Below, piece after piece: positions 1 to 64,000 of a stretch of 64,000 nucleotides of DNA. The stretch comes from an uncultured delta proteobacterium (GTDB lineage Bacteria > Desulfobacterota > Binatia > UBA9968): positions 64,001-128,000 of the forward strand of contig CAWJBB010000065.1 of the NCBI GenBank assembly GCA_963840855.1, written 5' to 3'. Positions within the stretch are counted from its first letter, which is position 1. The number at the start of each line of letters is the position of its first letter. The translations under genes were made by a program, and so were the position numbers. Under the pieces are notes generated by a model. That model worked only from the letters and a program-made list of their open reading frames with translations, ran no database searches and was not told the origin of the DNA.

Positions 1-75
1 GTTAGGAGTCCGAGTCTGTCATTCTCGCCCCGTGGAAGATCAGCCATTCTTCCACGGGGAATCCAGAACCCCCAC

Positions 76-107
76 TTGTAAGGGACGGTCGCGACCGTCC
101 CTTACAA
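76..107. repeat. REP-like palindrome TTGTAAGGGACGGTCGCGACCGTCCCTTACAA
   Basis: Perfect inverted repeat with a GTAR-type foot, downstream of the CsbD gene. Confidence 0.6.
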
Positions 108-152
108 AGTTTGCTCAGGGGGAGAAGAAGAGGATCTAACGCCCGAGTGTCG

Positions 153-392
153 TCAGGCTTGATTTCTGGATTCCGTCGCTCTCCGGGCCTCTGCCTGATG
201 CCGGTCGCACCAGTCCTCGGTCCAGCGCTCGATTTCCTCCTTCCGATCGCCGTACCTTTTCTGCATGAGGCCGACAAATTTGTCGTAGTTTCCTTCGACC
301 TCGAGCAAGTCGTTGTCAGTAAACTCCCCCCATTTTTTCTTGAGATCGCCCTTAAATTGGCGCCAGCTCCCTTTGAATTGGTCTTTGTTCAT
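153..392 (-). CDS. csbD: CsbD/YjbJ family general stress protein
   Basis: MNKDQFKGSWRQFKGDLKKKWGEFTDNDL...QKRYG is the typical CsbD pattern; AGGAGG RBS. Confidence 0.9.
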   Translation of the reverse strand: MNKDQFKGSWRQFKGDLKKKWGEFTDNDLLEVEGNYDKFVGLMQKRYGDRKEEIERWTEDWCDRHQAEARRATESRNQA

Positions 393-475
393 AACGTACC
401 TCCTTGTGTTGGCAGTCTATATTTCTTCCTCTTACGCATCTCTCCTAGCACCATCAATAATTGTCCCGGCGGTAA

Positions 476-640
476 CTAAATCGGCGGCCTTCGACCCAGA
501 ACCAAGCCCACGACGAACAAAATTATGAAAACTACGAACAAGATCCATGCGATCTCAGTCGCGGCGCCGGCAACCCCGGTCGCGCCCAAGACACCGGCAA
601 TAAGCGCAATCACCAAAAAAGTTACTGCCCAACTTAGCAT
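476..640 (-). CDS. DUF1328 (YtjA-like) small membrane protein, 54 aa, absent from the ORF track
   Basis: Hand translation [54 protein letters not shown]; GGAGGAG RBS. Confidence 0.9.
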
Positions 641-697
641 ATTGGCTCCTCCATTCGGCGATGCCGATTATCGCACCGTGGAACGGCGCGCCGCGCG

Positions 698-835
698 TCA
701 CATTTTCATCAGTCCCAATATTCCCGTGACGATTAAGTAAATAGCCACGATGTAGTTCAATAACCTTGGGATCATCAGAATCAGTATTCCCGCTATCAAC
801 GCCACCACCGGTTGCAACGCAACATAGATTTGCAT
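698..835 (-). CDS. DUF3096 family small membrane protein, 45 aa
   Basis: MQIYVALQPVVALIAGILILMIPRLLNYIVAIYLIVTGILGL; GGAGG RBS before the ATG at 835. Confidence 0.85.
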   Translation of the reverse strand: MQIYVALQPVVALIAGILILMIPRLLNYIVAIYLIVTGILGLMKM

Positions 836-899
836 TGGCTTAGCCTCCAAACCGATCAACGAATCACTGAGGGCGAGAGTTGTATCTTTTGAAAGCTGG

Positions 900-915
900 T
901 GCAAGCAACATGCCA
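900..915 (-). promoter_or_regulatory. sigma54 (-24/-12) promoter
   Basis: Minus strand TGGCAT-GTTGC-TTGCA matches TGGCAC-N5-TTGC. Confidence 0.75.
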
Positions 916-1215
916 CGAAACGATGCCCGGACGATTCTCCATAATTAAGAAGAAGTTTATTCGATTTTGGCACTTTCAAGTTGGCGAACGGAGTCAGTAT
1001 ATTTCCTCCAATCGTCAGGATTGAGCAGTCGAGTGTAAGCTTATTATTAACGAACCGGAACTAGCAAAAGGCGAGCGATAGCCGTGGTGATCCGAACCTA
1101 AGAGGATTTTTTCCTATCCAGCTGTCGACAATCCTCCTACACTGAATTTTCGGGCCGGCCTGATGTGGCGACCATGCCTCGAAAAACAAACAATTTTATT
1201 TTTGCCTCTCTCTAG

Positions 1216-1230
1216 TGGCATGGCTTTTGT
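1216..1230 (+). promoter_or_regulatory. probable sigma54 promoter of the BON gene
   Basis: TGGCAT-GGCTT-TTGT (imperfect -12 box). Confidence 0.5.
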
Positions 1231-1311
1231 ACTTGTTACTAAATTAGAGCCGTAAGTTAACGGCGTTCCTCGTCAGGAGTCTCAACTTAAGAAATCAGGG
1301 AGGAAGAATTT

Positions 1312-1638
1312 ATGGATTCCAGAACTTTTAGACCTATCGTTTTATCGATGGCGCTGGCGTTTGTTGTATCGATTGCCGGCTGTACGTCCATGACCGGCCA
1401 AACCGCCGGACAATATGTCGATGATTCGACGATTACCGCCTCGGTGAAATCTAAGCTGGTTGCCGATAAAATCGCCAACCTTACCCGCGTGGATGTCGAT
1501 ACCACCAACAAAGTGGTTTCTCTGAACGGCGTGGTAGAATCACCCGATCAAAAGACACGCGCCGAGGAACTGGCGACGCAGGTCGCCGGCGTGAGCCGAG
1601 TAGAAAACCAGCTGCAGATCCAGAAAAAAGCCAACTAA
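1312..1638 (+). CDS. BON-domain (OsmY-like) lipoprotein
   Basis: Lipobox IAGC; DDSTITASVKSKL...VDVDT...VSLNGVV...GVSRVENQL. Confidence 0.9.
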   Translation: MDSRTFRPIVLSMALAFVVSIAGCTSMTGQTAGQYVDDSTITASVKSKLVADKIANLTRVDVDTTNKVVSLNGVVESPDQKTRAEELATQVAGVSRVENQLQIQKKAN

Positions 1639-1719
1639 AGCGGGTTTCGCTCCGGATACGCTCTGGGCGGCAGCCAGCCAGACAGGGATCCTACGACTCA
1701 GGCTGCCGCCTTTTCTCGT

Positions 1720-1944
1720 GTCCAGCAACCTATTTCCGCCACGGTGCAACTCTTCCCGCTTTTTGTAGAGCAATTTGCCCATCGGAAACCCTTTTTGCAG
1801 CATTGCCTTTTGGCGCTGAACAATCGCCTCATCCTCCTTCTCAGAAACTTTGAGCAGCACAACCGCCTCCGCGCCTTCCGCTCCCTCCGGTGTCTCCTCC
1901 AAGATTACCGTATTCCCTTTTACAATCCCTCGGTATGGCTTCAT
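1720..1944 (-). pseudogene. putative antitoxin remnant running into a truncated PIN-like start
   Basis: MKPYRGIVKGNTVILEE...GFPMGKLLYKKREELH followed by LLDT; GGAGGG RBS; no stop at the expected end. Confidence 0.4.
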
Positions 1945-2128
1945 TCTCCCTCCTGTATTTCTTTCGGTCCGATCCCGATCGATATCTATCTTGTCGTTTT
2001 TCACTTCGACCTTTAACTCAATGGCGCCGCCGCGGCCACGCTGACGAACACAAGCACGGTCCTGCCCGCTCCGCCGAGGGAAACGCGCTGCCAAGTCCGC
2101 CCCGGATCCTTTGGGTCGAACTGGTATT

Positions 2129-2357
2129 TCAAAGCACAACCACCAGGTCTTCAGGAATTTTGCCTACATAGATTATCGCCGTGTGAGCGTCCTTCCGTCT
2201 ATGTGCCTTTTTGTAGACTTCGTCCCGGTCCTTGCTGTGGAACACCAGTTCCCCCCCGAATAGGCTCCATCAGCTTGTCATGAACTGGATTTACCAAAAG
2301 CACCCACTCGCCCGAATATCGAAATTCAAGCTCCTTCATCGTGAAAACTTTGTTCAT
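2129..2357 (-). CDS. DUF5678-like small protein, frameshifted in a G7 run
   Basis: MNKVFTMKELEFRYSGEWVLL... continues after a 1-nt shift as GELVFHSKDRDEVYKKA...AIIYVGKIPEDLVVVL*. Confidence 0.65.
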
Positions 2358-2424
2358 AGCTGGCTCGCTCCCTTTTTGTGCCATGAGGCGACCCAAATAG
2401 CCCGCACAAACTGTACAACGCGAG

Positions 2425-3570
2425 TCATTCCAGGAGCTTCGCCTTTTGAAACCTTTCAATCAGAGTACTCTTGCCTGAGTTCTGGCGCTGCAGCGCGCCC
2501 ATACGAAATTTGAAATCGGAGCCCTTGCCTTTTAGCGCGGCGAGATCATGCAAATCTTGAAGGAGCGATACCGCCTGGTCGTATCGCTTCGGTTGCTTGG
2601 TGGCAATGAGCTTATCGACCGTCGACCAGAGATCGTTCTCCTTGCCGGCGAGTGATTCGAGCCGCTGCTTTCGCGCTTCAGCTTCGGCTCGCTCGCGCCT
2701 GGCCTTTTCTCTCGCGCACTGCTCAGCCTCCTTCCTTTTCCGCTCCGCCGCTATGGTCTCCGCACGTGTGCGGATCTCACCAGCCGTCCTCCCCGGCCGC
2801 TCGTCCGGCCGCACTGCGCCGCGTATCTCGAAGATCGCACGCTGCCGGACCTCGGCCGACAAGTGCGCGGCGTCGCCGTCGATCAGCCTCGTGACAATCG
2901 CGTCTTTCTCAGCGCTCGAAAGTGCTCGAACCCACTCACCGATTTCGTCCCCGGAAAGGACTGGAGATTCCTGGTGAGCACTACGCTCCGCTGCTGCTGA
3001 AATGAGATCGGGATCGATGCCCAAGAATTCGGCGAGACAATCAAGAGAATCACTCAGGTCACCGAGTCCCGGCGGCACAGGAGGCTCAAGAACGTCGTCG
3101 GTGACTTCTTCGAATTGCACGGCAAGCAGCCAGCCAAGGTACAGAGCGCGGTGGTCGCCGCGCATCAAGTCGGAGCGTATTGGCACAAGCGACGCCAGCC
3201 GGCTCTTTTCGCCCTCCCATTGGTAACCCTCGAGCTCAGCCTCGAAGGACAGCACGATATAGTCATCCTTCTGGCGATAGGAAAAATTTCCGTCCTGGGA
3301 GTAGGCTGCTACGGTCTTCGGATCAAGCAGTTTCTGTGGTAATCGCAGCATGAACCGGCGGGACCCCCAGTTAGCAAAATAGAGGAAGGCATCGAAATAC
3401 CGCTCCATCCACTGGCTCGGATTCCCTTTGAAGTCGCCCCAGTTATATTCGTTAACGAAGCTGTAGGGAGTGATCTGGGCGCGAGAAGAGAAGGCTCTCA
3501 GCTGCGACGTCTGTTCTTGTGTCAGCGGCCGGTCCAACGCCTGGAATTCGTAGTACTGGTATTCGCTCAT
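2425..3570 (-). CDS. conserved hypothetical protein (MSEYQYYEF... family) with C-terminal coiled/helical region
   Basis: Long ORF starting MSEYQYYEFQALDRPLT; GAGGA RBS. Confidence 0.75.
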   Translation of the reverse strand: MSEYQYYEFQALDRPLTQEQTSQLRAFSSRAQITPYSFVNEYNWGDFKGNPSQWMERYFDAFLYFANWGSRRFMLRLPQKLLDPKTVAAYSQDGNFSYRQKDDYIVLSFEAELEGYQWEGEKSRLASLVPIRSDLMRGDHRALYLGWLLAVQFEEVTDDVLEPPVPPGLGDLSDSLDCLAEFLGIDPDLISAAAERSAHQESPVLSGDEIGEWVRALSSAEKDAIVTRLIDGDAAHLSAEVRQRAIFEIRGAVRPDERPGRTAGEIRTRAETIAAERKRKEAEQCAREKARRERAEAEARKQRLESLAGKENDLWSTVDKLIATKQPKRYDQAVSLLQDLHDLAALKGKGSDFKFRMGALQRQNSGKSTLIERFQKAKLLE

Positions 3571-3586
3571 TGAATCCTCAACTCCG

Positions 3587-4015
3587 TCATCTCTTTTTTC
3601 CGGCGATGCGGCTTCGCCCTTTACTTGCCGCACTCCTGTGTCGGCTCTTGGGGTGTGCTGGAACCCTAGGAAGATAAGGTTTGACGCCGAGCCATTTTCG
3701 GTAGGCAGCTACATATCGAGCGGCTCTCGATTTTTCCGGAAAGACCACGTCGGCTGCTCCGACAAGATGCACCAAACCATCCGCACGGCGGCACTTCGCT
3801 GTTAGCCCGCGCCGTTCGTTGCCATCGTAATCGATCTCGACGACTGCGACAGGCTCCCCGATGACGAACCCATTGGCCGGTAAGGAGATCTCGTCCTCAA
3901 GGACCTGCCGAAAGGCCCACAGTTGCTCGTCCTCGCCATACGCATCGACGGTGATCTCTTCAATCAGCTCATCCAGACCCGCAAGGTCGTTGTCTCGTCG
4001 GCCTTTGCGGCTCAT
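3587..4015 (-). CDS. CcbP-like (Calci_bind_CcbP) acidic protein
   Basis: IEEITVDAYGEDEQLWAF...L...YRKW pattern. Confidence 0.6.
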   Translation of the reverse strand: MSRKGRRDNDLAGLDELIEEITVDAYGEDEQLWAFRQVLEDEISLPANGFVIGEPVAVVEIDYDGNERRGLTAKCRRADGLVHLVGAADVVFPEKSRAARYVAAYRKWLGVKPYLPRVPAHPKSRHRSAASKGRSRIAGKKR

Positions 4016-4164
4016 CGCCCCGCCTCGGCGCAAGGATTGCGCTTTTTTCTCGATAACGCGGACAAGACTTCCACGGGAGTGATCGCCGAGGACAACAGGT
4101 CGTGCCGAGCTAGCAAGGACACAATTTCAGCCGAGCCCCGCGCTCTGACATAGCGCTTCACCAA
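4012..4164 (-). pseudogene. internal fragment of a VapC/PIN toxin
   Basis: Hand translation LVKRYVRARGSAEIVSLLARHDLLSSAITPVEVLSALSRKKR; the N-terminal DT motif and the C-terminus are missing. Confidence 0.55.
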
Positions 4165-4409
4165 TAGGTCCCCGTTTCAGAGCCGGTCGCAGCAAGCCCT
4201 CCTCGACACACGTTTCAGCTTTTTTGGGTGTTCCACTCCGGCTGGAAAATCAGCCTCTCCCATTTTTACTCGGCTCCGATTTTTTGCTCACGAGCACGAT
4301 TACGTCCACGCTCCGAGTCAGAAGAAATCCCCTTGTCTGCCTCACGCCTCACGCCTCGCGCCTCTTGTCATCGCCTGTTGCTCCTCTTTTGCCAGCAAAA
4401 AAATATACT

Positions 4410-4587
4410 GTGCTCAACGCCTTTCGGCATCTCAGATTCTTTCACACGTTTCTGTGGATTCGGACTCAGGAGAACATCCAGTGCTCAACGCCTTTCGGCA
4501 TCTCAGATTCTTTCACGCTAATATCAGCGCGGCCACCGGACTGAAGTATCAGTGCTCAACGCCTTTCGGCATCTCAGATTCTTTCAC
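4410..4587 (-). CRISPR. CRISPR array: 3 identical 36-bp repeats, 2 spacers of 35 nt
   Basis: GTGCTCAACGCCTTTCGGCATCTCAGATTCTTTCAC at 4410-4445, 4481-4516, 4552-4587; on the minus strand it ends GTTGAGCAC with a GCC-GAAA-GGC hairpin, as in I-B/MYXAN repeats. Confidence 0.95.
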
Positions 4588-4833
4588 CGTTCGTCCATAA
4601 CTGCGCGTCCTTCCGATAGATTTTTACGGTCGCTTCAAGGACCGGCCCGAACTGATTGACCAATCCGATGGTCGGGGCCGGAAAAATCAGATCCATGAGG
4701 GAATTCCAAGGTTTTCTTGCTTCAGGCATCTTTCTTTTTCGATAGATCTTTTTTTGCTTATGTCGACGCGACTTGAAGCAACTCGGTCAATTGGTATAGC
4801 GAACACGGAGAGATACTTGAGTCGATTCTTCTT
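4588..4833 (-). promoter_or_regulatory. CRISPR leader
   Basis: Non-coding, partly AT-rich stretch between cas2 and the array. Confidence 0.65.
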
Positions 4834-5136
4834 TCACGCTGCACCAACGATTCGAAATTTCGGTTCTTCCTGCAGGTACTCATTTCTGGTGTTTCTCGCA
4901 ATAACCTTCGCGTGGCAGCCCGCGCATAATCCCGCAATCATCAAGCTATCTTCGTCTGAGAGTTCTTTTTCGAGCTCCCAGCGCATTCGTTCTAACTCCC
5001 GCCTGGTCAGCCGGCATTCAAAAATCGAATACTGCAAGCTTTTACCGTAGCCCCTTAAAGGTTTGTACGATCGTCGCCATCTCTTCGGGTCACGGATGTC
5101 GTAACAAATCAGATACAAGAATTTTTCCTCGGCCAT
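4834..5136 (-). CDS. cas2: Cas2
   Basis: YLICYDIRDPKRWRR...LQYSIFEC. Confidence 0.95.
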   Translation of the reverse strand: MAEEKFLYLICYDIRDPKRWRRSYKPLRGYGKSLQYSIFECRLTRRELERMRWELEKELSDEDSLMIAGLCAGCHAKVIARNTRNEYLQEEPKFRIVGAA

Positions 5137-5140
5137 AGCG

Positions 5141-6774
5141 TCACCTCAATCGCATCCTGGCAAATAACCCCGACTCGCCCGTCCATTCCTTTTCGAGCAA
5201 CCGGCACTCAAGTTCGATCAACCGTGCATAGGACAGTGAATAACCCGTGACGGGATGCTTCCACTGATCGTCTTTTCGTCGCTCATAAACCTCGATTGCT
5301 TTCTGGCGTCCCTTGTCGCTCAACCAAACCTGAATTCCCGCATACGTAAAGTCATCGTCAGGGTTCCACTGCTGGCGATTCACTGAAGCCACCAGCGGCA
5401 TATCCCAAAGCGGAACGCGAAAGAGTTCCATCAGATCGAGCGCGAGCGGGTGAGCAGCCGAACGCGGCGTATGAAAAAACCCAAAAGAGGGTTCCAAAGC
5501 GACCGCAATAATGGCCTGCATGACATCGCGATAGAGTAGAGCGTACCCGAAACTGAGTAAGGCATTAAAACAGTCCCGCGGCGGCCTACGGTTACGTCCG
5601 TGGAACTGCAAACGTTCATCCAGATCGTCTCTCAACAGCATTGGAAGAGCGGAAAAGTAAAGCCTTCCTGCTTCTCCCTCAAATCCTCGAAGGCTATCGA
5701 TTCCTTCCGCTTGATTCATTGACCTCAACGCCGTCCGAATTCCTCCAAGGGCATCGTCGACCTCAGCACCACGACCTTTTTCTCGGGAGGCACGCAGCAG
5801 GAAACCCAACTGGCTAGCCGAGCGCGCGGAAGCAAGCTTCTTAGCCAACTTGAAAGAAAAGCCCGGCTCACGAAGTGCTTCATATTGACGAATGCGCCGC
5901 TGCACCGGGCTGGCGCCCGCCATAATGCTTCCGACGTAACGTCCGCCTCCCGTCATCCAATGGACTCCGACCTCTTGATGAGCACATAGGTGAATGGCTT
6001 GAGTCGTATCTGCGCACTCCCGTGTAATACCAATTCGCCGACCTCGCGGATGGGCAAGGTCTCCTTGGTCTTGTCGGTTCGAACTATCGCGAGAGTATCC
6101 CCGGCCCGCGTCACCCGGGCTCCGTGATCAATCACATGAATCGTTTGGCGCTCTTTGTCTTTCGGAAACAAACGGACCGGAGCCCAGTCGCGGTCCCGAG
6201 CTAGACGTTCTTCCTCAGGCAGGCATACCCGAGCGAGGGAACAGCGGAGACAAAGGCGCTCATTGTCCGTTACCGGCGGCCGTTGCACGGATTGCCTCAA
6301 CTCACGCACTCGCTGGACTGCCCAGTGAACTTTCTCCCGAGCCGGTTGATCCACCGCAAGCCGCACGGTCGCATTATCGCCATGGTACCGGATTCTCGCT
6401 TCTTCGATAGCCGTGCCGGTGTGCTCTTCCAGGAGCATCGTGTATGCATAGACCTGAAGCCGATCACTCGGCCAAGCCTCCGCGCCGTCGTCCCCCTTAC
6501 GCGACCGCCCGCGCTTGTGCTCGTAAGGAATAAGCTGCCCGTTCCTTCTGCGGAGACAGTCAACCTTCCCTTTCAATCCCAATTTTTCGCTCTCCAAAAC
6601 CAGGCTCACCATCTCGCCCTCTTCAGCCGACAATTCTTCATGGAGGCGACGTCCCGCATAGACCGATGCGTCGGCAACGCGGATTTCCTCGACTTCTTCC
6701 AGATAGAAAAGCCGCTCGCAGTACAGCAGCGCGTGCAGCGCCATGACGCGGATAAGAGGCTCAGATTCACTCAC
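5141..6774 (-). CDS. cas1: Cas4-Cas1 fusion (MYXAN type), 1-nt frameshift near 6008
   Basis: Cas4 motifs YCERLFYL, GKVD, EHKRG, CLRCSLARVC; Cas1 motifs LRGFEGEAGRLYF, NALLSFGY, GFFH, LDLMELFR. Confidence 0.9.
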
Positions 6775-7508
6775 TTCTTTTTTCTGCCTTTTGTAACCGA
6801 TAGTGTCTCTGAGGGCGGAGCAATAAGTGTCCAGGCTTCTTCAGGGACGGCGGCTACAATGTCTTTTGTGGGCGCGTATAGGTACGCCACAGTGCGGCTC
6901 ATATCGGCACGATCAATCCATGCCGTTAGTCGACAGCGTCCCGTTATGGGGCCTAGTTCCCCCGTCAACCGTCTGTACCAAAACGCTGGTCCAAGGACGG
7001 GCTCCTCTCGAAGCACATCAATCATAAAGTTGTTGTCACCCAAGAACGGAATGCCATAACGTGGCCGACCCTCGCACAAGGACCGCCCGCCCTGACGTAA
7101 ACCCTCCCTAACTTGCTCCTCCAAACGTTCGTTTCCTCGAAGACACAAATACGCATCTAGCCCGGAAAGGAACTCGCGTTGAACAGGTTGAATGTTGTAC
7201 TTAGCTCCTTTGGTTTCGGGCGCGCGATCCTTACTCATAGCTCCAACCGGGTAGTTGTGAAGTTGCTGATATATGCTTTGAGTCTCTGGAAAGGTAATGG
7301 CCCCAAGCGCTACTTCCACCCGCGGTAAGCCGAATTTCATTAATGTCATGGTAGCCTGACCGTCGTCGTACCGAGACTCAATTCCTGCAACGTTCAGAAT
7401 CAGTCCGTAAGCGGCACTTGGTGTAATAAATGGGGCAGTAGGGCGATACGATCCGGCAGTAAACGTGCGAAAGGCGCCGAAGGGGGCCTTAAGACGGAGG
7501 TGCAGCAT
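6771..7508 (-). CDS. cas5: Cas5 (DevS/Cmx5-like)
   Basis: LKAPFGAFRTFTAGSYRPT...PSAAYGL...YQQLHNYP...PFLGDNNF. Confidence 0.9.
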   Translation of the reverse strand: MLHLRLKAPFGAFRTFTAGSYRPTAPFITPSAAYGLILNVAGIESRYDDGQATMTLMKFGLPRVEVALGAITFPETQSIYQQLHNYPVGAMSKDRAPETKGAKYNIQPVQREFLSGLDAYLCLRGNERLEEQVREGLRQGGRSLCEGRPRYGIPFLGDNNFMIDVLREEPVLGPAFWYRRLTGELGPITGRCRLTAWIDRADMSRTVAYLYAPTKDIVAAVPEEAWTLIAPPSETLSVTKGRKKK

Positions 7509-8517
7509 TAGCGGTCTCCTCCCATTCTCTTTCTTTTTCAAGAAAGCCGGTCCCGCAGACTTTCCTTGCAACGGCGCTGAGGGCCTCATTAGCCATCCTG
7601 AAAAGGTTCAGACCCTTTGTTTTCAGGTTCTTATTTCTGTCCTGATTAAGTGTATTCTTTACGATCAGGCCTCCAATATAGAATTCACTACCTGGATAGT
7701 CGCCATGAAGTATGCCGTCCACTACTTCAGGAAACCCCCCGTCCGGTTTAAAACCGTAGGTCTCATAGCCTGCTACCAAAGAGTCCGTAAGTCGTATAAC
7801 GATACTTGCGGGAGCCATCTCAAAGTAGCTGCGCGCGTGGTTGCCTGCCACGTCGTTCAGTTCAGAGACGGCCCGCAGCAAATGACGAAGCCAATCTTTA
7901 TGTTGTTCCCCGCAGCTTGAATATGCTTTGCCATCTGGGGCTTTCGCACCATCCGCCGGCTTCCCTTTATCGTCCAGGCCGCAGTCGATAACATTCAGTG
8001 CAAAAGGGTACTGGAACGCAGTAACAACAGTTTCACGGTGAAGAAGTGCAGAAGTCGTTGCATTTTGCCACGGGCTCTTCTCGTTCTTTATTGTCAGCGG
8101 AGATTGAGTAAAAAGCGCATCATGCCTATACGGCTCGACCGATCTTGCGAGATTCATGCGTAGCACAGAGTCACGTTTGAATTGAAAGTGGCGATCTTTG
8201 ACCACTTTATCTGGAATCTGTCCACGAGCGGCAACGAAGTAGCCAAAGAAGAAATCGTCGGCAAATTTTTCGGGGAATGGATAGTCTTCGAATCGAACAG
8301 CGAGCTGCTCTTCGTTATGAAGTCGCTCCCGGTTACGGGGCAAACCATATCTAGAAAGAGTTTCTCGAAGCGCGTTGCGCATCGCCTCTGGCGAGATTAT
8401 GGGATACTCGAACCGTCCGTAGGTTACCTTTTGAATGACACTTCGATTTTCCTCGGACTCCCCACGATAGTTCGCTGACGGGGCCGGATATGTCAAAACG
8501 GTTGCGAAAATGTTCAT
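7489..8517 (-). CDS. cas7: Cas7 (DevR/Cst2-like)
   Basis: APSANYRGESEENR...ISPEAMRNALRE...DVAGNHARS. Confidence 0.9.
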   Translation of the reverse strand: MNIFATVLTYPAPSANYRGESEENRSVIQKVTYGRFEYPIISPEAMRNALRETLSRYGLPRNRERLHNEEQLAVRFEDYPFPEKFADDFFFGYFVAARGQIPDKVVKDRHFQFKRDSVLRMNLARSVEPYRHDALFTQSPLTIKNEKSPWQNATTSALLHRETVVTAFQYPFALNVIDCGLDDKGKPADGAKAPDGKAYSSCGEQHKDWLRHLLRAVSELNDVAGNHARSYFEMAPASIVIRLTDSLVAGYETYGFKPDGGFPEVVDGILHGDYPGSEFYIGGLIVKNTLNQDRNKNLKTKGLNLFRMANEALSAVARKVCGTGFLEKEREWEETANAAPPS

Positions 8518-8539
8518 CTTAACCTCCGCTTTGAACGCA

Positions 8540-8941
8540 TTAGATTCTTGAGAAACTCGACAGCGCCAGCATTGCAAGCGCTTTGACTTCTTCCCACCGC
8601 ACATCGCTCAGGATCGCCTCGGCCACGGCTTGATATTCAGCATCCGGCAAGTAGTGCGGGACCGAGCAAATAGTCCCAGTGAAGTAGGACACAAAATCCT
8701 CCTTTGCGTGGCAAGCGCGAAACCTCAAAAAGGCATCCGTGCAAACCCTTTCACGTGCTTCGCGGTACCTCTGCGGCACGTCTATCCTTTCCCGATTAGT
8801 GCGGGAATCTGTCACTTTCTTATCTTTGAAGTCGTCCCACTTTATACCTGATTTAGTCTCTGTTTTTCGAAACACGTAAGCTTGTACGAGCTTATAAACT
8901 CGCTCTGTAATGTCACTCTCGACAGATGAAACGCTTGTCAT
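8540..8941 (-). CDS. cas11: Cas11 small subunit encoded as a separate gene
   Basis: Resembles the Cmx8 C-terminal domain (YREARERV..DAFL..R..EDFVSYF..TICSVP..LAMLALS); own AAGGAGG RBS. Confidence 0.8.
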   Translation of the reverse strand: MTSVSSVESDITERVYKLVQAYVFRKTETKSGIKWDDFKDKKVTDSRTNRERIDVPQRYREARERVCTDAFLRFRACHAKEDFVSYFTGTICSVPHYLPDAEYQAVAEAILSDVRWEEVKALAMLALSSFSRI

Positions 8942-8958
8942 CTAAGCCTCCTTTCACC

Positions 8959-10185
8959 TCATTCGGCTTCAAAGCCTCTCCTACTATCTGTTGAAAACCA
9001 ATCTGCCTTTGAACCAATAAACCGCTGGGAGTTATTGCGAGAGAAAAGTTGGTCGAATCTGTGATACCAAGGTTCTCCGCGCAGCAAATTAAAAATTCTT
9101 TGGCGCTTGAATAATGGATCACGGTAGAATTCCCGAAGACTCTCATATTTTTCTAACTGGCTGGGTGTCACGGACAGTCGGTCCGCACCGAGCATGCGAA
9201 TATTATTCCCTTGCTTTTGCAGGTGGTAAATATCGACACCAGCAATGCTATACGCCAGGGCGCCTCTTCCAGCCCTAGCTTTTGCAAGACGAGTAAGATG
9301 GTGAAGATATTCCAGGCCTCCCTCCTGAGGAAGAGAAATGACCGCCTCCCTTGGACGATAACCGGCTAACTCCGATTTCAATTGAGCGGTGATATCCGGA
9401 AAATCTTGGACGAATCCATCAAGGTCGGACACATCAGGTACAACAAGCACATAACTACTCGTAAATTTGCGCCCACCCTCACGGTCGATTACTTGGGGAG
9501 CATAGACACCCATCACCGCAGGCCAAAAGTGAAGCAGAAAAACCTCGTCTGCCTTACCACGGAAAGGAACCCGTTCGGCACTGGCGGCCTGAGCCCCAAT
9601 GAAGATAGAACTCGCGATATTTACGGTATAAATCTCGTTTTGTGCCCGGCGCTGCTGGAACTTTTGCAACTCCCTCCATGTGGCTTCCGCTTCGCTGACC
9701 GTTCCCCTCGCCGCACGTTGTTCGTACGGAATACGAGTCCTATGGACGCCTCGCAGTGTTTCCCAAATTGCCTCTCGCCAAAGTTTGAGCCAAACCTGAG
9801 GCATACCGAAAGCGGCAAGAAACGCCGCCTTGGGGACGATTTGAGGGTATATAAAAACCGTCATCTCTTTGCCTGTCTTCGGATCAGCTCGTTTTTCCTC
9901 GCGCAATGGTTTGATTTCCCTTTTCTTCTTATCCTTCCTTTTACGCGGGTATGCTCTTTCCTCTGTGGCCGCGTCATAAAGGTCGTTAAAAGTAGTTGCA
10001 AGAGACTTCCTTGTCAAAGAAACTGTAACCGTGGCATCTGCGCGAACGGATATTTCAGGCACTACCTTAATCTTTCGCCGCCGCATCGACTCGACGAGGA
10101 CCAAGAACCCAGCAAGGCCCGCGCGGTGTTGTGCAGTGGGAAGCACAAACGGGTCGTAAGTAAGCTCAATCACTTCTTCAGCCAT
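8959..10185 (-). CDS. cas8: Cas8 large subunit (Cmx8/DevT-like) lacking the Cas11 domain
   Basis: LPTAQHRAGLAG...FLLHFWP...YVLVVPDV; operon position. Confidence 0.85.
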   Translation of the reverse strand: MAEEVIELTYDPFVLPTAQHRAGLAGFLVLVESMRRRKIKVVPEISVRADATVTVSLTRKSLATTFNDLYDAATEERAYPRKRKDKKKREIKPLREEKRADPKTGKEMTVFIYPQIVPKAAFLAAFGMPQVWLKLWREAIWETLRGVHRTRIPYEQRAARGTVSEAEATWRELQKFQQRRAQNEIYTVNIASSIFIGAQAASAERVPFRGKADEVFLLHFWPAVMGVYAPQVIDREGGRKFTSSYVLVVPDVSDLDGFVQDFPDITAQLKSELAGYRPREAVISLPQEGGLEYLHHLTRLAKARAGRGALAYSIAGVDIYHLQKQGNNIRMLGADRLSVTPSQLEKYESLREFYRDPLFKRQRIFNLLRGEPWYHRFDQLFSRNNSQRFIGSKADWFSTDSRRGFEAE

Positions 10186-12492
10186 GTTGACTTCTCCTCA
10201 TCCAAAAAACCAAAATCAGGATGGTATTGGTCGACCGGTGCTTCGCGAAGGTATCGGCCAAGTTTTGCATTTTCTCGGGCGAAACGCCTTGGTACCGGAA
10301 CAACATAGCCATCCGCCTCTGATTCCCTAGCGTTACGTTTGAGCAAATACTCGTCAATGTCAGAATCAAGCACGCAGTCGACGGTGAAATCGTCCCCTTC
10401 GCGAAACGACTCATCTTGAGCCATTGCGTAGGGTCCGGCATCCAAAAATCCTATGTAACCGCCTTCGATGAAGGGATCTGTCACCTGCATAGCCGCCAAG
10501 TAGTTTGCGAGATCGGCGTGGCTAAACTGCTTTTTACCCGCTGACAACGTTTCAACGAAGATCTTTCCTGCCTCTATTTCTTCTTTATCGTATGGTTTTA
10601 CGCCGCTGGGCAAGTAAACATAGACCTTTCCAATACGCCCATTTTTCGGAACGGGTTCCCTGCAACAACGACCCATACGCTGAATAATAGAGGCGACAGG
10701 AGCAATCTCCGTGATAAGAACGTCTGCGTCCAAATCTAAGCTCATTTCACAGACCTGCGTGGCAACGACAACGGTGCCCTTATCGAACTCTTGGACCACG
10801 TCGCCTGTCACAAAGTTTGAAACGACTGTGGTAGCAAAATACTCTGCCGGAATCAGCGAGATGTGCTTTAAGATCCCGCGCTCTTTTCTGACAGCGTGAG
10901 ACCGTATTAACCACCCAAAGCACTTTCTTACCGCTGGCAATCGCATCTTTAACGATGTCCAATAGCCTGTTTTTCTCAACAACGGAAAGGTTGTAACGCT
11001 CGCATTCCGACTGCCGTCGTAGATCTTCAAACGCCTCCTTGGAATCTGGAAATACCTGCAAACCACAGCCATCACGAAGTGCCTCTAGCCGGTCGGATGG
11101 AAGACTGGCGGTCATGCAAAGAACTGGGATATTAAAAAACTTTAGGAACCATTCAAGCGCCGTAAACATGCTGCGGTCAAAGCTGTGGACCTCGTCGACT
11201 ACCACAACACTGTCAGCAAGAACTGGCAAAAGACAAAGAGATGCGTACTGATTCCGCACGAAAGCCAAGAAACTATCCACAGTTGCGCTGAAAACCCGTT
11301 TCGGCCAATAGCCAAGAGCGAAAAGTCGTTCCTGGACATGATAGTCACCGCCGTGGCGAGGATCGCCAGGATTTGGAAACATGCCAGCGAGATCGTACGC
11401 GGCAGTGCCATGTAACAGCGTTGCGTCTTCTCCTCCAGCCCATGAGACATAATCACGAAAACCTTCGGTCGCCGTAGAACGAGTCGGGTAGAGAAAAATC
11501 ACCCGCGATGCTGGTCGCTGACGCAATTGGTTTTTGATCCAATTCCATGCTGCAAGTGTTTTTCCCGTTCCGCATCCCGAAAGAAGCAGAGCACGCGTGC
11601 CTAGTTCTCCAGCAGCGATCTGAAAGTCGTGCCATTCGAATGCACAATCTGATTTTCTTTCAATTTCACTAATTCTCTGCCGAATGATTTTCTTTTCGAC
11701 CCAATCTGCTGTCAGTGGGTCATATTCAAAACAGTTGTTTATCCACTTTTCGAGTGAATGTCCTTCGCGGATCAGCGCCGAGCCTGCCGAGTCAGCGGCG
11801 ATAAGGCCTGCTTTCACAGCAACCAGAAGACGGTGTCGCTCTGAACCTTTTCGGAGTTTGCGTTTGAAATTATGCATTGCACGACCCAAATCCCCAGAAG
11901 GTCCTTTCCGTGGATCGACGTCGTGCTCGAATGACCACAACCGATCATAAGCAGACAAATCAGGGGGCGGGGCGCCAACGATCGGCTCTGCGAGTCGGAG
12001 GCATTTGACGAAATCTGCGTCTTGGGTAAACACATTAAAAGTGTCAACTCCAGGAAGAAGTCTCTTGGCAAATTCTTGGTCGTTCACCTTTAAGTGGTGA
12101 GAAACAACAGCCGATAGGACAGTTTCAAAGTCGATCCCAGCGGAACCGTCTCGACACAACCAATCGCGGATTGGCTCAAGGTAAAGCACTAACGCTGAAA
12201 GATGTTCGTGACGGATAGCTTGCTGACCTCGGTGGCGGAGGGTAGCTTGAAATCCGTCGTTAGCTTTGCCCAGATCATGAAATAATGCGGCCAACTGCAG
12301 GTTCGTTAAGAATTTGGGTAATTGACCTGTGGTTAGGCCGAAAAATCGGAGCCATTCTGCTCCCAGTCGGGTTGGTTGGCTAGGTGAGCCAAAGAGGTAT
12401 TGAACGGCATAGCTGACTGTCGTCACGTGCTCGGAGAGACTAATTTGTTGCCCTTTGATAGGGCTCTTTGCAAGAATGACTTCAGTCACCAT
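10170..12492 (-). CDS. cas3: Cas3 (HD nuclease plus SF2 helicase), frameshifted near 10800
   Basis: HDLGK, SHH, GCGTGKT, DEVH, MTAS, YHSRF in one frame; ATQVCEMSLDLD and QRMGRCCR in another. Confidence 0.9.
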
Positions 12493-13073
12493 TACCTCCG
12501 CCACGGTACAAACATCCCACAGCCCATATGTCTGCGACCGCCGAGCCCATTTTCTTGCAACCGTAAAGATTCTTCGGCATCGAGTTCTAACGCTGCTAAT
12601 TCAAATCCCACGACCTGTTTCTCCTTGACTCGTAGGGTCCGCCGTTCGCCCACCTTGATTTCTGCCTCTATTCCAAGTTTTTCAAGCTGTCGCTTGGCTG
12701 CATCCAAGAAAGCTGGAGGCTCCATAAATCCCTTGATCGTGACAAGGCGCGAGTAAAGTGAGGCACGCGAACGCAGAAGGCGAACCTCTGGGACGCCGAC
12801 CTGGAGAATGTGACTGTCTATGTCTAATCTTTCGCCGGCCAATTTCAAAAATTCTCCGATGCGCTCGCTTTCCAGTCTTATGACTAATCGCGATGAATCT
12901 CTCAGAATTAATTCGCCATTGCCGGAATACGTGCCCCGGATAGGTTGCACGCCAATGTTCTTCGCTCCATGAATCGCCGGCAAAAGTCGGCTGATCGCCG
13001 AATAGAGCGCGTATCCGTGGTCCACAAGCACCTTGCTGCCGGTCAATCTAAACGCCAAATCCACGTAGGGCAT
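12492..13073 (-). CDS. cas6: Cas6 (Cmx6-like)
   Basis: DHGYALYSAI; C-terminal G-rich loop GLGGRRHMGCGMF. Confidence 0.93.
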   Translation of the reverse strand: MPYVDLAFRLTGSKVLVDHGYALYSAISRLLPAIHGAKNIGVQPIRGTYSGNGELILRDSSRLVIRLESERIGEFLKLAGERLDIDSHILQVGVPEVRLLRSRASLYSRLVTIKGFMEPPAFLDAAKRQLEKLGIEAEIKVGERRTLRVKEKQVVGFELAALELDAEESLRLQENGLGGRRHMGCGMFVPWRR

Positions 13074-13112
13074 CGCACTTCCTTATTCCAAATCCGAGCT
13101 TACAATACGTCG

Positions 13113-13162
13113 TTGACACATAAGGTCACGGTCTTTAAATTTGTTTTGACATTTGAGGTCAC
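13113..13162. promoter_or_regulatory. tandem operator-like motif TTGACA-N4-AGGTCAC (x2) upstream of the cas operon
   Basis: Copies at 13113-13129 and 13146-13162, 33-bp period, each with TGAC-N7-GTCA dyad symmetry. Confidence 0.6.
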
Positions 13163-13174
13163 AACCTTTGGTCG

Positions 13175-13290
13175 GTTCAAAGTTCAATGTTCAAGGTTCA
13201 ACGTGATCGACCGTTCAAGACGTTCCAGTCGTTCAAATCGTTCCAACCGTTCAACCGTTCAACGGTTTTGCTCCGTCGAAGTGGTTCAAT
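13175..13290. repeat. GTTCAA-based 7-mer/9-mer tandem repeats
   Basis: GTTCAAAGTTCAATGTTCAAGGTTCAAC...CGTTCAAGACGTTCCAGTCGTTCAAATC. Confidence 0.7.
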
Positions 13291-13417
13291 GACTCCTAAA
13301 ACAAGGTCTTCAGCGGGACGATGGCCGAGAGCACCTCCCGGTTCCAGTCGTTCCAGGGTTCCAGGCGTTCCATTCCTTTCGATTCGTTCGTCAGTACCAC
13401 TCAGGTTGGACCGCCGG

Positions 13418-13967
13418 TCAGCGTTTTCCGTAACGCGCCGCTCTTTCCTTAGCCAAAAAGCCGATCTTCCGCTTGTTGGGCTGCGGTGGGGTCATCATCT
13501 GGCGTATCGCGTCGAAGACCACCTTGAACTGAGCATCGTATTTCCGTTCCAGCGTTTCGAGCTTGATTGCCAGATCTTTGTGAGTAGCCAATATTTCCCT
13601 TAACCGCACAAAGGCTCTCATGATTTTCAATGTTAACAGCAACGGCTCGTTTACTCCGTAGAACGCTGGAAAGCATGGCAACCCCTTGTTCGGTAAATGC
13701 GTAAGGAAGGTATTTCCGATGTCGTCCCCGGCCCGTTTCTAAGGTCACAATTTGTGACCTTAGAGCAACGAACTCCTCGTTTGTTAGCTGAAACATGAAG
13801 TCGGCGGGGAACCGGTCTTTATTGCGTTTAACGGCTTGGTTGAAAACTTTGGTCGGCACTTCGTAAAGCTCTGCCAGGTTGGCATCCAGCATTACTTTCT
13901 GACTGCGGATGAGAAAGATGGACTTCTCGATCCGCTCGGAAGGAATGATTTGATCTTTATCGGGCAT
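13418..13967 (-). CDS. ORF6N-domain (KilA-N-like) DNA-binding protein, 1-nt frameshift near 13625
   Basis: [30 protein letters not shown]...[16 protein letters not shown], then IMRAFVRLR...RKIGF in the next frame. Confidence 0.88.
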
Positions 13968-14241
13968 ATTTGCTGGGGATATTATGCAATCTGGCGGCGC
14001 GAGGGCAAGTCGGTTTTCTGCGGCCTACTTCGGCCCGATGCTATACGTGCATCGACCAACCCCTTCCGTTTCTTGCCACTGTTTTGATCCATCAACAGGT
14101 TTGCTTCGTCACCTTACTCCATAAGGAAACTACCGTTCCAATGGTTCCACTTGCTCTCACCCCCAGATCCACCGTCCCCGTTCCAATTGTTCAAGGGCTT
14201 TTGCCGGTTTGATACGATGAACGAGCCAATTCAAACCGCAA

Positions 14242-15227
14242 TTACGGACTGGAACCGAGCACTTTCCTGGCCTCTTCTCTCACTTTTTGTCTCACCGCCT
14301 CAGGTCCCACGACCGTCACCTCACCCCCAAAGCTCAATATCCATCCGACCAGCTCGTCGTTGTCCGCGACTTTCAAGATCATTTTGAGCCGGCCGTCCTT
14401 CAAGAGTTTGGTTTCCTGGCTCGGGTGCCAGCTTTTGTCTTTGACCCAGGCGGAGGCTTTTTGGAAAACAGCAGCTCGACTTCGATGCGGCGGCCGCGCA
14501 TGACGTTCAGCGCGTCCTGGACGTATTCCTGAACGTTGAACCCGAGCGGCAATTGGTAGGGATGGTCGGTGTGCGCGATCGTGCGGATTCGTTCGACGGC
14601 GAACAGCCGCACGTCTTTGCGCAAGTGACAGTAGGCGATCAAATAGAGCCCGCCGGCGGCGAACCAGAGATGATACGGATCGACTTCGCGCCGTCCGGTG
14701 TTGTCGCGCGAGGCTGAGTAGTAGCGCATTTGCGCCGTGCGCCGTTTGTCGATGGCTTGGGAAATGAGATCGACGGTTTGCCGGTGCTCGCGGTAGCTCT
14801 TGTGCGGGCCGAGGCCGACTGTAAACATCTGTTCCATGGACCGCACGTACTCGTGGCCCTGGGGTGGCAGGGCCGCGGATGCTTTAGACAGGGCGGAGTT
14901 GAGAGACTCGGAAATCTCTGTGCCTTCGAGCGGTTTTAGAAGATTGCGGCTAAGGAGCAATGCCATCAGCTCGGTGGCGGAAAAGCCCAGCGCGGGAATA
15001 GCGCGAAAACCTTCCATCAATCGCCAGCGGGTCTGGCCGTTGTGACGTTCGGTGATGACGGGAAACCCGACCGCTTCCAGGGCCTCTAAATCGCGCCGCA
15101 CTGTGCGGGCGTTTTTCGGGAAATCTTCAGGTACGGATTCGACAAGTGCCTGCAGAGTCAGGCCGTTCGCGCCTTCGAGACGGCGCAATAGATGCCACTG
15201 CCGGGTGATCTGGTCGTTTCGCGGCAT
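14242..15227 (-). CDS. HTH-WYL-WCX transcriptional regulator, 1-nt frameshift in an A-run near 14460
   Basis: RTVRRDLEALE; REVDPYHL..GLYLIAYCHLRKDVRLFAVERI; shifted C-terminus WHPSQ..ELVGWILSFG. Confidence 0.9.
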
Positions 15228-15431
15228 AAGTCCGCCCGTACACTACGGGATACGCGCGGCAAACGTCAACTGCGCGGGGATCGACAGTGATTCCGAAAGG
15301 CAAATATTCGATGCACCGCCATAGGGTACTGGCAAGACTGGCCCTGCCCGCTATTTGCCGACCAAACATCAGGTGGTCGTTGGTCCTTCCACTTGGCGGA
15401 GGGTAAGTTGATACTGGTGGTAGCCAATCTG

Positions 15432-15977
15432 TCAGGCAAAATCTCTAGGCAGGGTATCGGACAGGGGATCGCTCCGCATCAGCATGTCCGTGAGCTGCGC
15501 CCGATGATTGGCTTCTTCGGCGAGGATGCGACGCAAGGTTGTCGCGGTCTCGGCATCGAATGGCTCGACCATCGGCAGCCGGTCGGTCAGGTCCCATAAG
15601 TGGCGCTTCTTTGCCGTAAGATCGAGGCGCAAATCCTCCCAAGTGTTCGAGCCGTCTTCTATTGCGGACGAAATTTCCGGGATCTCACCTCCCAGGGCGA
15701 GAATCCTTTCCTTAAGCCACTGGGCGTGCTTTTCTTCGTCTTCGGCGATTCGCAAGAGCTTCTCACGAAAATGCTTATAGCGCATTTGCTCCGCATGGCG
15801 CCTGTACTGGAATGCGTCTTTCATTTTATCGACATACTCTTGGGAAAGCAGCGCGAGAATCTCTTTCCGCGGATCGTGGGTCAGGACGCGCTGGACTCGA
15901 CCCCAGATGCTTTTCAACGCGCTAGAGAGAGACACAGGGCCTCCATTATCGTCTTGGTGAAAGTTACCGGTCTTCAT
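15432..15977 (-). CDS. ferritin-like (rubrerythrin/bacterioferritin fold) protein
   Basis: Two ExxH motifs (EEKH, EANH), ERILALGGE; start uncertain. Confidence 0.7.
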   Translation of the reverse strand: MKTGNFHQDDNGGPVSLSSALKSIWGRVQRVLTHDPRKEILALLSQEYVDKMKDAFQYRRHAEQMRYKHFREKLLRIAEDEEKHAQWLKERILALGGEIPEISSAIEDGSNTWEDLRLDLTAKKRHLWDLTDRLPMVEPFDAETATTLRRILAEEANHRAQLTDMLMRSDPLSDTLPRDFA

Positions 15978-16228
15978 GTAAAGTGCGAAAATACGTTGTG
16001 GCTTCTTTCCCCGGGCCTTCCCCCTTTTTGTAGCGCGGTCCGGGCAGATAAAAGACTGAGGACTGTCCGTCACGCGGTTGCCGGTACAAGCCTGGTCAGT
16101 TGAAAGACTTCCTCCGGCATCTCCGTGCTGAGACAATCACCTCTCTTTCTTGGGCTAGTCTGATCACGAAGCTTCGTAACCTGTGCGCAATCCTACTGGA
16201 GTGATGCATTTCGAACCCAATACTCCGT

Positions 16229-18871
16229 CTACGCCGCCGCGGCGCCGCGGTCGGCCTCCGCGCGGCTCTCGACGCTGAATTTCAGCTCGCCGCTGGCACG
16301 GTCGTGGTCGACGATCACCGTCTGGCCGTCCTTGACTTCGCCTTTGAGTAAGAGCCGGCCCAAAGGCGTCTCGATCTCCTTCTGGATCGCCCGTTTCAAC
16401 GGCCGGGCGCCGTAGCTGGGATCGTAACCGCTGACAGCCAAATGCTCGCGCGCCCGCTCGGTGAGATCGAGGGTAATGTGGCGCTCGGCCAGCCGGGCCC
16501 GCAGCCGCTCGAGCTGGATCTCGACGATCTGCTTCAGATGCTCCCGCGCCAGGCTGTGGAAGACCACGATCTCATCGACCCGGTTGAGAAACTCCGGCCG
16601 GAATTGCTGCCGCAGCGCGTCCAGCACTTCCTTCTTCATCATTTCGTAGGAATCGGTATCGCCGCCGCCCCGATAGGCGAGAATCAGCTGGCTGCCGACG
16701 TTGGAGGTCATGATCACCACCGTGTTCTTGAAATCCACCGTGCGCCCGTGGCCGTCGGTGAGCCGGCCGTCATCGAGAATTTGCAATAACACATTGAACA
16801 CGTCGGTATGCGCCTTCTCGATCTCGTCGAATAGCACCACGGTGTAGGGCCGCCGCCGCACCGCCTCGGTTAACTGGCCGCCTTCGTCGTAACCGACGTA
16901 GCCCGGCGGCGCGCCTATCAAGCGGGCCACGGTATGTCTTTCCTGGAACTCGGACATGTCGAGGCGCACCATATTTTTCTCGTCGTCGAATAGAAACTCC
17001 GCCAGGGCGCGTGCCAACTCCGTCTTACCTACTCCCGTGGGGCCGAGAAAAATAAATGAACCGATGGGACGATTGGGATCTTTCAGTCCCGAGCGAGCGC
17101 GCACCACCGCGTCGGCGACGGCTTCAACCGCTTCGTCCTGGCCAACGACGCGCTTGTGCAGATGTTCGCCCAGCTGGAGCAGTTTTTCTTTCTCGCCTTC
17201 GAGTAGTTTCGAAACCGGAATGCCCGTCCAGCGCGCCACCACCGCCGCAATGTCGTCCTCGTCGACCTCTTCCTTGATCAGCTGCATGCTGCCCTGTTCG
17301 TGCAGCCGTTTCTCTTCGGCGGCCAAGTCGCGTTCGAGCTGAGCCAGCTTGCCGTATTTGAGCTCGGCGGCGCGATTGAGATCGTACTGCCGCTCCGCCT
17401 GCTCGATGGCCAATTTGGCTTTCTCTATTTCTTCCTTGAGGCTGCGCAGACGGGTTAGGGCTTGCTTTTCCACCTCCCAGCGCGCTTTCAGTTCTTGTTG
17501 CTGGGCTTTCAAGTCCGCCAGCTCCTTTTCCAATTTGACCAGCCGTTCGCGCGACGCCGCGTCGCTTTCCTTGCGCAGCGCCTCGCGTTCGATTTCCAGT
17601 TGCATGACCCGGCGTGAAACGTTGTCGAGCTCCGTCGGCATCGACTCGATCTCGGTGCGCAGCTTGGCGGCCGCCTCATCGACCAGATCAATGGCCTTGT
17701 CGGGCAAGAACCGGTCGGTGATATAGCGATGCGAGAGCACCGCGGCGGTGACCAGCGCGGCGTCTTTAATGCGCACGCCGTGGTGAACTTCGTAGCGCTC
17801 GCGCAGGCCGCGCAGGATCGAGATGGTATCCTCGACGCTGGGCTGATCGACAAACACCGGCTGGAAGCGCCGCTCCAGCGCCCGGTCTTTTTCGACGTGC
17901 TTTCGGTACTCATCCAGGGTGGTGGCGCCAATGCAGTGCAGCTCGCCGCGCGCCAGCAGCGGCTTGAGCAGGTTGGAAGCGTCCATGGAGCCCTCCGCGG
18001 CCCCCGCCCCCACCACGGTGTGCAGTTCGTCGATGAACAGGATGACTTCCCCCTGGGATTCCTGGACCTCTTTGAGCACCGCCTTGAGCCGCTCTTCAAA
18101 TTCGCCGCGGTACTTCGCCCCGGCGATCAGCGCGCCCATATCCAACGAAATAAGCCGTTTGTTCTTGAGGCTTTCGGGTACATCACCGCGCAAAATGCGC
18201 TGGGCCAAGCCTTCGACGATGGCGGTCTTGCCGACACCGGGGTCGCCGATCAGCACGGGATTATTTTTGCTGCGCCGGGAGAGCACTTGGACCACGCGGC
18301 GAATTTCTTCGTCGCGGCCAATCACCGGGTCGAGCTTGCCTTGAGCGGCGAGCTTGGTGAAGTCGCGGCCGTATTTTTCCAGAGCCTGATATGTCGCCTC
18401 AGGATTCTGCGATGTCACCCGCTGGTTGCCCCGTATATCTTTCAACGCCCCGGCCAATTTTTCGCGGCTCACGCCGAATTCCTTGAGAACCCGTCCGGCG
18501 GCGCCGCCATCTTCCGTCATGGCGAGCAGCAGATGTTCTATGGAGATGAATTCATCCTTGAGGTTTTTCGCCTCGTCTTCGGCCTGCGCCAGCAGGCGAT
18601 TCAAACGGCCGGTGATGTAAATTTGCTCGGGCGCGCCCCCGGCTTGTGACACCCTGGGCATGCGCTCGAGCTCTTGCTCGACGCGCCGCTTGAAGCCATC
18701 AGCGTTGACGCCGGCCTTGCCCAAAATCGACGCCGCCAGACCGTTCTCCTGTTCGAGCAGCACCGCCAGCAAATGCTCTACGTCAACCTGCTGATGGCTG
18801 TAACGGGCAGCTTTGGTTTGTGCCGCGCTGATGGCTTCTTGAGCTTTTTGCGTAAAGCGGTTGATGTCCAT
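16229..18871 (-). CDS. clpB: ATP-dependent chaperone ClpB
   Basis: Two AAA+ modules ([16 protein letters not shown]), M-domain, GARPLKR. Confidence 0.98.
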
Positions 18872-19055
18872 GGCAACTCTCCTTTGCTGAGTTGGAGTTC
18901 AAGGTTCAACGTCCGAATCGAATTACAACTTTGAACATTGAACCATAGCTTTCAAAGCCGGTCTTGACGTACTATCGCCAACCCTGTCTCCCCTTACGAA
19001 GGCGAGATTCAGTGGGGAGTCACCACGACGTGAACGGCGCGCAACCGAAAGCTGC

Positions 19056-19544
19056 TCACTGCGCGACTCGGACGCGCGCGGGCCTGAGCACTTCGTCGCC
19101 CCAGCGATAACCGCGCTGCAACTCCTCTGTGACTGTGCCCGGTTCGACCTCCGCGCTTCGCACCGAGCCGATGGCGTCGTGGAGTTCGGGGTCAAAAGTC
19201 TCGCCCAAACTTTTGAGCGGACTGACGCCGTGGGCTTCGAGCAGACCGAGGAGTTGGCGGTGCAGCAACCGCAAACCCTCCGACACCGATGAGGGTCTTT
19301 CGCCTATGTGAGTGAGCGCGCGGTCGAAGCCGTCCATCACTTCAAGCAGCGACAGTATGACGTCGCGCTTGCCGCTATGGGCCGCGCTGGAACGCTCCCG
19401 CTCCACCCGCCGGCGATAATTGTCAAAGTCGGCCAGCGCGCGCAGATACATATCATGCTCGCGGCGCAACTCTTCTTTGAGCCTCTCGGTTTCGGCGGCA
19501 GCGTCCGTCGTTGGACGATTTTTGTTTTGCTCGGTGGCTTCCAT
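19056..19544 (-). CDS. grpE: nucleotide exchange factor GrpE
   Basis: LRALADFDNYRRR...FDPELHDA...GY..LRPARVRV. Confidence 0.95.
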   Translation of the reverse strand: MEATEQNKNRPTTDAAAETERLKEELRREHDMYLRALADFDNYRRRVERERSSAAHSGKRDVILSLLEVMDGFDRALTHIGERPSSVSEGLRLLHRQLLGLLEAHGVSPLKSLGETFDPELHDAIGSVRSAEVEPGTVTEELQRGYRWGDEVLRPARVRVAQ

Positions 19545-19638
19545 TATTTCCTTAAAGAGTTTCGGAGCGCTGGAGCAATGGAGTAGTGGAATTAAAACCC
19601 AATCCTCCAGTACTCCAATACTCCATGACTCCGTTCTT

Positions 19639-21525
19639 CTAAGTTTCTTTGAACTCCGCGTCGATCACGTCGTCATCGCCGCCAGGCCGGCCGCCGCCTT
19701 GCGCGCCGCCCGAAGTCCTCTGGCCGCCACCCGCCGCCGACGCCAAACCGTAAGCCACCTGCTGCAGGTCGCCGGTGAGCTGGCGCAGCCGCGCGATGTC
19801 CGACGAGTTGTTCTTCACCAGTTCGCGTATCTCGGCGATCAGCTGCTCGGCGCGCGCTTTGTCGTTGAGCGCCACGCGGTCGCCGAGATCGCGTATCTGC
19901 CGTTCGACTTGGTACGCTATCGAGTCGGCGCTGTTGCGCGCTTCAACCTCTTCGCGCCGCCTGCGGTCTTCGTCGGCGTGGGACTGCGCGTCGGCGACCA
20001 TGCGGTCGATCTCTTCCTTAGCCAGTTGAGTCGAGCCGCTGATGGTGATTTTCTGCTCCTTGCCGCTTTGTTTGTCTTTTGCGGTCACCGTCAAGATGCC
20101 GTTGGCATCGATGTCGAATGTCACTTCGATTTGCGCCGCTCCCCGCGGCGCCGGTTGGATACCTTCAAGGCGGAAATTGCCGAGAGTACGGTTGTCGCGC
20201 GCCAGCTCACGCTCGCCTTGGAGCACGTGGATGTCGACCGCGGCTTGGTTATCCTCGGCGGTGGAGAAGGTTTCCGACTTGCGCGCGGGTATAGTGGTGT
20301 TGCGCTCGATGAGCTTGGTCATGACTCCGCCGAGGGTCTCGACGCCGAGAGAGAGCGGCGTCACGTCGAGCAGCAGTACGTTTTTAACTTCGCCGGCCAG
20401 CACACCCGCCTGGATCGCTGCGCCAACGGCGACGACTTCGTCCGGATTGACCGATTGGTTAGCCTCTTTGCCGCCGGTCAGACGACGGACGAGGGTCTGA
20501 ACCGCCGGAATACGCGTCGAGCCGCCCACCAGGATGACTTCATCGATGTCCTTCTCGGTGATCTTGGCATCCTCAAGTGCCCGCTTCACCGGTCCGACGC
20601 AGCGCTCTACCAGATCCGCCGTGAGTTGATCGAACTTGGCGCGCGTAAGCTTCATCTCCAGGTGTTTCGGCCCCGTCGCGTCAGCGGTAACGAATGGCAA
20701 ACTGATGGTCGTCTCAATGGCGCTCGAAAGCTCTATCTTCGCCTTCTCCGCCGCTTCGGTTAATCGCTGCAGTGCCTGGCGGTCTTTGCGCAGATCGATC
20801 CCCTGATCGCGGCGAAACTCTTCCGCCATCCAATCCACCAGCCGCTTGTCAAAATCGTCGCCGCCCAGGTGCGTATCGCCGGAGGTTGAGTGAACTTCGA
20901 ACAGCCCGTCGCCGACGTCGAGTATCGAGACGTCAAAGGTGCCGCCGCCGAGATCGAACACCAGGATGGTTTCATTTTTCTTTTTGTCGAGTCCGTAGGC
21001 CAGCGACGCCGCCGTCGGCTCGTTGATAATGCGCAGCACATTGAGTCCGGCGATTTTGCCGGCATCTTTGGTCGCCTGGCGCTGCGCGTCATTAAAATAA
21101 GCCGGCACGGTGATCACCGCGTCGCCGACTTTCTCGCCGAGATATTTTGCCGCATCGTCGGCGAGCTTGCGCAGCACCAGCGCGGAAATCTCTTCGGGGG
21201 CGTATTGTTTGCCCGTGATATCGAAGCGCACGGCGTCATTGGGGCCGGCGACCACTTTGTAGGGAACGTTCTTAAGTTCCGACTGGACCTCGGAGTAACG
21301 CCGTCCGATGAAACGCTTGGCGGAGTAGATGGTATTTTCCGGGTTGAGTACGGCCTGGCGCTTGGCGATCTGCCCGACCAGCCGTTCGCCCGTCTTGGTG
21401 AAGGCGACAACCGAGGGAGTGAGGCGGCTACCCTCGCTGTTGATGATCACGGTGGGCTTTCCGCCCTCCATGACTGCTACCACGGAATTCGTGGTACCGA
21501 GGTCTATGCCAATTGCCTTTGCCAT
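19639..21525 (-). CDS. dnaK: molecular chaperone DnaK
   Basis: [26 protein letters not shown]-terminal DDVIDAEF. Confidence 0.98.
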
Positions 21526-21653
21526 AACAACTCCTCCTTTAAATTAAATCATGCTGCATCTATTTGACCCGCACGTTTTATTCTCCGTTTAGAGCGCGTC
21601 CTGGCCGCGCGCCATAGAGCAAAAGATTGACGGCGGATTTTTTTCCATCGTCG

Positions 21654-22361
21654 TCATCGGAAATCTTGCCCGTAACCCGCTCCATAAGCCACGCGGATAT
21701 GCACGCGCAGATAGAAATCGTGCACGCCGAGGCCGCGCAGAGGAACCTCCATGAGCGTGCCGTCACCAACCATGGGCGGAATACAGATGCGCACGGTCTC
21801 CTGTTCTTCAATGAGTCCTTCCCCGTCACAGCCACTGCAGGGAAACATGCTTTCTCGTCCCGATCCGCCGCAGCGCTCGCAAGGAAAACAGGTTGGCAGG
21901 CCAAGGAACACAATCCCGCCGCGCGCGGCCTCATCGCTTGATAGAATAATGCGCGCGGTGAGCGGCTCCGGGATTTCCTTCGCGGGCAGTTCGGCGGCAG
22001 TAAGACTGCCGCTCACTCGAGCCAACGCTGCTTCGAACACCGCATCTTTTATCGAAAGGGCGCGCAAAACGGCGGCTGCCTGTGGCAAGCTCCTATCCAC
22101 TTCGACCCCCAGGGAAATAGCTGCGGGCGAAATTTCCGCTCCGGCGCCCGCCTGTTCGAGCCCGCGGTCGTACTGGCTGCGCCGCGCGGGGTCTGCAAGA
22201 ACATGATACGCTTCCAGAATTCTCTGGAAAAAATGCAAACGTTCAGGGCCCAAGCGATCAGGGCGGTAGCGTTTCGCCAAGTCCAGGAAGGCCTCGCGGA
22301 TCCCCTGGGTAGTCTCGTTGCGCGAAACTCCCAATATCAAGTAGTAACTCTTTCGCACCAT
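21654..22361 (-). CDS. DnaJ-like protein (J-domain plus two CxxCxGxG repeats), HPD changed to RPD
   Basis: SYYLILGV...AKRYRPD...EAYHVLADPARRSQYD; CERCGGSG, CSGCDGEG. Confidence 0.85.
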   Translation of the reverse strand: MVRKSYYLILGVSRNETTQGIREAFLDLAKRYRPDRLGPERLHFFQRILEAYHVLADPARRSQYDRGLEQAGAGAEISPAAISLGVEVDRSLPQAAAVLRALSIKDAVFEAALARVSGSLTAAELPAKEIPEPLTARIILSSDEAARGGIVFLGLPTCFPCERCGGSGRESMFPCSGCDGEGLIEEQETVRICIPPMVGDGTLMEVPLRGLGVHDFYLRVHIRVAYGAGYGQDFR

Positions 22362-22392
22362 TCCTTCTTCGCTCTTCAATAATTCGATTCGC

Positions 22393-22408
22393 AGCAACCC
22401 TTATGCCA
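22393..22408 (-). promoter_or_regulatory. sigma54 promoter of the chaperone operon
   Basis: Minus strand TGGCAT-AAGGG-TTGCT, about 30 bp upstream of the J-protein ATG. Confidence 0.75.
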
Positions 22409-22556
22409 AACTGAAATATCCGTGGATCCTTTCCAAAATCCACTTCTCACTCAATCGTTTAGATAAACTGCGACTGTTTTTTGATAATGAGTTGTATCGG
22501 AATTGGGTCAAAGGCCGCATCGATATATCGAGCGAGTCGATCCGCCCGGACCTGGT

Positions 22557-23009
22557 CTAAGGTGCCCTTAGAGCCGCGCTGGTGCCGATAATTTCGGCAA
22601 ATTTGTGCTGTGGAATGCCCAGCCGCTGTTGCCGCGCTCTGCGCGCAATCCCCTGATGGATCGCGTCAAGAAATACCTGATTGTCGAAGGGTTTTGTGAA
22701 GAACTCCAGAGCCCCTGCCTTGATGGCCCGCACCGACATCGGGATGTCGCCGTGAGCGGTGATGAAAAAGATCGGAATCGCGACCTTGGCCTTGGCCAAC
22801 TGCTGCTGCAGGTCAAGACCGCTCAGCCCGGGCAGGTGCACGTCGAGCACCAGGCAGCTGGGCACGTCGGGGCGATGATATATCAGGAAGTCTTGCGCCG
22901 AGGCGAATGTTCGCGCGCTGAGCCCGTCCGAGGCCAAGAGACTTACCAGGGCCTCGCGCATCGAGGGGTCATCATCAACGATAAAAACTATCGGGGATTG
23001 CTCTCCCAT
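22557..23009 (-). pseudogene. response regulator receiver domain, truncated at the start of a sigma54 AAA+ domain
   Basis: IVDDD, LDV, ITAHGD, TKP, then FAEIIGTSAALR followed by a stop. Confidence 0.65.
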
Positions 23010-23366
23010 GCTCCAATCCTTCCCCCCAGCGCTGGCGGAAGATTTCCAGTCGCTGGTTCGACTTGCTGCTACGATCTCGGCGGCCTAAACAACGAAACTC
23101 AGGGCACAGTTGGGCGCAGCTTCCGACGTTGCGCTTGACGCCCCGGGTGGTGGTCACCACCAACAGAAGCGACGGTTACGATCTAACTTTTAGGGAAAAT
23201 GGAAAGGGAAAACAAGGACAATATCGTTAATTTTTAAACAACAGGGATGAGAATGATCGCGAGATGGTGATAACGTTCTCCAGCATTAGACCGGCCCGAT
23301 GCCAGAACCGCCTCGGGCCGAAAGATCGTAGCGTAATCCCCGAGCCCTGGTTTGAGGAGCCCCAGT

Positions 23367-23705
23367 TTACTTCTCGCTGGCTCTCTTTGCCCTCCAGTAA
23401 GCCTTCAACTTGGCCGATAACTTCGCTTTGGTTGCCCTACTCATCGCCTTCTTCTTTGCGGTCGCAGCAGGTTTAACTGAAAGCGTCGCTGGATTAGCTC
23501 GGCGAAGGCTCGACCATCTTGCTCTTTGAGCAGTGGCAATCTTCTTTTTCACCGCAGCGCTCATGCCCCGCTTTTTCTTTGACACAGCGCCAGATTTGGC
23601 TGACGCACCGAGAATCCTGCCGAGCTCTTTGTTCAGAGCCTCGACTTGTTGCTTAATCGCGGCAGCCCGTTTGAGTTGGTTAATTGTCAGGTCTAGTGGA
23701 TTCAT
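23367..23705 (-). CDS. small highly basic K/A-rich protein (possible nucleoid-associated protein)
   Basis: N-terminal coiled coil, then two repeats MS.A.K.K.....(R/K)A.W. Confidence 0.65.
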   Translation of the reverse strand: MNPLDLTINQLKRAAAIKQQVEALNKELGRILGASAKSGAVSKKKRGMSAAVKKKIATAQRARWSSLRRANPATLSVKPAATAKKKAMSRATKAKLSAKLKAYWRAKRASEK

Positions 23706-23857
23706 GCGGTCATTCATTAGCATTCAACGCCAGTGAAAATCAAGCGCCCTGATGGAAATTACGTCCCGGCAGGATGGGACCTTCGGTTCTTGCTGGCATC
23801 TCGGGACTCATGACCTGTTTTTTCCTAATAAGACGGAATTGCGGTAAGGAACTCTTT

Positions 23858-24000
23858 TGATTCTCCTTCGCCGAATACCTCGCAGCTTGCTGCGAGGATG
23901 AAGGTGAGGAGAACCCTCCGTAGCCTTGGCGAAGGAGGGTTGAAGGGCTTCGAAGAATTTCGCAAAGATACCTCGGAGCTTTGCTCCGAGGAGCTTCATT
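23858..24000 (-). mobile_element. ~143-bp three-hairpin non-autonomous element (PATE/MITE-like), copy 1
   Basis: Near-identical inverted copy at 41304-41446. Confidence 0.7.
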
Positions 24001-24229
24001 CTGCTGAAAACGGCCTATTCAAAAAACACGAGGAAAAATATTTCGCTCACAGACGCGATTTAACGCACGATCGGGGCTTGGTTAATGATCTACTCCAGAC
24101 CGAATTTTCATGAATACGAAGCTTTTTCAGCCAAATCCATGCCATTGGCCGGATTCCGCTTTAGCTGCAGGCGAAGGTGGGCTCTTTGTCGGGTAAACGT
24201 GTCTACTGCTGACCATTGATGACGCGATG

Positions 24230-25612
24230 TTACGCGACCAGAATAATCCGCAGATCCATCACGTTGGTGAAAGTCGGGCCGGTGATTAACAAGTTCCCGA
24301 GGCGCTGAAAGAAATGGTACGAGTCGTTATTGTCGAGAAACACATTGGCGTCGAGTCCCAGCTCTTTCGCCCGCGCCAGCGTCGTGCCATCCGCCAACGC
24401 GCCGGCGGCATCCGTCGGGCCGTCGCTTCCGTCCGTGCCGCCGCTGAGAATCACGACGCTATCGAGGCCGGCAATCGCGCCGGCCGCCGCAAGCGCGAAT
24501 TCTTGATTGCGGCCGCCCAACCCAGAGCCGCGAACGGTCACGGTGGTTTCGCCGCCGGAAATCACACAGGCAGGTCGAGGAATGGGATTGCCCGTTGCGA
24601 CGATCTCCTTGGCGATGGCGCCGTGAAGCGCCGCCACGATCCTGGTTTCCCCTTCGATACAACTTGACAGCTGCAAACATTTGTAACCCAACTCTTCAGC
24701 CCTTCGTTGCGCGGCTGCCAAGGCCAGACGGTTGCTGCCGACAATTACATTCTGGACATTTTGAAAGACAAGGTCACCGGGTTTCGGAGTGTCCTCGACA
24801 AGACCGTTAGTGCCCCGCCGCAAGAATTGCAAAACCGCCGGCGGAATTCTTTCTTCAATTCCGTATCGGCGAATGAGGCCCAAGCAATCCGCAAAAGTCG
24901 TCGAATCCGGGGCGGTAGGACCGGACGCGATGCTGTCGAGAGAGTCGCCGATCACGTCGGAAAGAATCAGCGCAATCACCGTTGCCGGGAAAGCCAACCT
25001 GGCCAGCCGACCGCCCTTTACTTTTGAAATATGTTTCCTGATCGCGTTGATCTCCTGAATCGTGGCGCCGCAATCGAGCAGGACTTGCGTGGTTTGTTGT
25101 TTATCGCCCAGCATGATCCCGTCGGCTGGACAGGGAAGTAACGCCGAGCCGCCGCCGGAAATCACACAAAAAATAACGTCGCGCTCCCCCGCCTGCTGCG
25201 CCAACTCAATAATCTCGCGTGCCCCGCGGTGGCCCGCGTCGTCTGGCAAGGGATGGCCCGCCTCGTTTACTTTCACCGCGCGCAAGGGCACGGCGTGGCC
25301 GTACTTGACGTTTACGACTCCCGCCGCAACTCTATTTCCCAATAGGTCTTCCAACGCCTGAGCCATACGCGCCGATGCTTTGCCGGCGCCGACGATCAGC
25401 ACGCGCTGATAATTGTTGAGATCGTAGACCATCTGCGCCCCTATCTTTGTCCTCTCCCCTGTTGCGGCGGAGAGGTAGGAGGACGGCGAGAGGAATAGGA
25501 CGCCATTATCGATGCTCGTGTGGCGCTCGATTGCGCGATAAGGATCGGCGGCCGCGAGTCCAGCGTCGAAGATCGCTCTGGCATCCTGCCTCATCTGTGC
25601 GAGCGGACGCAT
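24230..25612 (-). CDS. glycerate 2-kinase / hydroxypyruvate reductase (MOFRL family)
   Basis: GAGKAS, SGGGSAL, SDVIGD..IASGPT, GGETTV, GGRNQE, GTDGSDG, TNVMD. Confidence 0.93.
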   Translation of the reverse strand: MRPLAQMRQDARAIFDAGLAAADPYRAIERHTSIDNGVLFLSPSSYLSAATGERTKIGAQMVYDLNNYQRVLIVGAGKASARMAQALEDLLGNRVAAGVVNVKYGHAVPLRAVKVNEAGHPLPDDAGHRGAREIIELAQQAGERDVIFCVISGGGSALLPCPADGIMLGDKQQTTQVLLDCGATIQEINAIRKHISKVKGGRLARLAFPATVIALILSDVIGDSLDSIASGPTAPDSTTFADCLGLIRRYGIEERIPPAVLQFLRRGTNGLVEDTPKPGDLVFQNVQNVIVGSNRLALAAAQRRAEELGYKCLQLSSCIEGETRIVAALHGAIAKEIVATGNPIPRPACVISGGETTVTVRGSGLGGRNQEFALAAAGAIAGLDSVVILSGGTDGSDGPTDAAGALADGTTLARAKELGLDANVFLDNNDSYHFFQRLGNLLITGPTFTNVMDLRIILVA

Positions 25613-25640
25613 GTCGTTAGCCTAACCCCGAGTGACCCTT

Positions 25641-25745
25641 AAGTTCAACGTTCAATGTTCAAAGTTCAAGGTGGAGACGGGTCGTTAAACCTTGAACCTG
25701 AAACTTGAACCGCGCCGAAGGCGCCACGTTGGACTTTGAACCTGC
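25641..25745. repeat. heptamer-built dispersed repeat, copy A
   Basis: Reverse complement aligns with 32318-32420. Confidence 0.7.
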
Positions 25746-25813
25746 GGTCTAGAAAACTACCGACTCCAGATCGGAAGCAGTGACGGAAAGTAAATGCCGA
25801 TGAAGAGGAAACT

Positions 25814-26191
25814 TTAGAAAAGCTTAAAGCCGCCGAAGCCATACTCACCGATAAGCTTGCCAGAGGAGGAGTCAAAAATATCGATGAGCATGTTCTTGTC
25901 TGGATGGCCGGCGAGAAAACGCGAGAAAACTTCTATGAAGTTTTCTTTTTCTTGATAATCCGCGCTCCGAAATCCTTCACCGATGTAGAGCCGGTGCGGC
26001 CGCTTTGTGCTATCGAGCCGCACCCATAGGCGGGTACCGTTTGACCCGGCCCGGTCGAGCCAATTGCGGTACTCCAGCAGCCGCGCGTCAATTTCTTTGA
26101 AGCTAAGATTTTGCGCGAAGGATAGGGTGGAAAAAAGTAATGCGGACGCCAATAGAATGGTTTTCATTCCAATTGACGTCCGCATTTTCAT
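25814..26191 (-). CDS. hypothetical secreted protein
   Basis: Signal peptide MKTILLASALLFSTLSFA. Confidence 0.65.
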   Translation of the reverse strand: MKMRTSIGMKTILLASALLFSTLSFAQNLSFKEIDARLLEYRNWLDRAGSNGTRLWVRLDSTKRPHRLYIGEGFRSADYQEKENFIEVFSRFLAGHPDKNMLIDIFDSSSGKLIGEYGFGGFKLF

Positions 26192-26206
26192 GGTGGCGCT
26201 TATAGC

Positions 26207-26923
26207 TTAGTCGACCTTGATTTCAACCCGGCGGTTCTTCGCCCGGCCTTCTTTAGTCTTGTTGTCGGCAATGGGCTTAGATTCGCCGAATCCCTGACCG
26301 GAGATGCTGCCACTAGCTACGCCCTTCTTAACCACATAGTCTCTGACCGAATTCACGCGCCGCTCCGACAGCTTCTGGTTGTAAGCATCCGAGCCGACAT
26401 TATCGGTGTGCCCGGAAAGTGCCGCCTTCTTGTCTTTGTTCTCATTCAGGAAGGCAACCAAGCGATCTAAAATTGCCGCGGCTTCCGGCTTCACGTTGCT
26501 CCTGTCGAAATCAAAGAGCACGTCATCGAGGATTATCGTCCGCTCGACCTTCGGAGCCGGTTTCGGCGCCGGTGGTGGAGGAGGCGGTGGTGGCGGTGGC
26601 GGTGGCGGTGCCGGCGGTGGTGGTGGCGGCGGTGGAGGTGGAGGAGGTGGTGGTGGTGGCGGTGGCGGTTTTGGGTCTTCCGTCAATAGCCACGCAAGCC
26701 CGCCGCAGACCAAAGCGCCGGTAACTGCGCCGATCGCGGCTGAGGCCGCAATCGTCTTCCCGCCCTGATCCTGATTGTAACGCGTGGCGGCGCCACCCAG
26801 TCCCCCTATCGTTGCGCAAGTTGCGGCGCCGACCAGTGCCGCCTCGTTTTTCCTCATTACGCCCGTGCAGCTCGATAAGAATAACCCCGCCGCACTAAGA
26901 ACAAGCAATTTGTTTTTTAGCAT
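26207..26923 (-). CDS. OmpA-family lipoprotein with glycine zipper and polyproline linker
   Basis: Lipobox LSSC; FDFDRS, GHTDNVGS..YNQKLSERR, NRRVEI. Confidence 0.93.
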   Translation of the reverse strand: MLKNKLLVLSAAGLFLSSCTGVMRKNEAALVGAATCATIGGLGGAATRYNQDQGGKTIAASAAIGAVTGALVCGGLAWLLTEDPKPPPPPPPPPPPPPPPPPPPAPPPPPPPPPPPPPAPKPAPKVERTIILDDVLFDFDRSNVKPEAAAILDRLVAFLNENKDKKAALSGHTDNVGSDAYNQKLSERRVNSVRDYVVKKGVASGSISGQGFGESKPIADNKTKEGRAKNRRVEIKVD

Positions 26924-26960
26924 CTCGGCCCCCCCTTTGTCCTGGCTCGAAATTTTGCCT

Positions 26961-26989
26961 AAAGTAATTTAAGTAAGAATTGTTGTCAA
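26961..26989 (-). promoter_or_regulatory. sigma70 promoter of the OmpA gene
   Basis: TTGACA-17 nt-TACTTT. Confidence 0.6.
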
Positions 26990-27212
26990 GTGAAAAATTG
27001 TTATTTTCATAATTTCTTTAGATAGCCAAATTGCGTCCAAAAGTGCCCAAAAGCGGTCAAAAGTCATATCTTCGTGCAACTATCGTCTAGGGTGTACGCC
27101 AGAGGCTCCACGCCGGTTATGCCGAGCAGACTGGCCGCGCCGCGCACCGCATCAGGTGTTACCGCACGAATCCCAACTGCTGGCCGATGCCGATTGGCGA
27201 ACTCACCCAGCC

Positions 27213-27411
27213 CTAGAGGGGGCAGGGCGTTGCTTTGAGCGCAATATTTGAAAAACAGTGCGGGCAGTCTTTGGTCGCGGCGCCGGCCTCGCCGTGGGCT
27301 TCTGCATTCGGTTGATTTGCTTGATCAACAAAAAATCGCAAACGCAATGAGGGTGGCCGCGCCGGCCGCTTTTGCCGCGGCCACCTGGGGTAGTCCTCCA
27401 TCTTTGAGCAT
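27213..27411 (-). pseudogene. mscL: decayed mscL remnant
   Basis: Fragments MLKD, AAAKAAGAATL, IAFAIFLLIKQINR, TKDCPHCFSNIALKAT. Confidence 0.6.
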
Positions 27412-27617
27412 AAATGGCCGTCTCCTTGATCGTGAATTTCCGTCTGATTTCACGTGCTTGCGACTGCCGGTTCGCCGAACCCAGGGGTGATTTATATGGC
27501 CGCCGAGAACGAAAAGTCTAAACCAATTGCCACGCTACGGATGCCGATAACCCAAACTCGTGGCGCGCAACTATGCCGCTGATTGCTCGTCCAAGCTTCA
27601 GCAGGTATCGTTGAACT

Positions 27618-30539
27618 ATGACGGCTTTGAAGCCTGCGGCGTTCAGAGCGACGGTTTGCATTCTCGCCATCTTGCTTTTCACTTACATTGCGCTTCTGGC
27701 AACCGTTAATTCTGCGCGCTTCCAGGAATGGCTTAAGATCGAGCTGGCGGAACGGACCGGTTATGAGGTCGCCGCCGGGCAGTTATGGCTAGATCCGCTG
27801 CTACGGCTGACCTTAACCGCGGTGACGGCTTCAAAAGCCTCTAGACCGGTTCTGCAGGCCCACCGAATTAGCGTGACGCTTAGCCCTATGACCCTGTTTT
27901 CGAAAAGCATCCATCGTCTGCGCCTCGAAAAGCCGACTCTAATCCTGGATCTCGATGAACTGACGCAGGCGACCAAAGAACCGCCCTTGGACATCAGCAT
28001 TCGGCATCTGAATATCGAAGACGGCGTGCTCGTCTTTAGACTAGACAGCGGTAATTCCGTCGATTTCCGATCTTTGGCCATGAATGCGGAGAATGTAAAT
28101 CTCGGCCAGGCAAGCGGCTTAAATTTGCGCGCGGATGTCCCGTGGCTCCAGGGCGTTGCCGAGGTCGTGATCACAGGCGATGGAATGGAGAAACTAGCTA
28201 CGGTCCGCGTCGAGCAGCCGCCGAGCAAAGCCTTAAGGAATTACGTACAGCCCAAGCAGCGCGCGCCCGACGCGCTCGAGGCCGAGATCAAGTTCAGCAA
28301 AAAAGACGACGAATCTCTGCGCATCGGCGCCACCGGCAAGTCAAACGGGATGATGATGGAAGGCGAAAAATTCAGCGGCCATTTCGACCTGCGCGCCGAC
28401 CTTGGCGCAGATCGCAAGGAGGCCGATGTCGATGCCAAAATCGTCGCAACGGAACTGCCTCCACAAATGCGTTTTTTACCCATCGCCCTGCCCAAAGGAA
28501 TAACCACGCTCGTTCTCGAAGGGAATTTCGTGACGGCTGATAAGAAGTTGGAACTGCGATCCTTTAGCTTGCAGTCCCCCCTTGGCGATGTCAGCGGAAC
28601 GGGGCAAGTTGAATTCATCCCGGAGGTCACTTTCTCCAAGACCAAAGTAAGTCTCCGCAAGGTTCCGCTCGAGGCGTTAAAGTCTTTGCTTCCCAGCCCG
28701 GCAAACGTGCTCGCTTCCGATGGGCTTCTCGACGCTGACCTGGAGCTTCGCGGCGCTTGGCGCTCCGTGGCGATCCTGGGCACTGTCCAAGGTTCGGGCA
28801 TGCAACTTCGAAGCGAGCAGTTCTCTCTGGCGACGCTCAGTTTCAAAGCGCCGGTGCAATGGGTTAACTCTTCATTTCGTGCCGCCGATGTGCAGATTTC
28901 AGGGCAAAAACTGCGGGTCCGGCAAAAAAGTCAGACGCCTATTGCGGCTGAAGAGCTGCGCATCAATGGAACATGGGAAGCCAATGTCCGCGAATCCATG
29001 AAGGCCGCCGGCCAGATCCGGATCAATCAAGGTCGATTCGCGTCGCTAGATGGCACCCGTGTGGGCGAAAACCTGACCCTCGCCGGTCGCTTCGAAATAT
29101 CAAGCCACCAGGACACAAAAGAAACTTCCATAACCGGCAAACTGGATATCGAACAGGGAGAAATGCTCTGGGGAAAATTCTATGGCGATTTGAAATCGCA
29201 GCGCCCCTCGTTGCAAATCGATGGCGACTACGTTCCCGGCGCGGACGTTCTCAGAATGCGTCAGTTGAATCTTGCCTTGGCAACTGTCGGCAGGGTCGTC
29301 GCTCGGGGTGACATTGAACAAGCCTCGCAGATCCCGGTCCTGCGCCTCGAAATTAAAAGCGCCGACATTCAGCCTGCGGGATTTTTCGAGTTCTTCATTC
29401 GGCACACACTGAACAGGAGCTTTCCGGTACTGGATCAGCTAGCGGTTGGAGGTCGGCTGGGTTTCGCGGTGAAAACGCAGGGCACCCTTGATAATCTATC
29501 CGTCGAAGGCGCTATTCAATTGCGCGGCGGTGAGGTTCAAAACAAGTCTAAAAATTGGCAGGTCGGACCGTTACAGCTCGAACTGCCGTTCCGCATTCAG
29601 TACCCGGCAGCGGGCTTGTCTCCAACGCCGTCGAATATACCCACGGGCACTCTGACCATCGAGTCGGCCCGTTTTGGGGCCGAGGCGATGCCGGCCACAA
29701 AGACGGCGGTATCTTTGTGGAACAATGCTCTGCGGTTTCGCCAGCCGATTCGTTTGCCGATCTATGGCGGCATCTTGGAAATTTCCGACCTGGCATTCAG
29801 GGATCTTATAGAAGATCCCCAGGCGGTCTCGCTTTCGCTGGAGACGAAGAATCTGCAATTGCAGAGACTCACGGAAGCGTTGGGCTGGTATCGGTTCGGC
29901 GGCACGCTGTCCGGCTCTATACCCAAGATCGAATGGGCCGGCGGTTCTTTGCGCAGCCAAGGTCAGATTCAAGTGGACGTATTTGGTGGACGCGTGCAGA
30001 TCAGCAAGCTGGAGGTGGAGAGCCCATTTTCTTCTGTTCCGTCGGTCAAGTTGGATGCGCTGTTCCGCGATATCGATCTGGAGCAAGCTTCTGAGACTTT
30101 TGCATTCGGACGGATCTCGGGCACTCTGGAGGGGACACTCAATGAACTTGTGATGACAGCTGGACAACCGTCGCAATTTCGCGCAGACGTTCGCAGCACA
30201 GAAAAGCCCGGCGTCAGTCAACGCATCAGCGTCGACTCGTTGAACAAGATCACCGTGCTGAGCTCAGGCAACGATGCCGGAGCTCTCTATGGCGGGATCG
30301 CCGGTTTTTTCGATAGCTTTCGCTATAGCAAACTCGGCTTCAAGGCGACCCTGAAGAACGACAATCTCTCGCTGCGGGGCGTGGAGAGTCGTGGGGACAG
30401 CGAATATCTCGTCGTCGGCAGCCTGCTTCCGCCATCGGTCAACGTCGTCAGCCACACGCAAGCAATCGCCTTCACCGAGCTGCTGCTCCGACTGGAGCGC
30501 ATACAAGAATCCAAACCGCTGGAGAAGTCAGCCAACTAG
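27618..30539 (+). CDS. AsmA-like/YdbH-like intermembrane lipid-transfer protein
   Basis: N-terminal TM anchor, long beta-rich body, adjacent DUF1318 gene. Confidence 0.7.
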   Translation: MTALKPAAFRATVCILAILLFTYIALLATVNSARFQEWLKIELAERTGYEVAAGQLWLDPLLRLTLTAVTASKASRPVLQAHRISVTLSPMTLFSKSIHRLRLEKPTLILDLDELTQATKEPPLDISIRHLNIEDGVLVFRLDSGNSVDFRSLAMNAENVNLGQASGLNLRADVPWLQGVAEVVITGDGMEKLATVRVEQPPSKALRNYVQPKQRAPDALEAEIKFSKKDDESLRIGATGKSNGMMMEGEKFSGHFDLRADLGADRKEADVDAKIVATELPPQMRFLPIALPKGITTLVLEGNFVTADKKLELRSFSLQSPLGDVSGTGQVEFIPEVTFSKTKVSLRKVPLEALKSLLPSPANVLASDGLLDADLELRGAWRSVAILGTVQGSGMQLRSEQFSLATLSFKAPVQWVNSSFRAADVQISGQKLRVRQKSQTPIAAEELRINGTWEANVRESMKAAGQIRINQGRFASLDGTRVGENLTLAGRFEISSHQDTKETSITGKLDIEQGEMLWGKFYGDLKSQRPSLQIDGDYVPGADVLRMRQLNLALATVGRVVARGDIEQASQIPVLRLEIKSADIQPAGFFEFFIRHTLNRSFPVLDQLAVGGRLGFAVKTQGTLDNLSVEGAIQLRGGEVQNKSKNWQVGPLQLELPFRIQYPAAGLSPTPSNIPTGTLTIESARFGAEAMPATKTAVSLWNNALRFRQPIRLPIYGGILEISDLAFRDLIEDPQAVSLSLETKNLQLQRLTEALGWYRFGGTLSGSIPKIEWAGGSLRSQGQIQVDVFGGRVQISKLEVESPFSSVPSVKLDALFRDIDLEQASETFAFGRISGTLEGTLNELVMTAGQPSQFRADVRSTEKPGVSQRISVDSLNKITVLSSGNDAGALYGGIAGFFDSFRYSKLGFKATLKNDNLSLRGVESRGDSEYLVVGSLLPPSVNVVSHTQAIAFTELLLRLERIQESKPLEKSAN

Positions 30540-30551
30540 ATGGGAGAAACC

Positions 30552-31136
30552 ATGTTAAAGAGGAGCTGTTTTGTTGTCGTATTTCTGCTGAGTGCGTGCG
30601 TTACGGTAAACATTTACTTCCCCGCGGCGGCCGTTGAAAGAGCCGCGGATCAGATCGTCAAGGAGACGTGGGGCAGCGGCCCCACAGAACCGGATAAAAA
30701 AGGGCAACCCCAAAGCAGGATTTTCAAGCCCGATGCGGCCACCGTGCTGTTTCACTTTGTCAACGAAGCGCACGCGCAAGAAGCCGATATCAATGTTTCA
30801 AACCCGGCGATTCGCGCGTTAAAGGATTCGATCAAAAATCGCAGCGAATTGCTCAAACCGTACATGGATCGCGGCAATGTCGGGATTACGCGCGATGGAC
30901 CGCTCGCGGTGCGCGCGACAGACGGTCTGAGTCTAAAGGAACGCGCCGAAGTCCAGCAGCTTGCAGATGCGGAAAATCGTGATCGCGAAGCGCTCTATCT
31001 CGAAATCGCCAAGGCCAATAACATTGCCAAGGAATCCGTGCCCAAGATCAAGGCGATTTTCGCCAAAAGCTGGGTCGAACAGGCAAGACCGGGCTGGTGG
31101 ATCCAAGACGCGCAGGGAAACTGGAGAAGAAAATAG
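30552..31136 (+). CDS. DUF1318 (YdbL-like) lipoprotein with YnbE-like N-terminus
   Basis: LSACVTVNIYFP; AENRDREALY.EIA.AN; PGWWIQ...GNW. Confidence 0.8.
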   Translation: MLKRSCFVVVFLLSACVTVNIYFPAAAVERAADQIVKETWGSGPTEPDKKGQPQSRIFKPDAATVLFHFVNEAHAQEADINVSNPAIRALKDSIKNRSELLKPYMDRGNVGITRDGPLAVRATDGLSLKERAEVQQLADAENRDREALYLEIAKANNIAKESVPKIKAIFAKSWVEQARPGWWIQDAQGNWRRK

Positions 31137-31466
31137 TCGTATAATAGCGCGGACCCTGCAGGTTGCGCGTTGTCATTTCGAACGAAGAAAGAAAACTTTC
31201 TCTAGCGAATTGCCAACCTCTCAAGACAAGGGCGGGTTTGAAACCCGGATTCCGCAGTTAAAGCTAACGGCACGTGAGCGAGGCGCAAGCCTGGAGTAGC
31301 GAAGGCACTCAACTCCGAAATTTCAAAGTCCTTTTCGATGTTTCACACCGTTGTGACTCTTGAATTTCTCATCAAAGCACCGCTGATCGATATCCTCTCA
31401 GAGGCATAGACCCATTGACTTCGCTACGGAGGGGTTGCGTCTCGCTCTTTGCGTCGATCGCGAACT

Positions 31467-32279
31467 CTACCCTTTCCCTAGTTCCCGCGATCGCTCGGTG
31501 GCGTTGACCACGGCTTTCATCACCGTGCCCCGAAAGCCGCCTTGTTCGAGGGCATAGATGCCCGCGATGGTGGTGCCGCCCGGCGACGCTACTTCGTCTT
31601 TCAACTCACCGAGGTGCTTCGAGCTTTCGAGCGCCATGCGCGCAGCGCCGTAAACCGTTTGCATCGCCAGCTTGAGCGCTACGTCGCGCGCCAACCCCGC
31701 CTGCACGCCACCGTCGGCCAAGGCTTCCATAAAAAGAAAAACATAAGCCGGCCCACTGCCGCTCAGGCCGGTCACGGCATCCAAGTATCTCTCCTCCACC
31801 AGCATGGCGACGCCGAAACTGTTGAGAATCGAACCGACATGCTCAAGGTCTTGAGCCGTGGCGTGCGCCCCGCCGGCGTAACCGGCCGCTCCGGCACCTA
31901 CGACGCAAGGGATATTAGGCATGACGCGCACGACCCGGGCCTCCGGCGCGAGATTCGCTTCGAGCCGGGATAGCGGAACGCCCGCCGCCACCGAGACCAG
32001 GAGTTTCGACGAGCCAAGTTTTTTGGCGATCTCTCTGGCCACGCCGTCAACGATTTGCGGCTTGACCGCGAGGATCGCGATATCGGCGAAGTCACAAAGC
32101 GCGCCGTTGTCGGGCGTCACTTCGACGCCAAGCTCATTGGCGATGGCCTGACGCAGCTCGGCGCTTACGTCACTCGCCATCACCTGCTCTTTGCGCGCCA
32201 GCCCTGCGCGAATAACCCCGCGGGCGATTGCGGCGCCGATTTTCCCGGCGCCGATGACGCCGATTTTCGCGGTTAACAT
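31467..32279 (-). CDS. proC: pyrroline-5-carboxylate reductase
   Basis: GAGKIG, LAVKPQ, RVMPN, GLSGSGPAY, SPGGTT. Confidence 0.96.
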   Translation of the reverse strand: MLTAKIGVIGAGKIGAAIARGVIRAGLARKEQVMASDVSAELRQAIANELGVEVTPDNGALCDFADIAILAVKPQIVDGVAREIAKKLGSSKLLVSVAAGVPLSRLEANLAPEARVVRVMPNIPCVVGAGAAGYAGGAHATAQDLEHVGSILNSFGVAMLVEERYLDAVTGLSGSGPAYVFLFMEALADGGVQAGLARDVALKLAMQTVYGAARMALESSKHLGELKDEVASPGGTTIAGIYALEQGGFRGTVMKAVVNATERSRELGKG

Positions 32280-32299
32280 CTCGGACCTCCCCTTTCTAT

Positions 32300-32445
32300 G
32301 GGTTCAATGGCTTCGCCTGTTCAACGTTCAATGTGGCGACTTGGGCGCGGTTCAAGGTTCCGGGTTCAAGGTTCAACGACCCATCCCAACCTTGAACTTT
32401 GAACATTGAACGTTGAACAGGCGAAGCCATTGAACTTTGAACCGC
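32300..32445. repeat. heptamer-built dispersed repeat, copy B
   Basis: GTTCAA and TTGAAC tandem units in inverted arrangement. Confidence 0.7.
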
Positions 32446-32456
32446 GCATCGCCAGA

Positions 32457-35400
32457 TCAAAAACGCTTGCCGATGGATTCCAGTGCCTTCGCCGCATCGG
32501 CCTCATCCGGGCTCAGCGCCAGAACCTCGCGGAATTTGAGCTCCGCATCCCGGATTCTGCCGAGCTGCGCATAGGCCTTGCCGAGCGCGAGCCGCCAATC
32601 ATTTCTGCGCCGCCGCATGCGCAGCGCTTCCTCATAGGAACCGGCGGCCTTGTCCCATATCCCCAATTTCGAATAGACTTCGGCCAGCTCGGAATAGAGG
32701 TGATGGGATTCTTCGCCTTTGGCCTTGGAACGTTCAAGCGATTGCTTCGCCTGCTCGAATATTTTTTTCATCTGCTCGGGATTTTTTTCTTCCTTCGCCT
32801 GCGCCGCGGTCAAACGCCCCCAGGCCAGCAGCACCGCGGGATGATCCGGCTGCATCTCCCGCGCCGGCGTGAACCATTTTCCCGCTTCCTTGATATCGCC
32901 ACCATGGAGCGCGATATTGCCCAACCCAAGGTATGGCAGCACCTCCTTGCTCCCCAGGCCGATGACCTTGCCGTAAACCTCCTTGGCGTCAGGTAAGTAC
33001 AATTCATCGCTCATCGCCAGAACCTGAGTCGTGCTATCGCGGTCGAGCTCCAGCGCTTTGAAAATCGCCTTGGCGCCTTCAGAGCTTTTGTCCTGATCGA
33101 GCAATACCTTCGCTTGCAGAAGATAAAATTTGGCATTCTTCGGATCCAGGCGAATCGCCTGCTCCAACTCTTTCAAGGCCCGGTCACTGGCGACGCTCGC
33201 GACGTAGGATTCGGCAAGGTAGTAGTGATGCATTGCCTCGGATACTCCCGGCGGCGTGCCGGTCTTGAGCCACGGCGGCGTATCGACGAGGTGCGGCGCC
33301 ATCAAACGCTGGTTCAATGTCGTCGTCGGCCGCCGCAAATTCTTTGGCGCCGAGAACTCCAGCTCTGCGCCGTCATCGGTGTTGATATCGGCACGCTTGG
33401 AGAACTCCAGCATCGCCTCGCGGCCCATGCGGTAAAAGCCCTGCACCGCGTAAACATCCGAGAGCCCGAGATAGTCAAGATCCGATCTCAACATTGGGTT
33501 ACTGTCATAGATTGCCTTCACCGCCGCGTAATTGAAGACCTGGGGCCGCTTGCTGCCGATGAGCAGAAAGTCGCTTTCTTTCATGCCCCAGAGCGAGACA
33601 TGCGGGAAGGCCTCGGAGAAAGTGCGAAAAACCATACGGAAATCGTCCGGCGACATCGAGTAGTTGTGAAACCACTGGGCAAAGATGCCGTCGTCCTTGA
33701 TTTTCGAATTGATGACCCGATAAAACTCCCGGGTGTAGAGATTGGCGATGCCGGCGATCCACGGATTGGACGGCTCGGCGGTGATGACGTCGTAATATTT
33801 CGGCGTGGCCAGGATATAATTGCGCCCATCGGTGGGGATCACCCGCACCCGCGGGTCTTCCAGAACGCTCGAATGGCGCGAGTGGCGCGCGTTGCGGAAC
33901 AGTTTATCGAGGGCGCCGCGATAGTCCTTGTCTTCTGAAAGCTTCATCAAGCGCGCCCGTTCCGGTTCTTCCATCACGCCTTTGTAATAAAGGCGTTTTT
34001 CCCCGCTGTCGTACCAGATCCTGTCTTTCGAGCTGTCCGCCGGAAAGCTCACATTGGCTGGTAGTTTTTCCATCGACACCCAGGCGTGGTTGAAAAATTT
34101 GCTCGCCTCGATCATTGCCGGCTCGATCTCTATGACCTCGATCCCCTTGAGCGATTGAAACGTCGCCAGCGCCTTCGCCGACATGCCGCTGCCGAGCCCG
34201 ATGGTGAGCGCCTGCTCGGCTTTGGGATGAAGCATCATGGGGATGTAGCTGGTCATGAGCTGGCTCAGAGCGTCGCCGTAGGAGCCGTCGATCTTGCCAT
34301 TGGACTTGAAGTAAATATATTCGCTGCCGGTGATCCGGTGCACACTCACCGTACTGGTCAAACCCTCCTTGTAAAAAAGCACTTCGTCGCGCTTCATTTC
34401 CTCGATGCGCAGCGAGTCGCTGGGCACACTTTCGTAGCGGTCATTGTATATCGTCACGCCGCTGGTCAAGATATGGCGGTCCCAACGGGGCATGCGAATA
34501 GGCACGGCGATGGCCAGCACCAACACAGCCGCGCCCAGGGCGTAACGGGGCAACGCCGAAAGCCGGGTATCGCTCAACACCAGCCAGCAGCCGATGGCCA
34601 GATTCACGACCACGGCAAAAATGATGGAGTTTTGTACGCCAATGTTGGGGATGAGAATAAAGCCGCCGGCAAAGGCGCCAACCACGGCGCCAACGGTGTT
34701 GGCGGAATAAGAGCTGCCCACACCGCTACCCACGCGGTATAAGCTTTGAGTGAAAAGCCGCGCCACCAGAGGAAAGGTCATTCCCAGGAGCACGGTGGGA
34801 ATGAACATCACCAGCGCAGAGAGAAAGACCTGAAGGTATAGAAAAACCGTGAAGGTGTCGCCGAAACCGTGCAGCAGGCGCACAAAAATCAACGGCAGCC
34901 GTTCGAACAGCGGTATCGTCGCCAACGCGGCGAGGCCCACCCACAGCTCGATCAAGCCGAAGGTGCTCAGGCGCGCCTCCCGCTCGCCCATGAAACGGGC
35001 GTAAATAAATCCGCCGAGGGCCAGGCCGATCAAAAAAGTCACCAGCATGGTGGTGAACGAGTAGATCGAGCTGCCGATCACCAGAGTCAACGCCCGCGTC
35101 CAGGCGTTTTCGTATACCAGCGAGGCGAATCCGGAGAACGCAAAGGATAACAGGACAATCCACCGCAAAGACGAAGACGACGCCTCCGCCGCTGGGACCG
35201 CCGCTTCGGCGACCGCGGCCTGGGCGGCGAGATGCTGGGGGTCTTTGTCGCGCAGGCGGTCAACTAATAAAATGAGCAGCGCGATGACCATGTTCGTCGC
35301 GGCGGCGACATAGACCGTCGCCCGCATGCCTATCACCGGAATAAAAACGAAGCCGGCCGCCGCGCAGCCGATCACAGCGCCTAGTGTATTGGTGGCGTAG

Positions 35401-35888
35401 AGGTCGCCGACCCGCCGGCCAAATTGGGCGAAGCTGCGCACGAAAAAGCGGCTCAAAACCGGCAGGGTCGCCCCCATGAGCAATGTCGGAAAGACCAGCA
35501 GGACGAACGATAAGGCGAAGAGAACCAGGTTAAACAAGAAAGGATGACTTTCGTTGAGGCCAAAGATCGGCCCATAGACTTTTTGCGCCAGGGTGAATAG
35601 CCAGGGCACGGCAAAGCCGTAAACGCCGACGCCGGCTTCAAGGATACCGTAAAGCAAGAAATCGTTCTTGCCCCGGTCCGCGATCTTACCGAACAGATAA
35701 CTTCCGATCGCCAGCCCCGCCATGAACGCCGACAATACCGTGGCGATCGCGTAGGTGGTGTTACCGAAAATCTGCGTCAACATGCGCGTCCAGACTACCT
35801 GGTAAATAAGCCCGGCGGCGCCGGAAAAGAAAAAACAAAAAAGACCGACTAAAAGCAGCCAGTCTTGTCGGGAACGCTGTTCAGCCAT
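32457..35888 (-). CDS. fused membrane (MFS-like)/spermidine-synthase-like protein with TPRs
   Basis: SGAAGLIYQVVWTR TM repeats; IGLGSG, IEIEP, DGRNY, EPSNPW; C-terminal TPRs; start could be 35912. Confidence 0.88.
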   Translation of the reverse strand: MAEQRSRQDWLLLVGLFCFFFSGAAGLIYQVVWTRMLTQIFGNTTYAIATVLSAFMAGLAIGSYLFGKIADRGKNDFLLYGILEAGVGVYGFAVPWLFTLAQKVYGPIFGLNESHPFLFNLVLFALSFVLLVFPTLLMGATLPVLSRFFVRSFAQFGRRVGDLYATNTLGAVIGCAAAGFVFIPVIGMRATVYVAAATNMVIALLILLVDRLRDKDPQHLAAQAAVAEAAVPAAEASSSSLRWIVLLSFAFSGFASLVYENAWTRALTLVIGSSIYSFTTMLVTFLIGLALGGFIYARFMGEREARLSTFGLIELWVGLAALATIPLFERLPLIFVRLLHGFGDTFTVFLYLQVFLSALVMFIPTVLLGMTFPLVARLFTQSLYRVGSGVGSSYSANTVGAVVGAFAGGFILIPNIGVQNSIIFAVVVNLAIGCWLVLSDTRLSALPRYALGAAVLVLAIAVPIRMPRWDRHILTSGVTIYNDRYESVPSDSLRIEEMKRDEVLFYKEGLTSTVSVHRITGSEYIYFKSNGKIDGSYGDALSQLMTSYIPMMLHPKAEQALTIGLGSGMSAKALATFQSLKGIEVIEIEPAMIEASKFFNHAWVSMEKLPANVSFPADSSKDRIWYDSGEKRLYYKGVMEEPERARLMKLSEDKDYRGALDKLFRNARHSRHSSVLEDPRVRVIPTDGRNYILATPKYYDVITAEPSNPWIAGIANLYTREFYRVINSKIKDDGIFAQWFHNYSMSPDDFRMVFRTFSEAFPHVSLWGMKESDFLLIGSKRPQVFNYAAVKAIYDSNPMLRSDLDYLGLSDVYAVQGFYRMGREAMLEFSKRADINTDDGAELEFSAPKNLRRPTTTLNQRLMAPHLVDTPPWLKTGTPPGVSEAMHHYYLAESYVASVASDRALKELEQAIRLDPKNAKFYLLQAKVLLDQDKSSEGAKAIFKALELDRDSTTQVLAMSDELYLPDAKEVYGKVIGLGSKEVLPYLGLGNIALHGGDIKEAGKWFTPAREMQPDHPAVLLAWGRLTAAQAKEEKNPEQMKKIFEQAKQSLERSKAKGEESHHLYSELAEVYSKLGIWDKAAGSYEEALRMRRRRNDWRLALGKAYAQLGRIRDAELKFREVLALSPDEADAAKALESIGKRF

Positions 35889-36074
35889 ATCGGTTTCCGT
35901 GAGGACCTCCATCAAACGAATTCAAGAAGTGATAGCAAGGCGCTATACAAGTGTAAAGGCTTGCCGGTTCTTTAGACGAATGAATCGGCGCTGGCATCCG
36001 CCAACACGCCGGGCCCAGGGCAATGTCAAAGCCACTTTCACTTTACTAAACTGAATTCACATTGCGTTTGTCCA

Positions 36075-36152
36075 AAAATCCCGCCTTCCCGCCCTTTTTC
36101 AAAGGGGGGGATAAAAAGTCTCCCTTTGTAAAGGGAGATTTAGAGGGATTTT
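36075..36152. repeat. REP-like CCCTTT...AAAGGG double palindrome
   Basis: CCCTTTTTCAAAGGGG and TCTCCCTTTGTAAAGGGAGA. Confidence 0.55.
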
Positions 36153-36398
36153 TAATCCGCTCAGACGACTTCGACGAGACCCCCGCGCCGGGCCGCGTTG
36201 ACTTTCGAAAAATTGTCGTATATTCCTTCATTCCGTTCCGACATGCCGCGTCGAACGAGATCTCGCCAAATCCGAAAACCATTTGGGCTAAAGGAATTTC
36301 CAGATATATTATCGGGTAGGGCTATCTCAATCGGATTTGATGGCGGCATGCCGATGAAGGTCGCAAAACGCATGCAAAACTAAGTTTGGAGGAGACTC

Positions 36399-37973
36399 AT
36401 GGCAAAAGCTGCGAGGAAAGAGGGAGCGGCGCCTCAAGAGGTCAAAGACCTGCGCGCCACGATCGAATGGCTGAAAAAAGAGGGCGACCTGATCGTCACC
36501 GACAAAGAGGTCGATCCCGATCTCGAGATCACCGGGATCCAGAAACAATTGGATGGCGGCTGCCCGATACTGTTCAATAATATCAAGGGTAAGCCCCAGC
36601 ACCGCTGTGTCACTAATCTCTTCGGCGACATGAACGTCATCAACAAGATGTTCGGTTGGAAAGACCACACCGATCGCACGAGGAAATTGGCCTACGCTCT
36701 CACCCATCCGATTGCGCCGATCATCGTTGATCAAAAGGACGCGCCGGTCCAAGAAGAAGTGATCGAGAAGCCCGCCGAGGCGAACGACTATGTGGTTCCC
36801 ATTCGTCACACCGACATCGAGCCCGAACTGACCGTCGGCTCCGGAAACGGCTTGATCTCCGGTGAATACTTCGATGGCGGCACGCATATCGGCTATAACC
36901 GGATGAATTTCCGTTGGGGCAATGTCGGAACGTTCCAAATCTCCCCCGGCTCTCACAGTTGGCAGGTTGTCAGCAAGTATTACAAAGAGAACAAGCTGGT
37001 CCCGATGACCATGAATTTTGGTTTGCCGCCATCTTGTACGCTGATGGCGGGAGCCGGGTTCGACTATGTCATTCTGCCCCAAGGTTGCGATGAGATCGGG
37101 ATGGCAGGGGCGGTTCAAGGCGCTCCGGTGAAGTTGGTGAAGGCGCGCACAGTTGATGCGTTGGCCGTGGCTGACGCCGAAGTTGTCCTGGAAGGATACC
37201 TAAACCCGCGCGACCGCCGCTTTGAAACGGCGGAGTCGGAAAAAGCCGGCGTTCAGGGACGTTTTCACTTCCATCCGGAATGGGCCGGCTACATGGGCAA
37301 AGCCTATAAGGCGCCGACGTTCCACGTCACGGCGGTCACGACCCGTAAGCGCGATGCCAAGCCGATCATCTTCCCGCTCGGCGTCCACACCCTCGACGAT
37401 CACAACATCGACACGACAGTGCGCGAAGCGGCGATGTTCGAGCTGTGCGAGAGAATGCAGCCGGGAATAATCATGGACGTGAACATCCCCTACTGCATGA
37501 CCGACTGGGGCGGCGCGATCATTCAAGTCAAAAAGCGCAACAGAATCGAAGAGGGCTGGCAGCGCAATTTTATGGCGGCGATTCTCGCGACTTCGCAAGG
37601 CTCGCGGCTGGTCGTCGCCGTCAGCGAAGACTGCGACCCCTACGACATGGACGATATCATGTGGTGTCTGACTACCCGCGTGAATCCCAAAACGGACATC
37701 ATCAATCCGCTTCCCGGCGGGCGCGGCCAGACCTTCATGCCCGCGGAACGCATGACCGCCGGCGAGCGCGAATGGACGGCGTCCAATACCATGTTTGAGG
37801 GCGGCATGGGCATCGACGCCACGGTCCCCTTCGGTTACGAAAACGATTTCATGCGCCCGGTTTATCCCGTCGACAGAATCGATCTCAAGAAATGGTTCAG
37901 CGACAAGGATATCGCAAACGCCAAATCCCGCATGCAAGGCTGGGTGCACTCCCTGGCTCGCACCGGAAGATAG
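36399..37973 (+). CDS. UbiD-family decarboxylase, phthaloyl-CoA decarboxylase-like
   Basis: GYNRMNFRWGNVGTFQISPGSH, FHFHPEWAGYMGKAY and C-terminal LARTGR resemble Pcd/PhtDa as recalled. Confidence 0.8.
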   Translation: MAKAARKEGAAPQEVKDLRATIEWLKKEGDLIVTDKEVDPDLEITGIQKQLDGGCPILFNNIKGKPQHRCVTNLFGDMNVINKMFGWKDHTDRTRKLAYALTHPIAPIIVDQKDAPVQEEVIEKPAEANDYVVPIRHTDIEPELTVGSGNGLISGEYFDGGTHIGYNRMNFRWGNVGTFQISPGSHSWQVVSKYYKENKLVPMTMNFGLPPSCTLMAGAGFDYVILPQGCDEIGMAGAVQGAPVKLVKARTVDALAVADAEVVLEGYLNPRDRRFETAESEKAGVQGRFHFHPEWAGYMGKAYKAPTFHVTAVTTRKRDAKPIIFPLGVHTLDDHNIDTTVREAAMFELCERMQPGIIMDVNIPYCMTDWGGAIIQVKKRNRIEEGWQRNFMAAILATSQGSRLVVAVSEDCDPYDMDDIMWCLTTRVNPKTDIINPLPGGRGQTFMPAERMTAGEREWTASNTMFEGGMGIDATVPFGYENDFMRPVYPVDRIDLKKWFSDKDIANAKSRMQGWVHSLARTGR

Positions 37974-37996
37974 TCGCTACTAGTAGTCGCTTCGCT

Positions 37997-38085
37997 CCCG
38001 TTCAAGCCGTTCCAGTCGTTCAATTCGTTCAAAACGCTCCCATCAACGTTTTGAACGGCTTGAACGATTTGAACGTTTTGAACCA
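37997..38085. repeat. 9-mer inverted tandem repeat (CGTTCAAnn / nnTTGAACG)
   Basis: Same family as 41508-41580 and 13212-13270. Confidence 0.7.
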
Positions 38086-38189
38086 TTTACCGATTTTGCG
38101 TTGACAAACCCCTACCCTGTTTGATAGCAGTTGTGGCGCATCACGGCACAACCCGCTTTTTAATCCTTTAAAACAACGAGGCCGAAAGT

Positions 38190-38881
38190 ATGGAGAAACG
38201 TCATAAAAAAACGCTCGCTCGTACTTTGGACTGGGGTAGTACCTGCGCCAAAATCGGGCTTACCGCCGTCCTCTTTATTCCGCCGATATTGACCGTCAGA
38301 TACGTGGTTCCCCGGCCTGACCGGGGCGGCCCGGTTCAGGTGGCGAAATGGGTGGAACACGACGCAGCCTAAGGAGCTCGTAAAAATATACTCCATCGTG
38401 AAATCCCACCGCCCCGGCATCGCCGACAACGGAGGCCTGGAAAGTTTCCACGCGCGATTCTCGATGAGAGCGCCAGGCGCGATCTCGATCCGATGCTGGT
38501 GTTGGCCGTCATCAAGGTGGAAAGCGGCTTTCGTCGACCAAGCCCTGTCCCCGATGGGGGCGCGCGGCATAATGCAGATCATGCCCGAGACGGGAAAATA
38601 TCTCAGCGAGGAACTGCTCCGGGTCGATGGCTTCAAGACTCGGACTTTCATGCCCGATCATCTGGATGATCCCGTGCTGAATATCAAACTGGGCGTCTAT
38701 TATCTCGACGGCCTCAAGAAGCAATTTCGTAATTTGAATCTCGCTCTCCTCGCCTACAATCTCGGTCCCGGCGAAATACAAAATCGACTGGACAAATAAT
38801 ATTCACTTCTCGGACGAGTACGCCGCCGTGGTCCTCGACGCGTATCGCGAATATAAGAAGGCGCAAACGCGAGTCTTCTGA
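38190..38881 (+). CDS. lytic transglycosylase (SLT), several frameshifts
   Basis: LVLAVIKVESGF, GARGIMQIMP and AYNLGPG lie in different frames. Confidence 0.75.
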
Positions 38882-39008
38882 GCGAATCCACCCACCAAGT
38901 TGTGCCCGTTTCGATCTCACCGGCCGTGGCAATCGCCGCGATTTCCGTGTTAAATGAAGACTGGTACAGCACTGAGAAACTCTGCGATGAAGGAATGTGA
39001 AACCAGCG

Positions 39009-39476
39009 ATGAGCCAGCCGAACCCCTTGCACTTGTCCGCGCAGACGATTGAAGACATCTCGGACCACGCCCGGCAGACGTTTCCTGAGGAGTGCTGCGG
39101 CGTCATTTTTTCCAACGGCGCCACGGATCGAGTACAGCGCCTGAGCAATATTCAAAACCGGCTTCACGCCCTCGACCCGCTAACCTATCCGCGCACGGCG
39201 GTCATCGCCTACGCGATGGACCCCAAAGAATTGGAGAAAGCGATGGGCGAAGCCGCCGGCGCCAAGCTCAAAGCCTTCTATCATTCCCATCCCAATCATG
39301 ACGCCTACTTTTCCGATGAAGACAAGGCTTTCGCTTGCCCCTTCGGCGAGCCAAATTTTCCCGGCGCCGCCCAAATCGTCGTGTCGATCTACGGCGGCGC
39401 GGTAAGGCGGATCTGCGCCTACGCGTGGTCCGACAGCGCCAACGACTTCGTCGAAGTCGCGGTGAATAAAGTCTAG
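39009..39476 (+). CDS. Mov34/MPN/JAB metallopeptidase (M67)
   Basis: PEECCG and FYHSHP....FSDED JAMM motif. Confidence 0.9.
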   Translation: MSQPNPLHLSAQTIEDISDHARQTFPEECCGVIFSNGATDRVQRLSNIQNRLHALDPLTYPRTAVIAYAMDPKELEKAMGEAAGAKLKAFYHSHPNHDAYFSDEDKAFACPFGEPNFPGAAQIVVSIYGGAVRRICAYAWSDSANDFVEVAVNKV

Positions 39477-39481
39477 ATCCC

Positions 39482-40363
39482 ATGTCCTCGCCGCGGCACA
39501 GAGTCGTCGATGCGCGGGGGCTGCCCATTCACTGCCTGGAATGGGGCGAGGCGGCGGGCGAACCGATCGTCCTCGTGCATGGGTTCTTGGACATGGCGTA
39601 TAGCTGGTGTTCCTTCGCCGACGCGCTACAGAATAAATTCCAAGAGCCGCTCAGGATCGTTGCGCCGGACTGCCGCGGCCATGGCGACAGCGGGTGGGTC
39701 GGCGCGGGCGGGTATTATCATTTTCCCGACTACGTCTTCGATCTCGATTGCGTCATCCAGGCGCTCGGCGCGCCGCGCTTTAAACTCATCGGCCACTCCA
39801 TGGGCGGCACCATTTCGATGCTTTACGCCGGCGCCTTTCCAGAACACGTCTCCAAGCTCGTGCTCATCGAAGGCGTCGGGCCCGCTGGTATGAAATTTTC
39901 CGACGCACCGGAGCGCATGGCAACGTGGATCACCGAAGTTCATCAGCGCGGCCGCAATCATTTTCGCCAGTACACGAGCGTTGAGGCCGGCGCGCGCCAG
40001 TTGCGGCAAACCAATCCCAGGCTCGCGGAGGCCGCTGCTTTGGACTTGGCCCGCGCGGGAATGAAACTAACCGCAGCTGGAAAGTGGCTGTGGAAATTCG
40101 ATCCGCTCAACCGGACCGCGGCGCCGCAGCCTTTTTACACGGCGCAAGCCCTGGAGTTTCTGCGCCGCATCCAGTGTTCAGTTCTGATCGTCGACGGCGA
40201 ACAAAGCCATCAGCGCCAACGCCTGGACAAACAGCAACGCTACGACGCGATTGCCAAACACGAGCAGGCCGTCATCGAAAACGCCGGCCACATGGTCCAC
40301 CAGGATAATCCGGAAAAGCTGGCTCAAGTGGTGGCTGATTTTCTAGCCCGCGGAAAAGGTTGA
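39482..40363 (+). CDS. alpha/beta hydrolase
   Basis: VHGFLD, RGHGDS, GHSMGG, AGHMVH. Confidence 0.92.
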   Translation: MSSPRHRVVDARGLPIHCLEWGEAAGEPIVLVHGFLDMAYSWCSFADALQNKFQEPLRIVAPDCRGHGDSGWVGAGGYYHFPDYVFDLDCVIQALGAPRFKLIGHSMGGTISMLYAGAFPEHVSKLVLIEGVGPAGMKFSDAPERMATWITEVHQRGRNHFRQYTSVEAGARQLRQTNPRLAEAAALDLARAGMKLTAAGKWLWKFDPLNRTAAPQPFYTAQALEFLRRIQCSVLIVDGEQSHQRQRLDKQQRYDAIAKHEQAVIENAGHMVHQDNPEKLAQVVADFLARGKG

Positions 40364-40598
40364 CTGCGCCGGTAAAATTAAGCGATAGTATGCAACAGAT
40401 TCGGTTGACAGGGTGCAGAAGGCGGAGGCGGGAGTAATTCCGTTTGAATACGAATCGCCATAGGGATGAAGGTTCTTTCGTGAAGCGCGGCAAGCCAAAC
40501 CGCAAGAAACCGGCGCGGGCAGAAACCGGCGCCGTTGGTCGAAAAAGGTTGAAATTAAAATCGATGACAAGGTCGATATCCCGACCGACGGCCAAGCC

Positions 40599-40970
40599 AT
40601 GGCTCGGCAGCAAGCGCCCGCGCGCCCCATGCCGCGCGCGACAGCGCCCAATATCGAGTTGGTGGTCAAACACTTCGAGCGCCGCCGCAAGCTGAGCGAG
40701 CAGAAACGGCTTTACTTGCGCGTCGGCGATGGAGTTTCGCACTTGCGCTATGAGGAGTGGGGCGAGGGCGTCGTGATCGAAGTCATGACGTCGTCCGTGC
40801 CGGGCGGCACTTGCTTGGCGCGCATCCGCTTTCAGGATGGCCAGATACGTTGCTTCAACAACGATCTCGACAACGAAGGCTGCTGTTACTTTTTTGGCCT
40901 CCGGCGCTGCTGGAATCCGGCCCAAGCCAGAAACGGCGTCCGTGCGGCATTTTTCGAGATGAAAGGGTGA
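40599..40970 (+). CDS. hypothetical protein (DUF3553-like SH3/Tudor-type domain)
   Basis: LRVGDGVSH...WGEGVV...IRFQDG. Confidence 0.55.
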   Translation: MARQQAPARPMPRATAPNIELVVKHFERRRKLSEQKRLYLRVGDGVSHLRYEEWGEGVVIEVMTSSVPGGTCLARIRFQDGQIRCFNNDLDNEGCCYFFGLRRCWNPAQARNGVRAAFFEMKG

Positions 40971-40975
40971 TTGAC

Positions 40976-41308
40976 ATGACGCAGCGAATCCAAGTCCACA
41001 TCGCGACAATAGCCGTAGCATGGTTTCTCTGGAGCATCTTTCCAGCCGCACCGCTCCGCGCCGAGGATACTATTGAAAAGGCCGGCGTGGTCACGGGCGT
41101 GACGGCGGGCAACATGTGGTTTATTCCTTTGAAAGCGATTTCAGTCTCGATGGGCGCTATCAGCGGCGCGCTGTCGTTCGTCCTGACCGGGGGCGACGAC
41201 GAAGTGACGAGGCAAGTCTGGCGCGACACCGTTCAAGGGCCCTATGTCATCACGCCGGCGGTGGCAAAGAAGGCCATCGGCGAGCGGCCCGAATTGAACA
41301 TTAAATGA
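40976..41308 (+). CDS. hypothetical exported/membrane protein
   Basis: Signal-like N-terminus and hydrophobic segments. Confidence 0.6.
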   Translation: MTQRIQVHIATIAVAWFLWSIFPAAPLRAEDTIEKAGVVTGVTAGNMWFIPLKAISVSMGAISGALSFVLTGGDDEVTRQVWRDTVQGPYVITPAVAKKAIGERPELNIK

Positions 41309-41446
41309 AGCTCCTCGGAGCAAAGCTTCGAGGTATCTTTGCGAAATTCTCCGAAGCCCTTCCACCCTCCTTCGCCAAGGCTATGGAGGGTTCTCCTCGC
41401 CTTCATCCTCGCAGCAATCTGCGAGGTATTCGGCGAAGGAGAATAA
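41304..41446 (+). mobile_element. ~143-bp three-hairpin non-autonomous element, copy 2
   Basis: Near-identical to 23858-24000 (inverted). Confidence 0.7.
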
Positions 41447-41507
41447 AAAGCGGCATGCCGCTCACCCATTTCGGTGAGGCGGCATGCCGCCACACTACTT
41501 CATCAGA

Positions 41508-41580
41508 GTTCCAGCCGTTCAAATAGTTCAAGTCGTTCAAAACGTTTTGAACGGCTTGAACAGCTTGAACGTTTTGAACT
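41508..41580. repeat. 9-mer inverted tandem repeat
   Basis: CGTTCAAAACGTTTTGAACG palindromic centre. Confidence 0.7.
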
Positions 41581-41595
41581 GACTTCCACCCGATA

Positions 41596-42330
41596 CTACG
41601 CCAAATACTCCTTGAAGAAACTCGCCGTGCGTCCCCAGGCGTCCTTCGCCGCCTCCGGGTTATAACGATCGGCGTTGGTATTATTGTTAAACGCGTGCTT
41701 CGCGCCGGGATACACTTTGCAATCGAAGTTCTTGCCAGCCTTCGCCAACGCGGCCTTGAGCGGCTCGACGCCGGGCATGATGTTCGGGTCATCTGCGGCG
41801 TAGTTGCCCATCACCGCGCAGGGAATGTTGGCGACGGAATCCAGTGGATCGGGATTGCGGCCGTAGTATACGACGGCGGCATTGAGATCCTTGCACTTGG
41901 TCGCGAAGTTGAGCGACTGGCCGCCGCCCCAGCAGTAACCCACGACGCCGAATTTGCCGTTGACGTAATTCTGCTTTTTCATGTACGCCACGGCTGAGGT
42001 CAGATCCTCCGCCACCATGCCACCGTTCACCTTTTGGATCTCTTTGGTGGCCTCGTCGCTACCATTCCACTTATCACTGCCACCGATCCGGCTCATGCAA
42101 TCAACGGCGATTGCCGCAAAGCCTTCTTTGGCGAAATGGCGCGCGACATCCTTGATATGGCCGACGAGTCCTCGGTTCTCGTGAATGACCAGCACCGTTC
42201 CCAGGTTCTTGCCGTCCTTGGGCCGCGAAACATAGGCGTTGACGTTTCCCGCGGCGCCCGGAAACTGCACCATCTCCGATGACAGGGCCGCGTCATTGGG
42301 ATCGACGATATTATCTATAGTCTGAGCCAT
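41596..42330 (-). CDS. dienelactone hydrolase family protein
   Basis: IHENRGL, GYCWGG, YPGAKHAF. Confidence 0.92.
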   Translation of the reverse strand: MAQTIDNIVDPNDAALSSEMVQFPGAAGNVNAYVSRPKDGKNLGTVLVIHENRGLVGHIKDVARHFAKEGFAAIAVDCMSRIGGSDKWNGSDEATKEIQKVNGGMVAEDLTSAVAYMKKQNYVNGKFGVVGYCWGGGQSLNFATKCKDLNAAVVYYGRNPDPLDSVANIPCAVMGNYAADDPNIMPGVEPLKAALAKAGKNFDCKVYPGAKHAFNNNTNADRYNPEAAKDAWGRTASFFKEYLA

Positions 42331-42508
42331 TGAAACTCCCTCCTTTAAAAATTCTTGGATACCCCAGCTATAGCGAAAAATGCTTTTCAAAGCTAGAGTC
42401 CTGAAACTAAAATTGGTTGACAAAGTTGGGAAGTCCAGGCGGTTTCGCTAGTGCGGTGAAACTAAAGTGCGCAAATTAATGATTCGTTCGCCCTGCTCCA
42501 ACGGTATG

Positions 42509-42537
42509 TAGGGGACGGGTTTCAAACCCGCCCCTAC
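42509..42537. repeat. GTAG-type REP (GTAGGGG.CGGGTTT.AAACCCGCCCCTAC)
   Basis: Related copies at 63463-63490 and about 31229. Confidence 0.7.
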
Positions 42538-42611
42538 CGATCCGCCATCCGCTTTCGCGGTGGTTGCCCGGAATGACGTGTAAAGAGGTCCCCGATCTAA
42601 AAGACACTACA

Positions 42612-42935
42612 CTAGGTCGAGGTAGAGTTTGATGCCGAGGAAGAGGTTTTAGCGCTGCTGCTCGAAGAACTTTCGCTCTTCTTGCTCTCGCTTTTCGATT
42701 CCGATTTGGCTTCAGCGGGTTTCTCGCCGTTGCCGCTTTTGGCTTCGCCGTTCTGGCCCTTGCGCGCGTAGTCGGTGACGTACCAGCCGGTGCCTTTGAG
42801 TTGAAAGGAAGTATTGGAAATCAGCTTTTTGACCTTGGCTTTGCAGGTGGGACATTTGCTTAACGCCTTATCGGTGATCCGCTGGGTGGCCTCGAAAGTG
42901 CCACATTTTCGGCATTGATACTCGTAAATAGGCAT
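42612..42935 (-). CDS. FmdB-family zinc-ribbon protein
   Basis: [12 protein letters not shown]...CPTC...[13 protein letters not shown]. Confidence 0.93.
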
Positions 42936-42968
42936 GCAAAATCCTCAACTTACCGAACGCTGGTCAAT

Positions 42969-42997
42969 AGCTTAATCACTCCAAATTCGCTTGTCAA
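42969..42997 (-). promoter_or_regulatory. sigma70 promoter of the FmdB-family gene
   Basis: TTGACA-17 nt-TAAGCT. Confidence 0.6.
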
Positions 42998-43036
42998 TTG
43001 ATCCCCTCGATGGGCGGCCCGCAGCCGGCTGCCCGG

Positions 43037-43402
43037 TCAGGGGTTGGCTTCCGGCTTTTTGCGGTCGCGCCCATCGGCGAGAATATGCGGCCCACCGAAG
43101 GCCTCGGACCGGTTGCCCAACAGCACCAGCGGCTCGGTGCCGGTATTGGTTAACTGATAATAGTCTTTGGCTGCGAGAAACACGATTTCGTTCTTTTTGA
43201 TCGCCCGCTCCTCGCCTTTCAATCCTTTGACCACCCCATTGCCGGAAACAACGAAAAAGGATTCCGGGTTGGCGTGATAGTGCATGTCCGTCCCATCCCC
43301 CGGCACGAAATTAAGCATCCAGCAGCGGAAGTTATCGGTGCCGAAGAGATCGATCTTGCGTTCATTTTTTGCCATCATCTCGTCGAGATTCGCAAAGTTC
43401 AT
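43037..43402 (-). CDS. cupin domain protein
   Basis: MHYHANPESFFVVSGNG; AGGAGG RBS. Confidence 0.85.
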   Translation of the reverse strand: MNFANLDEMMAKNERKIDLFGTDNFRCWMLNFVPGDGTDMHYHANPESFFVVSGNGVVKGLKGEERAIKKNEIVFLAAKDYYQLTNTGTEPLVLLGNRSEAFGGPHILADGRDRKKPEANP

Positions 43403-43554
43403 AGCGCCTCCTTTTTTGCGTACTCGATAGTAACCTAGTCGAGCGCCCGTGGGCAAGCCCCGCTCATTCTCTCCTTGACAGCCAGCGGGTCGTGCAATAT
43501 GTGGTGAAAGTGCCGCACTGAAACGTTTGCGATTGCCAGCGGGAGGTCAACGCG

Positions 43555-44298
43555 ATGCTCAAGTTGCACGAGAGCCAGGCCAAAGAGTTTGTCGCCGAGC
43601 TTGCGGCCAAGTGCGACCAGCGCTGGCAAGAGACCGTCGATAAAACCCGCTTCATGGACGAGCTGCGCGAAGGCAAGCTCAAGAAGGAAACCATCCAACT
43701 TTTCTACAAAAACTGGGGCTCCTTCGTGCCGGTGATAAATGCGGTCTATACCTCGGCTTTTTACAAGCACCTCTGGTTTTTCGTGAAAAACGTCGACTTG
43801 ATGGAAGTTTACACGGAAAAAGTTTTGGACGAGTTCGGCCATCCCAGCCCGCCGGGGCATATTCAGATCTTGATCAGCACCGGCGAGGCATTGGGATTGA
43901 CCAAAGAAGAAGTGCTGCTCTCGCCGATGCTACCTGAATGCCGCGCGCTGCCCGATTTTCATCGAACGCTGATCAACGACGGCCAGATCCAGGAATATTG
44001 GTTCTCGGTTTTGTGGGAGCATCCTTTCGGCAATTCTTGTTTGGATTTTTTCAATGCGTTGACGATGCATTATGGGCTGACCAGCGCACAAGCGAGCTAT
44101 TTTTCCAAGCACCACGAAGCGGATACGATGGATCATTTGGACCGCAAGGCCCATGGAGCGGTCACTCAGACGGTACTAGTCAGGTTGCTTCAAGAAGGAA
44201 TTAACGAACGGCCGGGCTACTCGCCGGAGTATTGCGCCGTGACACCGGCGGATTTGAATAAGATGTTCATGGATGGATGCTATCGCGCTACGCATTAG
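43555..44298 (+). CDS. heme-oxygenase-like diiron protein (PqqC/CADD/TenA fold), paralog 1
   Basis: DEFGHPSPPGH, WE, YFSKHHEAD...H. Confidence 0.75.
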   Translation: MLKLHESQAKEFVAELAAKCDQRWQETVDKTRFMDELREGKLKKETIQLFYKNWGSFVPVINAVYTSAFYKHLWFFVKNVDLMEVYTEKVLDEFGHPSPPGHIQILISTGEALGLTKEEVLLSPMLPECRALPDFHRTLINDGQIQEYWFSVLWEHPFGNSCLDFFNALTMHYGLTSAQASYFSKHHEADTMDHLDRKAHGAVTQTVLVRLLQEGINERPGYSPEYCAVTPADLNKMFMDGCYRATH

Positions 44299-44402
44299 CA
44301 GATCTAGGGTCTAGAGTCTCGCGTCTAGAGTCCGGAGTTCCGGAAAAACTCTAGACCCGAGACTCTAGACCCTAGACGAGCGTTAACGTCTACGAGGAGT
44401 CC

Positions 44403-45827
44403 ATGCCCTTTCCCGATCTACGATCCTTCATCGATGGCGCGCAGCGCATCGGCGAACTGAAAGTCATCGACGGCGCCGATTGGAATCTCGAAATCGGCTG
44501 CCTCACCGAGCTGATGGCGGAACAAGAGGGGCCGCTGCTGCTATTCGATAACATTCCAGGCTATCCGAAAGGTTTTCGCGTCGCCGCCAATGTGCTCGCC
44601 ACGGCGCGCCGCTTTGCGTTGGCCCTCGATTTGCCGAATGACGCGCCGAAGTTGGAGATTCTCAAAACCTGGCGCGATAAGATTCGCGATCTCAAGCCAT
44701 TCGTTCCAGTAGAAGTCTCGTCCGGACCGATCGCGGAAAATATACTCGAAGGCGACCGCGTCGATCTCAACATCTTTCCGACGCCCAAATGGCACGAGCA
44801 CGACGGCGGCCGTTACATCGGCACGGGCGACATGGTGGTCGTCAAAGATCCGGACACCGGCTGGGTCAACGTCGGCACCTATCGCTCCTGCGTCGTCGCC
44901 AAAGACCGTGTGACACTGTGGATCATCGAACACAAACACGGCAAACAAATCGCGCGGAAATATTGGCAAGCCGGAAAATCTTGCCCTGTGGCCATTGTTC
45001 TCGGCTGCGAGCCGGCCACCTGGATGGCTGCGCCGTCCGCAGCCAAGGCCGGCGTCAGTGAGTACGAATACGCCGGCGCGCTGCGTGGCGCGCCGCTGGA
45101 AGTCATACGCGCGCCGGTTACCGGTCTCCCCGTCCCGGCAACTTCGGAAATCGTTGTCGAAGGCGAGATGCCGCCGCCCGCAGAAGAGTCGCACATGGAA
45201 GGACCGTTCGGCGAGTGGCCCGGCTACTATACCCACACGGGAGAGGAATGCGTCGTGCGCGTGAAACGAATCCTTCATCGCAACGATCCCATTCTGCTCG
45301 GCAATCCGCCGCTTTTGCCGATCACCGAACGCTACGGCATTCCCTTATATGCGGCGCGTATCTGGGATCATTTGGAACAATCCGGTATCGCCGACATTAG
45401 CGGCGTGTGGTGCCACTGTCACACATTGATGGTCGTGATTTGCTTGAAACAGCGCTACTCCGGCCATGCGATGCAGGCCCTCACGGCGGTGGCGGGGATG
45501 GTAACCGGCGCGAGCATGTATCGTTACTACGTCGCCGTAGATGACGACATCGATCCCGTGGACCTAAAGCAAGTCATCTGGGCCATGTGTACCCGCGTGG
45601 ACCCCGCAGAGTCGGTGCAAATACTCAAATCGTGGACCTCGGATCTGGATCCGCGTCTGCCGCCGGAGCGGCGCGAGAAAGGCGATTTCACCATGAGCCG
45701 AATGCTCGTAGACGCGTGCAAACCATTTCATTGGCGCGATCAATTCGCGCTGGCGAACAAATTCAGCGCGGCAATGAGAGACAAGATATGGGAGAAGTGG
45801 GCGCCCAAGCTGCAACTAAAATATTAA
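44403..45827 (+). CDS. UbiD-family decarboxylase
   Basis: HDGGRYIGT, NVGTYR, EGPFGEWPGYY, VDDDID, WAMCTR. Confidence 0.93.
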   Translation: MPFPDLRSFIDGAQRIGELKVIDGADWNLEIGCLTELMAEQEGPLLLFDNIPGYPKGFRVAANVLATARRFALALDLPNDAPKLEILKTWRDKIRDLKPFVPVEVSSGPIAENILEGDRVDLNIFPTPKWHEHDGGRYIGTGDMVVVKDPDTGWVNVGTYRSCVVAKDRVTLWIIEHKHGKQIARKYWQAGKSCPVAIVLGCEPATWMAAPSAAKAGVSEYEYAGALRGAPLEVIRAPVTGLPVPATSEIVVEGEMPPPAEESHMEGPFGEWPGYYTHTGEECVVRVKRILHRNDPILLGNPPLLPITERYGIPLYAARIWDHLEQSGIADISGVWCHCHTLMVVICLKQRYSGHAMQALTAVAGMVTGASMYRYYVAVDDDIDPVDLKQVIWAMCTRVDPAESVQILKSWTSDLDPRLPPERREKGDFTMSRMLVDACKPFHWRDQFALANKFSAAMRDKIWEKWAPKLQLKY

Positions 45828-45916
45828 AGGGCAATGAAATCCGGTTGAATCCATCGAGCTTTCCTTATACTAATCGACCCACCCAATCGGAGCAAAATAC
45901 CAAGGAGGACACTTTC

Positions 45917-46828
45917 ATGGACAAAGTAAATTTTCCCTATCGCTCGGACAGCCACCTGCCCTTTCTGCATGTGGTCCACGATTCGGGCTCCTGGGCGAAA
46001 CATGGGTTAGACGTAAATTATGATTATGAAATCACTTCCGAAGATGCGCACAACAATGTCGCCAATGGCACCGTCGAGTTTGTCGGCGGCAATCATCTAT
46101 CACCCTACATTCGCCGGCCGGCGGGCGACAAATGGGTTTACCTCGGACAAACGGTGAGCCTTTTGAATCATCGCATGGTGGTGCGCGCCGACTCGGGCAT
46201 CAATAAGGTCTCCGATCTGAAAGGCAAAAAGGTTGTGACCAAAGGCAAGCATCCGGGATTGAATACATGGCTGTTCATCAAGCAGGCCGGTTTGCTCAAT
46301 GACTGCCATATGGAAAAAGCCAAAGGCAGCAAGTTTCATTGGGAAGCCGTGCGCGACGGCGAAGCCGATGCGGCTTTCGTCACGCCGCCGGCGGATCTGT
46401 TATCCAAGAAAGCCGGGCTGAAAGTCATCGATGTGCCGTTTCTACCGATGGTTTGGTTCACGACGGTTTCCAGCGGACTGCCCTTTGTCGAAAAACACCC
46501 GGACATCATCGATCGATTCCTGCGCGGCATGTGCGAAGGCATCGCCTACTTCAAGACGCATCGAGCCGAATCCATCAAGATCATCAAGGAAAAATACGAC
46601 GCTGAAGGCGATCTCGACGAAGTGACCGCGGCCCATCTATATGATGATCTGGCGAAGATCTTGCAAGCAAAGCCCTACGCGACGATTCCCGCCATCAGCA
46701 ACGTCTATGAAATCTCCATCGAGCAGGATAGAGCCGCGGAGAAAACCGACCCCATGGCGCTTTGGGATTTTCACTATCTGCGGCGTATCGACGACAGCGG
46801 CTTTATCGACAATCTTTATCGAACATAG
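45917..46828 (+). CDS. NitT/TauT-type (PBP2) substrate-binding protein, no obvious signal peptide
   Basis: VSDLKGKKV, GEADAA, RFLRGMCEGI. Confidence 0.75.
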   Translation: MDKVNFPYRSDSHLPFLHVVHDSGSWAKHGLDVNYDYEITSEDAHNNVANGTVEFVGGNHLSPYIRRPAGDKWVYLGQTVSLLNHRMVVRADSGINKVSDLKGKKVVTKGKHPGLNTWLFIKQAGLLNDCHMEKAKGSKFHWEAVRDGEADAAFVTPPADLLSKKAGLKVIDVPFLPMVWFTTVSSGLPFVEKHPDIIDRFLRGMCEGIAYFKTHRAESIKIIKEKYDAEGDLDEVTAAHLYDDLAKILQAKPYATIPAISNVYEISIEQDRAAEKTDPMALWDFHYLRRIDDSGFIDNLYRT

Positions 46829-46943
46829 CTACGTTCGTAGCTTATCGACGGGTCTCGGGTGTCAGGTGTCAGGTCGGAGCAAGGAGCATGAACTCAACAC
46901 CTGAACATCTGAAACCCAAGACACGATGATAGAAGATCAGGCA

Positions 46944-47732
46944 ATGAGCACCGCGGCACCCAAGCTCGGCGTGAAAATGAGCCCCGCGGACGCCAAAGCC
47001 TACATCGACGAGACCAACGAGAAAGTCATTCAGCGCTGGAAAGAACGGGTAACGCAGGGGCCGTTCATGAGCAAGTTTCTCGAGGGAACCTTGCCGATGC
47101 CGGCGATCAAGTTATTCTTTAAGAACTGGGGCAACTTCACCGTCGAGATCAACACTCTGGCTTCCGTCTCCTACCACAAGCATATCGGTTTCTTTAAACG
47201 CCATTCCGATCTTATGGGTCCGCTGGGCGCAAAAATTGCGGACGAATTTATTCATCCAAAACCGCCGGGCCATGTCTTGGTCATGCTGCAAACGGCTGAA
47301 GCCTTGGGTTTGACGCAGGACGAAATACTGCGTGAGCCTATGCTCCCTGAGTGTCGCGCTATCCTTGATTTCAAGCGCCAGCTCATGTGGGAAGGCACGG
47401 TGGCCGAATGGTGGTTTTCCATGCTGACCGAGGAGCCCATCGGCCACTGGTCGGCGATGTGGTTCAAGACGCTGACCGAGAAATACGGCTTCACCCGACA
47501 GCAGGCGGTCTATTTCTCAACCCACGTAGAAGCCGACTTGAAAGAACACGAGGACGGCGTCATGGGCCACGCCAGCTTTAACAAGATGGTCATGCAAAGA
47601 ATTCTGGAAGACGGCTACGCCGATTGCCGCGAAGGCTACAATTTAGAGTACTGCGCCATCGCCGCCGTCGATCTCTACGGCGTCATGCACCGCGCCGCGG
47701 CGGAACTGGCCGGAGTAGTTGCTAGTTCCTAG
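46944..47732 (+). CDS. heme-oxygenase-like diiron protein, paralog 2
   Basis: DEFIHPKPPGH, TEE, YFSTHVEAD...H; shares KNWG and PMLPECRA with paralog 1. Confidence 0.75.
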   Translation: MSTAAPKLGVKMSPADAKAYIDETNEKVIQRWKERVTQGPFMSKFLEGTLPMPAIKLFFKNWGNFTVEINTLASVSYHKHIGFFKRHSDLMGPLGAKIADEFIHPKPPGHVLVMLQTAEALGLTQDEILREPMLPECRAILDFKRQLMWEGTVAEWWFSMLTEEPIGHWSAMWFKTLTEKYGFTRQQAVYFSTHVEADLKEHEDGVMGHASFNKMVMQRILEDGYADCREGYNLEYCAIAAVDLYGVMHRAAAELAGVVASS

Positions 47733-47829
47733 TTTCTAGTTGGGGAGGGGGACCTGGAACTAGAAACTAGAGACTAGGAACCCAAGACCCAAGACGGCGA
47801 ACGCTGGCAGCAAAAGGAGTGGCGCGCTC

Positions 47830-48894
47830 ATGCCAATCCAGTTTAATCATTCACGATTCTCACCTGCGGCGCGGGTTTTGACTTTCGTTGGTCTCACGCT
47901 TGTTTTCGCCTGTGATTTTTCGTCGGCGCAAACCAGTTTTTACCAGGGCAAAACCATTCAAATCATCGTCGCCTTCGGCCCCGGCGGTGTAACGGATATC
48001 TCCGCGCGATTGGTGGCAAGGTATCTGGGCAAGCATATTCCAGGGAATCCCAACATCATCGTGCAAAACATGTCCGGCGCGGCGGGCATCTCTGCCGCGA
48101 ATCATCTTTACAATCTCGCCAAGCGCGATGGCCTCACCGTAATGGCGATGGGCCGCGCCAACTATCTGGAGCAAATGACTGGCAAGCCGGAAGTGCGTTT
48201 CGATTTTCGGAAGTTCAGCTGGGTCGGAAGTTTTAACAATGCGCCAATGATGCTGGCGTGCCGCGCTGACAGGGGACTCACAACGCCCGAAAAAATTCGC
48301 GCCTCAAAGACGCCGCCGCGATTCGGACAGGGAGGCAGCGCCAGCGTGAGCACAATCTTCAGTAGCCTGGTCGAGGAAGCGCTCAATCTCAAGTTCCAAA
48401 ACGTGATGGGGTATCAGTCGGGCCGGGAAATCGACCTCGCGTTAGAGCGCGGTGAGATCGACTGCCGCGCCAGCTCGGATATCACCATCTTGCGCTCTCC
48501 CTGGCCCGAGTGGCTTGAAAAGCGCTTTGTCACGTTCCTCGTACAACAGGGGCCGAAGAAAAGCCGGGTTTTGCCGCCGGAGGTGCCCACAGTTTATGAA
48601 CTGGCGGCCACCGACGCCAAGCCCGTGCTCAACTTGATGAGCGTCATGCTCGCCTTCACGGAATTCGACCGTCCGTTCGCGGCGCCTCCCGAATTTGCCA
48701 GCCGCGGCTGTTGCAAACTCTGCGCGACGGCTTTGAAAAAATGCTCGGCCGATCCGGGATTCTCAGCCGACGCGAAAAAGCTCGTCGATTGGGACGGCAG
48801 CTATCTAAATGGCGAACAGCTTCAGAAAAGGATCGAATCAACGGTCAACCAGCCGCCCGATGTCATCAAACGGATCAAGCAGATTTTGCAGTGA
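47830..48894 (+). CDS. TctC/Bug tripartite transporter substrate-binding protein (apparent compensating frameshifts near 48690-48750)
   Basis: FGPGGVTD, PGNPNIIVQNM.GA.G, LALERGEID. Confidence 0.85.
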   Translation: MPIQFNHSRFSPAARVLTFVGLTLVFACDFSSAQTSFYQGKTIQIIVAFGPGGVTDISARLVARYLGKHIPGNPNIIVQNMSGAAGISAANHLYNLAKRDGLTVMAMGRANYLEQMTGKPEVRFDFRKFSWVGSFNNAPMMLACRADRGLTTPEKIRASKTPPRFGQGGSASVSTIFSSLVEEALNLKFQNVMGYQSGREIDLALERGEIDCRASSDITILRSPWPEWLEKRFVTFLVQQGPKKSRVLPPEVPTVYELAATDAKPVLNLMSVMLAFTEFDRPFAAPPEFASRGCCKLCATALKKCSADPGFSADAKKLVDWDGSYLNGEQLQKRIESTVNQPPDVIKRIKQILQ

Positions 48895-49015
48895 GGCGGC
48901 GTGGGGCCGTGGAACTGGCCCAAGAATAGTCTCGGGTCTAGGATTTTGGGTCTCGAGTTCCCGTGCCCAACCCTAGACCAGAGACACGAGACCCTAGACT
49001 GCGAAGAGGTATCCG

Positions 49016-49996
49016 ATGATCCATGGATGCGTTACCAGAGTTTTCGCTACCATAACGACATGCTCCCTCGTTGTCATTCTTGCAGCCCGGTTGCCGGCGC
49101 AAGAGAAGTCTGAGAACGTACGGGTCGCCATCGCGACCAACTCCTTGGCCTTTTTGGTCCCCTTTGTCGCTAAAGACCGCGGTCTATACGCCAAGCATGG
49201 CAGCGATGTCGAGCTGATTCAAATGCGCCCCAACATTGCCATGGCGGCGTTACTGGGCGGCGACATCCATTACGCCGAGCTCATCGGCTCGGTTATCCGC
49301 TCCGCCGCCAGGGGGCTGCCCGTGCGCGCCATATCGACGGGCATCAAAGCTCCGTTCTTTAGCATCATCGCGCAAAACAAATACAAAAACATAAAAGAGC
49401 TTAAAGGCGCGACCATCGGTCTGACGTCGATCGGCGGAACCAATCACATCAGCATGCGCATGACTCTGCGGCATTACGGTTTTGACCCCGACAAGGAGGT
49501 GAAATTCCTGGCTATCGGCGATGAAAAGCTGGTCTACGACGCATTCAAGTTCGGGCGCATCGACGCCGTCGTTCTCGCGCCGCCGTTTTCCTTGCAACTG
49601 AAACGTGAAGGTTATTCGATGCTAGCGAATACGGCGGACTACGTCGTCATACCGTTTTCCGGTCTTGGCACGACTATCGAGAGGATCAAGAGCAACCGCG
49701 GGCAAGTCAAAAGACTCTTGAAGGCCGAGATCGAAGCGCTGACATTTATTCATGCCAACGCGGCAGGCACGACGGAAGTCATCCGCAAACGTTTTAATAT
49801 GGACGAAAGACTCGCCCGCGAGTCCTATGACGCCGTCGTCAACGCCTTCAGCCGCGACGGCCGAGTGCCGCTGGACGGCGTCGACATCTTGCTGCAAATC
49901 GAAAAGGACGCCAAGCAAATTCCCGCAACCGTCACGCCGCAAATGGTCGTGGAGCCGTCGCTGGTGGAAGAGGCTCTGAAAGAGTTGGGGAAATAG
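49016..49996 (+). CDS. NitT/TauT (SsuA/THI5-like) substrate-binding protein
   Basis: Signal peptide; AKDRGLY, IKELKGATIG. Confidence 0.85.
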   Translation: MIHGCVTRVFATITTCSLVVILAARLPAQEKSENVRVAIATNSLAFLVPFVAKDRGLYAKHGSDVELIQMRPNIAMAALLGGDIHYAELIGSVIRSAARGLPVRAISTGIKAPFFSIIAQNKYKNIKELKGATIGLTSIGGTNHISMRMTLRHYGFDPDKEVKFLAIGDEKLVYDAFKFGRIDAVVLAPPFSLQLKREGYSMLANTADYVVIPFSGLGTTIERIKSNRGQVKRLLKAEIEALTFIHANAAGTTEVIRKRFNMDERLARESYDAVVNAFSRDGRVPLDGVDILLQIEKDAKQIPATVTPQMVVEPSLVEEALKELGK

Positions 49997-50018
49997 TTTC
50001 AGCTTCGCGGCGCCATTC

Positions 50019-50624
50019 TCACGGGCCGGCGATCCTCGGCAATAAATCGCCGATTGTCGACCAGTGATCGCAACGCGCGATTTTCGGGTGCTCCAGGGCT
50101 CCCTGATTCCACGGGCGGTCCAACAACGCGACGAGGAGCTTCATTTCCGTCGCCAGGAATTTTGCCATCGGCAAAGAGTCTTCCACCGCCCAGCAAAATT
50201 GTTGTGTCGCAAGCTCAGTCAGAGACAGGCCGACGGTGTTTTCAGTCTGGAACCGGCCGTATTTATCAACCACTGTGAAGCTGTGGTAGGGAACCTTGAA
50301 GCGCGCCAGCCACTCGATTGACGCAGCAATCGTGTCGGGCGGACGTCCGGTGACGATGGCGATTTCAAAGCCCGCGCCAACCCATCCATTGAGCACATCG
50401 ATGGCCTCCGGAATCGGCTCGATGCTGAGGATTTCGTCATCAAAATGGACGATCTCGTAAAGCTTGGTCCGCTCGCCCGGCGTCAAATTGCAACTACGTT
50501 CAAAATCGAAATCCGTCAGCGCGTCATAAGCGATTTTCTTGCCGAATTCCCGTTCAATAACCACCAGAAACCGCCGGGCCGTCTCGCACAGCACGTCGTC
50601 CATATCTACGTAGATGGTTTTCAC
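50019..50624 (-). CDS. HAD-family 5'(3')-nucleotidase-like protein (NT5C)
   Basis: IYVDMDDVL, IVTGR, VED, DRPWN. Confidence 0.85.
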   Translation of the reverse strand: MKTIYVDMDDVLCETARRFLVVIEREFGKKIAYDALTDFDFERSCNLTPGERTKLYEIVHFDDEILSIEPIPEAIDVLNGWVGAGFEIAIVTGRPPDTIAASIEWLARFKVPYHSFTVVDKYGRFQTENTVGLSLTELATQQFCWAVEDSLPMAKFLATEMKLLVALLDRPWNQGALEHPKIARCDHWSTIGDLLPRIAGP

Positions 50625-52219
50625 GACTTGATTTTTACCGCAACCCGTTGCCCGGCGCGCTTCTCGCCGGTTTGGTAGTGATCCCCTCTCAATGCCGCCT
50701 GGGCATCTTCTTCGTCCTCGTCCGACCAGAGGCCCAGATTATAACCATGCCACGGTTCCTGCGGATTGAGCTTCGGCAGTTCGAGCCGCTCCCAAAGCTG
50801 CTTGGCGCGCTCCATGTATTCCTTCTTCGGCAAAGACACCGGCGGGTAATCCCATTTGCGGGTCGCGTCGATCAGCATCGCCGAAGCGCCGGCGCTCTCG
50901 TCTAAAGAATGACCAGTCTCCTGCCCCGGCGGAAACACCGACGGGTCCATCTGCGGCGTGCGGTTGCGAATGATTAACACGTCCCGATGCGGCTGCATGC
51001 GGAATGCCATGGCCCAGAAAAGCGAGTCCAGGTTGCGCGGATTGATGTCATCGTCGACTGCGATAACCATTTTCCCCGTCGCCGGATTATAGCCGACCAT
51101 GCTGTGCAGCGCCTGCCAGACATGCGCCTGGTTGATTTTTTTCATCTTGATGACGCATATCTGCCGCACCGCGATGCTGTGAAAAGCGACTTCGACGATG
51201 CCGGGAATGTTGCATTGGTCGCGCAAGAAGCGCAGATAATTGCCCTCCGCGGCCACCTGGCGCATGACGCTCGACTCGCTCGGCGGCATCTGGCTGATGA
51301 TCGTGGCAAGGATCGGATTTTTGCGGTGCGTGATGCACTTCACTTCGAAATAAGGATTCAGCAATTTCTCGGCGATATATCCGGTGGACTCGCCGAAGGG
51401 CGCTTCCGGTTCTAAAAACTCCGTCGAGATTTCACCTTCGATCACGATCTCCGCATTGGCCGGCACCAAGACGTCGTTGGTCTTGCACCGCACCACTTCG
51501 ATGGGCGCGCCCGCGAGGCCGCCGGCAACGTCGAGCTCACTCACGCTGAAAGGAATTCGCGATGGCGCGGTATAGGCCACACAGGGCGGCGCGCCCATCA
51601 CCAGCGCCGCCTGCAATGGAATGCCCCGCTCTTTGCACTTGCGCCAATGATAGCCGCCGTGATTGCTCGAACTTAGAAACACGCCTGTTCGGGTCGGGCT
51701 TTTGATATGGCCGCGATAGTTGCCGACGTTGATGATGCCGGTCTCCGGATCTCGGGTGAACCAGTGCGACGCCGTGGTAAACGGGCCGCAGTCGTAACCC
51801 GGCGTGGAGATCGGGACGGGAAACTCGCCCAGGCCGCCTTTTTCCAGCAGCGACGCGCCCGTATAGACGACTTCGTGCACCGGCGCGTTCTCGACGATCT
51901 TCGGCGGGATCGGATTGCTCTGCGCCTTGTTCCAGCGCTCGACGATTTCTTCCGGTTGGCACTGCAAGCCGAAACCGTAAATTCGCCGCGACGCCGCAAG
52001 CGTGCCGACGACAACCGGAATATCGTATTTGCGCCCCTTGGCATCGACGACATTGGTAAACATGAACGCGCGCCGTTGTTCTTCCGACAAACCGCGAAAC
52101 TGCCAACGCACCAGCGGCATCAGCTCCGTGTCCTTGTTGATCTGCTCATCGATTTTGATCAGCAGCCCGGCCTTGTCCAGTGCGGCGATATGTTCTCGAA
52201 GATCTTTGAAATAACCCAT
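50621..52219 (-). CDS. UbiD-family decarboxylase
   Basis: NVGNYR, AEIVIEG, EAPFGESTGY, PPSES, VDDDI, IDAT. Confidence 0.92.
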   Translation of the reverse strand: MGYFKDLREHIAALDKAGLLIKIDEQINKDTELMPLVRWQFRGLSEEQRRAFMFTNVVDAKGRKYDIPVVVGTLAASRRIYGFGLQCQPEEIVERWNKAQSNPIPPKIVENAPVHEVVYTGASLLEKGGLGEFPVPISTPGYDCGPFTTASHWFTRDPETGIINVGNYRGHIKSPTRTGVFLSSSNHGGYHWRKCKERGIPLQAALVMGAPPCVAYTAPSRIPFSVSELDVAGGLAGAPIEVVRCKTNDVLVPANAEIVIEGEISTEFLEPEAPFGESTGYIAEKLLNPYFEVKCITHRKNPILATIISQMPPSESSVMRQVAAEGNYLRFLRDQCNIPGIVEVAFHSIAVRQICVIKMKKINQAHVWQALHSMVGYNPATGKMVIAVDDDINPRNLDSLFWAMAFRMQPHRDVLIIRNRTPQMDPSVFPPGQETGHSLDESAGASAMLIDATRKWDYPPVSLPKKEYMERAKQLWERLELPKLNPQEPWHGYNLGLWSDEDEEDAQAALRGDHYQTGEKRAGQRVAVKIKS

Positions 52220-52254
52220 TGGCAAAACTCCTTGATCGTATCTTCGATCCCGGT

Positions 52255-52392
52255 CCCGGATTACGTTTTCACTCCATCCGGGCTACATGAAAAATCCAAA
52301 CCTGTAAGCATTCGCAGCCCGGATGCAGCGCAGCGGAATCCAGGGTCCATCCTTGGCATCCGTAACCGGATTCAACGAAGTGCAATCCGGGA
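52255..52392. repeat. REP cluster on one side of the RAYT (3 copies)
   Basis: GTAGCCCGGATG...ATCCGGG family at 52255-52286, 52314-52345, 52362-52392. Confidence 0.85.
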
Positions 52393-52400
52393 CTCCGGCA

Positions 52401-52928
52401 TCACTCACCGGTCGACCCATCGAGTAAATTCGGATCGCCTGCCCAATCCGCAGTCAACCACCCCAATCTCACAAACCGATGGAATGATGAATACGGCCAG
52501 TCGCATACTCGTGTAACGAAACCGTGCTTGACTGGGTTGTAGTGAATGTAATCCATATGTGCCTGAAAATCTTGTTCATCGCGCACGGTATGTTCCCAAA
52601 ACCGTCGCTGCCACACGTTGTACTCCCCCTTAGCATTACGCTTGACGGATCTATTTTCATCAGCCAGCGCTCTGGAGAAAGTTCCTTTGATCAAACGCCA
52701 GCGGTGTGAGTAATCCACGTCGCCGGGCGGCAGAGTCCAAATGCAATGCATGTGGTCTGGCAGGACGACGACGGCATCGATCTTAAACGGCCGCTTGCGC
52801 CGCGCCAGCCGAAAGGCTTGGCGAAGTAAATTTACGTAACAGACGAGCCAGTCGCTCCTACGGTCCGCGAGCGTAACCGTGAAAAAATAGGTTCCTCCAG
52901 GCACCAGGTTGCGGCGATAGAGGACCAT
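52401..52928 (-). CDS. rayT: REP-associated tyrosine transposase (RAYT, HUH Y1)
   Basis: GGTYFFTV, LPDHMH, WQRRFWEH, YIHYNPVKHG, DWPYSS. Confidence 0.93.
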   Translation of the reverse strand: MVLYRRNLVPGGTYFFTVTLADRRSDWLVCYVNLLRQAFRLARRKRPFKIDAVVVLPDHMHCIWTLPPGDVDYSHRWRLIKGTFSRALADENRSVKRNAKGEYNVWQRRFWEHTVRDEQDFQAHMDYIHYNPVKHGFVTRVCDWPYSSFHRFVRLGWLTADWAGDPNLLDGSTGE

Positions 52929-52974
52929 GAGGGAATGTTACGCCGAAGCGTGCCGGGTTGTCCAATATCGAGGT

Positions 52975-53155
52975 CCCGGATTGCGTTTCACTTCATCCGG
53001 GCTACATGGAAATTCACGGATGGAACATGAGTGGAACGGAAACCTCCCCGTAGCCCGGATGCAGCGTAGCGGAATCCGGGTTCATGTTTTCGCAAATTCC
53101 GCGACCGTTTTGGCATTCGGACTCTCCGGATCACGTTAGAGTCCATCCGGGCTTC
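52975..53155. repeat. REP cluster on the other side of the RAYT (3 copies)
   Basis: 52975-53005, 53050-53080, 53125-53155. Confidence 0.85.
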
Positions 53156-53405
53156 AAATCCGAAACCCCCTCCAATCTCACCCCCCCCCCCCCCTCCCCC
53201 CTACGAGCTGGATCGGACGTCGATAGAAACCCTATCCGAGGGACTTTCTTCGGCTGCTGCGCCTGAGCCGTCGTGCAACATTAAGCAATCCGCTGCAATC
53301 AAGATTAAAGCACCAACAGCAAACCGCAAATATATTTTCGTCTTTCTTCATTTTCGCCGCCTTCAAGCCTCGCTCCTTACTCTTCACCCCTTACCGAATG
53401 ATCCT

Positions 53406-54389
53406 TTAGTTGGGCACCCAGGCCAAGGCGCCTCTAATCTCAGTGAACTCCCGCGGGAGTTTGACCCACCACTCGCCGCCGTCCGAGCTGGCGAACAGTT
53501 GGCCGTAGTGGCTGCATGCGAGGATAAGGTTGGGATCTGCGGGATGGGTCGCGAAGCACTCCATATGTGTATTTGGCGTGATCGGCAGGAGCGGCGTGTC
53601 CCAGCTATGGCCGCCGTCAGTGGAGCGCTGTAGGGCGCCGAGGCCGCCCAGCGCGTCATCGCCGATGGCCGCCAGGATCACGTTCGGCTCGTCTAGTTTG
53701 AAGACTACGTTGCGGCAATACGGCAAGGGAAAGCGTCCGCGCACCCCGATAGCCTGCCAGTTGGCACCGCCATCGGTGCTGACGCAGATCTCGTCGGGGA
53801 TAGTGACAACCGCTGCGCCCGGTTTGCCCGGTAGTATCTTGATATCGTGGATGTCAGGCTCGTCGATGAGACCGCCGGATGGACGGGTCCATGTGTCGCC
53901 GCCATCCCGGCTCACGCGCACGCCGTCGACCTCGACCCCCGCCCAGACGAAATTATGGTCCAACGGGTCGACCACCAAGGCCGTAACGCGCGGCTTCGTT
54001 ACATTCATGCACTCCGTGGCAAATTCCGCTGGCAGTTTTTCCCAGTGAAGACCGCCGTCGCGCGAGCGAAATAGCGCCGGCAGAGCCGTGCCGGCGAACA
54101 TTGTATCGGGGTCCACCGGGTCGATGGCAATGCGCCAGACGTTATACGCGTCCAGCGGCGAGTCAATGTGCTCGAAGGTCGCGCCGCGGTCTTCGCTTCG
54201 ATAGATGCCATCGTCTGCGCCCGCGTAGATGATCCGGGGATCCTGAGGATGCACCGCGAGACCAAAGACAGATCTCCCACCCTGGTATCCCTTCCATAAT
54301 TTGCTTCTAGCCCAGCTCTTACCGCCGTCGGCGCTACGCCACAGGCCCATGCCCAACGTGCCGACACAGATCGTAAAGTTCTTTGCCAT
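53406..54389 (-). CDS. BNR/Asp-box beta-propeller protein
   Basis: Repeated RS.DGG.(S/T)W boxes. Confidence 0.85.
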   Translation of the reverse strand: MAKNFTICVGTLGMGLWRSADGGKSWARSKLWKGYQGGRSVFGLAVHPQDPRIIYAGADDGIYRSEDRGATFEHIDSPLDAYNVWRIAIDPVDPDTMFAGTALPALFRSRDGGLHWEKLPAEFATECMNVTKPRVTALVVDPLDHNFVWAGVEVDGVRVSRDGGDTWTRPSGGLIDEPDIHDIKILPGKPGAAVVTIPDEICVSTDGGANWQAIGVRGRFPLPYCRNVVFKLDEPNVILAAIGDDALGGLGALQRSTDGGHSWDTPLLPITPNTHMECFATHPADPNLILACSHYGQLFASSDGGEWWVKLPREFTEIRGALAWVPN

Positions 54390-54560
54390 AGCTGTCTTAA
54401 CTCCTCCTATGAAGGATTTTTGTTCTCGCGCCAAGGCCACTGAAACGAAACCCGAAATTCGAATATCGAAAGCGGCCCCGCGGACCGAAACAAACTAACA
54501 GTCAAACAAATCCAAAATGCTGAAAAATTCCTAAACACCCGAATCCAACCTCCCAGTCCT

Positions 54561-54632
54561 GTAGCCCGGATGCAGCGCAGTGGAATCCGGGATCCTGACT
54601 TCCCGGATTACGTTTCACTCCATCCGGGCTAC
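54561..54632. repeat. REP doublet (REPIN) of the RAYT family
   Basis: GTAGCCCGGATG...CATCCGGGCTAC inverted pair. Confidence 0.85.
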
Positions 54633-54710
54633 GGCTTCCTCTATTTTTTGATCATTTAAATTCGCTTAGAGTTTCGGATTTCGATTTTCGAATTTGTAAT
54701 TTGTTTATAC

Positions 54711-57020
54711 TTAGTGTTCTTCGGCTTTCCGTATCGCCGCCCAGAGTTTGGGCGCGGTGTAAGGCATGTCGACGTGGTCGATACCGAGGGGAGCCAGCGC
54801 GTCCATGACGGCGTTGGCCACCGCCGGCGGCGCCCCGTTGCATCCGGCCTCGCCCACGCCCTTGACCCCCAACGGATTAAATGGATTCGGCGTCACCGTC
54901 TCGCCCAGTGTGAGCTGAGGCATGTCGCCGGCGCGCGGCACCGCGTAATTAATCAACGAGCCGGTGAGAACCTCGCCGTCGTCACCAAAGAGCATCTGTT
55001 CGCGCAGCGCTTCACCGAGGCCCTGAGCCACGCCGCCGTGAATCTGCCCATTGAGAATCATCGGGTTGATGACAACGCCGCAGTCATCGACCAGGACGAG
55101 TTTTTCCAGCGTCGGCGTCCCGGTTTCCCGATCGATTCTGACCACCGCCAAATGCGCGCCGAAGCCCCAGGCTTCGCGCTTCGGATCAAAAAAGGCGGTG
55201 TCTTGAAGGCCGGGTTCCACACCGCGCGGAACGTTTCCTCCGTACGCAGCGGCGGCAATCTGGCGCCAGGAAACTTTTTTGTCGGGCACTCCAGCCACCG
55301 CGAAGCCGCCATCCGTCTGAACGATGTCCTCGGCTGCCGCCTCCATCAAATGCGCGGCGATACGGCGCGCCTTTTCCATGACGCGATCAATAGCAACTGC
55401 CAAGGCCCCGCCGCCCATGATGGCGCTGCGGCTGCCAAAGGTGCCGCCGCCCTGCTGGACCACCAGCGTATCGCCGTGTCGAATCGCCACGTGATCCATG
55501 GAAACGCCCATCTTCTCTGCCGTAACCTGGGCAAACACGGTCTCATGCCCTTGCCCATGGGGGCTGGAACCGGTGAGCACCGTAATGTCTCCGCTGCGCT
55601 CCACCCGAACCGTGGCGCTCTCAAAGCCGGCGCCGCCACTCGGCTCGGCAAAAGTCGAGAGGCCCACGCCGACCAACTCGCCGCGTTTGCGCGCGTCGTC
55701 TCGGTAGCGAATAAGTTTTTCGTAGTCGGACAACCGCAGCGCCTCGGCGAGCGACTTTTCATAGTCACCCGAGTCGTATTCGACGTTTACGCCCGTGCGG
55801 TACGGGAACTGCTCGGGGCGAATAAAATTCTTGCGCCGGATTTCCAGACAGTCCATGCCCAACTCGCGCGCCGCTTTGTCGATCAACCGCTCGATATTCA
55901 GCACCGACTCCGGCCTCCCCGCGCCGCGATATGGACCGGTGGGGACGGTATTGGTAAAGACCGCCAACACCTCGACGGAGCAGTTTTGGATCTGGTAGCA
56001 GCCCGGGGCCATCGCCATCATGCGCAGCGGCGGTATCGCGGAAAGGGAGTTCAGGTAAGCGCCCAGATTCCCGATCACGCGCACTTTCAAGCCGAGCATG
56101 GTGCCATCCCGCTTGACGGCCAGCTCGGACGTCATCACCTGGTCGCGCCCTTGATTCGTGGTGACGAAATCCTCGCTGCGCGTGGAGATCCACTTGACGG
56201 GCCGGCCGAGCTTAAGCGCCAGATGACTGGCCAGCGCGTCTTCCTGGTAGAGGAGTCCTTTGCTGCCGAACCCGCCGCCGACATCGGGCGCGATGACGCG
56301 AATCCTGTGCTCAGGAAGTCCGATCGCGGTGGCAAGATCCGTGCGCACGCGGTGCGGGCTCTGAGTTGAGAGCCAAACAGTCAGATCTCCCGTCGGTTCC
56401 GGCTTCGCCACGATGCCTCGCGGCTCCATCGCCAGCGCCACCAATCTCGGGCTGGCGATACGCATCCGAACGATATGCTCGGCCTCGGCGAATGCCTTGT
56501 CGACATCGCCGCCTGATTTCCGTGTGATGTAGCACAGGTTGCTTCCAGCTCCTCGCGGGCGAGCGGCGCGCCGGGCTCCAGCGCCTTTTCGGCATTAACG
56601 ACCGCTGGCAGCGCTTCGTATTCCACAACGATGGCGCTCGCGGCATCCTGGGCGAGGGCGCGGCTTTCGGCAACCACCGCCGCCACGGGAGTGCCGGCCG
56701 CGTGGACGGCCCCGCGCGCCAGCAGCGGATGGGGCGGTATCTTCATGCCGGACACCATCGGGATAGCCGGGACATGCAACTGTTCGCTGAGGTCATCGCC
56801 GATCACCACGGCGATCACTCCGGACATCGCCTTCGCTGCGCTCGTATCGATGGAAATTATTTTCGCATGCGGGTAGGGGCTACGCTGAAGCGCCATGTGG
56901 AGCATTCCTGGTAGCTGGATGTCCTCGGTATAAGCATCCTATGCCGGTAATCAGGGGCCCGTCTTCGACGCGGCGTATCGACGCGCCGATAAGTCCAGTC
57001 GTGGTGTGCTCTGTTGTCAT
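54711..57020 (-). CDS. xanthine-dehydrogenase-family molybdopterin-binding large subunit (CoxL form-II-like), two 1-nt frameshifts
   Basis: RSPYPHAKI, GGGFGSK, PYRGAGRPE, HGQGHET, GQIHGG, KGVGE; shifts near 56933 and 56543. Confidence 0.88.
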
Positions 57021-57154
57021 GATGAAGCCTCGTGTTCAAAAAAATGCTTGTGGCTCGTGTTCGCATTCGTGACCAATGTTCGTAAACTAGCACGATCACG
57101 AATCACGAGCACGACTGTTCCCTTTCGCCTTACGCCGGGAGCCTTATATTAGGT

Positions 57155-57360
57155 CTGTTGCAGATTATCATATTGGAGATCATGTTTATGTGACACCGAT
57201 TTCAAGAGCTTGCTGGAATGAGGACCATCGGCGCCTAATCCCTCTCACGAGGATCAAGGACAGACTGTCCCGTCCAGTAAGAGAACGGATCTGAGGTTCA
57301 ATAGAAAGTTGTCCCTTTGTTGAGGACTTATATAAGGCGAACTTTCCGTTCAAAGCTATT
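57155..57360 (+). ncRNA. IS110 bridge RNA (target-binding and donor-binding loops); ends approximate
   Basis: Two stem-closed internal loops whose guide segments match the target and donor junction sequences. Confidence 0.85.
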
Positions 57361-57395
57361 GGAATTGGAAGAACACAACCAAGGAGGAAGAGAGA

Positions 57396-58622
57396 GTGAA
57401 GCGATACTATGTGGGAGTGGATTGGGCTGATGAATTTCACCAGGTATGGGTCAGCGATGCCGAGGGCAAGAAAGTAGCTGAGATGAAGGTTGAGCAGAGT
57501 CCCAAGGGCATGGGCGAGTTTGGCCGTTGGCTCCATGAACGTCAGGCAGAACAGATAGAGCTTTGGGCGGCCATCGAGAAGCCCCAGGGGCGGATTGTGG
57601 ATTTTCTGTTGGACCACGGGGTAGTGGTCTATCCGGTTAATCCCAAGGCCCTGGACCGGGTCAGGGACCGGTTTCGCATGAGCCAATCCAAGAGCGACTC
57701 CTTTGATGCTTATGTATTGGCGGACTTTGTCAGGACCGATCACGCTCATTTGCGAGCTCTTGAGCCTAACTCTGCTCAGGCCCAAGAGTTTAAGATGCTC
57801 ACCCGGGATCACCACCGATTGGGGCGCCATAAGACTCGGCTCATCAATCAGATCGTGGTAACGCTCAAAGAGTATTACCCTCGCCCCCTGGAGGTTTTCT
57901 CTGATCTGGAATCGAAGATCGCGTTGGATTTTCTCACCCAGTATCCGACTCCGCGGGCACTGTCTGATCTTACCCGTAGAAAATGGAACCGCTTTGCCAA
58001 GCGCGAGCACCATCTCGGTGAGGCGCGCTGTAAAGAGCTGTGGGAGAAGCTGAACCAGCCGCAGTTGGGAATTCCAGAACACGTGGTCAGAGCCAAGGCG
58101 CAATTGCTTTTGGTGCTCGTCGCTCAGCTTAAGGCCTTGGCTCAGGCGGTCGAGAGCTATAGCGAGGAGATCCAACGTTTTTTCGCCTCTATGCCGGCGG
58201 CTAAGCTTGCGCAGACACTGCCGGGAGGAAAAAGTGGGACCATCGTACCGATGCTTTGGGCCGAGCTGGGCGATGTCAAGAGCCGATGGAAATCCTTTAG
58301 GCACCTTCAAGCCGAAGCGGGAGGGGTCCCGGTAACCCAATCCAGCGGCAAGAGCCATGTCGTACTGTTTCGTTATGCCTGTAACAAGCTGATGCGATAC
58401 GCCTCGTACTGGTTGTCGTTTAACTCGCTCAATCGCTGTGAGTGGGCGAACAAATACTATCGCGACCAACGGGCGAAAGGACATCATCATCCCCAAGCGC
58501 TTAGGGCTTTGGCAGCGAAGTGGTTGAAAATTATTTTCATCATGTGGAGAGACGATAAGCCGTACGATGAGAACTATCACTTGGCGAACATCGCCCGTCA
58601 GACGATACGCCAGGCGGCATGA
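57396..58622 (+). CDS. IS110-family DEDD transposase/recombinase
   Basis: VGVD, AIEKP, KSDSFDA (DEDD RuvC) and Tnp20 QSSGKS serine; GTG start with AGGAGG RBS. Confidence 0.95.
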   Translation: MKRYYVGVDWADEFHQVWVSDAEGKKVAEMKVEQSPKGMGEFGRWLHERQAEQIELWAAIEKPQGRIVDFLLDHGVVVYPVNPKALDRVRDRFRMSQSKSDSFDAYVLADFVRTDHAHLRALEPNSAQAQEFKMLTRDHHRLGRHKTRLINQIVVTLKEYYPRPLEVFSDLESKIALDFLTQYPTPRALSDLTRRKWNRFAKREHHLGEARCKELWEKLNQPQLGIPEHVVRAKAQLLLVLVAQLKALAQAVESYSEEIQRFFASMPAAKLAQTLPGGKSGTIVPMLWAELGDVKSRWKSFRHLQAEAGGVPVTQSSGKSHVVLFRYACNKLMRYASYWLSFNSLNRCEWANKYYRDQRAKGHHHPQALRALAAKWLKIIFIMWRDDKPYDENYHLANIARQTIRQAA

Positions 58623-58693
58623 AAAAAAATAAACAGGGGACTTGACAAGTCTCATAGAATGTCTGTCCTGAGCAAAGTCGAAGGAGCTCACGC

Positions 58694-59683
58694 CTATTTG
58701 ATCACCTTGTCCGCCCGGTACAGCACAGACTGTGGAATCGTCACGCCGATTTGCTTCGCGGTTTTCAGATTGATGACGAACTCAAACTTGGTTGGCTGTT
58801 CCACGGGTAAATCTGCGGGCTTAGTGCCTTTGAGAATCTTGTCCACGAAAACAGCCGCCCGCCGCCACCGCTCTCCATCGTCAACGCCGTATGAAATCAG
58901 TCCGCCTTCCTCGGCCCAGAGGGCCAGCCCGCACATCGTGGGCAAACGATTCTTGCTGGCAATCTCCAGAAGCGTTTTTCGGTGTCGCAAGGTAACGCTG
59001 CCATGAAAAATGATCAGCCCATCGGCGCGCTCCTTGGTCATTGCGGCGTAGGCGTTCGCAAATTGGCTCGGCTCCTTTACCTGCAAGGATTGAATCTTTA
59101 TTCCTAAAGAGCGCCCCGCTCGGTCTGTTTCTTTCACTTCATCCAGATCGGATCTTGCACCGCCGTGGAGAACGGCTGCTCGCGAGATCTTAGGAAATGT
59201 TTCCTTTAAGAGTTCGAGCCGCTTTGCAGTCATACCCATATCGATGTTCGTGGTTCCGGTCACATTGCCACCGGGACGGGCAAGACTAGCCACCAAACCC
59301 GAAGCCACCAGATCGGTGCCGCTGCCAGCGACAATGGGGATCTTGTTAGTGACTTTCGTGGCTGCCGAAATTGCCGGTCCTCCTGCGACAATAATTTCAA
59401 CTCCAAGTCCGACCAATTCTGTAGCCAAACCTTGCAACCGTTCCCGTTTGCCCTCGGCGTAGCGAGTTTCGACGATAAGGTTCTGACCCTCGACATAACC
59501 CAACTCCCGCAAACGCTGGCGAAAGGCCTCTTGGTAAGGCGTGCCGGTATTCATTAAGAATCCAATCCGGCGGACCTTAGTCGCCTGCTGGGCCTGGGCT
59601 AGTTGGCGGTCGGTCAAAGTAAAGAAAGCAAGTGCGACTAGAAGAAATTTGAAAGTTCCGAATGTGGACCTGTGAGTCGGCAT
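58694..59683 (-). CDS. ABC transporter substrate-binding protein (ABC_sub_bind type)
   Basis: LRELGYVEGQN, LARPGGNVTG, KRLELLKE, PADLPVEQPTKFE.VINLKTA. Confidence 0.92.
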   Translation of the reverse strand: MPTHRSTFGTFKFLLVALAFFTLTDRQLAQAQQATKVRRIGFLMNTGTPYQEAFRQRLRELGYVEGQNLIVETRYAEGKRERLQGLATELVGLGVEIIVAGGPAISAATKVTNKIPIVAGSGTDLVASGLVASLARPGGNVTGTTNIDMGMTAKRLELLKETFPKISRAAVLHGGARSDLDEVKETDRAGRSLGIKIQSLQVKEPSQFANAYAAMTKERADGLIIFHGSVTLRHRKTLLEIASKNRLPTMCGLALWAEEGGLISYGVDDGERWRRAAVFVDKILKGTKPADLPVEQPTKFEFVINLKTAKQIGVTIPQSVLYRADKVIK

Positions 59684-60065
59684 TTGTCCTCCTCTCAAGA
59701 AGAGATAAGCGCGATAGAAGGCCCGACCGAAAACCGCCACGTTAAGCGATTAAACTGTCATTCGGCTTCGTTGCCGAACCAAAATGGGTTAGCAAACGGG
59801 AAAGCGTTCTGCTTATCTCACCGCCCGCCTTTCTCTGTCAAGCCTTACTTAAGAACCGTAGGGCAATCGTTATGCCAAGACCAGCAAAGACGGGGATTTG
59901 AGAAAGTACTTGTAATAACGGAAGAATTTTGCGGACCAGAGTCGACGTTACTGATGAAAGATCCGGCGGGGTGTAGTTAATTTGATATACCCCTGTAGCA
60001 AATTTGATCCACCGGACTTCGCAGTTTGAGTGCATCGCCCGGACGCAACGCAGCGAAATCCCGGA

Positions 60066-60121
60066 CACCGTTGCGAAACCCCCGCAGCATGAACCAAGAT
60101 ATTGGTATCGAGCAGGATCAC
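60066..60121 (-). pseudogene. VapC/PIN toxin N-terminal stub
   Basis: GTG start overlaps the antitoxin stop; MILLDTNILVHAA, then runs into a REP-like sequence. Confidence 0.65.
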
Positions 60122-60354
60122 TTCAAGATGTCTCGATAGATGTTCTCACGCCTCAAGCTACCACGGACTTTCCCGGTATAAACCCCGAAGCGCCCGCCTC
60201 TGCTTCGTTGCGCTCTCTCGTGATCCCCTCTGAGGTAGGCTCGAATGGCTGTCTCTACGATCTCTTTGAGGGTCATGTCCTGGTCCAACGCCAGCCTTTT
60301 AATCTGCCGATACAACTCCTTTTCCAATACAATGGTAGTTCTCAAACTTTCCAT
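60118..60354 (-). CDS. ribbon-helix-helix VapB-type antitoxin
   Basis: RTTIVLEKELYRQIKRLA...LKEIVETAIRAYL; GGAGG RBS. Confidence 0.75.
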   Translation of the reverse strand: MESLRTTIVLEKELYRQIKRLALDQDMTLKEIVETAIRAYLRGDHERAQRSRGGRFGVYTGKVRGSLRRENIYRDILK

Positions 60355-60565
60355 GCCGCCAAACCTCCAGGCGTTAAGGCTTACATAAATATGCTTTTAT
60401 GTCAGCACATATTCACTTTCCTTTGCCTCTCAACTTTGCGCAGGGTGGTGAGCATAGTCGAACCACAAGTCGCCAAGTCGGATTCGTTTTTCCTTCGCGC
60501 CTTTACGTCTTTTCTCGAGATATTTTTGGTTGCGGCTTCGCCGCGCTAGACTCTTTGTGGTTAAT

Positions 60566-62140
60566 TCAGAATCCCAGCGCGCAGCCGCCTTTGCGCGGGT
60601 CGGACCCGCCGACGAAAGCTCCGGAGTCGGGATGAATCAGGATCATATGGGCGCCGCCGAAACTTTCGGGATTGCCGCCGACGACTTGATGGCCTCTGCG
60701 AGATAATTCCTGCTTAACGTCAGATGAGAACTCCGGCTCCAATCCAACCTTTGTTGCCTCGATGTGATTGAACCGCGCCGCCGAGATCGCTTGTTGCGGG
60801 GTCATGCCGTGATCTATCAAATTGGCGATGATCTGCGCCTGCACTTGCGGCTGAACATGCCCGCCTTTGAGACCTAACGCGGCGTACGGCTTGCCGTCTT
60901 TGAAAATCATGCCGGGCATGAGCGTATGCACGCAGCGTTTGTGCGGCCCAATGCAGTTAGGATGCGCTTGATCCAGCGAGAAAAGATGCCCGCGATTATG
61001 CAAGATGATTCCAGTCTCAGGCTCGACAACTCCCGAACCGAAGCCCATAAAGTTGCTCTGGATGAAAGACACCAGATTGCCGTCACTGTCGGCTGCGGCG
61101 ACGTACTCGGTATCCGTCCCCGCGCTGATCGATTGGTAGTCATTAGCGGCCCGATCTTGTTGGATCTGGCCGCGCAGCTTCTCCACTCGCGCTTGTGCCA
61201 ACAGACCGTGCACCGAAACTTTCATGTGATCGCGATCCGCTAGCTGTCGATCGCGATCCATAAACGCAAGCTTCTTCGCTTCGATCATTAAATGCAGCGC
61301 CGCCGCGCTCCCCGGACCCAAAGCTTTGAGTTCGAAGCCCTCGAGAATCTTGAGCATCTCCAACGCAACGAATCCCTGCGTGGCCGGCGGCATCTCATAG
61401 ATGTCATAGCCGCGATAATTGGCGGTGATGGGCTCCACCCAATCCGAACCATGATCGGCAAAGTCTTTCAGCGTAAAAAGTCCGCCCAGTCTTTCCGAAC
61501 ACCGAACAATCTTTTCGGCAACGTCGCCCCGGTAGAAATAATCCGACCCTTCATCGGCGATCCGCCGTAGCGTCTTCGCCATGCGCGGGTTCTTAAAAAT
61601 TTCGCCTGCCTTGGGTGTGCGGCCATTGATCAGATAATTCGCGCGCGCGCCTTCATCAGCCTTCAAGCTCGATTCCGACTCATGCCACGACTGCGCGGTC
61701 AGCTCGGCGACCGGAAACCCTTCCTCGGCATGGCGAATCGCCGATCGCAAGACATCGCGGAGACTTTTCGTACCGTAGGAATTGAGCAGCGTTGTCCAAC
61801 CATGCACTGCGCCGGGAACGGTCACGGCGTGAATCCCGCGCTGCGGCATCGCCGTGAATCCGTTCTTGCGGCAAAACTCTAAATCCGCGCCGTAGGGCGA
61901 TCTCCCGCTCGCGTCCAATGCCTTGATCGATTTTTCCCGCGCCGAATAGAACAAACAGAAGGCATCGCCGCCGATACCGATCGACATCGGTTCGACGACG
62001 CCCAACACCGCCGCCGTCGCGACGGCAGCGTCGATGGCATTGCCGCCGTCCAGCAAAACTTGCACGCCGGCCAAGGTTGCCAGGGGCTGGCTGGACGCTA
62101 CCATGCCGTTTTTAGCTACGACCGAAAATGTTCCAGGCAT
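60566..62140 (-). CDS. ggt: gamma-glutamyltransferase
   Basis: GGNAIDAAVA, GIGGD, DT nucleophile site, GFGSG, SDPRKGG. Confidence 0.93.
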   Translation of the reverse strand: MPGTFSVVAKNGMVASSQPLATLAGVQVLLDGGNAIDAAVATAAVLGVVEPMSIGIGGDAFCLFYSAREKSIKALDASGRSPYGADLEFCRKNGFTAMPQRGIHAVTVPGAVHGWTTLLNSYGTKSLRDVLRSAIRHAEEGFPVAELTAQSWHESESSLKADEGARANYLINGRTPKAGEIFKNPRMAKTLRRIADEGSDYFYRGDVAEKIVRCSERLGGLFTLKDFADHGSDWVEPITANYRGYDIYEMPPATQGFVALEMLKILEGFELKALGPGSAAALHLMIEAKKLAFMDRDRQLADRDHMKVSVHGLLAQARVEKLRGQIQQDRAANDYQSISAGTDTEYVAAADSDGNLVSFIQSNFMGFGSGVVEPETGIILHNRGHLFSLDQAHPNCIGPHKRCVHTLMPGMIFKDGKPYAALGLKGGHVQPQVQAQIIANLIDHGMTPQQAISAARFNHIEATKVGLEPEFSSDVKQELSRRGHQVVGGNPESFGGAHMILIHPDSGAFVGGSDPRKGGCALGF

Positions 62141-62326
62141 GATTCTTCCTCGTGATCATGAAAATCTTGTTAGAATTGCTGGCACATTACCTGCTCCCAA
62201 GGTGCTGAAAAACCTCCGTTCACCCTTCGACCAGCTCAGGGCGAACGGAGTTTGCTTTGATTCACTAATAAATTTCCGTTCATGCTGAGTACGTCGAAGC
62301 ATAGAATTCCTTATTTCAGGAGCTTG

Positions 62327-63347
62327 CTAGCGCGTTTTTAAGATCTGCGCATAAAGTTTTACCACTTCATCGTGGCCCTTGTATTCCTCGGGGTGCACGA
62401 CGTAGCGCTTGTAGCCGCGAAAAAGCCGCGCCGGCTTGGGCTCGACATCGCTGCGCGACGGAATGCGTTGAAAATCCCAGAGCTTTTCCTGGCCTTCCTT
62501 GGATAGGGTAAAATCGATGAGCAGTTTGCCCGCGTTGGGATGAGCAGCTTTCGCGCCAAGCATTACCGTGTTCACCGAAATAATGGCGGGCTCCAGCGGT
62601 AACCAATCAATGGGCGCGCCCTTCTCGGCTAAGTTTTGAATGATATTGGCATAGGCGATGACCAGGGGAAACTCGCCGGCGGCGGCGAGCTGAGCGCGAA
62701 CCGTGCTACCCCGCATCGTCACCGGCTCCTGCTCCGCGAGTCTTTTGAGGTAAGCCAAAGCCTTCTCCTTACCCCACACCGAGATCAGTCCCTGTAAAAA
62801 TGTCGTATAACTATCGTCGAGCGAAATTTTCCGTCCCTTCCAGCGCGGTTGCAACAGCTCCTCATAGGTCCGCGGCACGGCTTCACGCTTCAACTGTCTG
62901 GTGTTGTAACCCAGAACAATGGCGTTAACGTAAACGGAGGTCCAGTGATGTTTGGCGTCCTTTAGGTCGGCAGGGATCATCTTTCTTTCCGGGGAATCAT
63001 ACGGCGCCACTAGACCCATGTTCCATCAACGGCAAAAAGATCTCCCCCGTGCCATGGACCACGTCGAAGAGGTATTTTCCGGCTTTCGCCTCGGTCGTTA
63101 TTCGGTTGAGCAAAGCGCCCCCGCCGGAACGGAACACATTGGGTCTCAGGAAGGGATATTTTTTCAGGAAGCGGTCCATGAATTCTTTGCTCTGGTCCAA
63201 ACTCATGGTGGTGTACCAGACGATTTCCCCTTCGCGCCGCGCGGCATCGACCACCTTGGGGTCCGGACTGTCTTGAGAATGAGCAGCGCCGGCAAAAGGT
63301 ATAATCATGCACCCCAGGAGAAGAAACTTCCGCGAAAAACCTTTCAT
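62327..63347 (-). CDS. extracellular solute-binding protein (Fe3+/thiamine-type), 1-nt frameshift near 63020
   Basis: AARREGEIVWYT...EAKAGK, then LVAPYDSP...YEELL.PRWKG...HPNAGKL.IDF.LS.EGQ. Confidence 0.85.
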
Positions 63348-63462
63348 CAGCTTCCTCCTTAATCCTCCGCGGCACTTACCTAAATTACCAGTCTGGAGTC
63401 TGGTAAACCTTTTGTGTTATTCCGGCCAAGCTGGCGATAGCTATCGGCGACCCGGAATCAGG

Positions 63463-63490
63463 GTAGGGGCGGGTTTAAAACCCGCCCTAC
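63463..63490. repeat. GTAG-type REP
   Basis: GTAGGGGCGGGTTTAAAACCCGCCCTAC. Confidence 0.7.
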
Positions 63491-63571
63491 AAGCCCGCCT
63501 GCGCGGGAATGACGACTGATGGAGCGCTGACTTCTCCACCGGATTTCTGAGGCCGCATATTGGGATGAATC

Positions 63572-63925
63572 TTATTTCGGCCAGCGCAGATGAACCGCCA
63601 TATCCACCCAGTGGCCATCGGGGTCCTGCACTCGGTGGTCGGAGTCTTTATCGGACTTGGAGTCGATGTTCACGGGGAAACCATTGGCTTCGAGTCTGCG
63701 TTTAATCTCCTCAAGATCGTCGACTTCGAAGCCGAAATGATTGATGCCTTCCCGCTGATCTTCCCGCTTGACCTCGATGAGCGCGATATTGACGTCGCCA
63801 TCCGACATGTAGATTGCGCCGCCGAATCCGCGCTTGGGTTCCAGTCCGAAAACTTTCTGGTAAAACTCGACCATCCTCTCGCGGTTTTTCGTCATGACCG
63901 CCACATGTCTCACCTTGGGTCGCAT
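63572..63925 (-). CDS. VOC/glyoxalase family protein
   Basis: VRHVAV..FYQKVFGL..GINHFGFEV..DPDGHWVD. Confidence 0.9.
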   Translation of the reverse strand: MRPKVRHVAVMTKNRERMVEFYQKVFGLEPKRGFGGAIYMSDGDVNIALIEVKREDQREGINHFGFEVDDLEEIKRRLEANGFPVNIDSKSDKDSDHRVQDPDGHWVDMAVHLRWPK

Positions 63926-64000
63926 AGTTATTCCTCCTCTACAATTGGGGTTTTTACAGAGAATAGAGCTTCGCGGCGTTGTCGAATAAAATTTCCCGCC

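Follow-up and report, generated by a model that had tools for sequence, protein, structure and literature searches.

In the window, the whole 64,000-nt stretch of DNA analysed here, a 1.5-kb interruption lies between a CoxL-like gene and an ABC substrate-binding gene. The question raised by this locus was what the interruption consists of, where exactly it starts and stops, which sequence it recognises and whether it still moves. For genome annotation, the interruption is explained by a single mobile element. This is very probably an intact IS110-group (IS621-like) element, which would move by bridge-RNA-guided DEDD/serine recombination between its circular form and a short target.

Identification of the recombinase

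The coding part of the element comprises the following features.

57381-57387, + strand: ribosome-binding site AAGGAGG, 8 nt before the GTG start and conserved in the alignment of left ends
57396-58622, + strand: recombinase gene, 408 aa, with DEDD RuvC-like and Tnp domains (D9, E61, D101, D104, S317-G318)

Membership of the IS110 family, as proposed in the initial annotation, was borne out by profile searches. The Pfam domain DEDD_Tnp_IS110 (PF01548) matched residues 6-162 with an E-value of 8.2e-32, and Transposase_20 (PF02371) matched residues 271-355 with an E-value of 4e-5 and 24.4 bits against a cut-off of 21.3. The NCBIfam model NF033542, 'IS110 family RNA-guided transposase', was matched over its full profile (1-343) with 154.3 bits against a cut-off of 140. 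Among solved structures, the sole matches were the IS621 transposase 8wt6 (phmmer E 8e-9) and the ISCro4 transposase. The catalytic residues of IS621 are given in excerpts of PMC11208158 as D11, E60, D102, D105 and S241(-G242). In the 8wt6 alignment, D9, D101, D104 and S317-G318 aligned to the corresponding IS621 residues, and E61, which sits in an AIE motif, was two residues off the IS621 glutamate in the HMMER alignment.

Ends and core of the element

The ends, the flanking half-sites and the two copies of the core dinucleotide are located as follows.

57134-57142, + strand: left target (LT) half-site, the insertion flank, a match to the left part of the paralogous modules that are uninterrupted
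57143-57144, + strand: CT core dinucleotide, left copy, present as a single CT in the uninterrupted modules
57145-57395, + strand: left non-coding end (LE), 251 bp, bridge RNA-encoding, starting with TATATT (57145-57150)
58623-58662, + strand: right non-coding end (RE), 40 bp, containing the -35 hexamer TTGACA (58642-58647) and the left donor
58654-58662, + strand: left donor (LD) ATAGAATGT, within the RE, with a T at 58660 that is mismatched to the left donor guide
58663-58664, + strand: CT core dinucleotide, right copy
58665-58686, + strand: right target (RT), a REP-like hairpin unit of sequence GTCCT-GAGCAAAGTCGA-AGGAG with GTCCT as its 5' arm

Read from the sequence, the element measures 1520 bp counting one CT, and is bounded by the CT at 57143-57144 and the CT at 58663-58664. 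At the left junction, GGGAGC is followed by the CT and then by TATATT, a hexamer that supplies both the predicted -10 of the junction promoter and the right donor (RD). At the right junction, TTGACA, a further 15 nt (58648-58662) and the CT are followed by GTCCTG.

The window's own assembly (7.1 Mb, 93 contigs) was searched for other copies and for the flanking sequence. In addition to the window copy (contig C65), it contained two copies at 98% identity (C35 and C81) and two at 78% identity (C61 and C18). The three near-identical copies measured 1521-1522 bp with both CTs counted, and parted from unrelated flanks at ...CT/TATATTAGG and ...GAATGT/CT, the slash marking the break; the two 78% copies did likewise. 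All own-genome copies were thus found to break at the CT. The same ends were common to two further own-genome copies and to 80 relatives with both ends, with differing flanks.

Three short matches to the right flank were found in the own assembly, all in contig C32. On the minus strand of this contig lies an uninterrupted paralogous module consisting of the window's left flank (18/19 bases), one CT and the window's right flank. The target that excision had been proposed to restore is therefore present in this genome as natural sequence. A second uninterrupted module, with the same layout of left flank, single CT and right flank, was found in a same-genus genome (G004, contig C82). Each module lies downstream of a related ABC substrate-binding gene and is a paralogue rather than an empty allele. 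In the 40 relatives that were searched, no empty orthologous site could be recognised, since the right-flank gene comes from a very large family: partial matches ran into the hundreds, and the best one outside the own genome reached 68% identity.

The CT was present at both junctions in the three near-identical and the two 78% copies, and once only in the uninterrupted modules, so that there is no target-site duplication. Together, the uninterrupted modules and the copies in unrelated flanks indicate that a single CT belongs to the element, giving the length of 1520 bp, and that the two junctions have this CT in common as a core and not as the product of a duplication. The base-resolved ends and the CT core of the initial annotation were in this way confirmed by the sequence, the sibling copies, the relatives and the single-CT modules.

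Structure of the bridge RNA and its guide loops

No match to Rfam was obtained at E-values up to 1 for positions 56500-59500, and none at the gathering thresholds across the whole window; the bridge RNA was therefore defined from an alignment. Relatives of the recombinase were taken from 7 loci on genome contigs and from the best 80 of 123 metagenome-contig loci, at 72-98% protein identity. With the five own-genome copies added, there were 88 loci with the N-terminus, 84 with a recognisable left end and 80 with both ends, the ends of the relatives being found by patterns that tolerated 1-2 mismatches.

Folding of the LE as a single sequence was uninformative (z-score -1.06), and the minimum-free-energy fold paired parts of the guide loops. 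The alignment of left ends consisted of long invariant blocks broken up by short hypervariable segments. In the RNAalifold consensus of 67 distinct sequences, the hypervariable segments formed the internal loops of two stem/loop/stem modules. Compensatory changes were present at 6 of the 35 predicted pairs, one of which was AU in 15 sequences, CG in 15 and UA in 12. From the alignment and consensus, a bridge RNA is encoded by the 251-bp left end and comprises two modules, each with an internal loop; its parts are mapped below.

57210-57280, + strand: target-binding-loop module, with outer stem, GGAC/GUCC inner stem, internal loop and apical hairpin (RNAalifold, compensatory stem changes)
57227-57236, + strand: loop ATCGGCGCCT of the left target guide (LTG), with C at 57232 where both siblings have G
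57256-57263, + strand: AAGGACAG, the right target guide (RTG), which is CTGTCCTT in reverse complement, with A at 57260 where the siblings have G
57283-57351, + strand: donor-binding-loop module, with a 7-bp outer stem GAACGGA/UCCGUUC, internal loop and GUCC/GGAC apical hairpin
57300-57310, + strand: left donor guide (LDG) loop AATAGAAAGTT, with the pairing part ATAGAAAGT (57301-57309), an 8/9 match to the right end
57328-57338, + strand: right donor guide (RDG), in which ATATAAG (57330-57336) is the reverse complement of CT+TATAT

The RNAalifold output also included the donor-module pairs 178-180/218-220 and 183-185/213-215. These never vary, and were taken to result from the invariant guides being partly self-complementary.

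According to the definitions in excerpts of PMC11208160, the LTG corresponds to the top strand of LT plus core and the RTG to the reverse complement of core plus RT, with the LDG and RDG defined likewise for the donor. On the target side, the LTG ATCGGCGCCT was matched with ...GGGAGC-CT in the left flank and the RTG AAGGACAG with CT-GTCCTG in the right flank. On the donor side, the LDG pairing part ATAGAAAGT was matched with the right end ATAGAATGT, and the RDG sequence ATATAAG with CT-TATAT. Two dinucleotides, each coming after the core-pairing AG of the 3' loop side, showed a crosswise complementarity: AC at 57264-57265 complements LD positions 6-7 (GT), and GC at 57337-57338 complements LT positions 6-7 (GC). 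By analogy with IS621, as described in excerpts of PMC11208158, these are predicted to be the handshake guides.

Covariation of target guides with insertion sites

The flanks played no part in finding the loci, and the comparison of guides with targets is thus independent of how the loci were collected. From 84 rows, those with a left flank of less than 14 nt, a right flank of less than 10 nt or a missing end were excluded along with duplicates, leaving 74 unique insertions. At the six non-core positions of the RT, identities numbered 4/6 in 12 insertions, 5/6 in 57 and 6/6 in 5. The resulting mean of 4.9 compares with 2.7 in 2000 random re-pairings of guides and targets (maximum 3.09). For the LT, the mean was 5.5/7 compared with 3.5 in 2000 random re-pairings (maximum 3.91). 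The observed RT and LT values were attained in 0 of the 2000 permutations. When one insertion was retained per distinct guide pair (n=49), the means were 4.96 versus 2.52 for the RT and 5.69 versus 3.56 for the LT.

Between the window copy and both of its siblings, 22 positions differ. Four of these lie in the LE, and two of the four are in target guide loops (57232 and 57260). At 57260 the window copy has an A, accompanied by a T at 58666 in a GTCCT target, while the two siblings have a G accompanied by a C in GCCCT targets. Among the sequence comparisons made, this pair of differences within one genome is the most direct evidence of a guide-target match. For the LT, the LTG of the window copy pairs with the seven non-core positions through four Watson-Crick pairs and one U.G wobble, which is at the low end of the family distribution.

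Donor guides and the left-donor mismatch

The LDG equalled the LD at 9/9 positions in 75 of the 80 elements, and a contiguous match of at least 7 nt between the RDG and CT+TATAT was present in 81/84. Three relatives (L010, L016 and L021) had a right-end variant, ...GAATGT, with an A-to-T change in the LD and a compensating T in the LDG. In all three near-identical own-genome copies, the A of the LDG at 57307 stands opposite the T of the LD at 58660. This combination was seen in these 3 of the 80 elements and in none of the other 77.

In IS621, LD-LDG mismatches are generally tolerated poorly, as stated in excerpts of PMC11208160, and by analogy the mismatch could possibly reduce activity here as well. 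The presence of the mismatch in all three copies, each at its own site, apparently reflects two or more insertions of the lineage with the mismatch already in place. An exchange of ends between copies by recombination would be an alternative to repeated insertion.

A predicted promoter at the circle junction

When the ends are joined at one CT, TTGACA and TATATT are separated by a spacer of 15+2 = 17 bp. The proposal that TTGACA-17 bp-TATATT forms a promoter pointing toward the bridge RNA and recombinase holds at the level of sequence, and the arrangement is conserved in 79-80 of 80 elements. Specifically, all 80 elements that are complete at both ends have TTGACA and all 80 have TATATT, and the joined spacer is 17 bp in 79 and 18 bp in the remaining one; these counts are partly circular, as the patterns by which the ends were found tolerated only 1-2 mismatches (1 at the TATATT end). 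The invariance of TTGACA is not explained by guide pairing, since the hexamer falls outside the stretch of the right end that the guide matches.

For the integrated copy, a consensus scan of 56950-58750 gave no promoter-like site on the + strand upstream of either the bridge RNA or the ORF. The sole + strand site in the scanned region (58509-58537) falls within the gene, close to the 3' end. The absence of such a site upstream fits the weak expression of the IS621 bridge RNA from chromosomal copies that is reported in PMC13626964. TTGACA and TATATT are thus predicted to constitute a 17-bp-spaced promoter solely once the ends are joined.

The target and the family of REP-like hairpins

The target had been described as REP-like, and this was upheld: the GTCCT right half-site is the 5' arm of a hairpin unit (58665-58686) that lies between two genes, has 4/5 stem pairs and belongs to a family of at least 115 members. 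These are the strict units, with a 5-bp stem and the loop GAGY-N3-5-TCGA, that were counted in the 7.1-Mb genome, versus 2 in reversed-sequence controls. Their stems vary (GTGGT, GCCCT, GTCCT, ACCCT, ATGCT) yet remain complementary. By these features the repeat is a REP-like extragenic palindrome, and not the REP sequence family of E. coli. Three further units of the same loop family as the target unit were located in the window.

60445-60466, + strand: hairpin unit
62222-62242, - strand: hairpin unit
62282-62302, + strand: hairpin unit

The last two account for the repeat-like motifs that had been noticed near 62223-62300, which are therefore real. None of the three units is a predicted target, because each is preceded by CCGTTC and not by ...GCCT. 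In the genome as a whole, CCGTTC precedes 68 of the 115 units.

The more specific suggestion that the element homes to a repeat family was sustained in part. Insertion of IS621 and other IS110 members in REP elements is described in excerpts of PMC11208160, and two of the three near-identical copies (C65 and C81) are situated in hairpin units. The right flank of the C35 copy, however, has no hairpin, and CT-G(T/C)CCT, the sequence read by the guides, is present in only 7/115 strict units. Potentially, there is no homing to repeats as such: a sequence of about 11-12 bp would be read wherever it occurs, and the association with REP-like units would be a by-product of bases that are common in repeat arms. 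In keeping with this, the words GCCTGTCCT (37 copies versus 73 expected) and GCCTGCCCT (69 versus 94 expected) were not enriched over base composition. This explanation has considerable weight but is judged the less probable one when the relatives are considered. In 20 of 75 unique right flanks, versus 3.7 in shuffles, core plus RT formed the 5' arm of a perfect stem of 5 bp or more; with 4 bp or more, the count was 39, versus 12.3. Moreover, the different guide classes are hosted by different palindromic repeats, and for ISPpu10, also of the IS110 family, a preprint (10.64898/2026.03.19.712850) reports the target stem-loop as a second specificity determinant. The preferred interpretation is that the sequence of about 11-12 bp read by the element is one found in a minor subset of the repeats.

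Intactness and possible activity of the window copy

The initial annotation had called the element intact and probably active. The first part stood, as the ORF of the window copy is full length and all five catalytic residues are kept. Activity is suggested by this intactness and by the insertion of the lineage at three different sites. A search matched part of the stretch in 20 sequencing runs of 13 studies, chiefly metagenomes from soil and all in the form of assembled contigs. In the four that were examined (X1, X2 and X5, DNA; X15, RNA), the element was present in other flanks, the contigs diverging before 57141 and after 58672-58684. Neither the circle joint from 58664 to 57145 nor a joint skipping the element was found in these four sets of assembled contigs, which drop rare forms.

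The window copy could instead be a relic, structurally intact but functionally dead or crippled, in which the LDG-LD mismatch and a weak LTG block efficient pairing. Such a state would agree with the restriction of the mismatch to the three own-genome copies (0/77 elsewhere), with its expected cost as judged from IS621, and with an LT pairing of just 4/7 plus a wobble. The frameshift in one sibling, C81, where a 1-nt deletion truncates the ORF at 218 aa, the lack of a circle junction in the contigs of the four runs and the lack of an in-situ promoter are in line with it too. It is nevertheless considered unlikely. The mismatched combination occupies three sites, which implies at least two insertions since it arose unless ends were exchanged by recombination, and the full-length ORF with its complete catalytic set speaks against decay. 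In addition, the change in the RTG of the window copy is matched by a change in its target, a correspondence to be expected only from a guide that was being used when the copy inserted. An intact element, probably still able to move, is favoured over a relic.

Comparison with known systems

The closest described system is IS621 of Escherichia coli, to which the element was compared using excerpts of PMC11208160 and PMC11208158. The two share a recombinase with a DEDD RuvC-like domain and a Tnp domain with a catalytic serine, a CT core at both junctions with no target duplication, and a long LE combined with a short RE. In both, the bridge RNA is LE-encoded and has target- and donor-binding internal loops in the order LTG, RTG, LDG, RDG, the RTG and RDG pairings take in the core, and dinucleotides are found where handshake guides are expected. 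For the present element the sequence predicts that, as in IS621, a sigma-70-type promoter would be reassembled across RE, core and LE, and palindromic extragenic repeats serve as insertion sites in both.

As to the core itself, a neighbouring or longer sequence such as GCCTG is a most improbable substitute for CT: although GC precedes the CT and G follows it in all five own-genome copies, relatives with other guides have junctions resembling ACCT/CTTC, CCCT/CTCT and TCCT/CTCC in which only the CT is common, the bases adjacent to the CT covary with the guide loops, and the uninterrupted modules contain exactly one CT.

Several differences from IS621 were also observed. The protein similarity is remote (phmmer E 8e-9), and the recombinase has 408 aa compared with 326, the surplus lying between the RuvC-like and Tnp domains. 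The LE measures 251 bp compared with 191 bp in IS621, and the RTG reads CT plus 5 nt, whereas the wild-type RTG of IS621 pairs 4 bp with the core included (both values for IS621 from excerpts of PMC11208160). In many relatives of the present element, the LTG pairs only the C of the core. The target repeat belongs to another family, defined by the GAGY-N3-5-TCGA loop, and the RNA is without an Rfam match.

The mechanism is a known one, and no new one is revealed. By analogy with IS621, excision to a circle would switch on the bridge RNA and probably also the recombinase. The bridge RNA would then hold the circle junction ATAGAATGT-CT-TATAT together with a target of the ...GC-CT-GTCCT type, and strand exchange at the CT would leave no target duplication.

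ISPpu9 and ISPpu10 of Pseudomonas putida (PMC12288879; 10.64898/2026.03.19.712850) resemble the element in being of the IS110 family, in having several copies per genome and in residing in repeated intergenic palindromes. According to the preprint, the target stem-loop of ISPpu10 adjoins the RNA-matched site, as does the hairpin here. In ISPpu10, however, the stem-loop is a GC-rich 5' extension of the target, whereas the present hairpin, known from its sequence, starts at the core or directly behind it, on the RT (3') side.

The IS1111 group (seekRNA, or RE-encoded bridge RNA) shares its recombinase family and its RNA-guided logic with the element. Its members differ in having a short LE, a long RNA-bearing RE and subterminal inverted repeats of 7-17 bp, as described in excerpts of PMC11208160. 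The long LE of 251 bp that carries the RNA and the short RE of 40 bp correspond to the IS110-group layout and place the element in that group, not in the IS1111 group.

Guide diversity and repeat annotation

With its ends, core, four guides, predicted handshake dinucleotides and junction promoter mapped, the element provides a well-resolved natural example of a bridge recombinase. The collection as a whole provides 49 distinct natural guide pairs with their targets, from soil and groundwater metagenomes. This set is a possible source of orthologues with a longer RTG (core plus 5 nt) for genome editing, and offers material on guide drift. For genome annotation, the REP-like hairpin family can be marked as insertion hot spots, with the qualification that the guide-read sequence is present in only 7/115 units and that 2/3 copies are in units.

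When guides, targets and repeats are read jointly, it can be put forward tentatively that this clade co-diversifies with the palindromic repeats of soil bacteria. The RTG reads the core and the 5' arm of the hairpin, so single-base guide changes would move the element from one repeat stem variant to another. The DNA hairpin may in addition aid recognition, and the lineage would have kept moving despite a fixed LDG mismatch. As a combined reading this is possible but rather doubtful.

One guide step is visible within the genome at 57260/58666, as A/T in the window copy and G/C in the two siblings.

The REP-like hairpin family and its unoccupied units

Hairpin units resembling REP sequences were found throughout the genome, with a conserved loop of GAGY-N3-5-TCGA and 5-bp stems that covary. 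The stem variants were GTGGT, GCCCT, GTCCT, ACCCT and ATGCT. In total, 115 strict units were counted in the genome, most of them preceded by CCGTTC, and a comparison of the family with Rfam matched no family there. The following units lie in the window or, in the last two lines, on contig C1 of the same genome (G000), where they are unoccupied:

60445-60466, + strand, REP-like hairpin unit
62222-62242, - strand, REP-like hairpin unit
62282-62302, + strand, REP-like hairpin unit
C1 near 85838, + strand, unoccupied hairpin unit
C1 near 92628, + strand, unoccupied hairpin unit

In both C1 units the hairpin has ...ATCGCCT before it and GTCCT-GAGC... after it. The left target guide (LTG) of the window copy, ending in CGCCT, matches both of them more closely than it matches its actual site, and the right target guide matches both exactly. 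The two units are predicted to be free targets for the variant that the window copy represents.

Junctions of a metagenome relative

At the left junction of L020, a metagenome relative, AT was observed instead of CT (flank ...GAAGC-AT, followed by TATATT). The right junction is CT, and the LTG of this relative ends in CTT. L020 may have inserted at a non-CT core, leaving a heteroduplex unresolved.

Genes and repeats flanking the element

54711-57020, - strand, CoxL-like aldehyde oxidase/xanthine dehydrogenase gene, on the element's left side
58694-59740, - strand, ABC_sub_bind (PF04392) gene, on the element's right side
58665-58714, ~50-bp module
G000 contig C32, minus strand, ~50-bp module at three places ~5 kb apart (L006-L008)

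Coding in the CoxL-like gene is spread across at least three frames: two overlapping ORFs, 54711-56465 and 56381-56905, are in different frames, and the conserved N-terminal part, extending to ~57020, is in a further one. At position 56931, contigs from two metagenome runs (X2 and X5) have one base fewer than the window. The gene is either a pseudogene or split by assembly indel errors; in the second case, the sibling copy of the element on contig C81 could likewise owe its frameshift to an artefact.

The ABC_sub_bind gene is a member of a paralogous group that has expanded very greatly in this bacterial family, with hundreds of partial DNA matches across the 24 same-family genomes and 12 in its own genome. 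The ~50-bp module, consisting of a hairpin unit and CTCACGCC, was located 3' of the stop codon in several paralogous ABC substrate-binding genes. The element is inserted in one of the four modules; in one module ATCCT replaces GTCCT, and from one the CTGTC bases are missing.

Follow-up and report, generated by a model that had tools for sequence, protein, structure and literature searches.

An IS110-group insertion sequence with a predicted bridge RNA in its left end in the genome of an uncultured Binatia bacterium

In this study, we examined a stretch of 64,000 nucleotides from an uncultured delta proteobacterium (Binatia, UBA9968; contig CAWJBB010000065.1, positions 64,001 to 128,000), here named the window, and found that positions 57145 to 58664 very probably (roughly 0.9) represent an IS110-group element with a bridge RNA in its left end and a DEDD/Ser recombinase using that RNA. 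The original prediction had proposed such an RNA with one loop for target and one for donor DNA, and all of its coordinates and strings are present in the sequence. The features of the locus are the following.

57138 to 57144, + strand: left target GGAGC with core CT (57143-44), the last DNA before the element that is common with the empty-site paralogue on contig C32
57145 to 58664, + strand: IS110-group insertion sequence of 1520 bp, with a left end of 251 nt and a right end of 42 nt
57145 to 57150, + strand: TATATT, right donor arm and putative -10 half of the circle-junction promoter
57157 to 57372, + strand: predicted bridge RNA, with its start (57156-58) placed from the -10 position of the junction promoter
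57209 to 57281, + strand: predicted target-binding stem-loop (RNAfold), with outer stems 57209-17/57273-81, 57219-20/57271-72 and 57222-25/57267-70 and inner hairpin 57238-41/57251-54
57227 to 57236, + strand: putative left target guide ATCGGCGCCT, of the same sense as the left-target top strand, a variable block in a conserved scaffold
57257 to 57263, + strand: putative right target guide AGGACAG, the exact (7/7) reverse complement of CTGTCCT (58663-69; core CT plus GTCCT)
57264 to 57265, + strand: AC at the handshake-guide position of the target loop, complementary to donor GT (58661-62) adjoining the core
57283 to 57351, + strand: predicted donor-binding stem-loop, with stems 57283-89/57345-51 and 57295-99/57339-43 and inner hairpin 57311-14/57324-27
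57301 to 57310, + strand: putative left donor guide ATAGAAAGTT, matching the right-end terminus ATAGAATGTC (58654-63) at 8/10 positions
57330 to 57338, + strand: putative right donor guide ATATAAG (57330-36), the exact reverse complement of CTTATAT (57143-49), followed by GC at the handshake position of the donor loop
57396 to 58622, + strand: recombinase gene (408 aa, GTG start), with the Shine-Dalgarno sequence AAGGAGG at 57381-87
58642 to 58647, + strand: TTGACA in the right end, putative -35 half of the junction promoter
58654 to 58664, + strand: left donor arm ATAGAATGT with core CT, the right-end terminus
58665 to 58669, + strand: right target GTCCT, with which the dispersed repeat GCCTGYCCTGAG...TCGAAGG begins

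The edges of the element are well defined by its copies. The genome carries three copies at ~98% identity, including the one in the window, and two relatives at 78%; every one ends CT...CT, with the same end bases in the two other 98% copies and the two 78% relatives as in the window copy, where the CT core lies at 57143-44 on the left and at 58663-64 on the right. Similarity between the window copy and the two 98% copies stops exactly outside CT...CT, and the three copies, located at three different sites, have diverged completely 4 to 9 nt beyond the core. Furthermore, the two flanks of the window copy, when joined, correspond to an uninterrupted sequence on contig C32, i.e., a scarless paralogous empty site. 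The left noncoding end is far longer than the right one (251 versus 42 nt), and the 25 longest inverted pairs (of 45) include no terminal inverted repeat. An Rfam search with five copies of the target repeat gave nothing beyond a chance match below the threshold (RF01843, 20.9 bits versus 50).

The recombinase carries an N-terminal RuvC-like DEDD domain (Pfam PF01548, E 8.2e-32, residues 6-162) and a C-terminal Tnp domain (PF02371, E 4e-5, 24.4 bits versus a cutoff of 21.3), and it matches the NCBIfam model NF033542, "IS110 family RNA-guided transposase", with 154.3 bits (cutoff 140). Residues D9, E61, D101, D104, S317 and G318 are invariant among nine sequences with identities down to 29%, and the open reading frame (ORF) is of full length with all catalytic residues present, as had been predicted for a 408-aa protein with intact DEDD and Ser motifs. 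D9, D101 and D104 align to D11, D102 and D105 of IS621 and S317-G318 to its S241-G242; E61 was placed by motif, with HMMER setting E60 of IS621 one residue off. IS621 (8wt6, E 8e-9) and ISCro4 (9t56, E 4.9e-8) were the only relatives found in the PDB.

In the RNAfold structure of positions 57205 to 57355 (151 nt), the two stem-loops form and their internal loops stay open (-49.8 kcal/mol, z = -2.75), and 2 of 200 shuffles folded equally well; the whole left end of 251 nt folded no better than its shuffles (z = -1.06). In the target loop, TTGCTGGA at 57210-17 pairs with TCCAGTAA at 57273-80, including one G.U pair, and GGAC at 57222-25 pairs with GTCC at 57267-70. The donor loop is closed by GAACGGA (57283-89) with TCCGTTC (57345-51) and by GGTTC with GAACT. 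The fold is conserved among 16 relatives, for which RNAalifold predicted 34 pairs almost identical to the 35 specified from the two-loop structure. In the same alignment, 96.1% of 558 cells were paired, compared with 26 to 50% when the partners were slid. In the target stem-loop, pairing reached 97% in both helix 1 and the inner hairpin, and alignment columns 16-72 and 39-51 show compensatory changes. The donor helices were paired to 96%, 89% and 100%, and in relative L010 one C-G pair of the inner hairpin is replaced by U-A, a double change. The stems show many G.U alternations, which fit the + strand only. Each stem-loop has a large internal loop, and the first loop is variable and the second conserved.

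A covariance model built on this structure found exactly the five elements of the genome itself and hits in 22/90 genomes of the family, or 20/88 without two unpublished genomes. The tallies 20/401 and 22/90 include the unpublished genome G351, and 22/90 also includes G341; the element of G351 (L018) was left out of the alignment and of the pair, guide-flank and promoter counts, and none of the conclusions depends on these two genomes. For a 5' stem-loop ahead of the target loop, RNAalifold predicted 0 pairs in a poor alignment of 16 5' parts, in which single sequences can form hairpins. A scan of positions 56900 to 58900 against Rfam 15 (E up to 1) gave no family, so membership of the RNA in this class is based on its architecture and not on a curated model.

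A guide function was judged by the agreement between loop and flank, for which the comparison of relatives is the decisive test. An exact 7-mer would be expected by chance about 0.015 times in the 251-nt end (245/4^7), and two are present, i.e., the right target guide and the right donor guide. The left target guide agrees with its flank at 6/7 positions (GGCGCCT versus GGAGCCT, left target plus core), the true mismatch being C versus A at 57232/57140. From the sense of these segments, the left guide would pair with the bottom strand and the right guide with the top strand.

Across relatives, the target-loop guides change together with the DNA flanking each insertion, as the original prediction had said they should. 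For the right guide, 91 of 95 cells at RT1-5 match in 19 distinct elements, a total that 0 of 100,000 permutations reached; 15/19 elements match at 5/5 positions and 4/19 at 4/5, and two of these four misses are G.T wobbles. By position, the core and RT1-5 match in 17 to 19 of the 19 elements and RT6-8 in 3 to 5 of them. This sharp end of the match after RT5 sets the right guide at 7 nt, the length that had been proposed from the window copy. Eleven distinct right-guide 5-mers were found, each beside a matching flank. The left guide likewise tracks the left flank (165/208 cells in 26 distinct elements), and none of 20,000 permutations reached this total. Elements found later by the RNA model showed the same behavior of guide and flank.

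For these counts, pairs identical in guide and flank were collapsed (right, 25 to 19; left, 29 to 26). L073, whose anchor is off by two bases and which is a near-duplicate of L065, was excluded, and no anchors were found for L068; L024, L026, L027, L060, L065, L067 and L074 lack one end and were counted on the present side only. An earlier, smaller set that included L018 gave 65/70 for the right and 109/144 for the left side. In many relatives the register of the left guide is shifted by 1 or 2 nt and scoring in a fixed register failed there; it was scored at its best register, in own and permuted pairs alike. L021, with a loop one base shorter, is under-scored on the left.

Agreement is also visible between close copies. 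A single A-to-G change in the guide at 57260 covaries with a T/C difference at 58666 between copies of the same genome, and the window copy and L002 show 24 differences, 2 of them within the 13 guide positions outside the core (P = 0.017); one of these 2 differences matches the T/C difference of the targets. Judged from the relatives alone, the right guide is exactly 7 nt and the left guide about 8 to 10 nt long with distal tolerance. In the window copy, the core would be paired by the left target, right target and right donor guides. The left target guide has CT opposite the core in 11 of 26 relatives; the other 15 have CA, GA, CC, CG, AA, TA or no scorable register. The dinucleotide AC at 57264-65 would act as a handshake guide, a role taken over from IS621; its A (column 63) is invariant, and its C (column 64) is found in 15 of 16 relatives, with T in L025.

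The target matching the left guide perfectly, GGCGC-CT-GTCCT, which had been predicted as preferred, has 0 sites in the 7.1-Mb assembly. The mismatch tolerance predicted along with it is likely for the left guide, with natural sites one or two left-side positions off the guide as in IS621.

In the donor loop, the left guide departs from the right-end terminus at two positions: a true mismatch (A.A; A versus T at 57307/58660) and a position at which a U.G wobble would form with the bottom strand. Relatives with ATAGAAAGTCT match fully up to the core, and the match is 9/9 in most relatives. In L010, a T occurs in both the left donor guide and the right end, which is a compensatory A-to-T change. 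Opposite CT, the left donor guide carries T followed by G, and this T could form a wobble. The block of the right donor guide is invariant in the relatives, and GC at 57337-38 is complementary to GC at 57141-42; a repeat search returned this region as 57141-52 versus 57327-38 (12 nt, 92% complementary). Around the donor, the sub-terminal ATA...TAT pattern is consistent with the short STIR reported for IS110 (PMC11208160). Donor guides and handshake dinucleotides are nearly constant, with one donor-guide change (L010) and one handshake-column change (L025), and the proposed pairing of these segments is based on complementarity and a single compensatory event.

Joining the right end (RE) to the left end (LE) yields TTGACA-17-TATATT, which has 11 of 12 consensus letters and would form a promoter at the circle junction. 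The same motifs with a 17-nt spacer occur at the junction in 15 of 16 relatives, in line with the promoter that had been predicted there from sequence. On the + strand of the integrated copy, no promoter-like site was found upstream of the RNA. A 216-nt RNA-library contig (X16, record 17) coincides exactly with positions 57157-57372 and is a weak hint of expression, at a depth of 3.4 and with possible DNA carry-over. No RE-LE circle-junction contig was present among the assembled contigs of four public runs (three RNA libraries and one DNA library), which says little since contigs drop rare forms. The single joint in the run contigs connects 57427 to 57554 (one contig, side 26) and allows no interpretation, and regions that no contig covers carry no evidential weight.

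By analogy with IS621, excision would circularize the element by joining its right end to its left end, and the junction would assemble TTGACA-17-TATATT and drive transcription from ~57157. The left end (251 nt) would encode a bridge RNA of ~200 nt, and recombinase dimers would bind each of its loops. The target loop would pair with sites that resemble GGAGC-CT-GTCCT and lie where the dispersed repeat has its 5' edge, and the donor loop with ATAGAATGT-CT-TATAT at the circle junction. Ser317 would then cut after the CT core and strands would be exchanged, upon which AC (57264-65) and GC (57337-38) would pair with the partner duplex.

Of the other explanations considered, one accepts an element of the bridge type and holds that the window copy is crippled or a fossil, its guides merely recording a past insertion. 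This is unlikely but deserves some weight: each left guide of the window copy has one true mismatch, a perfectly matched target is missing from the genome, the near-identical copy L003 already carries a 1-nt deletion splitting its ORF, and no circle-junction contig was seen in the contigs of the four runs. The two left-guide mismatches suggest that the window copy may be less active than a perfectly matched element. Nevertheless, its ORF is of full length and complete in catalytic residues, and IS621 too inserts mostly at natural sites one left-guide mismatch away, as reported in PMC11208160. The donor mismatch, moreover, is common to all three copies at three different sites, so that the lineage either moved after acquiring the mismatch or tolerates it.

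Two further explanations would deny the RNA its guide role. The left end could be a DNA-level binding site of the recombinase or a 5' leader controlling transposase expression, with flank matches due to chance or to a target preference set by the protein. Its scaffold is indeed very conserved at the DNA level, the region immediately precedes the ORF with its Shine-Dalgarno sequence, and the bridge RNA transcript is a prediction. We consider this reading highly improbable, as the variable blocks coincide exactly with the two loop segments and change with the flanks in elements whose proteins are >66% identical, while G.U alternations and compensatory pairs indicate a single-stranded fold of the + strand. 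A preference set by the protein would not explain the A-to-G guide and T-to-C target change between copies of 98% identity either. Alternatively, the flanks could belong to a longer mobile unit, and guide and flank would agree through co-inheritance and not through targeting. Some relatives do share identical 14-nt flanks (L022/L062/L072 and L010/L055); however, identical pairs of guide and flank were collapsed before counting, the three copies of the genome diverge fully 4 to 9 nt beyond the core, the uninterrupted empty site exists on C32, and the agreement ends sharply at RT5. This leaves co-inheritance with hardly any credibility. An IS110-group element whose recombinase uses a left-end bridge RNA is the preferred reading.

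The element is a well-documented natural orthologue of the bridge recombinases from an uncultured soil/groundwater lineage, with a protein sequence far from that of IS621. Its relatives form a natural series of reprogrammed guides, with 11 right-guide variants that each adjoin matching DNA. The designation as a new programmable orthologue needs to be narrowed: the element is an additional IS110 orthologue of a kind in print since 2024, and its recombinase would be programmable as judged from the natural variation of guides. It could be of use in mining bridge recombinases with longer target specification and in annotating elements and their repeat targets in metagenome-assembled genomes, and it leaves the understanding of the mechanism unchanged. 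We tentatively raise the possibility, which we regard as doubtful, that the elements of this clade (Binatia type) are a distinct bridge-RNA design, with no conserved 5' stem-loop, a fixed 7-nt right guide, fully complementary handshakes, and left guides in varied registers that are often unpaired with the core. If so, target choice would depend on ~8 positions on the left and 5 on the right, together with the base preceding the core, which is read by the donor loop. The clade would then provide a natural target specification of greater length and serve as a natural test of the dispensability of core pairing by the left guide.

Bridge RNA systems have been described in publications since 2024, and thousands of orthologues have been predicted, some with a right guide longer than that of IS621 (PMC11208160). 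Among known systems, IS621 from Escherichia coli with its bridge RNA is close to the present element (Durrant et al. 2024, PMC11208160; Hiraizumi et al. 2024, PMC11208158). As far as these accounts describe IS621, the present element resembles it in the DEDD RuvC-like domain and the Tnp domain with catalytic Ser-Gly, the CT core, the long left and short right end, and a sigma-70 promoter rebuilt over the RE-LE junction, here read from sequence. In the RNA, likewise, the target loop is variable and the donor loop conserved, with left guides in top-strand sense and right guides as reverse complements, and the ATA...TAT pattern around the donor and dinucleotides at the handshake positions are shared as well. 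Both elements insert into dispersed repeats, with natural sites one to two left-guide mismatches off the encoded optimum. In contrast to IS621, the protein is distant (phmmer E 8e-9) and longer (408 versus 326 aa), the additional residues lying between its RuvC and Tnp parts, and the host is an uncultured soil/groundwater lineage and not E. coli. The right target guide is 7 nt long here versus 4 nt in the IS621 described, both handshake dinucleotides are, on paper, fully complementary to their partners, and the conserved 5' stem-loop of the IS621 consensus is not predicted from our poor alignment of this part.

Other members of the family differ in further respects. The bridge recombinases ISCro4/IS622 (PDB 9t56; 10.1101/2025.05.14.653916) belong to the same family at low identity and, according to that report, were engineered and tested in human cells, whereas the present element is known from its sequence. 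ISPpu9 and ISPpu10 of Pseudomonas putida are, by the accounts in PMC12288879 and 10.64898/2026.03.19.712850, likewise IS110-family elements in several copies, all located in repeats. These are repetitive extragenic palindromic or conserved intergenic sequences, so that host and repeat differ from those found here, and hairpin structure in the target has been proposed to matter for ISPpu10. The seekRNA of IS1111/IS110 elements (Siddiquee et al. 2024, PMC11187229) follows the same principle as the RNA proposed here, in that an RNA from a noncoding end selects the target. In the IS1111 group as described there, this RNA lies in the right end, and the sub-terminal inverted repeats are longer; in the present element, the RNA lies in the left end, and no such repeats occur among 25 of 45 inverted pairs.

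The left end of the IS110-group insertion sequence in the window very probably (about 0.9 by our estimate, made from sequence) encodes a bridge RNA. All strings and coordinates of the original prediction were found in the sequence. Within the 7.1-Mb assembly that contains the window (G000), a DNA search revealed two more copies with ~98% identity, L002 (contig C35) and L003 (C81), and two relatives with 78% identity, L004 (C18) and L005 (C61). In the three close copies, similarity stops at the common bases ...CT/TATATTAGG on the left and ...ATAGAATGTCT/G on the right, and L004 and L005 have the same ends. The window flanks joined by a single CT read CGCCGGGAGCCTGTCCTGAGCAAAGTCGAAGGA, which is present uninterrupted on contig C32. 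The copy edges and this uninterrupted sequence therefore define the element, which has the following features and neighbors:

54711-56465, - strand: ORF with two molybdopterin-binding domains
56381-56905, - strand: ORF with an a/b hammerhead domain
57143-57144 and 58663-58664: CT core on each side
57145-58664: element, 1520 bp, from the copy edges and the empty site on C32; non-coding ends of 251 nt (left) and 42 nt (right)
57396-58622: recombinase ORF, 408 aa, GTG start, AAGGAGG nine bases upstream
58642-58647: TTGACA in the right end, then 17 nt to the core
58694-59740, - strand: ABC-transporter substrate-binding protein gene (PF04392), right of the element

No terminal inverted repeat was found among the inverted pairs listed. 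The two - strand ORFs are overlapping parts of a split aldehyde oxidase/xanthine dehydrogenase-type gene (54711-56905), a split that suggests a frameshift or misassembly around 56381-56465. Furthermore, the 3' end of the PF04392 gene and the repeat downstream of it recur at three sites on C32, spaced ~5 kb apart, including the uninterrupted target site.

The recombinase matched DEDD_Tnp_IS110 (8e-32) and Transposase_20 (4e-5) in Pfam and, with 154.3 bits (cutoff, 140), the NCBIfam model NF033542, "IS110 family RNA-guided transposase." Its only two relatives of solved structure were the transposases of IS621 (8wt6, E 8e-9), the Escherichia coli bridge-RNA element, and of ISCro4 (9t56, E 4.9e-8). 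In the alignment to IS621, D9/D101/D104 fall on D11/D102/D105 and S317-G318 on S241-G242 (IS621 numbering from Hiraizumi et al. 2024, PMC11208158). Since HMMER places IS621 E60 one position off, E61 was assigned by the conserved AIE motif. The DEDD and serine residues predicted to be intact are indeed so, as D9, E61, D101, D104, S317, and G318 are invariant in nine sequences with identities down to 29%. Compared with IS621, the protein is ~80 residues longer, with the extra length between the two domains. The ORF is intact in the window copy and L002. In L003, a 1-nt deletion at about element position 791 splits the ORF, while the bridge RNA does not differ from the one in L002; this copy may be mobile only with the help of another copy.

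We then considered the RNA structure. Using RNAfold, 57205-57355 formed two stem-loops, both containing a large internal loop together with a small inner hairpin (-49.8 kcal/mol, z = -2.75; 2 of 200 shuffles folded as well). Relatives were collected by a protein-pattern scan of one-genome-per-species contigs (7 loci), by a protein search of 401 class genomes with E up to 1e-40 (20; 19 of 400 without one unpublished genome), and later by a covariance model. When 16 distinct RNA regions were aligned, the scaffold proved highly conserved; the first loop held two variable blocks, and the second was almost invariant, as in the IS110 noncoding RNAs of Durrant et al. (2024, PMC11208160). Unguided RNAalifold predicted 34 pairs, nearly identical to the 35 specified by hand. 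The specified structure was paired in 96.1% of 558 cells, versus 26 to 50% when partners were shifted by 1 to 3 columns. Changes on both sides occurred in three pairs, and several pairs showed Watson-Crick/G.U alternation (e.g., UA 9/UG 7, GC 8/GU 8, and CG 7/UG 7), which fits a + strand RNA. In the own genome, the covariance model built from this alignment found the five elements and nothing more; it also matched 22 of 90 same-family genomes at E up to 1e-8 (20 of 88 without the unpublished G351 and G341). Conservation is poor over the ~60 nt from the left terminus to the first loop, for which no consensus structure was predicted.

In the target loop, the right guide AGGACAG and CT+GTCCT are exact reverse complements, and the left guide GGCGCCT matches GGAGCCT in 6 of 7 positions. 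L002 and L003 carry AGGGCAG beside CT+GCCCT; therefore, guide A/G at 57260 goes with target T/C. Between the window copy and L002, 2 of 24 differences in 1520 bases hit guide positions outside the core, of which there are 13 (hypergeometric P = 0.017). L004 and L005, a second lineage of the element type in the same genome, have guides of their own (left GAGGCCT, right GGGGCAG), each site being one position off the guides.

The original prediction held that guides should covary with flanks, and across relatives they did on both sides of the core. For these counts, the unpublished genome was left out and pairs with identical guide and flank were collapsed. Among 19 distinct elements with 11 different right-guide 5-mers, the five positions outward from the core (RT1-5) matched 5/5 in 15 elements and 4/5 in 4 (91/95 cells); two of the four misses are possible G.T wobbles, and none of 100,000 guide-flank permutations reached this score. 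Per position, core and RT1-5 matched in 17 to 19 elements and RT6-8 in 3 to 5, as expected by chance; counting the core, the right guide thus has 7 nt, as proposed. The left guide matched in 165 of 208 cells (8-nt window adjoining the core, 26 distinct elements), a score reached by 0 of 20,000 permutations with the best register taken for true and permuted pairs alike. Core-adjoining positions matched most, in 23 and 26 of 26. Agreement extended to elements that only the RNA model added at a later stage, for example with left 8/8 in L052, L058, L065, and L071 and right 5/5 in L056, L058, and L071. The left-guide register shifts by one or two bases against the scaffold between sub-groups. Opposite the core, 11 of 26 left guides have CT; the other 15 have CA, GA, CC, CG, AA, or TA, or an unscorable register (e.g., GA in L011, L022, and L071; CA in L026 and L058; CG in L037). 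In this clade, the left guide may not need to pair with the core.

In the donor loop, CT+TATAT at the left terminus has its reverse complement in the right guide, ATATAAG, and a repeat search found 57141-57152 and 57327-57338 to be 92% complementary over 12 nt. The left guide ATAGAAAGTT would pair with the right terminus ATAGAATGTC with one A.A mismatch and one possible U.G wobble with the bottom strand. Most relatives carry ATAGAAAGTCT, with a full match up to the core, and L010 has T both in the left donor guide and in the right end, a compensatory change. That the window copy, with its left-guide mismatches, is inactive appears unlikely; the donor mismatch is common to all three window-lineage copies, at different sites. 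This lineage has the right-end letter T (58660) of L010 and the donor-guide letter A (57307) of L009, a mix that could stem from plain mutation or from two lineages having exchanged ends.

Both loops hold a dinucleotide immediately 3' of the AG that pairs with the core: the target-loop AC is complementary to the donor GT ahead of the core, and the donor-loop GC to the target GC ahead of the core. Such positions were named handshake guides by Hiraizumi et al. (PMC11208158). Of 26 targets, 24 have C as the base ahead of the core, which fits the fixed G in the donor loop. Since these positions hardly vary, the putative handshake assignment draws only on complementarity.

The window copy abuts a short dispersed repeat, GCCTGYCCTGAG...TCGAAGGR (58665-58700), at the repeat's 5' edge. 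The 12-mer GCCTGYCCTGAG occurs at 34 sites of the assembly (e.g., on C32, C75, C87, and C41), with an estimated ~2 expected by chance, and CCTGAG-N3-14-TCGAAGG at 152. The guide-perfect 12-mer was found at 0 sites and the actual target 12-mer once uninterrupted. With 37 sites for GCCTGTCCT and 69 for GCCTGCCCT, the targets of the A/G guide variants are thus two sub-variants of one repeat. In the 20 repeat copies with TCGAAGG, the Y after G can pair with the base after AGG in 19 (C-G 9, T-A 6, T-G 4, C-A 1), which suggests that the repeat may form a hairpin, possibly at the RNA level. No match to this repeat was found in Rfam. IS621 likewise resides mostly in REP elements, with a natural site one mismatch from its left guide (PMC11208160). 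A second sub-group (L011, L020, L023, L037, L038, L013, L027, and L058) adjoins another palindromic repeat type, with flanks ...CCTTCATCCT/CCCCCGCG...GGGGGAGG or ...CCCT/CTCCCGCAAGCGGGAGAGGG; thus, REP-like repeats are targeted by both sub-groups. Also, L022 (genome G359) and L062 and L072 (G426, two of three RNA-model matches examined) have identical 14-nt left and 11-nt right flanks, and their target is probably inside a longer repeated unit.

The left end begins with TATATT, and the arrangement TTGACA-17 nt-TATATT is kept in 15 of 16 relatives. Joined in the circle, the two boxes would form a junction promoter as described for IS110 elements (PMC11208160), with a predicted start near 57156-57158. 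No + strand promoter-like site was found upstream in the integrated copy. Assembled contigs of 20 runs contained the stretch or part of it, and those of four runs were compared with the window. A 216-nt contig from a sediment metatranscriptome (X16, record 17) lies wholly on 57157-57372 and shows four differences, of which the three listed (57231, 57232, and 57260) are all in the target guides. Other RNA-library contigs partly cover the ORF, and no joint of right and left end was seen in the contigs of the four runs. As such contigs neither show RNA ends nor exclude DNA carry-over, the X16 contig is a weak hint of expression. It combines an L010-type left guide with an L002-type right guide in an otherwise near-identical scaffold and is a further natural guide combination.

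Of the sequence-readable features that define IS110-group bridge-recombinase elements, nearly all are present. The exceptions are a curated RNA model, as none matched, and possibly a 5' stem-loop, for which the poor alignment of the 5' parts gave 0 consensus pairs, and single sequences can form hairpins. Publications on the bridge-RNA system date from 2024 onward; they demonstrated covariation across thousands of orthologues and noted that some have a right guide longer than that of IS621 (PMC11208160). Work in the field has since turned to excision-complex structures and engineering. Judged by its sequence, the element is a well-supported new example of this already described bridge-recombinase kind.
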